DNA of 48,644 nt, counting the filler, from Catajapyx aquilonaris (lineage: Eukaryota), in assembly GCA_000934665.2 (NCBI GenBank). It is 2 parts of 2 records of this genome, joined end to end, with 100 filler letters (N's around TTAATTAATTAA, not from the genome) between each part and the next. Parts side by side here need not be neighbours in the genome. Positions count along the whole stretch, not along the records: positions 1 to 24,243 come from JYFJ02005550.1; 1 more part is not named here. One strand, given 5' to 3'. A program made the translations under genes and the position numbers. Numbering within the stretch: position 1 is the stretch's first letter; every line of letters begins with the position of its first letter. The notes beneath the pieces were generated by a model. That model was not told where the DNA came from. It did no database searches and saw nothing but the letters and a program-made list of their open reading frames with translations. This document shows positions 1 through 48,644 of this stretch, one piece after another.

Positions 1-771
1 ATGAGATGAATTTTCTGAAATCGTCGTACTTCATGAGAAACAAATAAATTTGGGAGTTTTCCGAAGTTTTCCGAAGTGCCAGAAAGCCGCAAGTAAGTAT
101 TAATTTATTTCTCGCAAAGCACGACGATTTCAGCCAATTCCTCTGGCATGGTTCTCAAGGTTGTTATTCCGCATATTTTCACGCATTTCATAATTAAATC
201 CGCCTAAAAGTTGGGTGGCAGTAGTCCAATTTCGAGTTATTATAGCCCTTTTTTGGAAATTAATTTAGGGACTTCTAGACGAGTAAAATGGTTCCAGACA
301 CATTCATAAGGTTTTCCCAATCTCGTAAGTATAGCTGTTATTATTTGCAAAATATCTTGTCCGTATCTTCGGAGTACGCGTAAGCCAAAAACTGTGTGGT
401 TCGGGCCGATCTGGGGCCGAAGGGGTTAACTACCTTAAATGTACGTTTTAGTGAACAATGTGCTGCTCTAAAAACTGGGCCTCTTTTACTACCACCATAA
501 AAATTGACATTAAAAATCCTTCAATTCCCAATCGCCTAATGAGGCCATTAAAAATGTGAAAAAAGTTCAAATTCACAACATTATGATGTATCTAAGTTGA
601 GTGACCTTATGCTATTATTTTAGCTATCACTTTTTAAGTTTATCCTTTTTAAGTTAGTTTATCCACAAAAATGGGCTTTCTACATATTCCTCATCTTATT
701 TCAGTCTCCTTCCAATGGCAATGTTGGGAAGGGTTCAACGTTATAACTACCAAACAGTGTTCCATGCTTAC

Positions 772-902
772 TCTTCGTTTTCTTCTTCCACTTGATCATC
801 AATAAAACTCTCATCTAGGTCACTCAGGCTCATACCATCCGAGTCATCAGATGAAGCACCTCCATCCCTCGAGACATCTGCCTGGCTCTGAACAAATATA
901 GT
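772..902 (-). CDS. FANCM: FANCM exon (acidic EAxVS..SSDD..SFIDD segment); last FANCM exon visible in the window
   Basis: tttcag acceptor (903-904) and gtaag donor (770-771). Reads TIFVQSQADVSRDGGASSDDSDGMSLSDLDESFIDDQVEEENE, resembling the acidic motif in the C-terminal third of FANCM. A 71-bp intron separates it from the large exon, phase 0. Confidence 0.7.
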
Positions 903-973
903 CTGAAACAAATCCAAGTCAGTGGCATAACCAAAGTATCAAAAGGAAATGTTTCATTTCCCCTGACACTAAC

Positions 974-2916
974 CTTCACCTTGCTCTTGCCATACTTTTT
1001 CATCTTCTTTTCTTTTTTTGTTTGTGGCCTGAAGGTTTGTCTCCACCTGGATAATGGTGGTTTGAAATCCCTATCATCATCACTCTCAATGGCAGTCACA
1101 TTGTTTGCCTTCATGGAGGCGTCATCAATTCCATCACAGTTTCCAGATTTATCTATTTTAATTTTTTTGGCCCCTTTTACACCTCCACTACTACTTGCAG
1201 TACTGCTGTCATCACCACTTGAATGCATCTTCGATGCTCTACCTTTGTCTTCCCTCTGATTCTCATCATCATCAGACTTTATGGTACAATCTAATGGTTT
1301 TACTTTTCTCTTCCCCACTAGCTTTGCAACTATGGGTGATTCAGCTGAAGTCTTGCTTGCCAGAGTATTATCTAGGCACCCAAATATGGAATCGGTAGAG
1401 GAGTCTAACACCCCAGTAATCTGGAAATCAGGCTCAAGTTGGGAAACTTTCAATTGATGCAAGTAACGCTGGCTGCATGGCAAAAAGTTTTCATCATCCT
1501 CACATGTGCCAGAAAAGCTCTCTTTAAGTTCAACTTGCTCAGTGGAAGGTGTGGGTCCCTTTTTCAAAGAAGATACTTGGCACTCATCAACAGTAGCTTC
1601 ATTGGCATCATCAACAGTAGTTTCGTTGGCATCATCAGCTGGTGATTCAGAGGGAACCATATCTAGTAGTTGTGAAATGGTATACATCGAGTCACTCAGA
1701 TTTGCCTTCTGCCCAACAGATTTGTCAACCTTGGAATCCAGGTGGGTCACAGGAGTGAGCAAATAGAAGTTAGACTCTTTGTTAATATGGTCCTCATGCT
1801 TCTCACTCTTTGCTTCAGAACATGATGGCAGATTTGGGGTGAGAAAATTAATGGAAGCAGACCCATGCAATTTTTTCCTTGCCTTTGGGGTGGAACATTT
1901 TGTGGTGCTGAATTTACGAAAAGTTGGTGATGAGAAGCGATCTAGTGGTGTAAGATCACTTTCGGGTGGTTCTGTTGGTTTTCTGATGGGAGATGCATCC
2001 AATGTCTCGGGCTTGAGTGATACCTCCACGTGAAGAGCATCCCTGATTGGTCCTGGAAGATCCTCAATAGAACATTTATTTCGTGCTTCTGCTGATGTAT
2101 CCCTCGTCAAACTTCTTACTATTCTCTCACAGTCAGGAGGTATGAGGGGCATGGCAAATTCATGGTGCATTACTGGTGTTGCTTGATCTGAACCGTTTGC
2201 TAATTTTTTCTCTGGAGTCTTCATGTCCTGCTCCTGAATATCCATTGTTTCTCCCAAACACACAGAGGATGGACTATTTCTTCGAGAAGACATGAATTCA
2301 CACCATTCCGGATATACATCCACACCATCATATTCTACGGGAGACCAGGGTGCTTCAGTTCCTGGTTGTGAAAAAAACATGTTTCTTGCATCATGAAGTG
2401 GCAAAGGTTCTGGCTCCAAGAGAGTTGCGTCTCGCGGATGACCACATTCTACTGGTACACTGCTTCGATATGACACACATGCTAAGAAGACCTCATTTAT
2501 TTCATCCAAGAAGTTGAATTCAGTTCCACTGTTCAGTTCTGGTGGAATTGGAAATGGAATAAAACTGCCTGTTGAGGAGGAATCACTTTCGTTCTCTGAA
2601 GTTCTTGCATATGATAATATTAGACCTAGACAATCCAAAGGCGACGCTGTGACATGATCTCCAGTCTGATCATAATTGTCTCTCTCTTCCTCTACTTTCT
2701 CTTTCTGTTTTTTCTGTTCTCTCTGTTTCTCATTCTTCTCTTTCTTCTGTTCCTTTTTTTTAAACCGATTATCAGGTTCAAATTCTTCATCAGACAGCTC
2801 ATTATTTCGAAGGATCTGTGTCAAAAGTTCATCACATTCATTGGAAGGCACTTTCTCTCTCATTACCTCCTGGGTCTGAGGACATGCCACTGAATGCTTC
2901 ATGTTCTCATCCTCAT
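974..2916 (-). CDS. FANCM: FANCM large central exon (low-complexity, S/T-P rich and acidic)
   Basis: 1943-bp stop-free frame (ORF 830..2902). ccttttcag acceptor at 2917-2918 in phase 1 matches the donor at 11025. Donor AAG|gttagt at 973; an in-frame alternative donor lies at 979. Confidence 0.85.
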
Positions 2917-3436
2917 CTGAAAAGGAAAGAGTAGTTTCAACTGAAACTTAACCCCAAGTACCAAAAGTAGTGAAGAGCATTGTGCAAAAGTATGCTACGA
3001 ATAAACAACTTACCACACTTGACTTCACTTCTATTGCTTTCATCATTTAAAGACACTACAGTTGTCAATAGATTACCTGCTGCTATATGACTTTTTGCTA
3101 GAACAATCTCCCATGGTTGTGTACAAAAATAACTTGTACAACACCTGGACTCAACTTAAAAACCCTACCTGATGATTGGTCATGGTAAGTTCAATACAAT
3201 TCACATATCCTTCTTCTCAGATGCTCAGAAAGAATGTTGTACAAGTACATGTCATTGTGTCGCATGTACTTGTCTCCCACTCTTTCATTGGAGCTCGGAT
3301 CCAAATTCACTATTCTTATGGCCTTCCTTCCCCCATTTTGGAATAGTCACCCAAAATCAAGCTACCATGACATACAGGAGTCGCTTATAGATAGATAAAA
3401 AAGCGAGCCAGACAACATACAAAGACCTTGTTTTAA

Positions 3437-3850
3437 AGGGGCACTCCACTCAAAAAACAAGTTTGGCTCTAAAAATTGGGCAAAAAATCCTGAATCTGAA
3501 GGTGCAATCCGTTTTTAGCTATGCGGAATGGTAATCCCAGGGACAGGGGTCAAAGTGGGGAAATTCAAATAGTGCGCTAGAAGCTGGCCGTCCACCAGCG
3601 ATGCCCTCGGGACCTTCGGAACTGGAGGGCTGCTCCTGCCTGCCTGCGCGCTTAGGCCCATCCCAGAGCGGTGCAGCCCTCCAGTTCCCCTGTTCCCTGC
3701 GTGGCGGCGCCGCTCATAAGCAGACGACACACTTTGACACCTTGCCCTGGGATTACCGCTCCGCGTAGCGAAAAACGAATTGCACCGTCGGATTCAGGAT
3801 TTTTTGCCCTATTTTTAGACCCAAACTTGTTTTTTGAGTGGCGTGTCCCT
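3437..3850. mobile_element. Kolobok-like MITE
   Basis: TTAA on both sides, AGGG...CCCT ends, ~120-bp imperfect TIRs. A related element lies at 25352-25827. Confidence 0.75.
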
Positions 3851-4745
3851 TTAAATTCAGGCAAAAATATGTGAAAACTCCAGACATGTCTCATCTAGCA
3901 CGTTTGTAAATTTTGATTCACATCTTAGTGGTAGGAGAGCCAGAAGATATTTAAAGAGAGATTCTCGCATAAATCTTACCATGTCCAACTGTCATAAGGG
4001 TGGGAGCCACATAGTGACATGTGACAGGGAGGAAGGCCCTAATACATGTGCCCTAAAATTGACACTGTTATTGATGGAGAATTCCTCTGATGCCACTGTC
4101 AGCAGAGGCAGACTGTGCACTGGATAGTTGCTCCATCAGTGGGACATAACTAGTCTTTGTGAGTACACTGAAATAAATCATGCTTCCAATCCATTATTAC
4201 AACCTATTCTTCTGTTTCCCCCCTCTATCCCATGAGACTGCATTCCCTTATGGTTGTTGGACCTGGTAAGGCTGTGCAGGGTCTCTCAGGGAATATCTTG
4301 TGGCTCTCCTACCACCCCAATGTGAAGCAATAGATCCCATCCAGGATTGTTTTTCCTCTGACTCCCAAAATCCTTTATCTGAAGTTGTTGGTAAAAATGT
4401 CAGATGAAAATGCTCATCTTTGTTCATATAGATCGGATTCACATTTCACCATTTTCAATTTTGTAATATTTACCACTTTTAAATCACAACAAGACATGCT
4501 AGGAATGTCAGGTAATACTTCTTATTCGTTTCAAGCAATATTAGATTGTGACTAATTTTGCAAGATTCCATTTCTTCACTAAAACAAATAGTTAATAAAA
4601 CAAGTGACTTTGCAATATTGGTTACACAGGTTCAAATGAGGTAATGCAATGGGACAGTATCATTTTGGACATATTAATATCATAAATATTAGTTTTAATC
4701 AACTATTCACATTTCAAAAAATCAGTCGCAATCTATGGCTTGAAC

Positions 4746-5033
4746 CAGGCGGCTGACACTCCCCACCATTTTGTGTGAGCTTAGCTCTGCTCTTCCACTG
4801 AGGGGGGTTGCCACGGCGGCACTAGTCTCGGTACCCAAATTCTGAACCATATTGCATCATCACACATGGGTGCTGACACCTCTGTGTCTGGCTCCGAATA
4901 TCCCTGCCAAGAAAGATGCCACTCTTCTTGGGTACTGAGACTAGCGCTGCCTGTGGCAACCCACCTCGGTGGGGGAGCAGAGCTAAGCTCACAGGGGGAG
5001 CAATGTACTGGTACAGGGAGTGTCAGAGGCCTG
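4746..5033. mobile_element. hAT MITE
   Basis: CAGG...CCTG ends, 8-bp TSD GCTTGAAC (4738-4745, 5034-5041), long imperfect inverted repeats. Confidence 0.85.
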
Positions 5034-5714
5034 GCTTGAACTATTAAAATAAAAATTATCTAACTTTCTTGTAACTCCTGCAGATTTACAAACTGAAAAA
5101 CTTGATCAACTGAGAATTATTCAAACAATGATTTTTGCAGTATCTCAATTGATAGAACAAAACTTTGTTTCATTTCTTCATCTTATGTTATTACAAACAA
5201 TTTTAAAAATAGTAACAATTGGTGAAAAAAACAATCTTGGAGGAGATCTTTTAGTCCTCTGGTAGAGAAGCCCTTTCCAGAATTTTAGAATATTTGTTCA
5301 CAACCCCGGCTGCATAGGTGAACCTCATAGTATTCTTTTGACTGTGCTGTAAAGGTGTGTCAAGCACCAGTGCATTAGGTATTCAGTACCAAACTCAAGC
5401 AACATGTGATTTTACTTGCAGTTCACAATGGGAAAGTCATCGGCAATCATCAATTAAGGTGGCATTATTTCTAGTCTCTTATGGGTCACACAGGACAGTT
5501 AAAATCCATATTGGTGAAAATCTGAATATGAACTCAAGTAGACAATTTGGTGTAACAGTGATGTAGGATGTAGGCTAATGCATGGGGCCCACAAAGCTTT
5601 TCAATTATGGTGTAAAAGTTTCTCAAAGGAATATACGAGGGGCGTTCATAAAGTTCACGCCTTTAGGTTGAAGGAAATTAGAGAAATGGTTCAAATTGCA
5701 CACATGTATTAGTC

Positions 5715-5905
5715 ATTCATCATCATCATCATCATCACCATCACGACATTTCCCCCCACCCCCCTGGAAGAGGAATCAGCAACTATTAAGTTCCTCCAAG
5801 TGACTGGAACACCCACAGGCCAGCGAGAAGAACCAGCATACGGAAATCCACACCCGAACTCCAAGTGCTGTGCAGGACAGAGAGAGAGGCAGACACCCTT
5901 GCAAG
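5715..5905 (-). mobile_element. 5'-truncated non-LTR retroposon 3' end
   Basis: 12-bp TSD CATGTATTAGTC (5703-5714, 5906-5917) and a (GAT)n tail on the minus strand. Confidence 0.7.
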
Positions 5906-6174
5906 CATGTATTAGTCCTTCTCTCTATATTAACCCTGCAAAGCCACAATTTTTCCCACCACTACGACCTAGAGACCAAATTACAGAACAAGCAGTGGAA
6001 ACAAAAAACTCTCCACTGGTGAAGAAGGCCAGAATGCAGCCATCATCTGGGGAGGTGTTTTTTCAGGTCGTAAATCACTGGGAAAATTGTGTGGCTTTGC
6101 AGGTTTCATATAGAGAAAAGGACTAATACATGCATGCAATTTGAACTGTTTCTCTCATTCCCTTCAACCCAAAG

Positions 6175-9100
6175 CACAGTGATTCAGATCCAGGTAAAAC
6201 ATGGTCAAAATGTATTTTTTCTAAATATGTGATTTTGAGCCAAAATCGAGTTATTCACATTCACAAATGTCTAGTCCATCACATAGAACACAATTGATCA
6301 CCCCATCTTGCGGCAAATGCCTGCAGCGCTAAGTGAGAGTTGGGACTACTCGCGCGGCTTATGATCTCGGCGAGAAGCCATGTATACCTACCTTTTTTTG
6401 CGTTCTCAAAGGACAGGAATATTTTCAGTGAAAGAAATAAAAAAAATTTCCTACGTCAACTGTTATCCTTACGTTTACTTTAAACACATATATGTCAGGT
6501 TAAAGTCAAGTGTAGTGCTTTAAAAAATGTGTTAGTCATGCCGTGTGACAGTCAAAAACACGTGCGCATTTTTTTCGTATTTGTCGACCTGCAAGATGCT
6601 CCCTGCCTCTCTCCGTGGTTTGTTTGTGTGCACCTGCACCGTGGTGAGTCACTCTATTGGGTCCACAAAAAAAACCTTGCGCCCACGTGCGCTCCTTCTA
6701 AAAATATATTTTTTTATGCGATCGTGCGTGACTAATTTGGTCACAGGCAGGCCTTACTGGTAGTGTGAAGCGAACTGTGGACATGATCGCACGGGCACTT
6801 TTCTGTCCAAATCCTTCAGTGCAGTGAGTTGTGTGAGTATTTGAATGCCTCTAATTTTAGCTAGTGTCATCAGTAGCACAGCGTAGCTTATGTTTAATAT
6901 GTTCAGGTCCAGGCCAGGATGGTAATTAAGATATCACGAAAGGACCTGTTTGGCATTCTTCATGAACAAGGGGGGGCAGGTCGTGCACAGAAGCAAACAT
7001 ACCTGGAGAATTATTTGATCAAGAAACTGCACCTTGAAGAGGAGTGTGATCAGAAGAAGAATGAGATACACATTTTTGTGTCAAAATTCTGCAGCAAGAT
7101 TTTCTCTAGATGGAATGCTGCACAGAGGCATTATGACAAGTTTATGGTGGAAAACGCTGAGTGGCTCAGCAAAGAAGAAGAATTCCAATGTGCGACTGCG
7201 CCTGCCTCCACGGATGCTGGGCCCTCAACGTCAAACACATGTCAGGCAGGACGGCCGAAGAAAAGCTTCCAGGACAGCAGTGAGAGAAGCAAGAGAAGAA
7301 AAACAGAAGATCTTAGAAAATCTTCCAGTGCAGAAGAATTGTCCTTTGCAGCCCAAATGAAGCAGAGAGAGGAAGGCAACGAGGCTGCTGCCAAATTAAT
7401 GAGTGAAGCCAACTTCACAACCCCAACCAGAGCAACAAAAATGAGAGAGGCCTGGAAAAGAAGAGATGACAACCGACAACATGGGACGTACTCAGAAGAT
7501 GAGGCATTGTTATTGGTACTGGAAGCAGACATGACGCAAAAGCAATACGCCATAATGAGATCTAGCGCGAAGGGGAAGCAGTGTGTCCTGTATCCATCCT
7601 ATCACCATGTACTAGAAGCCAAAAAAAGGTGCTGCCCCTCTGGAGAAGACTGCCTTGTGACGGAAAGTACTGCAGAGGTGAAACTGCAGGCGCTCCTAAA
7701 TCACACAGCAAGTCGAATTATAACAGCACAGGAGGCAGTGGTCACTACATTGCCAGACGTCACCAGCTTTGTGTTGATTTCCAAATGGGGGTGTGATGGC
7801 AGTGGTGGCCACTCCCAGTACAAGCAAAGAAGTTCAGAGAAGGGATTCAGTGATGCAGACTTGTTTGTAACATCTCTTGTGCCTCTGCAGTTGTATGGCG
7901 AAACAGCACAGCCAACTGAGAAGAAGATAATTTGGCAAAATCCAAGACCTTCATCAACTCGCTACTGCAGACCCATCCGCCTCCAGTTTAAAAAAGAAAC
8001 AGCGGAGGTTGTGAAGGAAGAACAGGAGCACATTGCAAAGCAAGCTGAAAGCCTGACACCTAGTAGAGCGAATGTGTCAGGGAGAGATGTCAGCATTGCA
8101 CACAAGCTGTACTTTACTATGGTTGATGGTAAAGTATGCCATGCAGTTACGGACACGGCATCCACCCAGAAATGTTATGTGTGTGGTGCAACTCCGAAGG
8201 AGATGAATAACAATGACAACATGATGAAGAAAGAAGCAGATCCAACCAGGTTACATTTTGGATTGTCGACACTGCACGCTTGGATTAGATTCATGGAATG
8301 CTTCCTGCATATTTCCTACAGGTAAGAACTAAAAATTATTTGTGCCGGTACCACTTGTATAAGAGAATGATGAGGTTCCCTCTTCACCTTGCAGGTTAGA
8401 CGTAAAGAAATGGCAGGCACGTGGAGAAGCAGACAAAAAGAGTGTTCAAGACAGGAAAACTAGGATCCAGAAGCAATTTAGAGCGGAATTGGGGCTCCTG
8501 ATTGACCAACCAAAACCTGGAGGATGTGGGAATTCCAATGACGGTAACACTGCGAGGAGATTTTTTCAGGAAGCCTCTTTGTCCGCAAAAATTACAGACC
8601 TGGACGAGACTCTCATTCGGCGCTGTGCTACAATTCTGCGAGCAATTTCATCAGGCTACGATATTGACGCACAAGCTTTTGACGCTTATGCCCTTGAGAC
8701 AGCTCGAAGTTTTGTCTCAAAATATCCATGGTTTTATATGCCTACTACTGTGCACAAAATATTGTTGCATGGCTCCATTATAATTTCGGTTTCAATTCTA
8801 CCTATTGGAATTATGTCAGAGGAAGCACAGGAGGCACGGCATAAGGACATCAGGCATATACGGGAACACCACACCAGCAAGTGCTCCAGGACGGCCACAA
8901 ATGAAGACCTCCTGCACAGATTACTGGAGACTTCCGATCCTCACATTTCATCTATGAGACCACTGCCAAGGAGGAAGGCTAGCAGCATTCCAGCAGAAGT
9001 GCGCCAGCTTCTAAAATCACCGAGAAGTGAAGTTGGATTGGAGCAATCAGATGTGGAAGACAATATCAGCAGTGATAGTGGCCATAGTGATATCAGTGAT

Positions 9101-9392
9101 TAAAATATTTAAAGGTGACTTTTAACTATTAACTTTTCTAAACATTTAACTATATATATAACTTATATGGATTTAAATTTAGCAACCTAATAAACCTAGG
9201 ACAACACTTGTTAAGAAATCAGAGAAGTTTTCTATTTTATATCTGCCATCTTGGACCAGTCATTTTGAATTTCATACACCTGACTTCATATTCGGATTCA
9301 GCAACCTTACAAACCCCAATTTCCCAATTTTCATGTAAATACAACAATCTTGGACATTTTGTCTATGTTTTACGTCGATCTGAATCACTGTG
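6175..9392 (+). mobile_element. full-length Transib DNA transposon
   Basis: 39-bp TIRs (35/39 identical) starting CACAGTG, 5-bp TSD CAAAG (6170-6174, 9393-9397), encodes a Transib transposase. Confidence 0.95.
6919..9103 (+). CDS. Transib (RAG1-core-like) DDE transposase, 2 exons (6919-8321, 8395-9103), 703 aa
   Basis: A 73-bp GT-AG intron (8322-8394) joins LHISYR|LDVKKWQAR in frame. Motifs: KWGCDGS (D293), PSSTRYCRP, TMVDGK (D403), CYVC, LHAWIR, NDGNTARRFF, VHKILLH, SEEAQE (E614). No stops or frameshifts. Confidence 0.93.
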
Positions 9393-9499
9393 CAAAGGCG
9401 CGAACGTTATGAACTCCCCTCGTATGCAAGATTTTCGCTGATATCAATAATTTCACCTAAATTTTTAGATATTGGTCCTATGCCGCCTCGGTGCCTGTG

Positions 9500-9830
9500 T
9501 CTATATATGGGCGAAGTTGGACCGCAGCACTCTGCACTGGAGCTGCCGCATCTATCGTTTCATCCATCGTCGTGCATCGCATCCCGGATGGATTATGACC
9601 ATCAATCCGGTTGTGTGAACAAGACCGTCTCGCCACCCATGATGGACGCTGTGTAGTGCCATTGTGAGAGATGACCCTGCCCTTGTGCCTGGGGCTACAT
9701 GTCTACCAGAAGAGCTTGTACATCATCCCGCCATCCACAACCCCGGTGATCTTGGGGCTGGATTTTCTAAGGTATTGGGAGTGTTCCATCGACATCAGCA
9801 GACAGCTGTTGGTGGGTGCAGTCCCATCGG
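9500..9830 (+). pseudogene. decayed retropepsin-like (LTR retrotransposon protease) fragment
   Basis: PVILGLDFLRYWECSIDI matches the ILGxDFL motif of retroviral-type aspartic proteases. No clear DSG/DTG catalytic motif upstream. Confidence 0.4.
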
Positions 9831-11024
9831 ACGGTACCAGTAGCGGCCCATATGCTTTTTCCCTGCATATCGAGATGTTTAATCACCTGGCACCCGACCA
9901 AGTAGCTGTAATATCGGAAGCGAGTGGAGCTACTGCCCTTCCCAGGATGAACTGGGCGGACGACAACGCTGACCAAGGACAGCCCCCATCGTATAGTGAA
10001 TCCCTCCCCCACCGTTTGGGAGGTGAACCATCAGAGGATGGGGATTGCGATGTTTAATTCATCATGAAGAACCTACATCTGTTTTCTTATTTTTGGACGG
10101 GTTGCCATTGTCCTTTTTGACCATCCCGTTATTTATTTTGTGCGTGCAGATGGAACCAGTGATGAAGAACATCCCCTTGAACTGTATTTGATTTCGAAGG
10201 GTGGGTTGTATCTCCGGTTGGAGGTGTGTGACCTTCCTGAATAACAGGGGGTCTTTAGCCCATTCCATCACCCTTTATTTTCGAGTTGTTGTTGCCTCCC
10301 CATTTACCAATGTGAGATGTACCGTTGCATTGGCGAGGTTGACCTATTTTTCCATCTATGTATATACCGTTAGCTACAAAGGTCTGGTAACCATCATGCA
10401 ACCTGTTCAATACATCAATCCTGTTTCACCTTCTACCCATCATGCATTGTCCTCACCTTACTATTTAACCAACCACCCACGTATACTCCAGGCCAGTTCC
10501 CCGGGAGCATATCCCGGGGGCTAGTCGTTACTCCCGACCTATCACTCTTTACCCATTTCACCTATCCCTTCCTGACTTTTGTTTGTAACGCACGTTTCAA
10601 GGCAGAATAAATCAAAGTACAATGGACCCACTGTTTAATGTGATGCATTCACGTCACACGCAGACCTTTATTTTTAAATGTTTACATTCAAAGGAGCTTG
10701 TGCTGCTGCAATACCTTGGTCCGTGGGATTGTGGGAAAGCGGAGGTTCCCAAGAGAGGGGGCTGTTGTAGTTTTAAGTCATTTCAGACCAATCATTTGTA
10801 CATTAATAATATATGGATGCCCAATTAGCAACATGTTATTATTGCATTAGACATGAACACTTTCTAGGGGTTAGGCATCTCACCCCAACTCCTTTACACA
10901 AAATCCAATTCATCACACAACTCCAGAAAAAGTGTTTAAAAATAAACAATTGTTGTGCACCATCCTCATGCACAAATGTCATGCTCAAGAAACACTGCTT
11001 AATGTTAATCTAGACAATAGTTAC

Positions 11025-11252
11025 CTTCCTCCATACCAAGCCCAACACTTGTGTAGGCAGCCACATCCCAGCCAGAACAGGATCCTCCACCATCCACTGA
11101 GTCCAAGCCGTCAGCTACATCAAGCATCTTGGACAGGACGAGCACCTTCGCTGAATGGTCCACATAACAGCTGTGCATCAGGTAACGGGGGTCAGAAAGC
11201 ACATCAGAATTCAAGCTCATTTTCCTGAGACCATCCATGCCATCAGCAAGAC
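11025..11252 (-). CDS. FANCM: FANCM exon (VDHS motif region)
   Basis: ttttag acceptor, GAAG|gtaact donor, 228 bp, phase 1 at both ends. RKMSLNSDVLSDPRYLMHSCYVDHSAKVLVL resembles the FANCM LSL..VDHS segment. Confidence 0.8.
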
Positions 11253-12053
11253 CTAAAACAACCACATGGATCAACTCGTGTGTGATGGTTAGATGGAGAG
11301 GAGTTAGAATGTTGTAAAATGTAAAATTTCTAGTGGGTATATATGCTACTGGGAATGTGTGAAAAGCAGACTTTTTTTGGCAAAGTATGAAATGAGGGGT
11401 CTGGTGGAAAAACAAGATAACTGACATTTTTGTCATTTTTTATCTAAACACCTAGCAACTATGTAAAAGACATGACGAAGATTTTGGTATACTCAAAGTT
11501 CACATATCATGCAGGAGACGGCAACACGGCCTGGATGATAACCAACATGCCATATTTTCTGGCACCTCCTCAAAAGGAAAAACCTGACAACTGACCCTAT
11601 TTTTATACCCTTCGCATTCTTCCATTTAATACAGGGTGTAACAAAGGTTTCTGGCCCAGTCAATATTACACAAGGGAAATTGTCAGTTTTTTAAAGTTAC
11701 CCTCATTGTTTATGTTGATATTGTATTCCCATAGTCTCCAATTGCAGCAACAATTCATATCATTGTTATTTGTTTCGACCATTTCCATTAATAAACACCA
11801 AGTTGTATTGATGTACTCTGATTTGCATTATGCAAAAACTTTTATGTCCATAGCCATTGGACACAGCAACTGTGACCTCAGCCAGTTGATGCCCAGGATG
11901 AGGAAGGCCAAGGGAGAAAATCTGTGAATGTGGCTGGAATTTGAGAATGTGGCCGATTCACAAATTCTGATCTGAATGCGGATTTTCCCCAAATTTCATG
12001 GTAAACTATTATGACAGGAAACCTGGACTATCAGAAGTGTTGTGCACAGTGTG

Positions 12054-12283
12054 TTCAAGAACAATGAAGAGCTGAAAAAGCGTGTGATAGATTGGCACAG
12101 TCAGTACCCAGGTGGCAACCTTCTATGGGAAAGGCATACAAAAAATGGTACCACGTTATGACATGTGATTCAATCAGGAAGGTGACTATGTGGAAAAGTA
12201 GCATAAGAATGTAGCTAACTTTTGCAAGTGTTAAAATGTATTTCATTCACAGCTCATCGGAACTTACTAAAAAACAGCCCTCA
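12054..12283 (+). pseudogene. mariner transposase C-terminal remnant plus right TIR
   Basis: FKNNEELKKRVIDW...FYGKGIQKMVPRYDM*FNQEGDYVEK* followed by GAACTTACT...CAGCCCTCA|TA. Confidence 0.75.
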
Positions 12284-12544
12284 TAATATTATGCAATCAG
12301 GAGCTGTCTTCCCAAATGAATGAAAGGAGTGTGCCATTGCAAGCCAACCGCAAGACACTCTTCTTATCATTGATCAACAACTTGCAAGTCACTTGCACCA
12401 TGCCTCTTATCTGCTCTCATTTGTAAATCTGGTCTCTGGTGGTTATATGGTAAAACACAATATCCTGATAATAATCAGTTTTAAAGAAAAAGCAATGCAG
12501 ATCATGCAGTCCACATTTGAATTCTAACTTCATTTACATTAATG

Positions 12545-12753
12545 CAGTGGTTTCCAACCTGGGGGTCACGAGCCTTTGCTCAACTTTTTTTTTTTTGCAA
12601 TTTCTGTATAAATTGAACAATTTTTGCAGTCGTACAGAGTGTATGTTGTCTGGAAATTGGGCAGTTGTANGGGGGGGGGGGGGGGGGGGGGGGGTCCACA
12701 TTTATGGAAACATGTTTAGGGGGTCGCAGTTGGTAAAAGGTTGGAAACCACTG
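12545..12753. mobile_element. hAT (Charlie-like) MITE
   Basis: CAGTGGTTTCCAACC...GGTTGGAAACCACTG with 8-bp TSD CATTAATG. Confidence 0.9.
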
Positions 12754-12782
12754 CATTAATGCAACTCAACTGATCCTGGCAT

Positions 12783-13713
12783 GTCTGACAACCAAACTAA
12801 CTCTTCTTGCCCTCCTAAATTTTGACAATTTTTGTATTTTCTAATTCTGCTTGGCCTATAGTGTTGTGCAAACATCACCTCTGCTGCTAATTTTCATGTC
12901 AAAATACAAGCTTAATGCAATATTCCGAAGCCACAACACATAGCAGCCGGTCGCGGGTCGCAGGTCCTGGTCACCGCGACTGTAGCGCGCTCTAGGGTGG
13001 CGCGAGCAAGTAGAATATGACCTCACACGCTTCGAAATCAATTTTATGTAGCAATTTATTAATCAAGTTTAATCAATCATTTACATATCACTGATATCAG
13101 TCGCGACGACCCGCCACCGGATGCAGGTGTTGTGGCTTCGGAATTTTGGTCTTTTGGCTTGTATTTTGACACTGCTAACATGATTAGCAGCAGGTTTTTT
13201 TTGTTTTTTGTTTTTTTTAGATATACCTCGTGCTAGAGCCATGGGCTCTCTTAGGGGAGTGGAATACCACTATGTGCAGGGACAGGGTGGGGATAGGAGG
13301 GGGGGACACTGGTGCATGTGCAATGTCATCAAGTTGGGGGTCGTGTGCAGTCCCTCAGGGGGCCCGTTCGCCAAGATGACCCCCTAGATGCGAGTCAGAA
13401 ACCCCCGACTAACCCGCACCTCCTCCAGGACAGGGAAAGGAAGGAAGCGGCTGTGGCCTATTTTACGGTACGATCCCGGAAATTATTCCTGGGGCGACCT
13501 TGGAAAACCACAGAAAACCAAGGTCAGGACCGCCGGCCTCCGGGACTCGAACCCAGGACCTCCCGATTAGCAGTCGGACACCATATCCGCTACACCACTA
13601 CTGCTTCGGTAGCAGAAGTGATGTTTGCACAACACTATAGGCCAAGCAGAATTAGAAAATCCAAAAATTTTCAAAATTCATGAGGGTAAGAAGAGTTAGT
13701 TTGGTTGTGAGAT
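12783..13713. mobile_element. long-TIR MITE interrupted by a SINE; same family as 29520-30090
   Basis: Inverted repeats ACAACCAAACTAACTC...CTTGGCCTATAGTGTTG on both sides. The second copy is preceded by TTAA. Confidence 0.7.
13195..13609 (-). mobile_element. tRNA-derived SINE (tRNA-Ser(GCT)-like head)
   Basis: A-box GTGGTGTAGCGG, CGACTGCTAATCG anticodon arm, B-box GGTTCGAGTCCC, body motif GGTTTTCTGTGGTTTTCC, poly(A) tail. Confidence 0.85.
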
Positions 13714-13992
13714 GCAAGGTATTTCCATGTACCCTAGAACCATAAGTGAAACAAAGGACAGATTTTTGTGAAACTTCTACATGTTTTACTTCACACAAAG
13801 AAATTTTTTTATTGATTTTACTGGATTATTTGCTGCTATTTATCCATCACTTTCATTATGGAAAAAGTTGCACAAATTCTACAGGTTATACTGTACAAGT
13901 TCTACAAATTCTACAAAACAACTTCTGATGTCATTAGTTTCAATCACGGCAACACCACCACACCACTCATAGCACTCGATCCATGCCCTTAC

Positions 13993-14292
13993 CTGCATGC
14001 CATAATTCCTTCCTCTGGGGGATGTTCAGCTTCACCTCTGCTCCTTGTGGCATTGCATAACGCAGATGGTATTCAGACATTTCTTCCGATGTCAGCTCAG
14101 CTGCCCAGGTTTTGTCTTCATCAATTTTCCTTTTTCTCCCAGACTTCATTTTTGCCACTGTTCCATAGCCAGGGGCATCATGTGGCTGATTCATTACTTT
14201 GGGCTTGGAACCCCGCTGCTTGGGCTTGGCTTTAGCTTCTTCGTAACTTTTGGTCACTGTCATTGGCATCTCAAGGCAAATAGGGAGCAGGC
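13993..14292 (-). CDS. FANCM: FANCM exon
   Basis: tattttag acceptor, GCAG|gtaagg donor, 300 bp, phase 1 at both ends. Reads GLLPICLEMPMTV...ELTSEEMSEY. Confidence 0.85.
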
Positions 14293-14362
14293 CTAAAATA
14301 TAAATGAAAAGTTAAAGAGAGAAGTTATGAACAATGGTGTCATCTCAATGAGGCTCTTGTAC

Positions 14363-14468
14363 CTAGAGGAATCATCCTGGGGTTGTTTCTGTATAGGCTG
14401 GACTTTAGACGATCACTGGTGATGAGTCTTTGAACTGTGTTCTTACCTCGTAGGCTCCTGTAATAATT
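14363..14468 (-). CDS. FANCM: FANCM exon just after the helicase domain (not in the ORF track)
   Basis: tttatttag acceptor, CTAG|gtac donor, 106 bp. NYYRSLRGKNTVQRLITSDRLKSSLYRNNPRMIPL contains the FANCM/Mph1 PRM(I/V)P motif. Confidence 0.88.
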
Positions 14469-15517
14469 CTAAATAAAAAGATTTAGTAACTAAATGGTGA
14501 ACAGCCACAGTTTCCATGTATAGGATAGGACAGTAATATTCTATGAACAGGAACATGATGGCCCTCAATGGGTTTTCCTGGACCTGTTTTGGCAAAATCA
14601 TCTACCTTTTCCGGATGTTCTGAGGGAACTGCTAATCCCTTTGGCCCATGGCCTTACCTTATTTACAATCAACTTGGACACTGCTCCACTGGTCAACTAT
14701 TGAATAAACCTATATTTTGCATTTTTGGCAGCATTTTTGAATCCCACAACAATATCAGGAACCTGTGTTCAAGCAATGCTGCTGTCAAACTCATATGCCA
14801 CCTATCAACAAACTGACTGAAGTTATGAGTACCATGCAGGTCTTCAACTGTTCCTCTCAAATGGCATCCAAAACTGTGAGTTAAAAAATGCATTGCACTT
14901 TCAAGCATTTCAATTGCTCCACCTTTGCACAAGGGGCATCCTGTCTCACAACCAGAATGACAAAATCTTTCCTGCAGTACAAGTTTCTGCCTGCATGCAG
15001 CACGAATTCGCACCACGAAATCGGCAGTGACAACAGGGTATAAGTCACCAAGTAAGGCAGGGAACTGAATATGGTTATGAGTAAGTCCAGGAATGCAAAT
15101 GATAAATATTTCAAAGAGTCTCATCTACCCATGGACCAAATGATCCCTTCCAAGATAGATTTTGTGGTGTGTCCTGATAATTTTTAGCAGAAATTGTTCC
15201 TAATAATATTAGATGAAAAGTGAAACTCAATATTTAAATATCTGTTCTCTGACCCTGCTAACCCCCCTCCCGCTTTCCTCCAACCCGCCTTAGCTACCTC
15301 ACATGGGTATAATTGTAATTTTATCTCTTTCTGTCTGTTTTCTGTTAGGTTTTTCTGTTCAGCCAGTTTATACTTTCACTGCTGCAGTGCTCACAGCCAG
15401 TCTCCCTCCAAAATGGGATTTGGCCTCTAGCAAGTAGACATACAAAATTGTAAAAAATATGTAAATACACAAATAAATAACTGAACTATGACTTGCTCTC
15501 GACTTGGGGATCTAAAC

Positions 15518-16006
15518 TAAGGCTTCAACATTTATCCGGATACCCGGACTGTCCGGTATCCGGATATCCAAACCTGTTTGGGAACCCTCTTCCCAGATCT
15601 GCCCTATCCGGATAGTGTCGGACGGTCCGGGTAGTGCGGGTTTCAGATCCGGTCCGAGATACTTTGTACCGATCCGGATCCGAGGATCCGGATCGAAGGT
15701 TTGTTGTGAAAAATGAACATATTTTATTCCCATAATTAAAAACGCATTTATTGGCGGCAGGTCAAGTCAAATGGTCCATCCCAAATTATTTCATTAGGCC
15801 TATTGTCTATGTCAAAACATGATATGAAGTTGATTTCCGTGCAGAAAAGCTAATTTTCCTTGTTATTAGGGCTTCTTTCTAGGATCCGGATCGGTACAAA
15901 GTGTCTCCAGATATGAAACCCGCACCGTCCGACACTATCCAGACAGTGCCGATCTGGGAAGAGGGATCCCAAACAGGTTCGGATATCCGGATATGTAGAA
16001 GGACTA
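15518..16006. mobile_element. hAT MITE rich in ATCCGG subrepeats
   Basis: TA.../...CTA ends, 8-bp TSD ATCTAAAC/ATCTGAAC (1 mismatch), inverted arms. Confidence 0.75.
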
Positions 16007-16402
16007 ATCTGAACTCTGATTTGTGCAGTCATTACGTATATTACAGGCATCCTGTGACAAATTATGACATGGTATATTTATACACTACTGATTACAAGTT
16101 TCATGAACAATATGACAGTGGGACTGACACTGAGGCCATTATAGTGATACAGAATTTTAGGCTTGAGAGAAAATGACCTGGAAGAAGAAAGGAGTACACC
16201 CAACATCATCTGAGGACAACGCCTTGTTTCAACTTCATGTTGAATAAAAAATATTAACAAAACTATTGCACTAAATTGTGGCCATTGCACAACTCCATCA
16301 GTGTCACCATATTTATATAAAAAAAGCAAACATGCATAATTTCATCACTTAAAGTTAAGTGTTGAAGTGTTAAAGTTACATATATAAGGATATGAAACAA
16401 AC

Positions 16403-16744
16403 CTCTTCCTCTCTCCCATGAGTAAGGAGCATGATGATTCTGCCAGCCCTGTTCCTGCCTGTTCTTCCCATCCTTTGTACCATCCTAACAGGCGATTTTT
16501 GGGTATCATAACACACTATAAGATCAACCTCTCCAATGTCAAGTCCCTCTTCTCCAACACATGTGGACACTAGAGTGTTGTACTTTCCTGACTTGAATTC
16601 TTGAATCACTTCCAGTTGCTCCTTCTGGGTGAAGCCTTTTTTGCTCTTAACTCCAGCTACTCCATGGCCCACAAAGCTCATGGGCTTTATTAGGGGATCA
16701 TGACGCCTTAATAACTCGGCAATCTCTTGCACGCTGTTCCGGTA
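16403..16744 (-). CDS. FANCM: FANCM helicase C-terminal (HELICc) exon, motifs V-VI
   Basis: YRNSVQEI...FVGHG...[41 protein letters not shown]...[16 protein letters not shown]. 342 bp, phase 0, canonical splice sites. Confidence 0.97.
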
Positions 16745-17225
16745 CTATAAAAAAACCCGCAAAAAAGTGTATAAGTGATAAGTGACCCGTGGCAAGACCA
16801 ATAATGCAACTGGTTGTACACCCACATCATATGCTAGGGCACTGACCGTACCATGCAGTCATAAATTCCCTTACTTAGAAGTTAATGTTTTCTTCGCACA
16901 AAATTTTAAAAATATTTTATGGTCACTTTACATATTTGCACAAATCTATGGAAACTATTTTTATACCATTACATGCCTCAGACTCATGTACTAATGCACT
17001 AAAGCAGCAATGGCAATTCCATGACAAATTGACCAGACCTAATTAAATTATTAACCCTACAGTTTTGTATCAATGTGAAATATTTTTAAGTACAGTGAAA
17101 TCCTGATAATTCGAACCACCATGGGACCGAGGAAAAAATCAGACTTATCGAATGTGGTGAGGAAAACAGTACCCACACAAATTAAACACCTACAGTATGC
17201 GTCTCACTACTGGGACACAATTTAA

Positions 17226-17556
17226 GGGAGGCGAAGTGGCGTTGCGGTAACGTATGCGCCCACGGATGTTAAGGTCCCAGGTTCGATCCCAGCCCGGGGA
17301 CACCCCCTTCATCTCATGCAGAGTTGGGTCGTCTCTGGCTTCGTCTCGGGTGGAATTTCCTTAGACTAATCCACCCGGGGGAGTTCACAAAACGACCAAG
17401 CTACGACATTGCACTTGCACTTTGCACATCCCCTCCTGTCATCCTGCCCATGAGCCCGGGCGTTACGTATAAAGGTTCCAATATATGTACGAGACATAAA
17501 TAAAGGTCCGTGCTATATACCTCTGATGAGGTCAAGCACTACCCGGATTATTATTA
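17226..17556 (+). mobile_element. tRNA-Arg(ACG)-like SINE
   Basis: A-box GTGGCGTTGCGG, CCACGGA loop, B-box GGTTCGATCCC, AATAAA, 3' stem-loop and (TTA)n tail. Copies at 24599-26011 and 34910-35314. Confidence 0.88.
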
Positions 17557-17821
17557 CTGGAACACGATTGCAAGTGAAAGCTAGACGACTGTAGACTAAG
17601 GCCTCTGACTGCTCTGAGGCAAAAGGCATGTCACCACCGCAAAGGAATGCATGCGTCACTACCTACAGGAAAGGGAGCTTAAAACACATGGCTTTCAGAG
17701 GGCTTTGTGCATTCCTTCACGGCTTATCGAGAATTAACCAGCTGGGGTGGAAATCTCCAAGAATGAACCATACCACATGTTTGCCCAACTTGGATATTCC
17801 CCGGTGTTGACAAAATTCGAC

Positions 17822-18128
17822 ATTTTTTTTTTCTTTTCTTCATACCCCGTTATCAGCCTTTTTCGGCTCATTAGGGGGGAAGTTTGTTATGCCTGGAACT
17901 CTTTTTCATTTTCATTTTCATTTTCATTTTACTGTGCTCTTTGGGATAGGATAGGGGCGGAAGGAAGCGGCTGTGGCCTATTAATTACAAAAGCAACTCC
18001 GGAATTTTCCTGGAAGGACCGTGGGAAACCACAGAAAACCACGGTCAGTGTTGCCGGCCCCGGGATTTGATACCAGGACCTCCCGATTAGCAGTTGCACA
18101 CCATATCCCCTCCTCTAAACTGTTTCGG
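17822..18128 (-). mobile_element. tRNA-derived SINE
   Basis: 15-bp TSD TTGACAAAATTCGAC; close paralog of 18655-18930; poly(A) tail. Confidence 0.85.
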
Positions 18129-18654
18129 TTGACAAAATTCGACTTATTAATAGTGAAAGTGCCGCGGAGTTCACAAAATATATGCGACTTATCGAGAAAA
18201 TCGAGTTATACAAATTCGAGTTATAGGACTTCAATTTGCATTACATATATGGAGAATCCGCCCAGTCCAAGATTTTCTTCGACTGATCGAGAATTTCAAG
18301 TTGCCAGTATTCGAGTTATCGGGATTTAACTGTACTAGGCACATGCTCAAAATTATCTTCAATAGTTTAGTATTATCCTGCACACCACAACAGGTCAAAA
18401 GGCTCGAGAAATATAAACATTCCAAAAAAAATGTGACATGCACTGAAAAATTATTTCAATGTTACAAAAATATTCATTTGATAATATAGCAGCCTGGAAT
18501 TTTTCTTGGTCTTTTATATGTACAGTACATAGTCTGTGAACAGTACATTTTTAATAGTGATTATAATTTTTGTCAGTCAAATATCATAACCTTTGACCTC
18601 AAAAATAGTTTCAAATTGTGGCAAAACCTATTCATGCTAAAACAGATAAAAATA

Positions 18655-18930
18655 ATAATTCATACCCCGTTATCAACCATCGGCTCTTTAGGGGGGAAGT
18701 TTGTTTTGCCTGGAACTCTTTGCTTTCATTTTACTGTGCTCTTTGAGATAGGATAAGGACGGAAGGAAGCGGCTGTGGCCTATTAATTACGGAAACAACT
18801 CCGGAATTTTCCTGGAAGGACCGTGGGAAACCACAGAAAACCACGGTCAGAGTTGCCGGCCCCGGGATTTGAACCCAGGACCTCCCAATTAGCAGACGGA
18901 CGCCTTATCCACTATGCCAAACTGCTTCGG
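18655..18930 (-). mobile_element. tRNA-derived SINE
   Basis: A-box TGGCATAGTGG, B-box GGTTCAAATCCC, TSD AACAGATAAAAATA. Confidence 0.85.
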
Positions 18931-18974
18931 TAACAGATAAAAATATAAAATGCCCTGCCTAAAATGGTTGCTAA

Positions 18975-19829
18975 CAAGGGAAGTGTCTGTAGGGCCATCG
19001 GCCAATCGGCGCGAAAATGACACGAGGGGTAAATCGCAGGCCAGAAATTCATTGGTGAAAGTAAAAAGTCGCATTAGCCAAGCAAACCTGCTCGGTGACA
19101 ATGGGGCGCATTCGGCAGAAGGAATTATAAAGTCTTCGTGGCTCAGTCGGTAGCGCGTCCGCGTCATGATCCGAAGTCTCCGCGTTCAAGCCCGCGGGAA
19201 GCGACTTCCCCCCCCCCCCCCCCTNACTCCCCCCCCCCCCCCCCCCTCTCTCGTCTCGGAGCATCGTTTTCTTTTTCTTTCTTCCCCAACACCGTTTATC
19301 ACGGCATATCTTCCCTTTTGCAATCAACAGGAATAAATAAACAGTTTGCTGGGAAGTGCATTACTTTTGTTTTTTTTTCTTCTGCCGATGCTTACCTACT
19401 CTCTCCATGGCTTCATATTCGGAAAAATGAATAGTCACAAGCTCAGTAAATAATAACTTATTCGCGTCCCTTCGTAATTATATGTTTACGATGTACACGC
19501 GTTCATTTATGGTTGGGGTTTCACTGAGCAGTTATTGCGAGTTGACAAGGACACAAATGAGAGAAGCGAAATATCAACGTCAACGCGGAGACTTCGGATC
19601 ATGACGCGGACGCGCTACCGACTGAGACACGAAGACTGTTTATAATTTCTTTTGCCGAATGCGCCCCATTGTCACCGAGCAGGATTGCCGGGCACCTATA
19701 GTCGCCCATATCTCGAAAACGCTTGGCTAATGCGACTTTTTACTTTCACCAATGAATTTCTGGCCTGCGATTTACCCCGAGTGTCATTTTCGGGCCGATT
19801 GGCCGATGGCCCTACAGACACTTCCCTTG
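18975..19829. mobile_element. Tc4/Tc5-type MITE with tRNA-like sequence inside both TIRs
   Basis: CAAGGGAAG...CTTCCCTTG ends, 3-bp TSD TAA in C-TAA-G context, ~210-250-bp TIRs. Confidence 0.8.
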
Positions 19830-20198
19830 TAAGTTGAATAAGTACAGTATGCGTACTTTTTGAACCATGATCAGTTTTTGTTGCACATGTCACAAAATAT
19901 TTTGAGCATTTTGTGTTCTGCAACCTAAGGCATCGTGCAAACAAGGGGATTCGAGAGGAGAGAAGTTGCCTGGCCCCTGCCTGAGCGTTCAGGTTTCCCC
20001 CAGGTGGATCCATGTTAGAAATTTGGGCGTGCTCCTGGCGCCTACCGCTGAATGCTTTTTCGAGTGGATTCACGGGCAACTTGTTTTTCCCGAATCCCCC
20101 TGTTTGCCCCAGCCCTAAAGTGGAAATGAACCATATTAATTTGCTTATTATTCTCTCCTTGCAACAACGATACAAATTACACATGTGACAGAACTGAC

Positions 20199-20419
20199 CT
20201 CACAAAATATCATAACCCTGGAACTGGTGTTGTTTGCTGAGTGCTTCTTGAAGTGCTCCTGTACTATCTCACATAATTTCACCATTTTTGGATGCACATC
20301 TGCAGAAGCTTGGCCTGAATCCAGGTCACTATGATCACCTGAGAACCTCTTTTCTAGTTCTGCCATCAGCTTGGAGAGCTCAGGGTGTCGCTGCAATTCC
20401 ACCTTCTTCTCTGCGTGCA
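20199..20419 (-). CDS. FANCM: FANCM exon (HPKM..L to motif IV SRVMIF)
   Basis: VHAEKKVELQRH...VHPKMVKLCEIVQEHF...SSRVMIFCE. 221 bp, phase 1 in and phase 0 out, joining YRNSV of the next exon. Confidence 0.95.
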
Positions 20420-20424
20420 CTAGC

Positions 20425-20442
20425 AATAAATAATAAATAATA

Positions 20443-20496
<54 letters not shown>
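20425..20496. repeat. (AAT)n microsatellite
   Basis: Read directly; other AAT arrays at 24599-24671 and 34910-34988 are SINE tails. Confidence 0.95.
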
Positions 20497-20498
<2 letters not shown>

Positions 20499-20537
20499 AT
20501 AATAAGTTAAGAAATATGCCATCTTAACATTACTTAA

Positions 20538-21559
20538 GCCCGCCAGACACCTAAGTAATTTTTCAGATTCGCGCTTAAAGTTTGGCCGATTCACGGGTGC
20601 AGCCTTCGCTTCGCACTGCCGATGCAGGCGTCTCAATGGAGGTACGGACCTGAAATTTTCACAGCATGGCGAGGAAGGGCCAATTGAACCACCAACGGAG
20701 TTTCGAACAATTAGAATAATAATTGAGAAATCTACAAGGGGAAGAGTTTTGAAAAAAAAGGTCATGACATCTTGGCTCCGGATTCTAATGTGGGAAATAT
20801 CTCGAAGTTGTGCTATGGAAAAAGTTGTCCTCTCTTACTCCTCCAAAGCTCGATTAATTTGGGCTATTGGCTTTTGCACAGCTATTAAAACGGTTTCACC
20901 ATCTCACCTCGTAAAATCAGAGGGAGTACTTCCGAAATAGAACAGTTGGTTCCCTGTTGCCCACACCCTTTTTAAATGATTTAAGGCTGAATCTTCGATG
21001 TATCGCGCAGTCTGGTAGGGGGCGTGGTCGCGCAAAGTGTGACGTATTCCCCGTAACTCCCCGTTTGCGCGCCCCTCCCGCAGGTTTGCGATACGTCGAA
21101 GATTCAGCCCTTAGCCCAAACCGCTTCCCTGGCAACCTGGAAGGGATCCAACTGCTCTACGTTCGAAAGTTCTCCACCGATTTTACGAGGTGAAGTGGTG
21201 AAACCGTTTTAATAGCTATGCAAAAACCAATCGCCCAAATTGATCGCGTTTTGGAGGAGTAAGAGAGGACAATTTTAGCCATCACACAACTTCGAGATAT
21301 TTTCCAAATTAGAATCCGGAGCCAAGATGTCGTGAGGTGTTTTTCAAAAACTCTTCCCCTTGTAGATCTCGCAATTATTATTCTAATGGATCGAAACTCC
21401 GTCGGGGGCTCAACTGGACCTTCCTCGCCATGCTGTGAAAATTTCAGGTCCGTCCCTTCAGCGAGACGCCTGCATCAGCGGCGCAAAGAGAACGCTGCAC
21501 CCGTGACTCCGTCAAACTTGGAACGCGATTCTGAAAAATCACTTAGGTATCTGGCGCCC
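20538..21559. mobile_element. Kolobok-like MITE with ~370-bp TIRs
   Basis: TTAA on both flanks and long imperfect inverted repeats (CGCCAGACACCTAAGT / ACTTAGGTATCTGGCG). Confidence 0.8.
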
Positions 21560-22091
21560 TTAACCTAGAAAATTATTAATGCATTGAGTGATTCATTTGC
21601 TGTGCAACCCTGTTTATACCTAACTGTAAAGTGTTTGAAATAGCAATTATGAGTAGGTAGCTGCCAAGAGAGGTACATCTTCGTTGAACCTCATTATGAG
21701 AAAATACCCCTTTTAAACCCAGACATGACGAGCGTCCTCTGTAGGGGACACCTGCACAGTTGTTACAGGGAAATGTTTCATATCATCTAGGTTGTTACAG
21801 TTTGGTCCCTCAAAATTTCTCACTCCTACATTTTATACTGTATTTGTTTTAGATCCATAATTACATTGGCAGCGAGTACTACCAGCCTACTTGGCGACTG
21901 TCCGCGAGTTTCCCTTCACCCGGTGATGAAAAATGCTTTATAAACAATACCTATGTAAGTAATGTAATAATATTATTTTCATAAATAAATCAAAGAACAA
22001 ATAACATGCCAAGTCCCTCAGCTGTGTGTGTGTGCGCGCGCGCGCCTGCGGTCCATTAACCGTGGGGATGAAGACGGGAGTTTTACTGTAG

Positions 22092-22984
22092 CTGTGGGGA
22101 CATTTTTCAAATTATGGGGACCTCAGATGTCCCCACAATTTGGATTTGGTTTTTTACTGCTTTTGTGGGGACATGTCCCCACAATTAGGTTATTTTATAA
22201 TCCATTTTTCTCAGTGGAAGTGTTTATGTTAGGTTACGTAGGGTAGGGTAATCAGGGTAGTTAGGTTAGGTCAGTGTAGGTTTGAATTAAGCACGGGAAG
22301 CAATGTCCCCACAGTCCAACTGCAAACATTTGTGGGTGCACCAGTCTTCAATAAGCTCTGGGGATGGAAAAGTGAGTATTTACAGTAACTGTGGGGACAT
22401 TTTCAGTCCCCACGAGTCCCATGCCTGATTTTCTACTGCTTTAGTGGGGACATGTCCCCCACAATTTCGTTTCTTTCTTTTTTTTTTTACGTTACCCCGT
22501 GCTAGGACCATGGGTCCTTATAGGGGGGTGGATTACCACCATCTCCTTCAATTTTCCACTTTTTTTCTTTCTTCCAACTCCGGTGCAAGGATGTAAGGAC
22601 ATGGGGAAAGGATAGGGATTTTTGGGGAGGGAACATGAGTGCAAGGTGCACGTCTGAAACCAGGTCATGTGCTGTTCCCCAGGAGGTTAGGTTGCCAGAC
22701 ACCTCCTTGGTGCAGGTCAGAGACCCTCCTGACGCAGGTGAAAGGAAAGTTCCCCAGGAGGGGATCGAACCTGGGGCCTTTCACTCAGCAAGCCGTGACA
22801 TTACCATCACGGCCACCACACCTCCCCCAATTTCGTTTCTTTAAAATCCATTTATCTCAACCTAGGTTAGTTATGGTAGGGTAGGTTAGGTAGGATAGGA
22901 TAGGTTGTTAGGGTAGGTTAGGTTTGGCTAAGTTAGCATAATTTATGTTAGGATACACTAGCTTTCAAAAGTTGTGACCCACAG
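22092..22984. repeat. two tandem units with CTGTGGGGACAT inverted ends and degenerate TTAGG runs
   Basis: Units at 22092-22314 and 22389-22984; the second is interrupted by a SINE. Confidence 0.6.
22477..22827 (-). mobile_element. tRNA-derived SINE (third head type)
   Basis: 15-bp TSD CAATTTCGTTTCTTT, A-box GTGGCCGTGATGG, B-box GGTTCGATCCC, poly(A) tail. Confidence 0.85.
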
Positions 22985-23158
22985 CTTATTGAGGACAAGT
23001 CTGCGTGTGTCTGCGTGTCAGTCGGTCTGTATTATTATCATCATCATCATCATCATCATACACCCTGTACTACTGCAACAGTATATAAAAAGACCAGAGT
23101 TTGTAAAAAAATATGGGTGGAATTTTCGTCTCCACCGAAAATTCCACCCTATATTCAC

Positions 23159-23399
23159 CTGTCATAAAGTCATAGAAAGATTTGAGGCTTTGGACCCTCA
23201 TGAGATCCAGCCCATGGTAAAGGGTAATGCAGCTATACAATGCATTTATCATCTGACCCTTAGCAGCTGCAGACATGTTTGGAGGTGGGTAATCCTTCAA
23301 CTTGTTGACAGCCAGCAGGACCTGGTACCGAGAAAGTGTACGTAGATCTCCGTAGATTAAACCATGATCCTTAGCACGCTGTGCATATGATACCACTAT
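23159..23399 (-). CDS. FANCM: FANCM helicase insertion-domain exon; most 5' FANCM exon visible
   Basis: ccttttcag acceptor, ACAG|gtgaat donor, 241 bp. Reads IVVSYAQRAKDHGLI...CITLYHGLDLMRVQSLKSFYDFMT. Confidence 0.9.
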
Positions 23400-23487
23400 C
23401 TGAAAAGGCAAAGTTTAATTGGTCAACGTTACACACTAATTATATTTTTCTTGACTGACAGCATAGTAATAGGTGAGGATAAAATTG

Positions 23488-24064
23488 CCCTTACTGGCGT
23501 GCGGGAGGCGGGAGGGTAGTCGTAGGTGGGGGCAGCGGACTGTGTCGCAAACATAGGTCTGTATCCACAAGGAAGGAAGGTTAGGCTTGGTTAGGTTAGG
23601 TTGGTACAGCATACCCCTTCCAAAATCCAAAAAAAATTACATTAGGTTGTGTCTGGGACACATGCTGCAACTTTTGCGGGCTCAACCAACATTATGTTTC
23701 ACTTTTCTCGACTATAATGGCGGGGGCATGCAGGCGTGGATACGTCTTTAAAATCGGACCAGAGGGCATGCAGGTAAACTCAAGCGTTACAGAAAAGCGT
23801 CGGTTATAGCAGACTTGGTTATAGCAGACTCGGCTATAATAGACTCAGCTATAATAGACTCGGCTATAATAGACTCAGCTATAATAGACTCGGTAATAGA
23901 CTGTAACGCTTTTCTGTAACGCTCGAGTTTGCCTGCATGCCCCCTGATCCAATTTTAAAGACGTATCCACGTCAAAAATCAATCGTTGCATCCTTGCCTT
24001 TGCGACACAGGCAAGCTGCCCCCAGCCACCACTCACCCTGCCGCCTCTCGCACGCCAGTAAGGG
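23488..24064. mobile_element. foldback/MITE with nested inverted repeats and a central 15-bp minisatellite
   Basis: CCCTTACTGGCGTGCG...CGCACGCCAGTAAGGG ends; inner inverted repeat ~23735-23799/23907-23971; array at 23800-23901. Confidence 0.7.
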
Positions 24065-24243
24065 TTACTCTTTCCATAGGTGCCACTTATATGTTACCAT
24101 AAATCTTTCCCAAATTTGGTCAAAAAATATAAGAATATGATATTCTTCTACGAGGGTCGTCCAATAAGTTCTGAGCCTAAGGTAGATGGCGTGATCTGAT
24201 AATGATGTCCTTCCACCTGAAGGTAGTGACACTCATTAGAGCA

Positions 24244-24343
24244 NNNNNNNNNNNNNNNNNNNNNNNNNNNNNNNNNNNNNNNNNNNNTTAATTAATTAAN
24301 NNNNNNNNNNNNNNNNNNNNNNNNNNNNNNNNNNNNNNNNNNN
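24244..24343. other. assembly gap (44 N + TTAATTAATTAA + 44 N)
   Basis: Exactly 100 bp with a centred 12-mer. Confidence 0.95.
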
Positions 24344-24440
24344 TAAACGAGCATCAACAAATGCTTTCCTAACAATATCACACTTATTATGAATCCCTCT
24401 TACATTAACAATGGAAAGTCGAACCTCGGAGTTTTTTAGT
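24344..24440 (-). pseudogene. LINE ORF2 AP-endonuclease N-terminal fragment running into the gap
   Basis: VRLSIVNVRGIHNKCDIV matches the NVRG start motif of APE domains. Confidence 0.55.
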
Positions 24441-24597
24441 ATTTTCTTACTACCCACCCCACCTACCCCCAAACTTCGAACATTCCCAGAATCTAGGAGA
24501 GAAACTGAACTTAAATTAGTATGACTTGCGGTTCTCCCGATCATCTCTTCTCGACCAAAAAGGAAAATAACTGGAATGTAGGTCAGGCACTCGCAGC

Positions 24598-24671
<74 letters not shown>

Positions 24672-24727
24672 CCGGGTAGTGCACGAACTTCTTACGAGTT
24701 ATATGGCACGGACCTTTATTACTTATA

Positions 24728-25255
24728 CAGGGTGTAAAGGAATTCGGGGGACAAACTTGTAGGGGTAATAGAGGGGACCAAGACAAATATATTTGACCTA
24801 GGAACCTGTGTCCGGAAATGCCATCTAGAGGGGGTTCATAGACAAGGAACGGGTGCGCTCAGGCGCGTCAGGCGGGCGGCTTTAGCGAGCAGACCGTTTA
24901 GTTGCTAGGTGGCGTGCTGATTGTACACAACTTCGCAATTTGCCATAACCTGGCAACAACAGAGCCACCTATCAACTAAAGTCAGCATGTTCGGTAGCTC
25001 ACAGATAATAAACAACAACTCTGTTGTTGCCAGGTTATAGCGAATTGCAAAGTTGCGTACAATCCGCGCGCCACCTGGCAACTAAACGGTCCGCTCGCTA
25101 ACGCCGCCCGCCTGACGCGTCTGAGCGCACCCATTCCTTGTATATGAACCCCCTCTAGAAGGCGTTTCCGGGCACGGGTTCCTATGTCAAATATGTTTGT
25201 CTTGGTCCCCTCTATTACCCCTACAAGTTTGTCCCCCGAATTCATTTACACCCTG
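24728..25255. mobile_element. Tc1/mariner MITE
   Basis: TA|CAGGGTGT...ACACCCTG|TA with ~235-bp TIRs; related to 30492-32846. Confidence 0.9.
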
Positions 25256-25351
25256 TATACATTAGTATACATCAAGACCTGATAACGTAGCGTCCGGGCC
25301 CACGGGCAGGGTGACAGAAGGGGATGTGCAAGGTGCAGTGCAATGTCTTAA

Positions 25352-25827
25352 AGGGACACTCCACTCAAAATACGAGTTGGCCCCCAAAAATCGGGCAAAA
25401 AATACGATTCCAACAACGCCAATAATTATTTTTTCCGATGAACGATGACCCCAGGGGAACCGGATCATTATGCGTATTTTGGCGATACGGTTGCAACCGT
25501 ATGCTACTGTTCACGACACCCTCGCCGCCTGTCGGCAGGAATGGGAAATGGAGCAGGCACAGCTCTGCCCGCGAATTCAAACCTGAACGTATTCGAACCG
25601 TATGCAACTGTTCACGACACCGGCGTCACCTATCGGCACTGTGCGCGCTACACTTCTCCGGTTTGCCGCGGGATGGTGTTGAATCGCCCTTCTTAGCAGA
25701 CGACGTGTGTAGATATATGATTTTCCGTGTTACCGTTGGGCATAGAAAAAAACCGATTGCACATTCGGAATCATGATTTTTTGCCCGATTTTTGGGGACC
25801 AACTTGTATTTTGAGTGCAGTGTCCCT
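25352..25827. mobile_element. Kolobok-like MITE
   Basis: TTAA TSD, AGGGACACT...AGTGTCCCT ends; TIRs resemble those of 3437-3850. Confidence 0.8.
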
Positions 25828-27449
25828 TTAACGTGGCCATTTTTAGTGAACTCCCCCGGGTGGTTTAGTCTGTTGGAAATACCACCCGAGACGAAGCCAG
25901 AGGTGACCCTGAACTCTGCACGAGATGAAGGGGGTGTCCCCTGGTTGGGATCGAAACCGGGACCTTAACATCCGTGGGCGCATACGCTGCCGCACCACCA
26001 CTCCACCTCCCGTCTCTTGCGGAGTATAAACTCAGACAATGTACAGTACATTCTGCTCCAATGACAATTAATTCGCCGCCATTCCGTATCACAACAATGA
26101 ACAATGCAGGGGTTCCCCGCCCTGCACATCGTTAGACTACTTCTATTCTGGACCACACAATGACACCACTTTCGATATTTTTCGAGCAGTAGTTTAAAAG
26201 CTACAGCCTGTGAAACATCATAATTATACATAAATATGGGCCACCCTGTAGATTTTGAAACAGAACTGTAGTGCAAAGCACACTTCTTTGTGGGTGTACG
26301 TATAGGTGGCCTACTGTACAGGTGGAAATTCGGATGATTTTTTTTTCTTCGAATGTCCATTTGGTCTCAGGAGGATATTGCCATCGCCGCTGGGTCATGT
26401 AATGATGTGGCTATGGGAACCGCTTGTGCTTTGACAGATGGTTTACAAGGCTTATTATCTATGGGGTGAAGTGAGTGTGGCAACGGCGTGATAATTCATG
26501 ATCGTGTTTAATGCGATTAGCCGGGTAATCAGATAGGTTCTACCTTTCAAGCTGCTACTGGCAACTACTGCATCGTTGATAATGTTATTGCCGGTTAACT
26601 AAAAAGTTCAATGTTATATGTCTTCAATATGCTATGATAATCTGATATATGTAAGGCTATATTATGGCGTTGCTTTTTACTGTTCGCGCCATATTATTTG
26701 TATTATGCATAGAGGGGGAAGTGAGAATATGCGAACATAAGGTAGGCCAATTTTTTTTTGTATTAGCCTACCTTGTTATGTCAAAACACAAACATTGTGA
26801 AATGTTAAACTGAGGCGTGGCTTGTAAAAAGGACTCGAGTGCTATCATGGCCGACGAGTTTGTTATGTTAGCAAGACATACCAATACGGTATGCGCGTTT
26901 TTGAGGGAACTTTATTTCTTTGTGGCGATATGCGACGTTAATCTGCAAAAACACGACCTAGGGCCCCTGCGCAAAGCAAAGGTTTGGCCTTTACAATGAT
27001 ACCATTACTCGACATGATTGCATTAAAATTCTGGACATACGTCCACAGAAATGGGTCCAATTTTCACGCGATTCCGTCCGCCATGTTAATCAAATGGACT
27101 TTTCGGAGACGCCATTTTCCGCGAACTTCAACTTACTGTAAAGGTCACTTCTAAGCCGAAAATCGAAAAAAGACGACATAGGTGCCCTGCGCCAGATCAT
27201 GTACTATTTTAAGTGCAATTTCTGTGTCGATTGCAGCATTTTTGCGGCCGTACGTCCACAGAAATGTAGACATGTCGAATCCCCATATGCTGCCAATGCA
27301 TAAGCGAGTTTGTTTAGGTCGTCGCCAAGGGCTTCATTGTTACCGTATTCTTTTGCTAATGCGCCCAAGAGGGTAATCACTTCGGTACTCCAGTGTACAC
27401 TTTTCACTGTTTTCAGTCGAGTGATTACCCCCTTGAATGCGCCGCCTTA

Positions 27450-27597
27450 GAGCCAGTTGCACCGGCCTCAGTATAACTTAGAACCTCGGGTATAACAAGA
27501 ATTGCCATAGCAATCATTGTTGACCAACAATGATTGCTATGGCAATTCTTGTTATACCCGAGGTTCTAAGTTATACTGAGGCCGGTGCAACTGGCCC
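27450..27597. mobile_element. PIF/Harbinger MITE, near-perfect 148-bp palindrome
   Basis: TTA TSD and G(A/G)GCCAGTTGCACC ends. Confidence 0.85.
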
Positions 27598-27752
27598 TTA
27601 AAGAGGCATGCCTGTATAAAACGAGGTCGACCAGCATACCGGTATAACCCGGGGGTGGCCGTCATACCGCAATAACCGAGGCATATTTCCTTAATATTTT
27701 GATCCTGTCAAAACTTTCGGAATGCATCTCGCACTGTACTAAAATAAGGTTA

Positions 27753-29338
27753 TTGTCTGACCAGAAGCTAAAGAGAGTTGGTGGGTTTTCCCCATCAACC
27801 CAAAATCCCCCACGCCAACCCACCCCCTCTAAAATGCCCCAATTCCCAACAATATTAATCCGCAAAAGGGTTCGGAAAGATCAGTTTAAAAGGAGACGTT
27901 GCCATAATTGTGGATCTGTGGTTATTATACACTAGCAGGTTACCCGGCGTTGCCCAGGTATGTTGGGGTGCTGGTAAAGGTAGGGGTATACATATAGAGT
28001 ATTTTAGAAAGTGTGTTTGTTTGTAAAAATTTCCCTTCCATAAACTCGAAACTCGATATGTATTAAAATAGGCCTTATAAGTTGCAATAAGCCAAAGTTT
28101 GTCACTCTCTGTGATAGATTACCTGCTTGTCTCATAGCGTATGTAGTCGACACAGATATTCTGATTGGATGTGTAAAAAGAGGAATGCAGATGGAGTTGG
28201 CCCAGGAAAAGACTGCACAGTCATGTGTTTTACCCCCCTGCATTTTTGATCCCTTGACCCTCCAACTCCACTTCACACCCCCACCTCGTTCCATATGTTT
28301 GCTCTGAAGAAATTTAGAAATGTACGTACAGATCTCGGTACAGATGCATGGTGGGTATGGAGAACTTCGAGTTATAGCAATTCGAGTTAGGGAAGTTTAT
28401 TTTATTGTGACCAACCAAGCTCATCATTTTCTTCGACTTATAGAGAATTTCGACTTAGGGAAGTTCGACTTATGGGAGTTTTACTGATATTGTAGTGTTC
28501 CTCATGAGGAACACCCGATGAGTAATAGGCACCGGACAGCTTTGATATAAAATATATATTCTCCAGCTCAGGTAAAACACGTCTGTTCTATCAGACAATC
28601 AGTTCACAACTCCCCCCAAACAACTCCAAACACTATATGTACACTGCTCCCATAGCAACGGTTTTCAATGCACAACTCGACCTGACAACAATACACTAAA
28701 GTTCTGTTGCCAGGACCCGAACCACTACAATATTTTATTGTACTTATTTTCGTCTGGAAGTCTAGTTGCAAATCCCACAAAATCCCGGAATGACCATATG
28801 ATACGAACTCACGTGAGGTGGCCAATTAGCGCAATTGGTGGACGTGTTGAATTTACGGCAATGCTTTAATTTCCTGTAGGTATTGTTGCATAAGGGAATT
28901 TCCATGGTAATATGAATTGATATAATGTTATTTGATGTTTATGTAAGTTAATTGTTGAGACCCGTGAAGTGAGAAGATTCGGGAATATGCGTGTTGTGGG
29001 AGTTAGGTTCATTTTCGGAAGCTGAAACATGCGGCGTTAGATTCCTTGGAAAAAGTAACCCCCGATATGCTAATTTAAGGCGGTGTAAGGGCCTTCCCCT
29101 GGATTTCTATAAGGGACAAACAAACTGACAAACTTCCTTAGTTATAGATATAGAGATATAAGAAATTGTAATAAGGCACCTTGATGGGCAACATCGTATT
29201 CCGGTCTGACCTTTCCGAACCCTTTTGCAGATTAAGATTGTCGGGAAGTGTGGCATTTTCGAGGGGGTGGGGTGGTGGTGGGGGATTTTGGGTTGATGGG
29301 AAAAACCCACCAACTCTCTCTAACTTCTGGTCAGACAA
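27753..29338. mobile_element. TA-flanked MITE (~135-bp TIRs) with an internal insertion
   Basis: TA|TTGTCTGACCAGAAG ... CTTCTGGTCAGACAA|TA. Confidence 0.75.
27931..29157 (+). mobile_element. putative non-autonomous Helitron-type (Lep1/HINE-like) element
   Basis: Starts ACTAGC...ACCCGGCGTTGCCC and ends GACAAACAAACTGACAAAC...TTATAGATATAGAGAT, a layout recalled from insect rolling-circle repeats. Confidence 0.5.
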
Positions 29339-29519
29339 TACGGTGAAAAATGTACGAGTACAGGCCTACAGGGCTGTGATAATATGCAAGTTCGTCTGTT
29401 ACACATGGCATAGAGTGTGACCAATCCCATATTCAGCCTGTTCTGAGAGGGGAACCCCCCTAAATATTACAAAGGATCGAGACAAATTCCTTCAGTCCTT
29501 CGCTTTGCTCAATACTTAA

Positions 29520-30090
29520 ATGGTCTCACAACCAAAGTAACTTTTTTTACCCTCCTGAATTTTGAAATTTTTGGGATTTTATCATTCTGCTTGGCCTATA
29601 GTGTTGAGAAAACATCACCTCCGCTGCTAATTTTCACGGTAACAGGGTCAAAATACAGCCAAAAGGCGATTTTCCAAAGCCACAACACTTGCACCCGGTC
29701 GCGAGTCGCAGGCCAGCGCCAACGAGGGATAAATAGGGTACAGGCAGGCCGTAAAGGTCCGCCATCTTTGATGGTTTTGCCATGGCACTTCATGGCAAGA
29801 ACACGCGCGAATTTGAATATTTTTGCCGTATGAGCTCCTTATTTAAAGCACTTTTCTACGTATTAATTCCGTAAGTACGGCAAAAGGATTCAAATTCGCG
29901 CGCGTGTTCTTGCCGTGCAGTGTCATGGCAAAACCATCGAAGATGGCTGACCTTTACGGCCTGCCTGTACCCTATTTATCCCTCGTGGGCGCTGGCCTGC
30001 GACTCGCGACTGGGTGCAAGTCTTGTGGCTTTGGAACATCGCCTTTTGGCTGTATTTTGACCCTGTTACCGTGGAAATTAGCAGCGGGGG
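29520..30090. mobile_element. long-TIR MITE with truncated right end
   Basis: Internal inverted repeat ~29622-29830/29876-30090; left end homologous to 12783-12900. Confidence 0.7.
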
Positions 30091-30359
30091 GTGTGGGGGG
30101 GGGGGGGAACCCCACCGCCTCGCAAAGCGAGTAGTTATGACATACAATTATATTAGAAATAACCATACAAAGTTCCTTCGCCGGTATTAAATTAAACCTC
30201 GTCCTAAAGTGCTTGATTCGCAACTTTTGATTTTGATCATCTCCGAACTGTTTCCAGTATGATTGTACGACGGAGTATGCTGCAAGCTGCATATGCATAA
30301 AAATTTAAGCGCCTCTGTTTCCTTTTCCACATTTTATAACTTATAATGTTTTAGGTATA

Positions 30360-30477
30360 TAGTCTGGTGACCCCGGGTAGCTTGCCCCCTTGGGTAACTG
30401 GTTGTTTACTGCTATCCTTTTACATATGCTGCCATGGTGATTGCTCCCGGGCAAGCTTACCCGGGGTCACCAGACTA
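30360..30477. mobile_element. small inverted-repeat element
   Basis: TAGTCTGGTGACCCCGGGTA...TACCCGGGGTCACCAGACTA; no convincing TSD. Confidence 0.6.
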
Positions 30478-30627
30478 GGGGCCTTAGTATACAGGGTGTT
30501 TATTGTAACCCTGCAAAGACTTTCAAGGGTAATAGAGGGGACCAAGACAAGCATTTTTGGCATAAGAACCCGTGTCCGGAAACGCCATCTAGAGGGGGTT
30601 CATATAGACAAGGAACGGGTGCGCTCA

Positions 30628-32404
30628 CAAGCAAACCTCCTAGGTGTGGGGATCTACTTTTTGAGAAAACTTTCAGGAATGATTAAGACTAGCTTCAGGA
30701 TCACTCTGGCATAGTCCAAACCTCTGTAAAATTCCCAGAATCCTCAGAAATTAACTCCAAACCTAATAATTGTGGGAAGCTACTTTTTGCTGAAACTTTC
30801 AGGAATGATTAAGACTAGCTTCAGGATCACTCTGGCATAGTCCAAACCTCTGTAAAATTCCCAGTAGCCCCAGAGATTGCGTCGAAAGTCCGGGCGTACG
30901 ATTGGGTCTGCCGCCCAAACTGACACTTGCAATCGCATATATGAAAAGGTGAACCCAAATGCCCTCTCCGTGCAGCCTAACAGCAAGCACTCTACTTTGT
31001 TTGACTGTGAGCTGTTTTAAACATAAGTTTATGTGGACAAAGTTGGTAATTTATTATTATACAAAAACTGTCAGTTACCCAACTTAATAGGTCCCACAGT
31101 TCGCTGCATCATGCACCTTTTCCAACGAACAGTGATGGAAGCAGAAGCATTTCTTACAGTGCGCACAGCGGAACTCGGAAACCTCAGTGCAGATATCTTC
31201 GGCGCAGTCACAAAGACTGTCAAAGTCAAAAGAGTACTGTACCGGGGTCTCTTCAAAGGCTTCAGGTCGTTCGGGAGTATATCCACACTTCCGGAATGCA
31301 TACTTGACCATATTCTGGAAGCGTGGCGCTTGGAACTGGAAGTGTGCAAGAGCATGAAGCTTCATGCAGCGCTCCCGCTGCCAGACCTTCTCGTCAATGT
31401 CCAGAGAATCAGTTATGTGCCGTACAAATCTCTTGTATGGGCGAAAGTAGTACACGTCCAGCGGCTGAATCATTCCGGTGGTGGTGCCAGCGGGAATGAT
31501 CAGCCGTTCCACCTCGAGCTGGCCGGTGTGGCCGGTGTACGTACCTGGTGGCGACACGCTGGAAGAGTTCACTATTTTTGTTGCTACTCCAAGAGTCGCA
31601 GAGAAGGAGACACTTGGTGACACCCATCTTGACCATTCCTGGATATAGGATTTGGTCCAGGAAAACCTCCATGTCATCGTTTGTCATCATAGCTGTCGTA
31701 CCGGGGAAGGCAGAAATGCTGTCCGGGAATGGTGCCATCCTCTGCGGCCACTTGCCGTGTGGTTCCTGGCTCTTCAGGTACAGTTTGTCCATGATGGTAC
31801 CGGCCATGCTGACAATAGGCATCACCATGTAGGAGTGGGTGGTGGCGGACCTTGAACCAACTTCAACATGCACCTTGTGCTCACCCTTGAAGGTGTGGGT
31901 GCGGTGAGAGTGGAGCTCCTTGTCGAATCGAGACTGGTCGCAGTTGATGACCTCCTCGGGAAGGTAGCCTTTTTCTTGAATTGTAGACTTCACCAATTTG
32001 ACGAACTCTTCTCCTTTGGCTGCGAGCTTGGCCTGGTTCTGCCAAAAACCTCGACCAACCTTGTGAGTAATAGCACGAGAAACGATTCTATGTCGTTTCT
32101 TGAAATTGTAGAGCCAGGTGTTGGAGGCCTTGAACTTCATGTTGGGGAAGAGCATCTTTTTTATTTGGATGGCCCACTGACGAATGCTTCGGTCAGTGGC
32201 ACGGTCGTTTTTTTGCCGCTTCTCGATGAATCGATCTAAAACACGTTGATTGATTCCCACAATTATTAGGTTTGGAGTTAATTTCTGAGGATTCTGGGAA
32301 TTTTACAGAGGTTTGGACTATGCCAGAGTGATCCTGGAGCTAGTCTTAATCATTCCTGAAAGTTTTCTCAAAAAGTAGATCCCCACACCTAGGAGGTTTG
32401 CTTG
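30628..32404 (-). mobile_element. Tc4/Tc5-like (pogo-related) DNA transposon, internally deleted
   Basis: 151-bp near-identical TIRs (30628-30778, 32254-32404) starting CAAGC; TSD TCA; the empty site reads CTCAG. Confidence 0.9.
31084..32253 (-). pseudogene. Tc5-like transposase (CENP-B/Tc5 HTH, DDD domain, Cys-rich tail); 5' truncated with one frameshift
   Basis: FKASNTWLYNFKKRHRIVSR, NCDQS, ATTHSY, LCDSW, TTGMIQPLDVY, C-terminal CAHCKKCFCFHHC. Frameshift at the GTACGTAC duplication (31537-31544). Confidence 0.85.
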
Positions 32405-33399
32405 TCAGACGCGTCACGCGTGAGCCGCTAGGAGAGCGGACTGTTTTTTTGATAGATGGCGCAGAGTTGTTGCCAGGTTATGGCGTATCGCGTCGTTGTC
32501 AGTAAACAACAACGCGATACGCACGCCATAACCTGGCAACAACAGAACCGCTGTTGATTATCCGCGTGTCTCCTAGGAGGCGTACATTAGTTGCTAGATG
32601 GCTCTGCTGTTGCCACGTTATGGCACATCGCATCGTTGGTTACTATCGGAGCGCCATCTATGATCTATCAACAAAACAGTCCGCTCGACTAGCGCCTCTC
32701 GCGTGACGCGTCTGAGCGCACACGTTCCTTGTCTATGAACCCCCTCTAGATGGCGTTTCCGGACACGGGTTCCTAGGTCAAATATGTTTGTCATGGTCCC
32801 CTCTATTACCCCTGAAAGTCTTTGCAGAGTTACAATAAACACCGTGTATATTTGAGTCGACTGGTGAATAAACCTACCACATTTTGTCAAATATTTTGGT
32901 GTAGCTGGGAAATGTAGTCTCAGGAAACTTTTGTAACGACATACTTGACTGAAAACTGCACACTAACGTTCCTTTTTTCATACAGGTTCTGATGATGTAG
33001 TTCCTGACGATAAAATATTAATGATCACTATTGATTTATTGAGCTTCCATAGGGCAAAGTGCGGGGAATGCAGGCCGCATAAGGCCATCAGGTGAGCCAG
33101 TTTTCTGGACAATATGGAGCTTATAGGGGTTCTCACAAACCGGTTGGAAGCTTAAAACCCTTGACAACTCACCATAAGAACATGCTTTTAAATCATAATG
33201 TAAGTTTCTTGCATTATAATAATTTTAAACACGCAATAATTATATTACGTTTCATGATTTAACTATTATTCTGTTGCATATTTTTACACCTGTATGTATA
33301 CAGTACGTATACAGTGGAACCTCAAACTTAGAACGCCCCTAACATCGAACGTTCCAGAGTTCGAACCATGATATATTGAGAAACGGTGTGATGGCTCCC

Positions 33400-33640
33400 C
33401 AGGGTCACCTACATGAGTGCCTCCCCCACCTAGACAGGGTATTGTCTCTCCGCCATATTGGAGCTAATTCACATAGGAGCTACATGCAGTGAAAAAAAAA
33501 TTGAAAAAAACTAAAACGAATCGCTTGCCAATTCCCTATCCTGCAGCATGGGGCGGCCATATTGGAGCTAGATTGCATAAGGACTACGTGAAGACAATAC
33601 CCTGGTTAGGGTGGGGGAGGCAACCATGTAGGGGACCCTG
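33400..33640. mobile_element. MITE (hAT- or P-like)
   Basis: CAGGGTCACCTACATG / CATGTAGGGGACCCTG ends with GGCTCCC repeated on both flanks. Confidence 0.7.
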
Positions 33641-34909
33641 GGCTCCCCTATCTCGCAACGCTAGCCAGTTGAAGCCCGATACGAGGACACGATGTTAGTC
33701 AGGTCGACTCCCGCCAGAGGCCCTGGCGGTTAGCATCTAATCCTGGTACGCAGCAGATGCATGGGGGGAGTTATTGCTAATGTTGACCAAATCTGTGTCT
33801 GCAGCGAATTAAACACGAAAAATTGTTTGAGGAAGAAAGCAGCAGGTACTGTACGTACTATTGTGTGAAATGGTATTGCAGGCGTTTTTCTGACTTAAGC
33901 ACTCAACAAGGGTTGGACAAAATAACAGGAACACCTGCAAAAAGCGGTTGAGACTTCGCGTCTGTTTTATTCGAAAACTGGAAAAGTTACAAAGATGATT
34001 TTTACCAGGTTTTGAATATCCGTCGATGTACATTTGTGGGGGTATGTAGATGACCCAAAAATCAGGATAGGGGAGAGAAACAAAAGACTAACGACACCCC
34101 CCAGACCCCATTTTTGACCAATGTGTTCAGTACCCTGCATTAATGGCTATGCACAGACATCGCCACCTGGCGGGATTGAGCGGAACTAGGCGTCGCACAG
34201 TGGGGTAATTTGGGTCGAAAAGTTTGACAAAATTATTTCTGTGGGTTTTTGCTTCTAAAATGTTCTGATTCATTAATTTATGAAGTAATAGAGGAAGTAA
34301 AGTAGTTTTTGGTGACAAAAAGGCAGGCAGTATAAGCGGACCTTATACTGGTACAAGCCATATATGTACGAATTACTCCATTTTGTAAGAAACTATTGCG
34401 GATTTCTCAGGATTCGTAGCCAATTTTGGATTTTAATTGTCATATTCGTGATCAGCACATTGAAATCTTTAATAAATGTCTTTAATCTTACAAGTTTGAC
34501 TTTTGTCAAAATTTGTCGCCCAGTGATTCTATCAACACGTTTTTTTTATAGATATTCAAGCTTTTTGTTGACATCTAGGCCTTGTTACTGTTGTATCAAG
34601 TCATATAATTGTCTCCATACCATGACTTTGACTCATGATGACCCTAGTTGAAAGAGAGAGAAAATAGTCGGAAAAAAAGAGGTGCAAAAAACGTTAACAA
34701 CACCGGAGAAAAATGGGGGAGGGGGGGGGGAAATGAAATGGCGGGAAAAGTCGGGCCAGATTCTTTATGAAATAGAAGGCTGACTCTTCTCTCTTCAAAA
34801 TGTCATAAATAACACAGCTCGGAAATCTTCGAAAGTATAACTTAATCATGTTTGAATATTTCACATTTGGCGAAAAAAGTCGACAAATTATTGCATAATT
34901 TCGAGGACT

Positions 34910-34916
34910 AATAATT

Positions 34917-34988
<72 letters not shown>

Positions 34989-35314
34989 CCTGGGGTAGTG
35001 CTTTCACCCCCAGATGGGGGTATATCACACGGACCTTTATTTTATTATTGTACATTGGTGCCTATTCATTGAAGCGCCCGGGCCCAGGGGCAGGATGACA
35101 GGAGGGGATGTGCGAAGTGCAGTGCGCGGACTGTTATGGGTACATTTTGTGAACTCCCCCGGGTGGTTTAGTCTAAGGAAATACCACCCGAGACGAAGCC
35201 AGAGACGACCTAAACTCTGCACGAGATGAAGGGGGNGGGAACCGGGCTGGGATCGAACCCGGGACCTTAACATCCGTGGGCGCGTACGTTACCGCAGCGC
35301 CACTCCGCCTCCCC
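34910..35314 (-). mobile_element. tRNA-Arg-like SINE
   Basis: Paralog of 17226-17556 with a long (TTA)n tail. Confidence 0.88.
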
Positions 35315-36209
35315 AATAATTATTTATAGACTAGTCATATTATTGTAAGATACTCTTTAAAATGAAGTACATACCTTCTTCTGAAGCTTCCATATTGGAA
35401 CAGTTCACAATTATTTTGTATAACTGAAAACAACACAAATGAATGTGTCGCGCCGTAAATTGGGCTTAACATTAGCTAAATATTACTCGAACTGTCATCA
35501 ACTTTCAACTGCTGGTACGGACGAAGGGTTACACCTATGAGAAGTACAACTGCATGTCATAATAGCCTGGTCATTCATCTGTTCCAGGAAACGAATTTTT
35601 TTGGAATCAGTAACATTTAAAAAAAAATCAAATTTTGTCCAGCTTTTGAAGCCAAATACTACACTGTGCGTCGGTGGGCTGTGTCCAAAATACTTTGATA
35701 TCAAGACTGCTCACGAGTCCGCTCTAGAGACGACTCAAGATATTCTTGGTGGATTAACAGGCATTCGCGTGGTCCGTGTAATAACTGGTTCACAACCTCA
35801 ATACATTATTAGAAATCGCAATGGCCTTATAATTCATCCCACATATACGGGGTGCTCAAAAACTCGCGGAAAGTGGCCACGTAGTCTGATAGGACTCGCA
35901 AAACTAATATAGGGATGTGGAAGTAGTTTTGGGCTAACTTGCACAGTTTTTGCGTACGACGCCTTTAAGATTTGGGGGGTTTCATGACGTCACATCCGCC
36001 TTGAGGCCCCATTCCGTCATCATACATGTTGTTGTGGCTGTTGCCATTGGCACAGGTTATTGTTGCGAATATTGTCAACTGCGATTGTTGAGAAATAAAC
36101 AACGAGTTCAGTCTGGTTATTGAGGTGTCGACTTTTCCTGTGTTCCAAAGTTTCTCACATATTAGTCTTCTGAAGAAGTACACCTTCATCTCAGCTGCTC
36201 ATCCTAGAC

Positions 36210-37042
36210 ATGGCATACAGTGCAAGAGACTACTGTGATATGTATCTGCTGCTGCGTGAGTGCGGAAACGCACACGCTGCGGCAGAAGAGTACGCACGGC
36301 GCTACCCTGAGCGAAAACTTCCAACTGGCAACGTCATCCGAAGATTAGATACACGAATGAGGGAAGGAGGACCAGTCATTCCTCAACAGCTGGTGGACAC
36401 AGGTCGTCCGCGAAGTGTATTGACACCAGCAGTAGAAGAAGATATCCTGAAGATGGTGGAAGTGGACCCAACTACGAGTACGCGTGAAATCGGCCGACGT
36501 CTTCAACTGCATCGCAGCTCTGTCTGGAACGTCATGCACAAGGAGGGTCTGTACCCTTATCATTACATGCGAGTGCAGAATTTACAGCCAGGGGATTACC
36601 CTCGCCTCCGGAAGTACTGCGAGTGGCTGCTGCAGCAGGACGAGGCAGATGACAACTTCGTTAGAAGTATACTCTGGACCGACGAAAAGTGGTTCACACG
36701 TGGTGGAATTTTCAACCATCACAATAGCCACTACTGGGCTGCTGCAAACCCCCATGTCGTCCACGAGGGAAGCTTCCAGGTCAGTGCCCACCAGGCAGGG
36801 TCCCCTTAAATAAGTCACCGTTCCAACTCCTTTGCTGTCCCTGCTGCGTCTACTGTATCTGATAACTGTTCCAGGTGAGGTGGCAAATCAATGTGTGGGC
36901 TGGGATCGTGGGTGACGTCCTTATCGGACCCTACCTCCTCCCAACAAGGTTGTCTGCTGACACTTACTTGTCATTTCTGCGGAGTGTGCTGCCAGAGTTG
37001 CTTGAAGATGTGCCGTTACAAGTACGACAAAGGATGTGGTTC
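36210..37042 (+). pseudogene. Tc1/mariner transposase (DUF4817-like HTH N-terminus), spliced and 3' truncated
   Basis: MAYSARDYCDM...YPERKLP, GRPR, LYPYH, WTDE. A 95-bp intron (36780-36874) joins SFQ|VRWQINVWAGI. Homology is lost where FQHDGA is expected. Probable left TIR TA|CGGGGTG at 35848. Confidence 0.85.
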
Positions 37043-37329
37043 CGTACTATGGCACATGTGTGCGACAGTGCACCGGAGTGAAGTTAAGAGAAAAACTGGA
37101 AAATAAAGGTTCATGCGATATACCCCGTAAGGGGTGAAAGCATTACCCACAATTACCCACAATACTGGTCGTTCTGCAATTCAAAGAAAGTCAACCTACC
37201 AAACATATTGTGTTCATTGGGCTCTTACCTAATAAGTTGCGTTGAGGTGATCAGAAAGGTAAAGGTTGAGTAGGCACATGCAAGTTACCAGAAGATTAAG
37301 ACGTTAAAACACCTAACCCAAAGATGGGT

Positions 37330-38960
37330 TAATTATTACTATTATCCCTAGGTTTAGCACTGACGGAAAATGGGGGTGACCACTCAAGCCAACACATGGG
37401 TTGTCGCTGAGATATTTGGGGTGCGGCAGTTTGGTCCAACAGTGTCACTCAAATGTATGGTATACAATGGTATACACATAGCCTATCCATTCGGCCATGC
37501 ATGAGCCGGAATCCACACAACGCAACTGTAGGGTGGCGATATTAAATGTGATGACGCAATCCAGAAGGAGTAAAGCAAAAAATTCCAGGAATGCGCTATT
37601 TCAGCCACGAGTTTGCTAATATGGGAAGGGTTTCCCACAGATGTAGCAGGGGTCTGACCGTGACGCGTCAAAGTTTGATAACAGACCCATTATGTAGATA
37701 CTCAGCCTCCAATAGAAGAATAGAGTATGCTGAAACTCTATCAGAACCCATTGTAAGAAGGGGGTGGAATAGCGAGGAGCATCTTCACCCGTAAGACAAT
37801 GGAGAATAACCAGCAGATTAGACTTCAAAACCTTATGATAGCTGACCAGTACGGTCGACTATAAAAGGATAGATGGAAGTTATACAGAAGAGAGAGGAGA
37901 GAAGCCGAGAAGAAGAGCAGAAGTCCAAGATCGAAGTCAGGAGAACAGAGAAGTCTGGAGATGTAGAGGCATTCCTCTTCCCTCCATCGGGGATGAGGAG
38001 TGGTCCACCATCGTCAGACAGCCACCAGGATCCGTCTAGGACCCGAATCTGAAAGAAGAGACCTGATGACCGAGCTGGAGATGTCTGAAGCCATTGAAGT
38101 GCGAGAAGGCCATTGAAGGAAGGGAGCCAACAACACAACGGCACAACGACGTCAACCACTGTACGACGAGAACGACACCCGACCTGGGAGAAGCTGTAGC
38201 CTGAAGGAGGATCTACCCCGGGGCAACAAGCCAGGAATGTGGGAGACACCAAGGGCCAGCAACAAACACTGAGGGAAGTTAGAGCCGAAGACAGCGGAAG
38301 AAGAAGCCAACCCTGAGACCAAGATAGGACTGCAGGAAGGACCACCCAAACCGGAAGAGGCTGGAGACGCTGGAAAGCGTCGAATTCAGCATTCCAATAC
38401 CGTAAACGGACGGGTGAGAGCCAGACTGTATTGTCAAGGGCAGGGCTACCTCAATGTGCCATTGTTAGGAATTGGGATGTACTATTGGCGTTACTCAAGT
38501 TACATTATAGTGTTTTTGGGTTAATTAAGCAACAAAAGGATTATCTTGTTTGTGCTTATTGTTAGTTATATGAAAGCGTTATATTTTTCTTTCATTTTAT
38601 TTATTTTCTTTCTTATTGTAAATAAAGCTATTGATTGCACAATTAACTGTCCAGTAATATTATTATTGTGGTTAGTCTCATCTGGTCTCATATCTGCCTC
38701 CACCACTTTCATGTGAAGCAATGGCAGGCAGACTTATCTATGATTTTTTCCACTTGGAACGATTTTGCGGTTAAGTGTGGATGCAGGTGAGTTTTGGGAC
38801 ACCTTGTGGCCTGTGTCCACCTTAACTTTACACAACCATCTTAATTATTTAATTATTTTCTGAGCCCTTGCGTGGGTCATAAGGTCAAATTATATTGAGC
38901 CTCGATGGTACCTATTTTTATACTGTATATGGACAGAAATGTTCATGGAGCAAATTGTCA
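37330..38960 (+). other. possible solo LTR
   Basis: TATAAAAGG at ~37860, GA-rich tract, AATAAA at ~38621, T-rich end. No TG...CA ends or TSD could be fixed. Confidence 0.3.
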
Positions 38961-39000
38961 CTGCAGGACGATTCTTTTGCCGTCCGTTACTGAAGCGACG

Positions 39001-40479
39001 CACAGTGGCCAATATCAGGAAAAACACGCAAGAAAATGATAGCTCCTAAACTAAACCGTTGAAGTACGTAGAATACATGTCTCCCCATGTTTTCAAGGTC
39101 GCTGATTTCGATTTTTAGGTTATTTTGAAGCTATACCTACAGGGTGTACCAAAAACACACTATGAAATTGACGAACGTGTATAATAAGCATTACAAGTAG
39201 GTGAAAATAACATTTCCCGATGTTTTCGCGGTCCTAATTTTGATTTTTTAGGTTATTTTGTACCAGGACATACAGGGTGTACCATAAAAGACCATCGCAT
39301 TCAAGAACTTGTGGAATCTACATAAAAGTACGGACATGTGAAAATAGTATTTTACCCTTGATTTTACCGTATGTTGGTGGACAATGATTTTGATTTTTAG
39401 GCTATACTGAACCCAGACCAATAGCCTGTATCAAAAACACCGTCAAAGAGATATCGTGGAATAAATAGTACAGTAAAACACGATAGAATATGAAGTGGCC
39501 CCTGAAAGTGAATATCGTAGAATATTTCCTTCAGCTGCGGCTCGCCGCAGCTGATTCTTACTTGGATAGTTTCCCTATTATCCTCAGGTCAAATTAAATC
39601 CAATTTCATCACTGACTCGTACTGACTCCGTTTGGTATGCCTAATTGAACTTCAAAATTTGTGAAAATTTGCAGAATGTTACCAGTTGAAATTTCTCGGA
39701 TGTCCAAGAAACAAGTACCCATTATTGATATTCTGTTAACAGTCCCAAATCCATGCTATACGAGACCAAGTATCTATTTTCCTAAACATTTAATTTTTAA
39801 CATTATGCAATTATGTCAACAGCAGGCGCGTTTCGATGAATCAGAAGAATGCTGAATGTTTGAACCGCGTATTTTGTATATTATTTTATGTTACTTTTGG
39901 AGTGTTTATGGTGTTTATGATACAATTTGTTGGCCTGGGTTGGTTATAACACGATAGAATTTAATAATAGGCCTATATTATAGGCCTATTATTAAATTCT
40001 ATCATGTTATACTGTACTATTTATTCCACAACATCTCAAATTTTACGGGTATTTTTGATACAGGCTCTTGGTCTGGGTTCAGTGTAGCCTAAAAATCAAC
40101 GTCACTGTCCACCAACATTACGGTAAAATACTATTTTCACATGTCCGTACTTATAATGTAGATTCCACAAGTTCCTGAATTTGATGGTCTTTTTATGGTA
40201 CACCCTGTATGTCCTGGTTCAAAATAACCTAAAAAATCAAAATTAGGACCACGAAAACATCGGGAAATGTTATTTTCACCTACTTGTAATGCTTATTATA
40301 CACGTTCGTCAATTTCATAGTGTGTTTTTGGTACACCCTGTAGGTATAGCTTCAAAATAACCTAAAAATCGAAATCAGCGACCTTGAAAACATGGGGAGA
40401 CATGTATTCTACGTACTTCAACGGTTTAGTTTAGGAGCTATCATTTTCTTGCGTGTTTTTTCTGATATTGGCCACTGTG
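39001..40479. mobile_element. non-autonomous Transib with ~490-bp TIRs
   Basis: CACAGTGG...CCACTGTG ends, 5-bp TSD CGACG (38996-39000, 40480-40484), no transposase ORF. Confidence 0.9.
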
Positions 40480-40522
40480 CGACGCAAGAAAACCTCAAGT
40501 CTAGTGATTAAAGTATCACATA

Positions 40523-40732
40523 CAGGGTGTCTAAACTTTTTTGTCCGAACAATTATCGGAAATATTGCACTACGCTGCTTATGTTTTAGCAGTGACTTGC
40601 AATCAGTGATGCTTCCCTGGCTTTATCAGTTGAGGGATGTGCCAGGAATGTTGAGGCATATTCTGGCTACATAGCTATAAGATACATAGGTCTTTCCGAT
40701 AACTGTTCGGACAAAAAAGTTGACACACCCTG
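40523..40732. mobile_element. Tc1/mariner MITE
   Basis: TA|CAGGGTGT...ACACCCTG|TA with ~40-bp TIRs. Confidence 0.85.
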
Positions 40733-40966
40733 TATAAACCATACCATGAACAACACTGAACAAAAAAGCATTACAATGACTTCCAAATACACAGCTTTAA
40801 GTTTTGCCAAAGTAAAAAAAAATACAAAACCGTACCAATTGAATACAGTGTTGCTCTCCATATCACCCTTTTTCACTTTGCATATCGCCATATTCCAGAA
40901 AATACCGGTGTATCGTTCTCAACCCATTCTCTTTTTTGCGTGCCGAATGTGCAGCAATGTAGGAAA

Positions 40967-41618
40967 ATTATCACAAAAAACAATCCGGCTATGGAATTGT
41001 AAAAAAATGGAAGTAAGATCAAAGTGACGGATAGAAATTACTGAAACAAGACTGGGCTGCGTAAGATCTTCACCACATGGGTAAATGTAACCCAGAGATC
41101 TTACTTCCGCATTTAACGTTTTACAAGATGGTGTTGATCAAGTCATCTTTGTGCTGGGTGTTAGTATTAGTGATTGTAGGGCTAAGAATAGTGTTCTCAA
41201 AGGTTTAGGCTGGTTTTTTGAATGATGATTGATTAAATACTTATGACTTGCTAACAGTAAGTGATTACTTGTCTGGTTGGTTGGAGATTGGTTGTTCGGA
41301 GGGTTGATTTTTTCTTTGTTGTTCCATTGATTCAATGAGGTGCTGGTTGGTTGATTGATTTATTGGTTAATCGGTTAGTTGGGGGGGGGGGCGGCTAGGA
41401 TGTTAATTGGTTAACAGAATGGTTTATTAGCTGGATCTTTTAGACAATTAACCTGACATCTTGTAAAACGTTAAATGCGGAAGGAAGATCTCTGGGTTAC
41501 AATTACCCATATGGTGAAGATCTTACGCAGCCCAGTCTTGTTTCAGTAATTTCTATCCGTCACTTATATCTTACTTCCTTTTTTTACAATTCCATACGGA
41601 TTGTTTTTTGTGATAATT
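40967..41618. repeat. ~165-bp inverted repeat pair around a (TTGG/TTGA)-rich spacer
   Basis: 40967-41130 is the reverse complement of ~41457-41618; termini and TSD unresolved. Confidence 0.75.
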
Positions 41619-41804
41619 GCAGTTATTTTTTGACAAAGCAATATGAACACGCAGTTATACTCATTAATGTATTATGTTTAGAAGAGATGCAAATTGCATT
41701 CGTTGTGTATGATTAAAAATTTTTTGTAATGTTTTGAAAATGAAAATAAATAATTTCCTTGCGTATCACATATTTTATATGGAAACTAAGAAGGATGGGT
41801 TGTA

Positions 41805-44592
41805 TCAGCCATCAGAGAGGTAGGAGAAATGTGCAGACTGCGTCCGCGTCCCTACCCTAATCATTCTCCTCGGATCGGAAGTAGTGGTCATCTGCTGGTC
41901 GTTAAAGTGTAGCCAACTACCTTCACCCTTCACTAAAGCAGTGTAGTGGTTGTAATTCATTGAGACTCCATGGTGTAATAGGATTGTACTGCTTTTGAAT
42001 TGCTTGAATCCAATAATTGATATATGGTAACTAGGTCGAAATCTGTTATGCTGGCGTCCGACCTTTCCCCTCCACTTTCATCGTGACGTTCAAGGTGCAG
42101 GATGAGACAACCGTGTACGTTACTTAAAATGCAGGTCTTGGCAGCAACCCCAGTGCGCTTACAAGACGGGCATGGTACTCCTTCGTCCCTCTGCTGCAAC
42201 AGGACGGAGAGAGACACACACTCTCTCGGCACGATCAGAGAGAGATACCGCCGAGTTTCCTCTGGCCCTTCCCATCTGGCGTGGCAGAAGGAACACTCAT
42301 ATTCATCGTGGCATCGGTGAGTGCCCCAGTCTCTTAGGTGTACAGGCAAATCTTCGAACAGGAATTCGATGAACTCTAAAGAGTCTTGCTGTTCCTCCCC
42401 GTCGAATCCTCTACCCAGAGCTCTTCTGACCCCGAATGACGAGGAAACGACGACGTCATTAGTGGCCGGTGCCGTTGTGTTGGATACTCTCCTCTTCGCA
42501 CGGGGACGCTGAGAAGGTCGGTGTTGTGCGAGAGCTGTTTTTAGGGCCCTTAAAACGCTGTTGCTTCCCTTCGAGGCCGAGATTCTAGTCCTGAGGTCTG
42601 GCTGCACGAAGAGACATACCAAGGCAGCGTTGGCATAGCAAGAAACATTTGGACCTGGATTGTCGAACCCCCTAAGTGATATTTCTGATGCGGAGGAGAC
42701 TGCATGTGGCCGCTTCGTTGTTTTCTTGGGTAAGAGCAATGGAGGCATTGATCGGGTCTCCCGGAGTCTATTGTATTCCCTCACGCAGCTCACGTCGGCC
42801 TTGATGCAGCGTTCATCTAGGCGAAGGATGTGTAGTCTGTCCAGCGCCTGGACTCTCGAGAGCGCGACGTACAGTACGTCATTCCTCTTGCGAACCCGGA
42901 CTTGCTGAGGTCCACCAAAGCGGAATCCAGAGTGAGCCGCTGAGATTTGTGGATGGTGATGGCGTATGCTAGTATCAGTGGAAACCGGACGTGGAAACTG
43001 TTTCCTCTCAGCGTTGGAGCCGAGCTCGAACTTGACAACACACCTGCAGATCGACTTTTCGTCGTTTGGGATGTTGTGAAAGTTGATCTTGACTGACGAG
43101 ATGCGGTGGTTATTCTCCATCCTCCAGCCAGACACGGTGCCCATTGCGCCGTTCACCAGTCCTTCCTGCACGTCGATGTTGCGTCGCAGCATGACGCGGC
43201 ATCCAACTCCCAGGATGAGGACAGTCTCGAGGCCGGCCGTACGCGAGGCGTCCTCTCGCAGACTCTCTAGATGCTTGCTTCCCCTCTTCCAGCCAGCCTT
43301 GTTGCCTGTGAGCTTGTCCTCTGCCTCCAGAAGGACAGTTGTATCCAGGCACGACGCACGAAGCATACGGTGGATGAACTCGTGGCACATGTCGTTGGTT
43401 GGGAGGAGGCACACGGGATTCAATCCTTCTGCCTTGCACCTGCTGTAGATGCTGACGCATGCTTCGTTGTTGCCTTGGATGCCAGCGTGGTGCGGACCCT
43501 GCTTGCCAAGAGATGGAGGGTTGACTCGGAGACTAGGCCCACTCGCACCTCGGCCAGAAGATGCTGGTAGGTGGTGTCCTTTGATTGCCTCATGTTTATG
43601 AGGTGTTCGTCGTAGTCAAAAAGATCTTTCCACAAGTCTAGCGCACGGAGGCTTCTAAATCCGCACCTGCACCGTGAGCATGCTAGAGAGTTGCCGATCC
43701 GGTCTGGAAGTTTGGCCACGTCGCAACCGCTGGCGAATGGAGGGCATCCACCTGGATTCCTCTGTTCTGAAGATGTCATGGAGCTGCTGGAATCGCTTAA
43801 CATATGCGTCTGAGATATGGCAAGTGATGTTGCATCTCCACTTTGCCGAAGGGTCTACCGGGGGAGTCAAGCGTTGGTTGGACTCACCTGTAGAGGGATC
43901 GTCGTAGTGGATGCGTCCACACTCGTCCAGGGCTGGATCACACTCCTCAGTCAGAGGCACTGCAGAGGTCTCCCAAAAGTATGGCTCCGTGTGCTTGGTG
44001 TGAAGACGCTCACCCAATAGTGCAGTAGGGTCTGCTCCTTCTTCCTGGTCCCGCTCTGTGGTTAATTTTTTCTGGATGGTCAGCAGGGAACGCTTTCTTA
44101 GGGAAAATAGCAACCTTTTTTTGTTCAGCGCCTTTAGTACAAGATGCTCGGCCATCTTGTGGGATGCAGACGAGTAGGAATGTCCCTTGCCTATCTTCTG
44201 ATGTCTCTTCTGAAGAGCCTTGTTCAATCTGGCGATCATCCCCTTTTTCTGGTTCTTCGATGCCAGCTGCTGCCGCCTGTCGCGGAGAGAATTGGTCAGG
44301 CGATACTGGATGGCCTTCTTCAAATTTTGGCACTGTTCCTCCTGTAGTGTTTAGCCTTCCTCTTTTTGATCGCCTCTCTATTAACTTTCTCATAAATGGC
44401 CTTCTTCATCCGCAAGGCCTCTCGGTTAACTGCATTATAGACGGCCTGCTTCTTTTGAATAATCTCCTGATTCTTGTTATTGCACCGAGTTTTTCGGCTC
44501 ACCCTAATCTTTTCTTTCTTGTAAATTTGGGAATTTTCTTCAACATACCTCGCCTTGCGGGCTTTGCTGAGTCTCTCTGATTTTTTTGTCAT
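41805..44592 (-). pseudogene. decayed Helitron/Helentron-like ORF: basic N-terminus, PIF1 helicase C-terminal half, USP (peptidase C19) domain
   Basis: PIF1 motifs: INMRQ, CLLPTN, GCRVMLRRNIDVQEGLVNGAMGTV, QFPLILAYAITIHKSQRLTL, YVALSRV. USP motifs: GFDNPGPNVSCYANA, QQDSLEF, CxxC pairs, LILHLER, HHG..NHYT..WLHFND. Several frameshifts. Confidence 0.8.
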
Positions 44593-46574
44593 AACTAGGA
44601 CTTACCGGACATGAATATGAGATGTCAGATGATAGGAAGAAGTCACACGTTCCAATTCGCTAACTCAATTCGTAATGTCTGTTGAGGTTAATTTTTTTAA
44701 ATGTCGATAATCGCAACGTATCTATGCTTCGGTCTCTATAGGCCATTTCACAAAAAAAAGTCGCGCGGCAAACGGCGCGCGTTGCGGCATATTTCTTATT
44801 TATATTTATTATTGCCAATAATTAATAACAATTGGCGGGGCACGCGTTTGCCGCTTGTCGCTGCCGCAAAATCTTTTTGTGTTTTGGCCTTATAGCAATC
44901 AGTTGTGTCAGTTCTAATAGAAACGAAATGGTATTTGTTGATATGAGTTGCGTGGCAATTAGAAAAGTAAAATAAATATAAAATAAAACTGCTAAATAAT
45001 TAAATTGAATTTGGTTTTTTTGCACAATTATAAAACGTAAATGTACATAAATTGTAGAGTAGACAATTGAACAGAACATATTATTAGATATACTGAAAAA
45101 TACTCGAGCGTTTATTCCCCAAACACGCATTGCTACTCATTAGTAAGAAATGTAGATTTAATTTTTTAATTGCCTGTGAGATGAAATAGGCTAATTTGCA
45201 TAGAGGTTAGGGGGCTAAGTTGGTGCAGTACGGAGGTATGTTCAAAACTTGAAGTCTCTGTGTGCAAGGATAGGGCCTGTAGAGCTCGGCAAAAAATCGT
45301 CCCAACAAGGCGAAAAAATTAATTGTTGGAAAACGACCTGACGATCTTACTAATAGGGACTACCGTCCCTACAATAAGTCTCAGGTGGCATTGGTATAGT
45401 CTCCACATTGGACTGTTTTTATAGCTTACCTAATTTTTTTTACCCAATTTGGGTAGCGAAGCAGTGACCCACCTGATGAGGTTGGCATAACAGCCAATAT
45501 TTTAACCAAATGTCACAGACCCAACTTTTTGGGTCCTCTTTCCACCTAACAAAATAATATTTATTAAGTTTATGTCAGGTTTTTGTGTGGAGTTTTCCGG
45601 AGGATTCCAAATTTTATTCATTTACCCATAAGAATTCATTGACATGGTAATCGCGTATATAACTTCTTGAGATAAAACTTCATACTCCTGATACACAAAA
45701 GAATAATTTGATGCCAAAGAGAATAAAATAAGTTCTACTACTGGGACATGATTTCTTCCTCAATTTTATCTGGCTTCCCTTTCGTTGTTCGCCCAAGTTT
45801 AGCACTTTTTGGCAGTCTCCTCCATCAGAGAGCTGGTCCAGTGAGTAGAGAGTCTTGTCTCCGAAAATGGTCCTGTCCTTAACAGGATTTGGCCATTGAA
45901 CCGTTATCGACACCATGAAAAATTGGGGCCTACAGGTAGGAAGTGATTCTTCATTTTTTTTCTGGATATGAAGAAGACAACGGTCGGAGAAGCTAGGGCG
46001 GACATGGAGCTGAACGACGACGTATGAAGAATATGCCTGTAACACACTGTCATTTTACCACTCATGCAGAACTTCTTCATGTAATAGGTCTGCTTTGAAT
46101 CCTTTCATTTGAAACCAGCAATCATTGTGTGGGGCTGGTGGATTCTATCAGAAATGGACCAAGGCAGAAAAAGAAATCTTCTGCACTATATTCGCTCCAT
46201 CGATCTCTTTGTATTCATATTTTATGAAGAAGATAAGTGTCCCCCGCCCTCCCCAACCACCTTTTTTCTTGCCGCCAGCCCCAAGCAGAAAAACAGCCTA
46301 CGCCAACCGCGGCAACTCATTGAGCAATTTCCTTTTCTCCTAAAAACCAATTTTGCCCTGGGAAGATATGGCACTAGAACCGTTTTTATTTACTGCCTCG
46401 GCACGAGCTTGAAGGGGTTCCCTTAATTGGTTCAAGAATGGCTCGATGCCGTCAGTTATTTTTTAAAGTACTAAACTGCTGGTGTATTATTTTAATGGTT
46501 ATTTTTGTTTGTTACAATAGTTGTTGCCAGCCCCCGGATACCTCACCTACAATCTTATCTTATCGCCTGCCTGG

Positions 46575-46845
46575 GCGTTTTGCATAAGGTGCTCACCTGA
46601 GAGCGCCATGAGACAGCTTTTCATTGCGCTATTGAGTGGCGACCCTATCGGACTACGCTGAACTAAGGTAGAAGAGAAGCCGCTACATGCGGGCCCAACA
46701 TGGCCCTCGGCGACCATGTTGGGTCCCCCAATGTAGCGCTTCCCTTTTGTACCTATAAACTTCAGCGTAGTCCGGTAGGGTCGCCACATAATAGCTCCGT
46801 GAAAGGTCTCATGGCGCTCTCAGGTGACCACCTCATGCAAAACCC
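46575..46845. repeat. imperfect inverted repeat (MITE remnant)
   Basis: GTTTTGCATAAGGTGCTCACCTGAGAGCGCCATGAGAC versus GTCTCATGGCGCTCTCAGGTGACCACCTCATGCAAAAC. Confidence 0.6.
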
Positions 46846-47160
46846 AAAGTGGGAGTGTCCAGTGTCCAGACCTTAGTATTCTAAGACCATAGTTGTTGCA
46901 AAAAAGCAAGAACAGCACAATGTCCCAACACTAGTAGTCAGAAATAGGTTACAAGAGCAGTACGCACCGTCAAATGAAAATAAGCAATGGGTGGGCCTTT
47001 CTTTTTTCCAAATAAGGTTGGGGTAGCTCCAATGTGTATAGAGGATTAGTTGAGCTCACTTCGCGCGAGGATTGATCGCCTGCTTGACCGCCGCAAGAGG
47101 TTTCACCAGCCTGACGAGAGTTGGGGCTGTCGTCATGAGACCATCTATTGGCGCGGTTCT

Positions 47161-48105
47161 CGCAGGATGTCTCTTACGCCTGCTGGAAACGGGACGACCC
47201 CCACTAAAAATTACAATTATCCTCCAAGCCTCAAGAAATAGACGCTTTTTTAAAATTAAGCCCGATAGATTACCAAAAAAAGCATTGTCATATTTAATGT
47301 CGGTACGCAGCCCGCTACAGAGGTATAATTGGGTAAAACAACTAGATAATAGTCTGAATGAGTATGGTCAGTCAATAACAAATTTCGTGTCAGAAGACGA
47401 TCAATACTGGACACAAAAATATTTTATACTCGCCCAAACAATGCATGATACCGAGGTACTCAACGACTACAAATGTTTAACAAGGTCCAAATCAAATTAT
47501 GACAAAGCAATTTTCTATGACAATCATCGATACCTCCCAGCTTACTATATGAGTAATATGACAGAACAGAATGCATTTTTAATAGTGAGGATGTTGGTAT
47601 GCCTCAGGACAAATTTCACTTGGATTCCCCTGGGTGGAGCCTTTTCAGTAAAAATAAAATAAACAAAGAGGAAACTTGTGGTCTTTGTAATCAAGATGAA
47701 ATTGATGATTGGTACCACATCCTCTATGAATGTCCTATGTTCGTTGGAGGAAGGCGCGCATTTTTGAAAAATCTTCCTCTGGTTCCCAGAAATATATAGC
47801 GTAGTATCACTACGATTTTTGCGGCTCCATCTCAGACTGACACCAAAGCACAGTTCCTCTTCCTAAAATATGTGGCGAAATGGCATTTAAACCTATAAAC
47901 CCATAGACTGAGTCCTCTTCTTTTCTATTCTTTCCCTTCCCCCCTTCCCCCCCCCTATCAACCCCCAAGTAAAACTGGTCCAGGCCAAAATGTATATATT
48001 TGTAACTCTAGGGAAATAAAAGGTAATGTAAAGGAGGGAGTCCCTCCCTGAGTCTGATGCAGGGAGGTGAAATAAAAATTGATTGATTGATTGATTGACT
48101 GATTG
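47161..48105 (+). mobile_element. 5'-truncated LINE (3' end of ORF2 plus UTR)
   Basis: RLPKKAL...NWVKQL and a CCHC motif CGLC..EIDDWYHILYECP; AATAAA then (TTGA)n tail; 18-bp TSD ATCTATTGGCGC(G/A)GTTCT (47143-47160, 48106-48123). Confidence 0.85.
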
Positions 48106-48644
48106 ATCTATTGGCGCAGTTCTTTCCCATCGCTGATAAAGGGAGGGAGATGTCGCCCGGCACAAAATTGATCTATTGCCTTCATTTCCGGTCATTATGA
48201 CACTTCTGACGCACACCATAGGTACGACGAATACTCTACCGGACATATATTACACGCCTTGGTTGGCCTTGCGAGGCTACCTGAAGCCCCAAATATTCAA
48301 AGTATACGTATTGGCGCCAAATGGTGTCAGGTGCGTGGTGTGTAGCATGCTCTCAACTATTGCAAAAATCTCGGTGTTGTTTCTGTTTGTAGTTTTCGCG
48401 TGTAATGAGTACTGTGAAGGAAATAAAGTACGTCTTGACGTGCAAAAAGTTCTTCCTCCGGTGACATGGGCACTTTTTGTGGCCAAGTCACATTTTTTGT
48501 AATAACTTGGGAAATATAACCCATTTGCACTTCATCTTTGAAACAATAGTAGTATCCCGGGGCGGCTTCCGGAGCCTCATGGAAAATGCCACGAGCGTCG
48601 CCACCGTCTATGCGAGTTAACATGGGAGAGCGCTACTGCGGCCA

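Follow-up and report, generated by a model that had tools for sequence, protein, structure and literature searches.

An intact Transib transposon in the genome of Catajapyx aquilonaris, with a RAG1 NBD-like region in its transposase

The RAG1 half of the V(D)J recombinase is accepted to descend from Transib transposons, and structures of HzTransib from Helicoverpa zea are available in the PDB (6pqn, 6pqr, 6pqx, 6pqy). The HzTransib chain begins at the DDBD and hence carries neither an N-terminal domain nor an NBD-like region. Insect Transibs of about 700 aa (the Transib1-5 families; as yet uncharacterised proteins, among them Diabrotica LOC126891809) conserve both the N-terminal domain and a GRP motif. 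In the jawed-vertebrate RAG1 core (3gnb, 5zdz, 6oet, 4wwx), the domains follow the order NBD-DDBD-PreR-RNH-ZnC2-ZnH2-CTD and a GRP hook opens the NBD. A RAG1-like core is also found in ProtoRAG BbRAG1L (6b40), whose transposon is bounded by TIRs and has a 5-bp TSD; according to the portion of PMC10462144 that treats it, the C-terminal tail on which BbRAG1L depends is of the CCGHC type, and GRPR/K is missing from the NBD equivalent of this protein. The published Transib consensus TIR, as given in part of Kapitonov and Jurka 2005 (PMC1131882), is 38 bp long and consists of a heptamer, a 23-bp spacer and an A-rich nonamer. Passages of that paper, of Tao 2022 (PMC9435367) and of Martin 2023 (PMC10462144) already describe a Transib NBD equivalent with GRP, and we find the NBD-like module in 904 representative protein clusters. 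Hence, we would like to emphasize that the Catajapyx copy described here adds an example rather than a principle.

Within the window (the whole stretch of 48,644 nucleotides that was analysed), positions 6175-9392 are a Transib transposon with an intact transposase. The sequence-only reading of this DNA had covered 6919-9103, and both transposon ends (6175 and 9392) lie outside those coordinates. The element and its insertion site comprise the following features:

6175-9392, plus strand: the whole element, very probably autonomous, 3218 bp, delimited by its inverted-repeat pair and by paralogous empty-site contigs
6175-6213, plus strand: 5' TIR, 39 nt, with CACAGTG at 6175-6181, a 23-nt spacer and the A-rich block TCAAAATGT at 6205-6213
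9354-9392, minus strand: 3' TIR, 39 nt, which on the minus strand reads CACAGTG, a 23-nt spacer and then ACAAAATGT
6170-6174, no strand assigned: left copy of the 5-bp TSD, CAAAG, the same five letters fitting both sides of the empty-site joint
9393-9397, no strand assigned: right copy of the 5-bp TSD, CAAAG, a perfect duplication of the left copy
5633-6174 (left part) and 9393-9425 (right part), no strand assigned: an older MITE-like repeat with inverted repeats, the target of the Transib insertion

The two ends display the Transib-type TIR layout of about 38 bp, with a CAC-type heptamer, a spacer of about 23 bp and an A-rich second block. Both read CACAGTG + 23 + (T/A)CAAAATGT, i.e., 7+23+9 nt, and they agree at 36 of 39 positions (~90% complementary), the first 16 nt being the same. 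CAAAG flanks both ends, which bears out the perfect TSD reported earlier, and 5 bp is the TSD length of the Transib superfamily. HzTransib likewise has heptamer-type ends and a 5-bp TSD, as stated in part of PMC10462144. With RAG1 the ends share the CACAGTG heptamer and an ACAAAA-type second block about 23 bp away; however, the 12/23 asymmetry of the RAG system is absent, both Catajapyx ends having 23-type spacing. The motif CAAAA occupies TIR positions 32-36 at both ends and is a candidate nonamer site. In seven related elements, 12 of the 14 TIRs have CAAAA within positions 31-37, and the heptamer/spacer/A-rich two-block arrangement is present in all except L008, which lacks the CAAAA block. 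In a fixed register, information content is slightly higher at TIR positions 31-39 than in the spacer (0.87 versus 0.67 bit). A search of the element for subterminal repeats beyond the 39-nt TIRs found none. The arms of the surrounding MITE-like repeat align over about 85 nt, its contig depth is very high, and its ends at 5633 and 9424 are loose.

Contigs of the same organism's DNA join position 6169 to position 9393 with five shared letters and so represent paralogous empty sites. A contig covering 7378-8524 differs from the window copy at 6 of 1147 positions and is 82-96 deep, compared with a depth of 23-26 in the flank contig 9365-9879, summed contig depth being, as the tool itself warns, different from copy number. 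Other contigs are internally deleted, joining 6931 to 8456, 7092 to 7263 and 7405 to 9140. All of these contigs derive from a single sample, possibly the one from which the assembly was made. They suggest that the genome holds several near-identical copies of the element together with deleted derivatives and paralogous empty sites, and the element is complete and apparently young. These observations also weigh on the idea that the transposase gene is a domesticated, host-serving RAG1-like gene that no longer moves. In favour of this idea, the frame is intact and intron-bearing, and the synonymous to non-synonymous ratio of the differences among copies (8 to 8) lies above the neutral expectation, a weak signal drawn from 16 sites. 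Against it, the element retains intact TIRs and an intact TSD, contig depth over it exceeds that of the flank several-fold, both deleted derivatives and paralogous empty sites occur, and its position is nested within a repeat in the territory of a different gene; domestication therefore appears extremely improbable. An element that moves by cut-and-paste is the preferred reading, and the element may be active at present.

The gene and the regions of its product are arranged as follows:

6919-8321, plus strand: exon 1, from the ATG at 6919, encoding residues 1-467 and two bases of codon 468
8322-8394, plus strand: predicted spliceosomal intron, 73 nt, GTAAGA...CCTTGCAG, with GT..AG borders and a pyrimidine-rich tract before the AG
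8395-9103, plus strand: exon 2, encoding residues 468-703, and the stop codon
9189-9194, plus strand: AATAAA polyadenylation-type signal, 86 nt past the stop codon, a pattern match only
6919-7200, plus strand: N-terminal domain, residues 1-94, a small alpha/beta model (pLDDT 90-98) that is conserved in the family
7246-7488, plus strand: NBD-like region, residues 110-190, opening with GRPK (residues 111-114, nt 7249-7260)
7489-9027, plus strand, intron excepted: catalytic core from DDBD to CTD, with D293/D403/E614 and zinc ligands C419, C422, H588 and H593

As the sequence-only reading had proposed, joining the two exons gives an intact frame, of 2112 nt (703 codons and a stop) with no internal stop. 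Splicing of the 73-nt segment is predicted from its borders and from the sequence alignment with HzTransib, in which its removal restores colinearity exactly at Y272-R273-L274; the deposited HzTransib protein is continuous where the Catajapyx gene has the intron. No variant is listed within 8322-8394 for the contig that spans the intron (7378-8524, depth 82-96), which suggests that the higher-depth copies appear to carry the intron too. A real Transib could nonetheless be represented here by a dead or silent copy, inactivated by a stop a few codons into an unspliced intron, by private substitutions or by host silencing, with the intact frame reflecting youth only. Most related loci (34 of 45) read straight through the intron position, so the 73-nt segment could be an insertion, and 8 of the 16 listed coding variants that separate the window copy from the commonest contigs are non-synonymous. 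None of these 8, however, touches a catalytic or zinc residue, all of which are kept. Canonical GT..AG borders and a pyrimidine tract mark the predicted intron, taking it out restores both the frame and a conserved Arg codon, and the higher-depth contig shows no listed difference inside it; the TSD copies match perfectly and the two TIRs agree closely. On balance we consider a dead copy unlikely, and favor an intact, spliced gene.

As in the Transib superfamily, this is the single transposase gene of the element. The earlier observation that a RAG2-like ORF is absent also stands: the non-coding flanks of the gene measure just 744 and 289 bp, and the other ORFs within 6175-9392 reach at most 118 aa and overlap the transposase frame, which leaves no RAG2-like gene inside the element. 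The element thus differs from RAGL/ProtoRAG transposons, which are recognized by a convergent RAG2-like gene, a CCGHC tail and a RAG1-type N-terminal zinc/RING region, none of which was found here. The last 43 residues of the transposase contain no cysteine, 9 acidic residues and 10 serines, and this acidic, cysteine-free tail indicates that the CCGHC clamp of RAG1-like transposases is lacking. Compared with BbRAG1L, then, the Catajapyx transposase has GRPK, a cysteine-free tail and no accompanying RAG2L gene; compared with RAG1, the element lacks a RAG2 partner gene and a RING/zinc N-terminal region, and appears mobile rather than domesticated.

Homology to Transib transposases extends over the whole core and is seen in sequence, profile and fold. 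Residues 191-467 of exon 1 match residues 8-272 of HzTransib (6pqn_A; E 2.9e-54), exon 2 matches residues 274-481 (E 2.9e-57), and exon 1 has 1034 matching proteins in the database at E <= 0.001; the Transib likeness is hence not a chance result. Across the HzTransib structures, identity is 34-36% over 212-265 aligned residues (Z 17.4-20.9), with HzTransib chain residue 6-8 corresponding to Catajapyx residue 191, so that about 190 N-terminal residues are absent from HzTransib. A profile of the family recovers HzTransib at 1e-191, BbRAG1L at 1.9e-12 and mouse RAG1 at 3.8e-10. The exon 1 model (pLDDT 91.2) matches the fold of HzTransib 6pqx_A (Z 20.9, rmsd 3.1, 265 residues aligned), of RAG1 chains (Z 16-17.4 for the core, at 12-16% identity including the NBD) and of BbRAG1L (Z 14.2). 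The earlier description of the protein as a RAG1-like Transib transposase is supported by these matches. The full-length architecture is that of the insect Transibs of about 700 aa, which cover 99-100% of exon 1 at 38-49% identity, the closest database protein being just 49% identical to it.

The catalytic residues D293/D403/E614 and the zinc ligands C419/C422/H588/H593 were all recovered in the spliced protein at the positions that had been assigned to them from sequence. In the sequence alignment, the triad corresponds to HzTransib D126, D225 and E436 with an index offset, the HzTransib numbering being that given in part of PMC6941560. The zinc ligands also align with those of HzTransib, and C419 and C422 are invariant across 121 sequences. 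The DDE triad and the C2H2 zinc site thus lie at the positions conserved in Transib. Pfam searches with both exons returned no family at E <= 1 except for one chance-level row. PF12940 (RAG1) was detected in three of five full-length relatives, below or near the cut-off and over the C-terminal motif only, and PF26100.1, a precomputed annotation of many relatives, was not recovered in the Pfam search made here.

The region between the N-terminal domain and the core shares several features with a RAG1-type NBD. The segment AGRPKK...TEDL, which the sequence-only reading had singled out at 7246-7314, spans residues 110-132 and has G111, R112 and P113 in place. G111 and R112 are invariant in two alignments, of 40 and of 71 proteins, P113 is present in 90% or more, and the GRPK hook (111-114) stands at the N-terminal border of the NBD-like domain, as GRPR/K does in a RAG1-type NBD. 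A profile search places the GRP of the family and the basic stretch downstream of it (here RSKRRKTEDLR) on the GRP and basic stretch of RAG1, within an overall significant hit; the RAG1 stretch has a conditional E of 3.7e-4 inside that hit and, taken alone, 4.8 bits and an independent E of 67. The profile alignment runs on colinearly from the GRP into the MTQKQY.. segment, which had been paired by eye with SQYHKMY.. of RAG1, and the region lies directly N-terminal of the DDBD, as the RAG1 NBD does. Model residues 110-166 superpose on residues 389-456 of the RAG1 NBD-DNA crystal structure 3gnb_A (rmsd 2.0 A, 57 of 68 residues, 12% identity), with Z 5.1 lying below about 8, a level that, according to the tool, a common helical arrangement can produce. 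The proposal that residues around 105-165 would fit the RAG1 NBD has therefore survived the comparison. In this search, which was made with a tool other than Foldseek, 3gnb_A ranks sixth of 48,161 chains, and no other chain matches the NBD-like domain better. Foldseek gave no match at E <= 0.001 for the 194-residue N-terminal model, and its 180 matches at E <= 10 include no listed RAG1 chain.

Hooks of the GRP type and clusters of basic residues are widespread. Residues 105-190 might accordingly be no homologue of the RAG1 NBD but a generic AT-hook, a KRRK nuclear-localisation signal and a helical linker, which would resemble the NBD through convergence or in a trivial way. The modest numbers (Z 5.1, 4.8 bits, 12% identity and no Foldseek match at E <= 0.001) would fit this explanation. 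It accounts poorly, however, for the agreement of three independent registers, namely GRP on GRP in the profile, 110-166 on 389-456 in the structure and an end at the start of the DDBD, nor would it predict that the RAG1 NBD tops the domain matches among 48,161 unrelated representatives. Conservation also continues far past the hook, with F117, K125, R126, L141, A144, G153, P169 and A172 at >=90% among 40 proteins, and the published alignments agree, in the parts of PMC10462144, PMC9435367 and PMC1131882 that show them. We consider this alternative improbable; the comparisons support the reading of residues 110-190 as a RAG1-NBD-like DNA-binding domain, modest in score. Where a RAG1 chain contains the NBD, its alignment with the model starts at model residues 105-119, the DDBD starting at about 190; such chains give a whole-model rmsd of 11-14 A, so that the NBD-like part and the core do not superpose as a single rigid unit. 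A flexible hinge would explain such non-rigid superposition. By analogy with RAG1, the NBD-like part may dimerise.

The N-terminal domain is family-specific and has no counterpart in RAG1 or HzTransib. Residues 1-94 weakly resemble winged-helix DNA-binding domains (1cf7_B, Z 6.6, rmsd 2.6, 68 aligned; 4yo2_A, Z 5.3), with no Pfam hit and no zinc-finger match in the structure search, and the ESM Atlas was uninformative for residues 1-100 (score 0.75). In the available part of PMC6941560, the term winged helix is applied to the phage Mu transposase rather than to a Transib domain. Each end of the element has two A-rich blocks one helical turn apart, at TIR positions 21-26 and 32-37. Tentatively, residues 1-94 could serve as a third, winged-helix-type DNA-binding module that acts with the NBD-like domain on these two blocks, a possibility that we rate as doubtful. 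If it held, the element would be a live three-module Transib in which to examine how the reading of nonamers and the rules for spacers emerged prior to RAG.

Taken together, the locus is, with high probability, an autonomous cut-and-paste Transib that inserted into an older MITE-like repeat and carries a two-exon gene for a 703-aa, NBD-bearing transposase. By analogy with HzTransib and RAG, a dimer of the transposase would pair both 39-bp ends, and its core (DDBD, pre-RNase H, RNase H, ZnC2/ZnH2 site and CTD) would recognize the CACAGTG heptamer. The NBD-like domain may read the A-rich CAAAAT 23 bp inward, with the GRPK hook in the minor groove; these DNA contacts are modelled on the related systems. 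The DNA would be nicked and a hairpin then formed on the flank, and the excised element would integrate with a 5-bp stagger. In genome annotation, 6175-9392 can be entered as an autonomous Transib source element. Since HzTransib, whose structures are in the PDB, is without the nonamer-binding part, a Transib that is complete, apparently young and NBD-bearing, and whose ends are cleanly of the 23 type, also provides a usable natural substrate-enzyme pair; with it one could ask whether a GRPK-type NBD already read nonamers before RAG arose.

The element had also been described as lying antisense in a FANCM intron. Minus-strand exons of the FANCM helicase are present upstream of the plus-strand element; the intron placement is left at plausible, FANCM exons being confirmed on the upstream side only. 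A minus-strand ORF of 705 aa at 830-2947 was considered as a FANCM exon and rejected, as tblastn gave no FANCM hit at E <= 5; this ORF has no Pfam family and no homologue of similar length, and the ESM Atlas was uninformative for it (0.77). A vertebrate host was weighed and dismissed, as the FANCM helicase exon reaches at most 73% identity among the 120 proteins listed, with similar scores against mammals, molluscs, a sponge and crustaceans.

The transposase of this element combines a homologue of RAG1's nonamer-binding domain (NBD) with a family-specific N-terminal domain, and the element itself is a genuine, complete autonomous Transib. Its parts, in positions of the window, are as follows.

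6175-9392: Transib element, 3218 bp
6175-6213 (plus) and 9354-9392 (minus): terminal inverted repeats (TIRs), 39 nt each, 90% complementary
6919-8321, plus strand: exon 1, with ATG at 6919
8322-8394, plus strand: predicted intron, 73 nt, starting GTAAGA and ending CCTTGCAG
8395-9103, plus strand: exon 2, open frame, stop codon 9101-9103
9189-9194, plus strand: AATAAA, a pattern match within the 289 bp 3' of the gene

The two exons join into 2112 nt, that is 703 codons and a stop free of internal stops, in agreement with the uninterrupted spliced frame described by the sequence-only reading, and every residue named there is in place (GRP 111-113, D293, D403, C419, C422, H588, H593 and E614). 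The ends of the element lie outside the 6919-9103 of that reading, leaving 744 bp 5' and 289 bp 3' of the gene, and the perfect target site duplication (TSD) that it reported is CAAAG on either side of the element. There is no space for a second gene: the remaining open frames in 6175-9392 are all at most 118 aa and overlap the transposase frame, which bears out that reading, in which no RAG2-like frame was seen.

Residues 191-467 of exon 1 match residues 8-272 of the structurally solved Helicoverpa zea Transib transposase, HzTransib (E 2.9e-54), and exon 2 matches its residues 274-481 (E 2.9e-57), with D293, D403 and E614 aligned to D126, D225 and E436 (numbered as in PMC6941560). A single residue lies between the two matches, encoded by an Arg codon that the intron divides; the predicted splicing therefore restores exact colinearity with HzTransib. 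Canonical ends and the restored frame predict a real intron at 8322-8394. Related metagenome loci spanning both sides of the intron point (n=45) are uninterrupted and in one frame in 34 cases, differ there by -3 to +6 nt in nine and hold more than 20 extra nt in two; since 34 of the 45 are without interruption, the predicted intron is a trait of this lineage. A search of 5.8 billion proteins returned 1034 relatives at E <= 0.001, the closest among the matches listed having 49% identity; the best 120 of the 1034 are mostly ~650-730 aa long, and those with names are insect proteins.

Confident AlphaFold2 models of exon 1 (pLDDT 91.2) and of residues 1-194 (pLDDT 90.8) divide the protein into the following parts.

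Residues 1-94: compact domain
Residues 95-110: low-confidence linker
Residues 111-114: GRPK, the hook motif at the start of the NBD-like region
Residues 122-187: helices
From ~residue 190: DDBD, the next domain and the start of the RAG1-like core

Three comparisons, concurring in register, bear on whether residues 110-190 are an NBD. First, a profile of the family aligns with mouse RAG1 (overall E 3.8e-10); the first stretch to match sets the family GRP and the following basic stretch (RSKRRKTEDLR in this copy) on the GRP and basic stretch of RAG1 (weak by itself, at 4.8 bits and conditional E 3.7e-4) and the alignment continues colinearly into the DDBD. Second, NBD-containing RAG1 chains align with the exon 1 model from residues 105-119 onwards, with ~40-60 more residues aligned than chains lacking the domain, but Z does not rise and the overall rmsd is 11-14 A. 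Third, the N-terminal model was compared with 48,161 representative chains independently of Foldseek, which itself gave no match to this model at E <= 0.001. The RAG1 NBD in its crystal structure with DNA (3gnb_A) ranked sixth overall and was the best match to the NBD-like domain, placing model residues 110-166 on RAG1 389-456 (57 of 68 residues, rmsd 2.0 A) with a Z of 5.1, a value in the range that, according to the search tool, may reflect a common arrangement. Chance is an unlikely explanation, because the top match to the NBD-like domain is exactly the domain expected by position in the homologous protein. We consider it very probable that residues 110-190 are homologous to the RAG1 NBD; the NBD-like region noted by eye, and its expected superposition over residues ~105-165, have both held up.

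HzTransib begins at the DDBD and so is without the ~190 N-terminal residues found here, whereas the ~700-aa relatives have this part too, many covering 99-100% of exon 1. G111 and R112 never vary, whether 40 or 71 proteins are aligned, and in the smaller set P113, F117, K125, R126, L141, A144, G153, P169 and A172 each reach at least 90%. Searched against 1.84 billion cluster representatives, the 194-residue N-terminus found 904 at E <= 0.001 (192 at E <= 1e-10), and nearly all of the best 150 match at their own N-terminal end. The N-terminal module is widespread. The top structural matches of residues 1-94 are DNA-binding winged-helix domains, namely E2F-DP (1cf7_B; 68 aligned residues, rmsd 2.6, Z 6.6) and, at Z 5.3, E2F8, followed by the Mu transposase I-beta subdomain (Z 4.1), all of them under the level for a safe fold call.

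Kapitonov and Jurka (2005, PMC1131882) state that Transib transposases retain the two motifs at the ends of the RAG1 nonamer-binding region, and that a domain of 100-140 aa lies N-terminal to, and outside, the RAG1-like part. An equivalent NBD with a conserved GRP in both Transib subgroups is described by Tao et al. (2022, PMC9435367), and Martin et al. (2023, PMC10462144) count an NBD with GRPR/K among Transib features, in contrast to the CCGHC tail of BbRAG1L, the RAG1-like transposase of ProtoRAG. The idea of an NBD in this transposase is therefore right, and already published for the family. With its GRPK and cysteine-free tail, the predicted protein fits the NBD-type mode. A literature search on winged-helix domains in Transibs turned up no description of the domain at residues 1-94; this modelled, family-specific domain may be what is new here.

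At both ends the TIR reads CACAGTG, 23 nt, (T/A)CAAAATGT; the first 16 nt are the same at the two ends and occur nowhere else in the window, and similarity stops at position 39. This is the layout of the published Transib consensus (heptamer, 23-bp spacer, A-rich nonamer), the 38-bp TIR being given as heptamer-23-nonamer in PMC1131882, and the second block resembles the RSS nonamer ACAAAAACC quoted there. A script search of 80 related metagenome loci found TIR pairs in eight, representing six distinct elements.

L002, L006, L008, L062-L064, L073 and L076: complete related elements (2.5-4.2 kb) from metagenome contigs, their ends carrying CAC-type heptamers

With the present element these give 14 TIRs, from related elements whose counts are not independent: a CAC-type heptamer opens all 14, CAAAA lies at positions 31-37 in 12 (the exceptions being both ends of L008) and an A-run at positions 20-27 in 10. 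Scored in a fixed register, positions 31-39 carry 0.87 bit of information and the spacer 0.67 bit; the contrast is weak, as the block is displaced by one base in some elements. For L073 the 5-bp TSD, CATTG, is perfect. Each TIR of the Catajapyx element has two A-rich blocks ~11 bp apart (TAAAAC, positions 21-26; CAAAAT, 32-37).

6194-6201 and 6206-6211, mirrored within 9354-9392: A-rich blocks

Lying one helical turn apart, the blocks could relate to the domain at residues 1-94.

DNA contigs from public sequencing of this organism were aligned to 5400-10100; they come from three runs of a single sample, possibly the one used for the assembly, and from a small fourth run. Contigs across both junctions (6022-6203 and 9365-9879) show no differences. 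Each run gives one contig in which 6169 is linked to 9393 and 5 letters suit both sides; such contigs represent the flanking repeat in its uninserted form, as paralogous empty sites, and therefore confirm the element ends and the TSD. A contig over 7378-8524 has a depth of 82-96, compared with 23-26 for the flank contig at 9365-9879, and its sequence departs from the window at 6 positions out of 1147, which suggests a few near-identical copies, bearing in mind that contig depth is not copy number. Other contigs skip internal segments and look like deleted derivatives of this Transib.

6931 to 8456: 1524 nt skipped
7092 to 7263: 170 nt skipped
7405 to 9140: 1734 nt skipped

One contig of a small 2022 run combines two of these deletions. 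The 16 coding variants listed are evenly synonymous and non-synonymous (8 each), and none hits a catalytic or zinc residue. The element is probably young, and offers a convenient candidate for experiments while adding no new principle.

The surroundings contain the following features.

5633-6174 and 9393-9425: older MITE-like repeat, 575 bp, arms ~85 nt, interrupted by the Transib insertion
830-2947, minus strand: open frame, 705 aa
16379-16744, minus strand: open frame with Helicase_C domain (E 1.2e-19)
23414-23157, 20417-20154 and 16774-16382, minus strand: colinear FANCM exons by tblastn
14465-14328, minus strand: weak FANCM tblastn match
31027-32302 (minus) and 36174-36806 (plus): Tc5/pogo-type transposase fragments and a Tc1-like HTH frame
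41957-43615, minus strand: open frame, 552 aa

Contig depth over the repeat is 600-2700, compared with ~25 in unique flank; 5633 and 9424 are points of contig divergence. The sequence-only reading had placed the Transib antisense in a FANCM intron. The Helicase_C frame matches Fanconi anemia group M protein (9el5_A, E 2.7e-50), nearly all the named proteins among its 120 listed relatives are FANCM, and FANCM is indeed present on the minus strand. Identity of this frame is at most 73% among listed proteins, with similar scores against mammals, molluscs, a sponge and crustaceans, so the host is probably not a vertebrate but an animal whose group is sparsely sampled. Nothing in the window below 14.3 kb matched FANCM, the frame at 830-2947 included. 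FANCM proteins extend more than 1000 residues beyond the point reached at 14.3 kb, so the antisense intronic position is plausible. The 705-aa frame, with no Pfam family, no similar-length homologue and no FANCM tblastn match, could be an unrelated element, or else a long exon, of FANCM or another gene, that evolves fast. The Tc5-type fragments carry HTH_Tnp_Tc5 (E 1.4e-09) and Transp_Tc5_C (E 5.2e-10), and the Tc1-like frame DUF4817 and HTH_32. Lastly, the 552-aa frame pairs a ubiquitin hydrolase (UCH) domain (E 1.1e-05) with a Pif1 2B domain (E 5.7e-07), which hints at a Helitron-type element.

Follow-up and report, generated by a model that had tools for sequence, protein, structure and literature searches.

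The locus

The window analysed here, the whole 48,644-nt stretch of DNA from the Catajapyx aquilonaris assembly GCA_000934665.2, contains a complete Transib element of 3218 bp at positions 6175-9392. The element is bounded by 39-bp TIRs identical at 35 of 39 positions (left or 5' TIR, 6175..6213, plus strand; right or 3' TIR, 9354..9392, minus strand), and comparison of the flanks identifies CAAAG as a 5-bp TSD (6170..6174 and 9393..9397, plus strand). It sits in the right arm of an older, TA-flanked inverted-repeat element (5634..9424, no strand assigned), which we take to be mariner-like. When the Transib and one TSD copy are removed in silico, this arm is restored and aligns without gaps to the other arm, and CAAAG, found on both sides of the filled site, is present once in the rebuilt empty site.

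The sole gene of the element lies on the plus strand and consists of exon 1 (6919..8321), which carries the match to HzTransib (E 5.6e-55), a GT-AG intron of 73 nt placed from the reading frame (8322..8394), and exon 2 (8395..9103), which completes a spliced frame of 703 aa with one stop codon; neither a second long ORF nor a RAG2-like partner was found within the 3218 bp. In agreement with the sequence-only reading of this DNA, the HzTransib match, the CAAAG duplication and the RSS-like TIRs identify the element as a Transib, and the defining traits of this superfamily, i.e., a RAG1-core-like DDE transposase, ~38-bp TIRs starting with CAC, a 5-bp TSD and a single gene, are all present. Judged by its sequence, it is apparently intact, a clean Transib with the textbook likeness to RSS23. 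Fourteen related ends occur in its own genome (8 left, 6 right); the other copies seen are truncated at the edge of a contig or have lost internal sequence and are 91-100% identical over the aligned parts, with TSDs of CACTG and CTCTG in two deleted copies.

Several other features surround the element. A Helicase_C exon at 16376-16681, with further parts at 20148-20765 and 830-2902, all on the minus strand, belongs to a gene that is presumably FANCM-like, and the Transib probably lies antisense in one of its introns. A second Transib-type element, of a different family and with no transposase match, is located at 34196-35668 (TSD CGTCG), and a third at 39001-40479 (TSD CGACG); the latter contains a long internal inverted repeat (39156-40324) and shows A runs at 20-24 and 33-36 with no GG before the distal run. 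An ORF on the minus strand (41957-43390) that combines Pif1 2B and ubiquitin hydrolase domains is probably a piece of a large mobile element, and remnants of Tc5/pogo-type and Tc1-type transposases are found at 30702-32330 and 36210-36809.

The transposase and its predicted DNA-binding regions

The profile of the transposase matches RAG1 and RAG1L chains, and the catalytic motifs holding D293, D403 and E611 are intact. Upstream of the core, aa 110-166 (7246..7416, plus strand) form an NBD-like region that starts with GRPKK (motif at 111) and is predicted to adopt the three-helix NBD fold. All 106 aligned proteins have R112, and 97% have R/K123; these residues align with R391 and R402 of RAG1, which contact the A/T core of the nonamer and its C2:G pair (PMC6941560). 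Foldseek placed RAG1 complexes in the top rows for this region, at an E of 0.23 only, and returned nothing at E 0.001 or better for either the NBD or the N-terminal model. A homodimer prediction for aa 105-234, run without an alignment, scored 0.22, which speaks neither for nor against an NBD dimer that binds two boxes.

The first 90 residues (6919..7188, plus strand) are predicted with a pLDDT of 94 and a pTM of 0.83 to form a separate helical domain, a candidate second DNA-binding domain. The fold matches of both regions are middling. For the NBD-like model, Z is 5.2 against the RAG1 NBD-DNA structure 3GNB (rmsd 2.2 over 57 residues). For aa 1-90, the highest Z, 6.7, is reached with 1CF7_B, the winged-helix DNA-binding domain of DP (rmsd 2.5, 68 residues), followed by 5.2 with E2F8; at Z under 8, this likeness may reflect a common helical arrangement. 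Pfam gave no match to the N-terminal part, and an ESM Atlas search with aa 1-95 no usable one. The domain was found in 22 of the 24 elements tested, with conserved basic residues at K/R64 and R70.

Both regions are missing from the solved HzTransib chain, which starts at profile position 180. An NBD with GRP occurs in both Transib subgroups (PMC9435367). Subgroups I and II are told apart by the alpha11-alpha12 region and the type of CTT (Tao 2022, PMC9435367); the symmetric TIRs and the closeness to HzTransib suggest that the studied element may belong to subgroup II.

Sequence of the two ends

As the sequence-only reading had described, both ends carry CACAGTG at TIR positions 1-7 (6175..6181 on the plus strand at the left end), identical to the RSS consensus heptamer (PMC1131882), and AAAA at both 22-25 and 33-36, the places of the A runs in 12RSS and 23RSS, respectively. 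AAAA occurs at any fixed place in the whole window with a frequency of 0.013, but the two ends are one inverted repeat and hence not two independent observations. They align without gaps (28/32 over positions 8-39), differ at positions 17, 19, 29 and 31, and diverge past position 39. The earlier count of four mismatches stands; functionally, though, the one at position 29 does not count as lying between the blocks, given that it falls on a GG that is conserved across families.

This GG opens the distal box (TIR 29-38), which lies at 6203..6212 on the plus strand at the left end and at 9355..9364 on the minus strand at the right end, and which, with its GG and its nonamer-like run of A at spacer 23, is likely the site bound by the NBD. 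At the right end, position 29 (9364) departs from the GG of the 5 other right ends of the family: it is G in 5 of the 6, and the A is private to the studied copy. The mid-spacer element of the left end (6193..6199, plus strand), with GG at 19-20 and AAAA at 22-25, would need one more matching base to fit the distal box pattern, whereas the AAAA of the right end (9368..9371, minus strand) has no GG before it. Positions 17 and 19 are fixed left/right differences in the family, so that GG at 19-20 is found on the left only. AAAA at 22-25 is seen in all listed family ends, which says little because the family is too young.

Comparison with the RSS nonamer separates the two blocks. At spacer 23, where the sequence-only reading had rightly placed the equivalent of the RSS23 nonamer, the ends match at 5/9 and 6/9 positions. 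At spacer 12 both match at 4/9 and show no local maximum, with spacers 10 and 11 equal or better (left 5 and 5, right 6 and 5, of 9) and spacer 17 reaching 6/9 at the right end. Read as a 12RSS nonamer, the proximal block has A5 and A6 and a T in place of C2, whereas C2 is present in the distal box of both ends. A matrix built on the distal box scores 9.6 and 6.4 for the two ends at start 29. Shifted to offset -11 it gives -5.1 and -9.3, compared with ~+14 for real 12-type ends; at offset -10 the left end scores +3.9. With the box at spacer 22-24 at both ends, the element is by these measures a symmetric 23/23-type Transib. An asymmetric 12/23 Transib was also considered and was rejected on the gapless alignment of the ends and the negative scores at offset -11.

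The distal box across families

The ends of other Transibs were collected from 20 of 79 transposase matches in the own genome and 80 of 128 metagenome loci, to which 60 further regions, picked by eye from pattern hits, were added. This yielded 83 distinct ends in 30 clusters, of which 76 long ends in 27 clusters were analysed; the seven left out are L053_5 (unpaired and probably no end), two box-less MITE ends and four short-type ends that were analysed apart. A second set of 14 transposase-bearing elements (26 long ends) was called by paired ends only, with no box criterion. Left out of it were L066, L106, L122, L123 and L126 as near-duplicates, the inner L047 pair, the offset L071 pair and the second L097 pair, and the L059, L061 (outer) and L065 pairs, which by eye are no Transib ends. 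The L047 Transib (L047:2783-6581) has a 5' end duplicated 523 bp apart, with the same 5-mer before both copies.

The conserved distal element reads GG-N-C-A-W-A-A (GG-A/C-C-A-A/T-A-A in the 27 clusters) at a spacer of ~22-23. GG starts at 28 or 29 in ~25 of the 27 families, in a set partly selected on the box; in the 14-element set, 23 of the 26 long ends have a GG start at 27-30, and the full box occupies the distal place in 17 of 26 and the 12 position (start 17-19) in 0 of 26. Heptamer plus box at spacer 22-24 gave 221 matches in the own genome against 8 in the control, and at spacer 11-13 gave 21 against 16, with no TSD-flanked pair from those 21 loci; looser heptamer patterns were diluted by chance hits. 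The family signal, as far as these alignments go, is GG plus a nonamer-like run.

The spacer 11-13 pattern search showed no short-type Transib family in the own genome. It did return five near-identical heptamer-plus-box hits at spacer 13 (C249, C3158, C5904, C9301 and C9578; L180, L183, L188, L193 and L194), with no partner end within 1.5 kb, which could be a short-type end or a piece of another repeat.

An A/T tract in the middle of the spacer

Four consecutive A/T within positions 19-26 are present in 23 of the 26 long ends of the 14-element set and lacking in 3, with AAAA in the mid-spacer of 11 and TTT in 6. Among family-weighted long ends, 85% have such a run, compared with 25% of shuffled spacers (0 of 3000 shuffles reach the observed value) and 40% of rotated spacers (0 of 5000 rotations); the 19-26 window was chosen after inspection of the profile, and both nulls overstate independence because the families share ancestry (mean spacer identity 0.37). 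Positions 22 and 24 have A/T contents of 0.94 and 0.95, made up of A as well as T; by polarity, 44% of family-weighted long ends have AAAA and 20% TTT. T runs at the mid place are also seen in three Drosophila families, TransibN1_DP, TransibN1_DM and Hopper (PMC1131882, Fig S4 consensus lines). On these comparisons, the conservation of a mid-spacer A/T tract among families is real.

The sequence-only reading had named a lack of conservation of the A-tract positions among related families as a ground for refutation, and the 19-26 run shows that this outcome did not arise. The conservation is loose: with families weighted, 13% of long ends have AAAA exactly at 22-25, whereas the rotation null gives 6% and equals or exceeds the observed value in 231 of 5000 rotations. 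The exact 11-bp register is thus a property of the studied element's own family, and the looser run is general. Nor do the data agree with the proximal block as a 12-spaced nonamer. GG is present at offset -11 in 4% of families, the distal matrix averages -8.7 there and peaks broadly at -12 to -13 without rising above zero, and the lack of C2, the negative scores of the studied ends and the T runs of several families complete the picture. Because it drifts over 19-26, is often a T run and has neither GG nor C, the tract is most likely no second nonamer.

A further A/T peak (0.85) lies at TIR 14-15 across families, flanked by G/C-rich stretches at 8-11 and 17-18. A strict 10.5-bp periodicity was considered and rejected, the A/T peaks at 14-15, 20-24 and 33-36 being ~8 and 12 apart.

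Natural 12-type ends and the transposase tree

Four ends, in L078, L100, L104 and L083, have a full box starting at 18 or 19, with matrix scores of 11.7 to 14.4, and all four short-type ends found are 5' ends. Two belong to natural asymmetric Transibs (12/22 or 12/23) that have both the NBD motif and the N-terminal domain (L078:13-4624 and L100:91-4497); for L083 and L104 only the short 5' ends are available. To align through the box, the 5' and 3' ends of L078 need a net gap of 10 bases and those of L100 one of 11, compared with 9/32 and 15/32 matching positions in gapless alignments. In mid-spacer, the long ends of both elements show a run of T or of mixed A/T, not AAAA. Short-type ends show a second A run near 29-36, and in L089, a metagenome family, the nonamer is matched at 7/9 positions at spacer 12.

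In a quick LG+G4 tree of 24 transposases with a midpoint root only, the short ends fall in two clades, and a forced single clade is rejected (p-AU 0.026, in a test run after the first tree was seen). The studied transposase falls within a starred clade of 12 families with long ends, none of which showed a short end. Hence, from the indel alignments and the tree, asymmetry here amounts to one box having moved, and the studied element shows no sign of a basal position. Ends of the 12 type apparently arise by a box shift of 10-11 bp, and have done so more than once. This goes against the earlier view of the studied ends as a precursor of 12/23 asymmetry, since the natural asymmetric elements shift the whole box by an indel of 10-11 bp.

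Comparison with known systems

Transibs with symmetric RSS23-like ends and others with asymmetric RSS12/23 ends have both been known since 2005 (Kapitonov and Jurka, PMC1131882). The studied element resembles the symmetric TransibN1_DP, TransibN1_DM and TransibN1_SP in its ~38-bp TIR, heptamer, A-rich block ~23 bp away and 5-bp TSD (PMC1131882), and shares with the first two a distal A run preceded by GG and, at 22-25, an A/T run (PMC1131882 supplement), which is of A in the studied element and of T in these Drosophila families. The asymmetric Transib5, Transib2_AG and TransibN1-3_AG (PMC1131882, Fig 4C legend), like L078 and L100, use the same heptamer and distal box with a short 5' and a long 3' end; they have one box per end at unequal distances, whereas the spacer is 23 at both ends here. 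HzTransib (PDB 6PQN and related) shares the catalytic core and the 5-bp TSD and differs in its shorter solved chain and in TIRs that are described as little nonamer-like (PMC4840297). In Nozomi/Hopper, the Transib Nozomi has 37-bp TIRs and N-terminal helical domains, likened here by description (bioRxiv 10.64898/2026.08.26.747230).

Outside the Transibs, V(D)J RSSs and the RAG1 NBD (3GNB) have in common with the studied element the heptamer, a nonamer whose first six bases approximate the distal box, the GRP motif and the NBD fold, but the element has no RAG2-like gene, its ends are symmetric, GG precedes its box and no CC closes its nonamer. The TIRs of PflRAGL-A share the heptamer and an A/T-rich nonamer-like block, and its NBD has GRPR/K; it differs in having RAG2L, TR2 and a 10-bp spacer asymmetry (PMC10462144). 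Kapitonov and Jurka (2005) call the Transib spacer "variable", and the text passages do not describe a mid tract (PMC1131882). No statement on mid-spacer tract conservation or on overlapping 12/23 sites was found in the available text of the Transib and RAG literature covered (PMC1131882, PMC9435367, PMC4840297, PMC10462144, PMC8355894, PMC8289069, PMC6941560, PMC7337519, PMC7204232, PMC12337333 and bioRxiv 10.64898/2026.08.26.747230); the 2005 logo (Fig 4A) may show the tract.

What the mid-spacer tract may do

The explanation that we favour, and to which we give about an even chance, treats both ends as those of an ordinary symmetric 23-type Transib, each composed of heptamer, distal box and a mid-spacer tract that acts through DNA shape. 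The parts themselves are seen, i.e., the heptamer, the box at spacer 23 and, among relatives, a mid A/T run of either polarity. By analogy with HzTransib and RAG, a transposase dimer would cut at the heptamer via a nick and a hairpin, and the GRP-led NBD would bind the distal box in the manner of RAG1 on the nonamer. The tract would offer a narrow minor groove, a bend point and possibly a site for an HMG protein, letting both long ends curve to the NBD dimer, much as in the 23RSS, whose spacer is strongly bent and requires HMGB1/2 (PMC6941560). A spacer of 23 exceeds one of 12 by one turn, so that a mid-spacer tract falls near the 12 position, and in the studied family it would simply happen to land exactly on it, with Transib 12/23 asymmetry produced by gain or loss of 10-11 bp ahead of the box. 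Counting against the shape model are the polarity of the tract, which is not fully free because A runs are about twice as frequent as T runs, the A/T peak at 14-15, which a single bend does not explain, and the 3 of 26 long ends that have no A/T run. Alternatively, the N-terminal helical domain, held by a short linker to the NBD, might be a second module that binds the tract, such that two domains read two sites. This is possible, if on the whole unlikely: the confidently modelled domain, its resemblance to DP and E2F8, its conserved basic residues, its wide occurrence and its absence from the solved chain of HzTransib, an element with little nonamer-like TIRs (PMC4840297), would all suit such a role, whereas the fold matches stay below Z 8, Foldseek returned nothing at its threshold, the domain is also present in the tract-less L080 and in asymmetric elements, and the polarity of the tract varies.

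The proposal of the sequence-only reading, taken here to mean that each end has a pair of NBD sites separated by one turn, is usable as 12 or as 23, and is a precursor or relic of 12/23 asymmetry, strikes us as quite improbable. The exact 11-bp register of the studied element and the conservation of the tract among families speak for it, as do the left GG at 19-20, fixed relative to the right end and scoring +3.9 at offset -10, the fact that all four short-type ends are 5' ends, like the left near-box, the L089 match and the second A run of the short-type ends. These points have to be set against the absence of any full box at the 12 position among the 26 long ends and the mean of -8.7 at offset -11, the T runs, the indel origin of asymmetry in L078 and L100, neither of which has a mid A run in its long end, the nesting of the element among long-ended families with short ends in two clades, and the view of asymmetric TIRs as ancestral (Tao 2022, PMC9435367). 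Most likely, then, the tract is neither a second nonamer nor a 12/23 precursor. The wider version, in which the ends of NBD-bearing Transibs present two phased A/T sites of which either may be engaged, the left end here being a relic or an incipient short box, and which would permit 12/23-like pairing without RAG2, is a long shot. If the tract has no present function, it would be an inheritance, perhaps a decayed duplication of 10-11 bp that once lengthened a 12 spacer to 23; positions 19-28 of the left end do resemble 29-39, the families are related, and indels of 10-11 bp occur. We hold this to be improbable too, in view of transposases that are ~40-55% identical and spacers that are 37% identical: despite such divergence, positions 22 and 24 reach an A/T content of 0.94-0.95, A and T both being in use, which argues for selection on composition.

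Implications

Were the dual-register reading true, the studied element would form with L078 and L100 a one-protein series for the origin of the 12/23 rule, and would mark a route to 12/23 asymmetry without RAG2. As it stands, the studied element and either L078 or L100 provide matched 23/23 and 12/23 substrates, and the Transib spacer so far called "variable" holds a conserved A/T run of either polarity, a small, testable addition to what is known of these ends.
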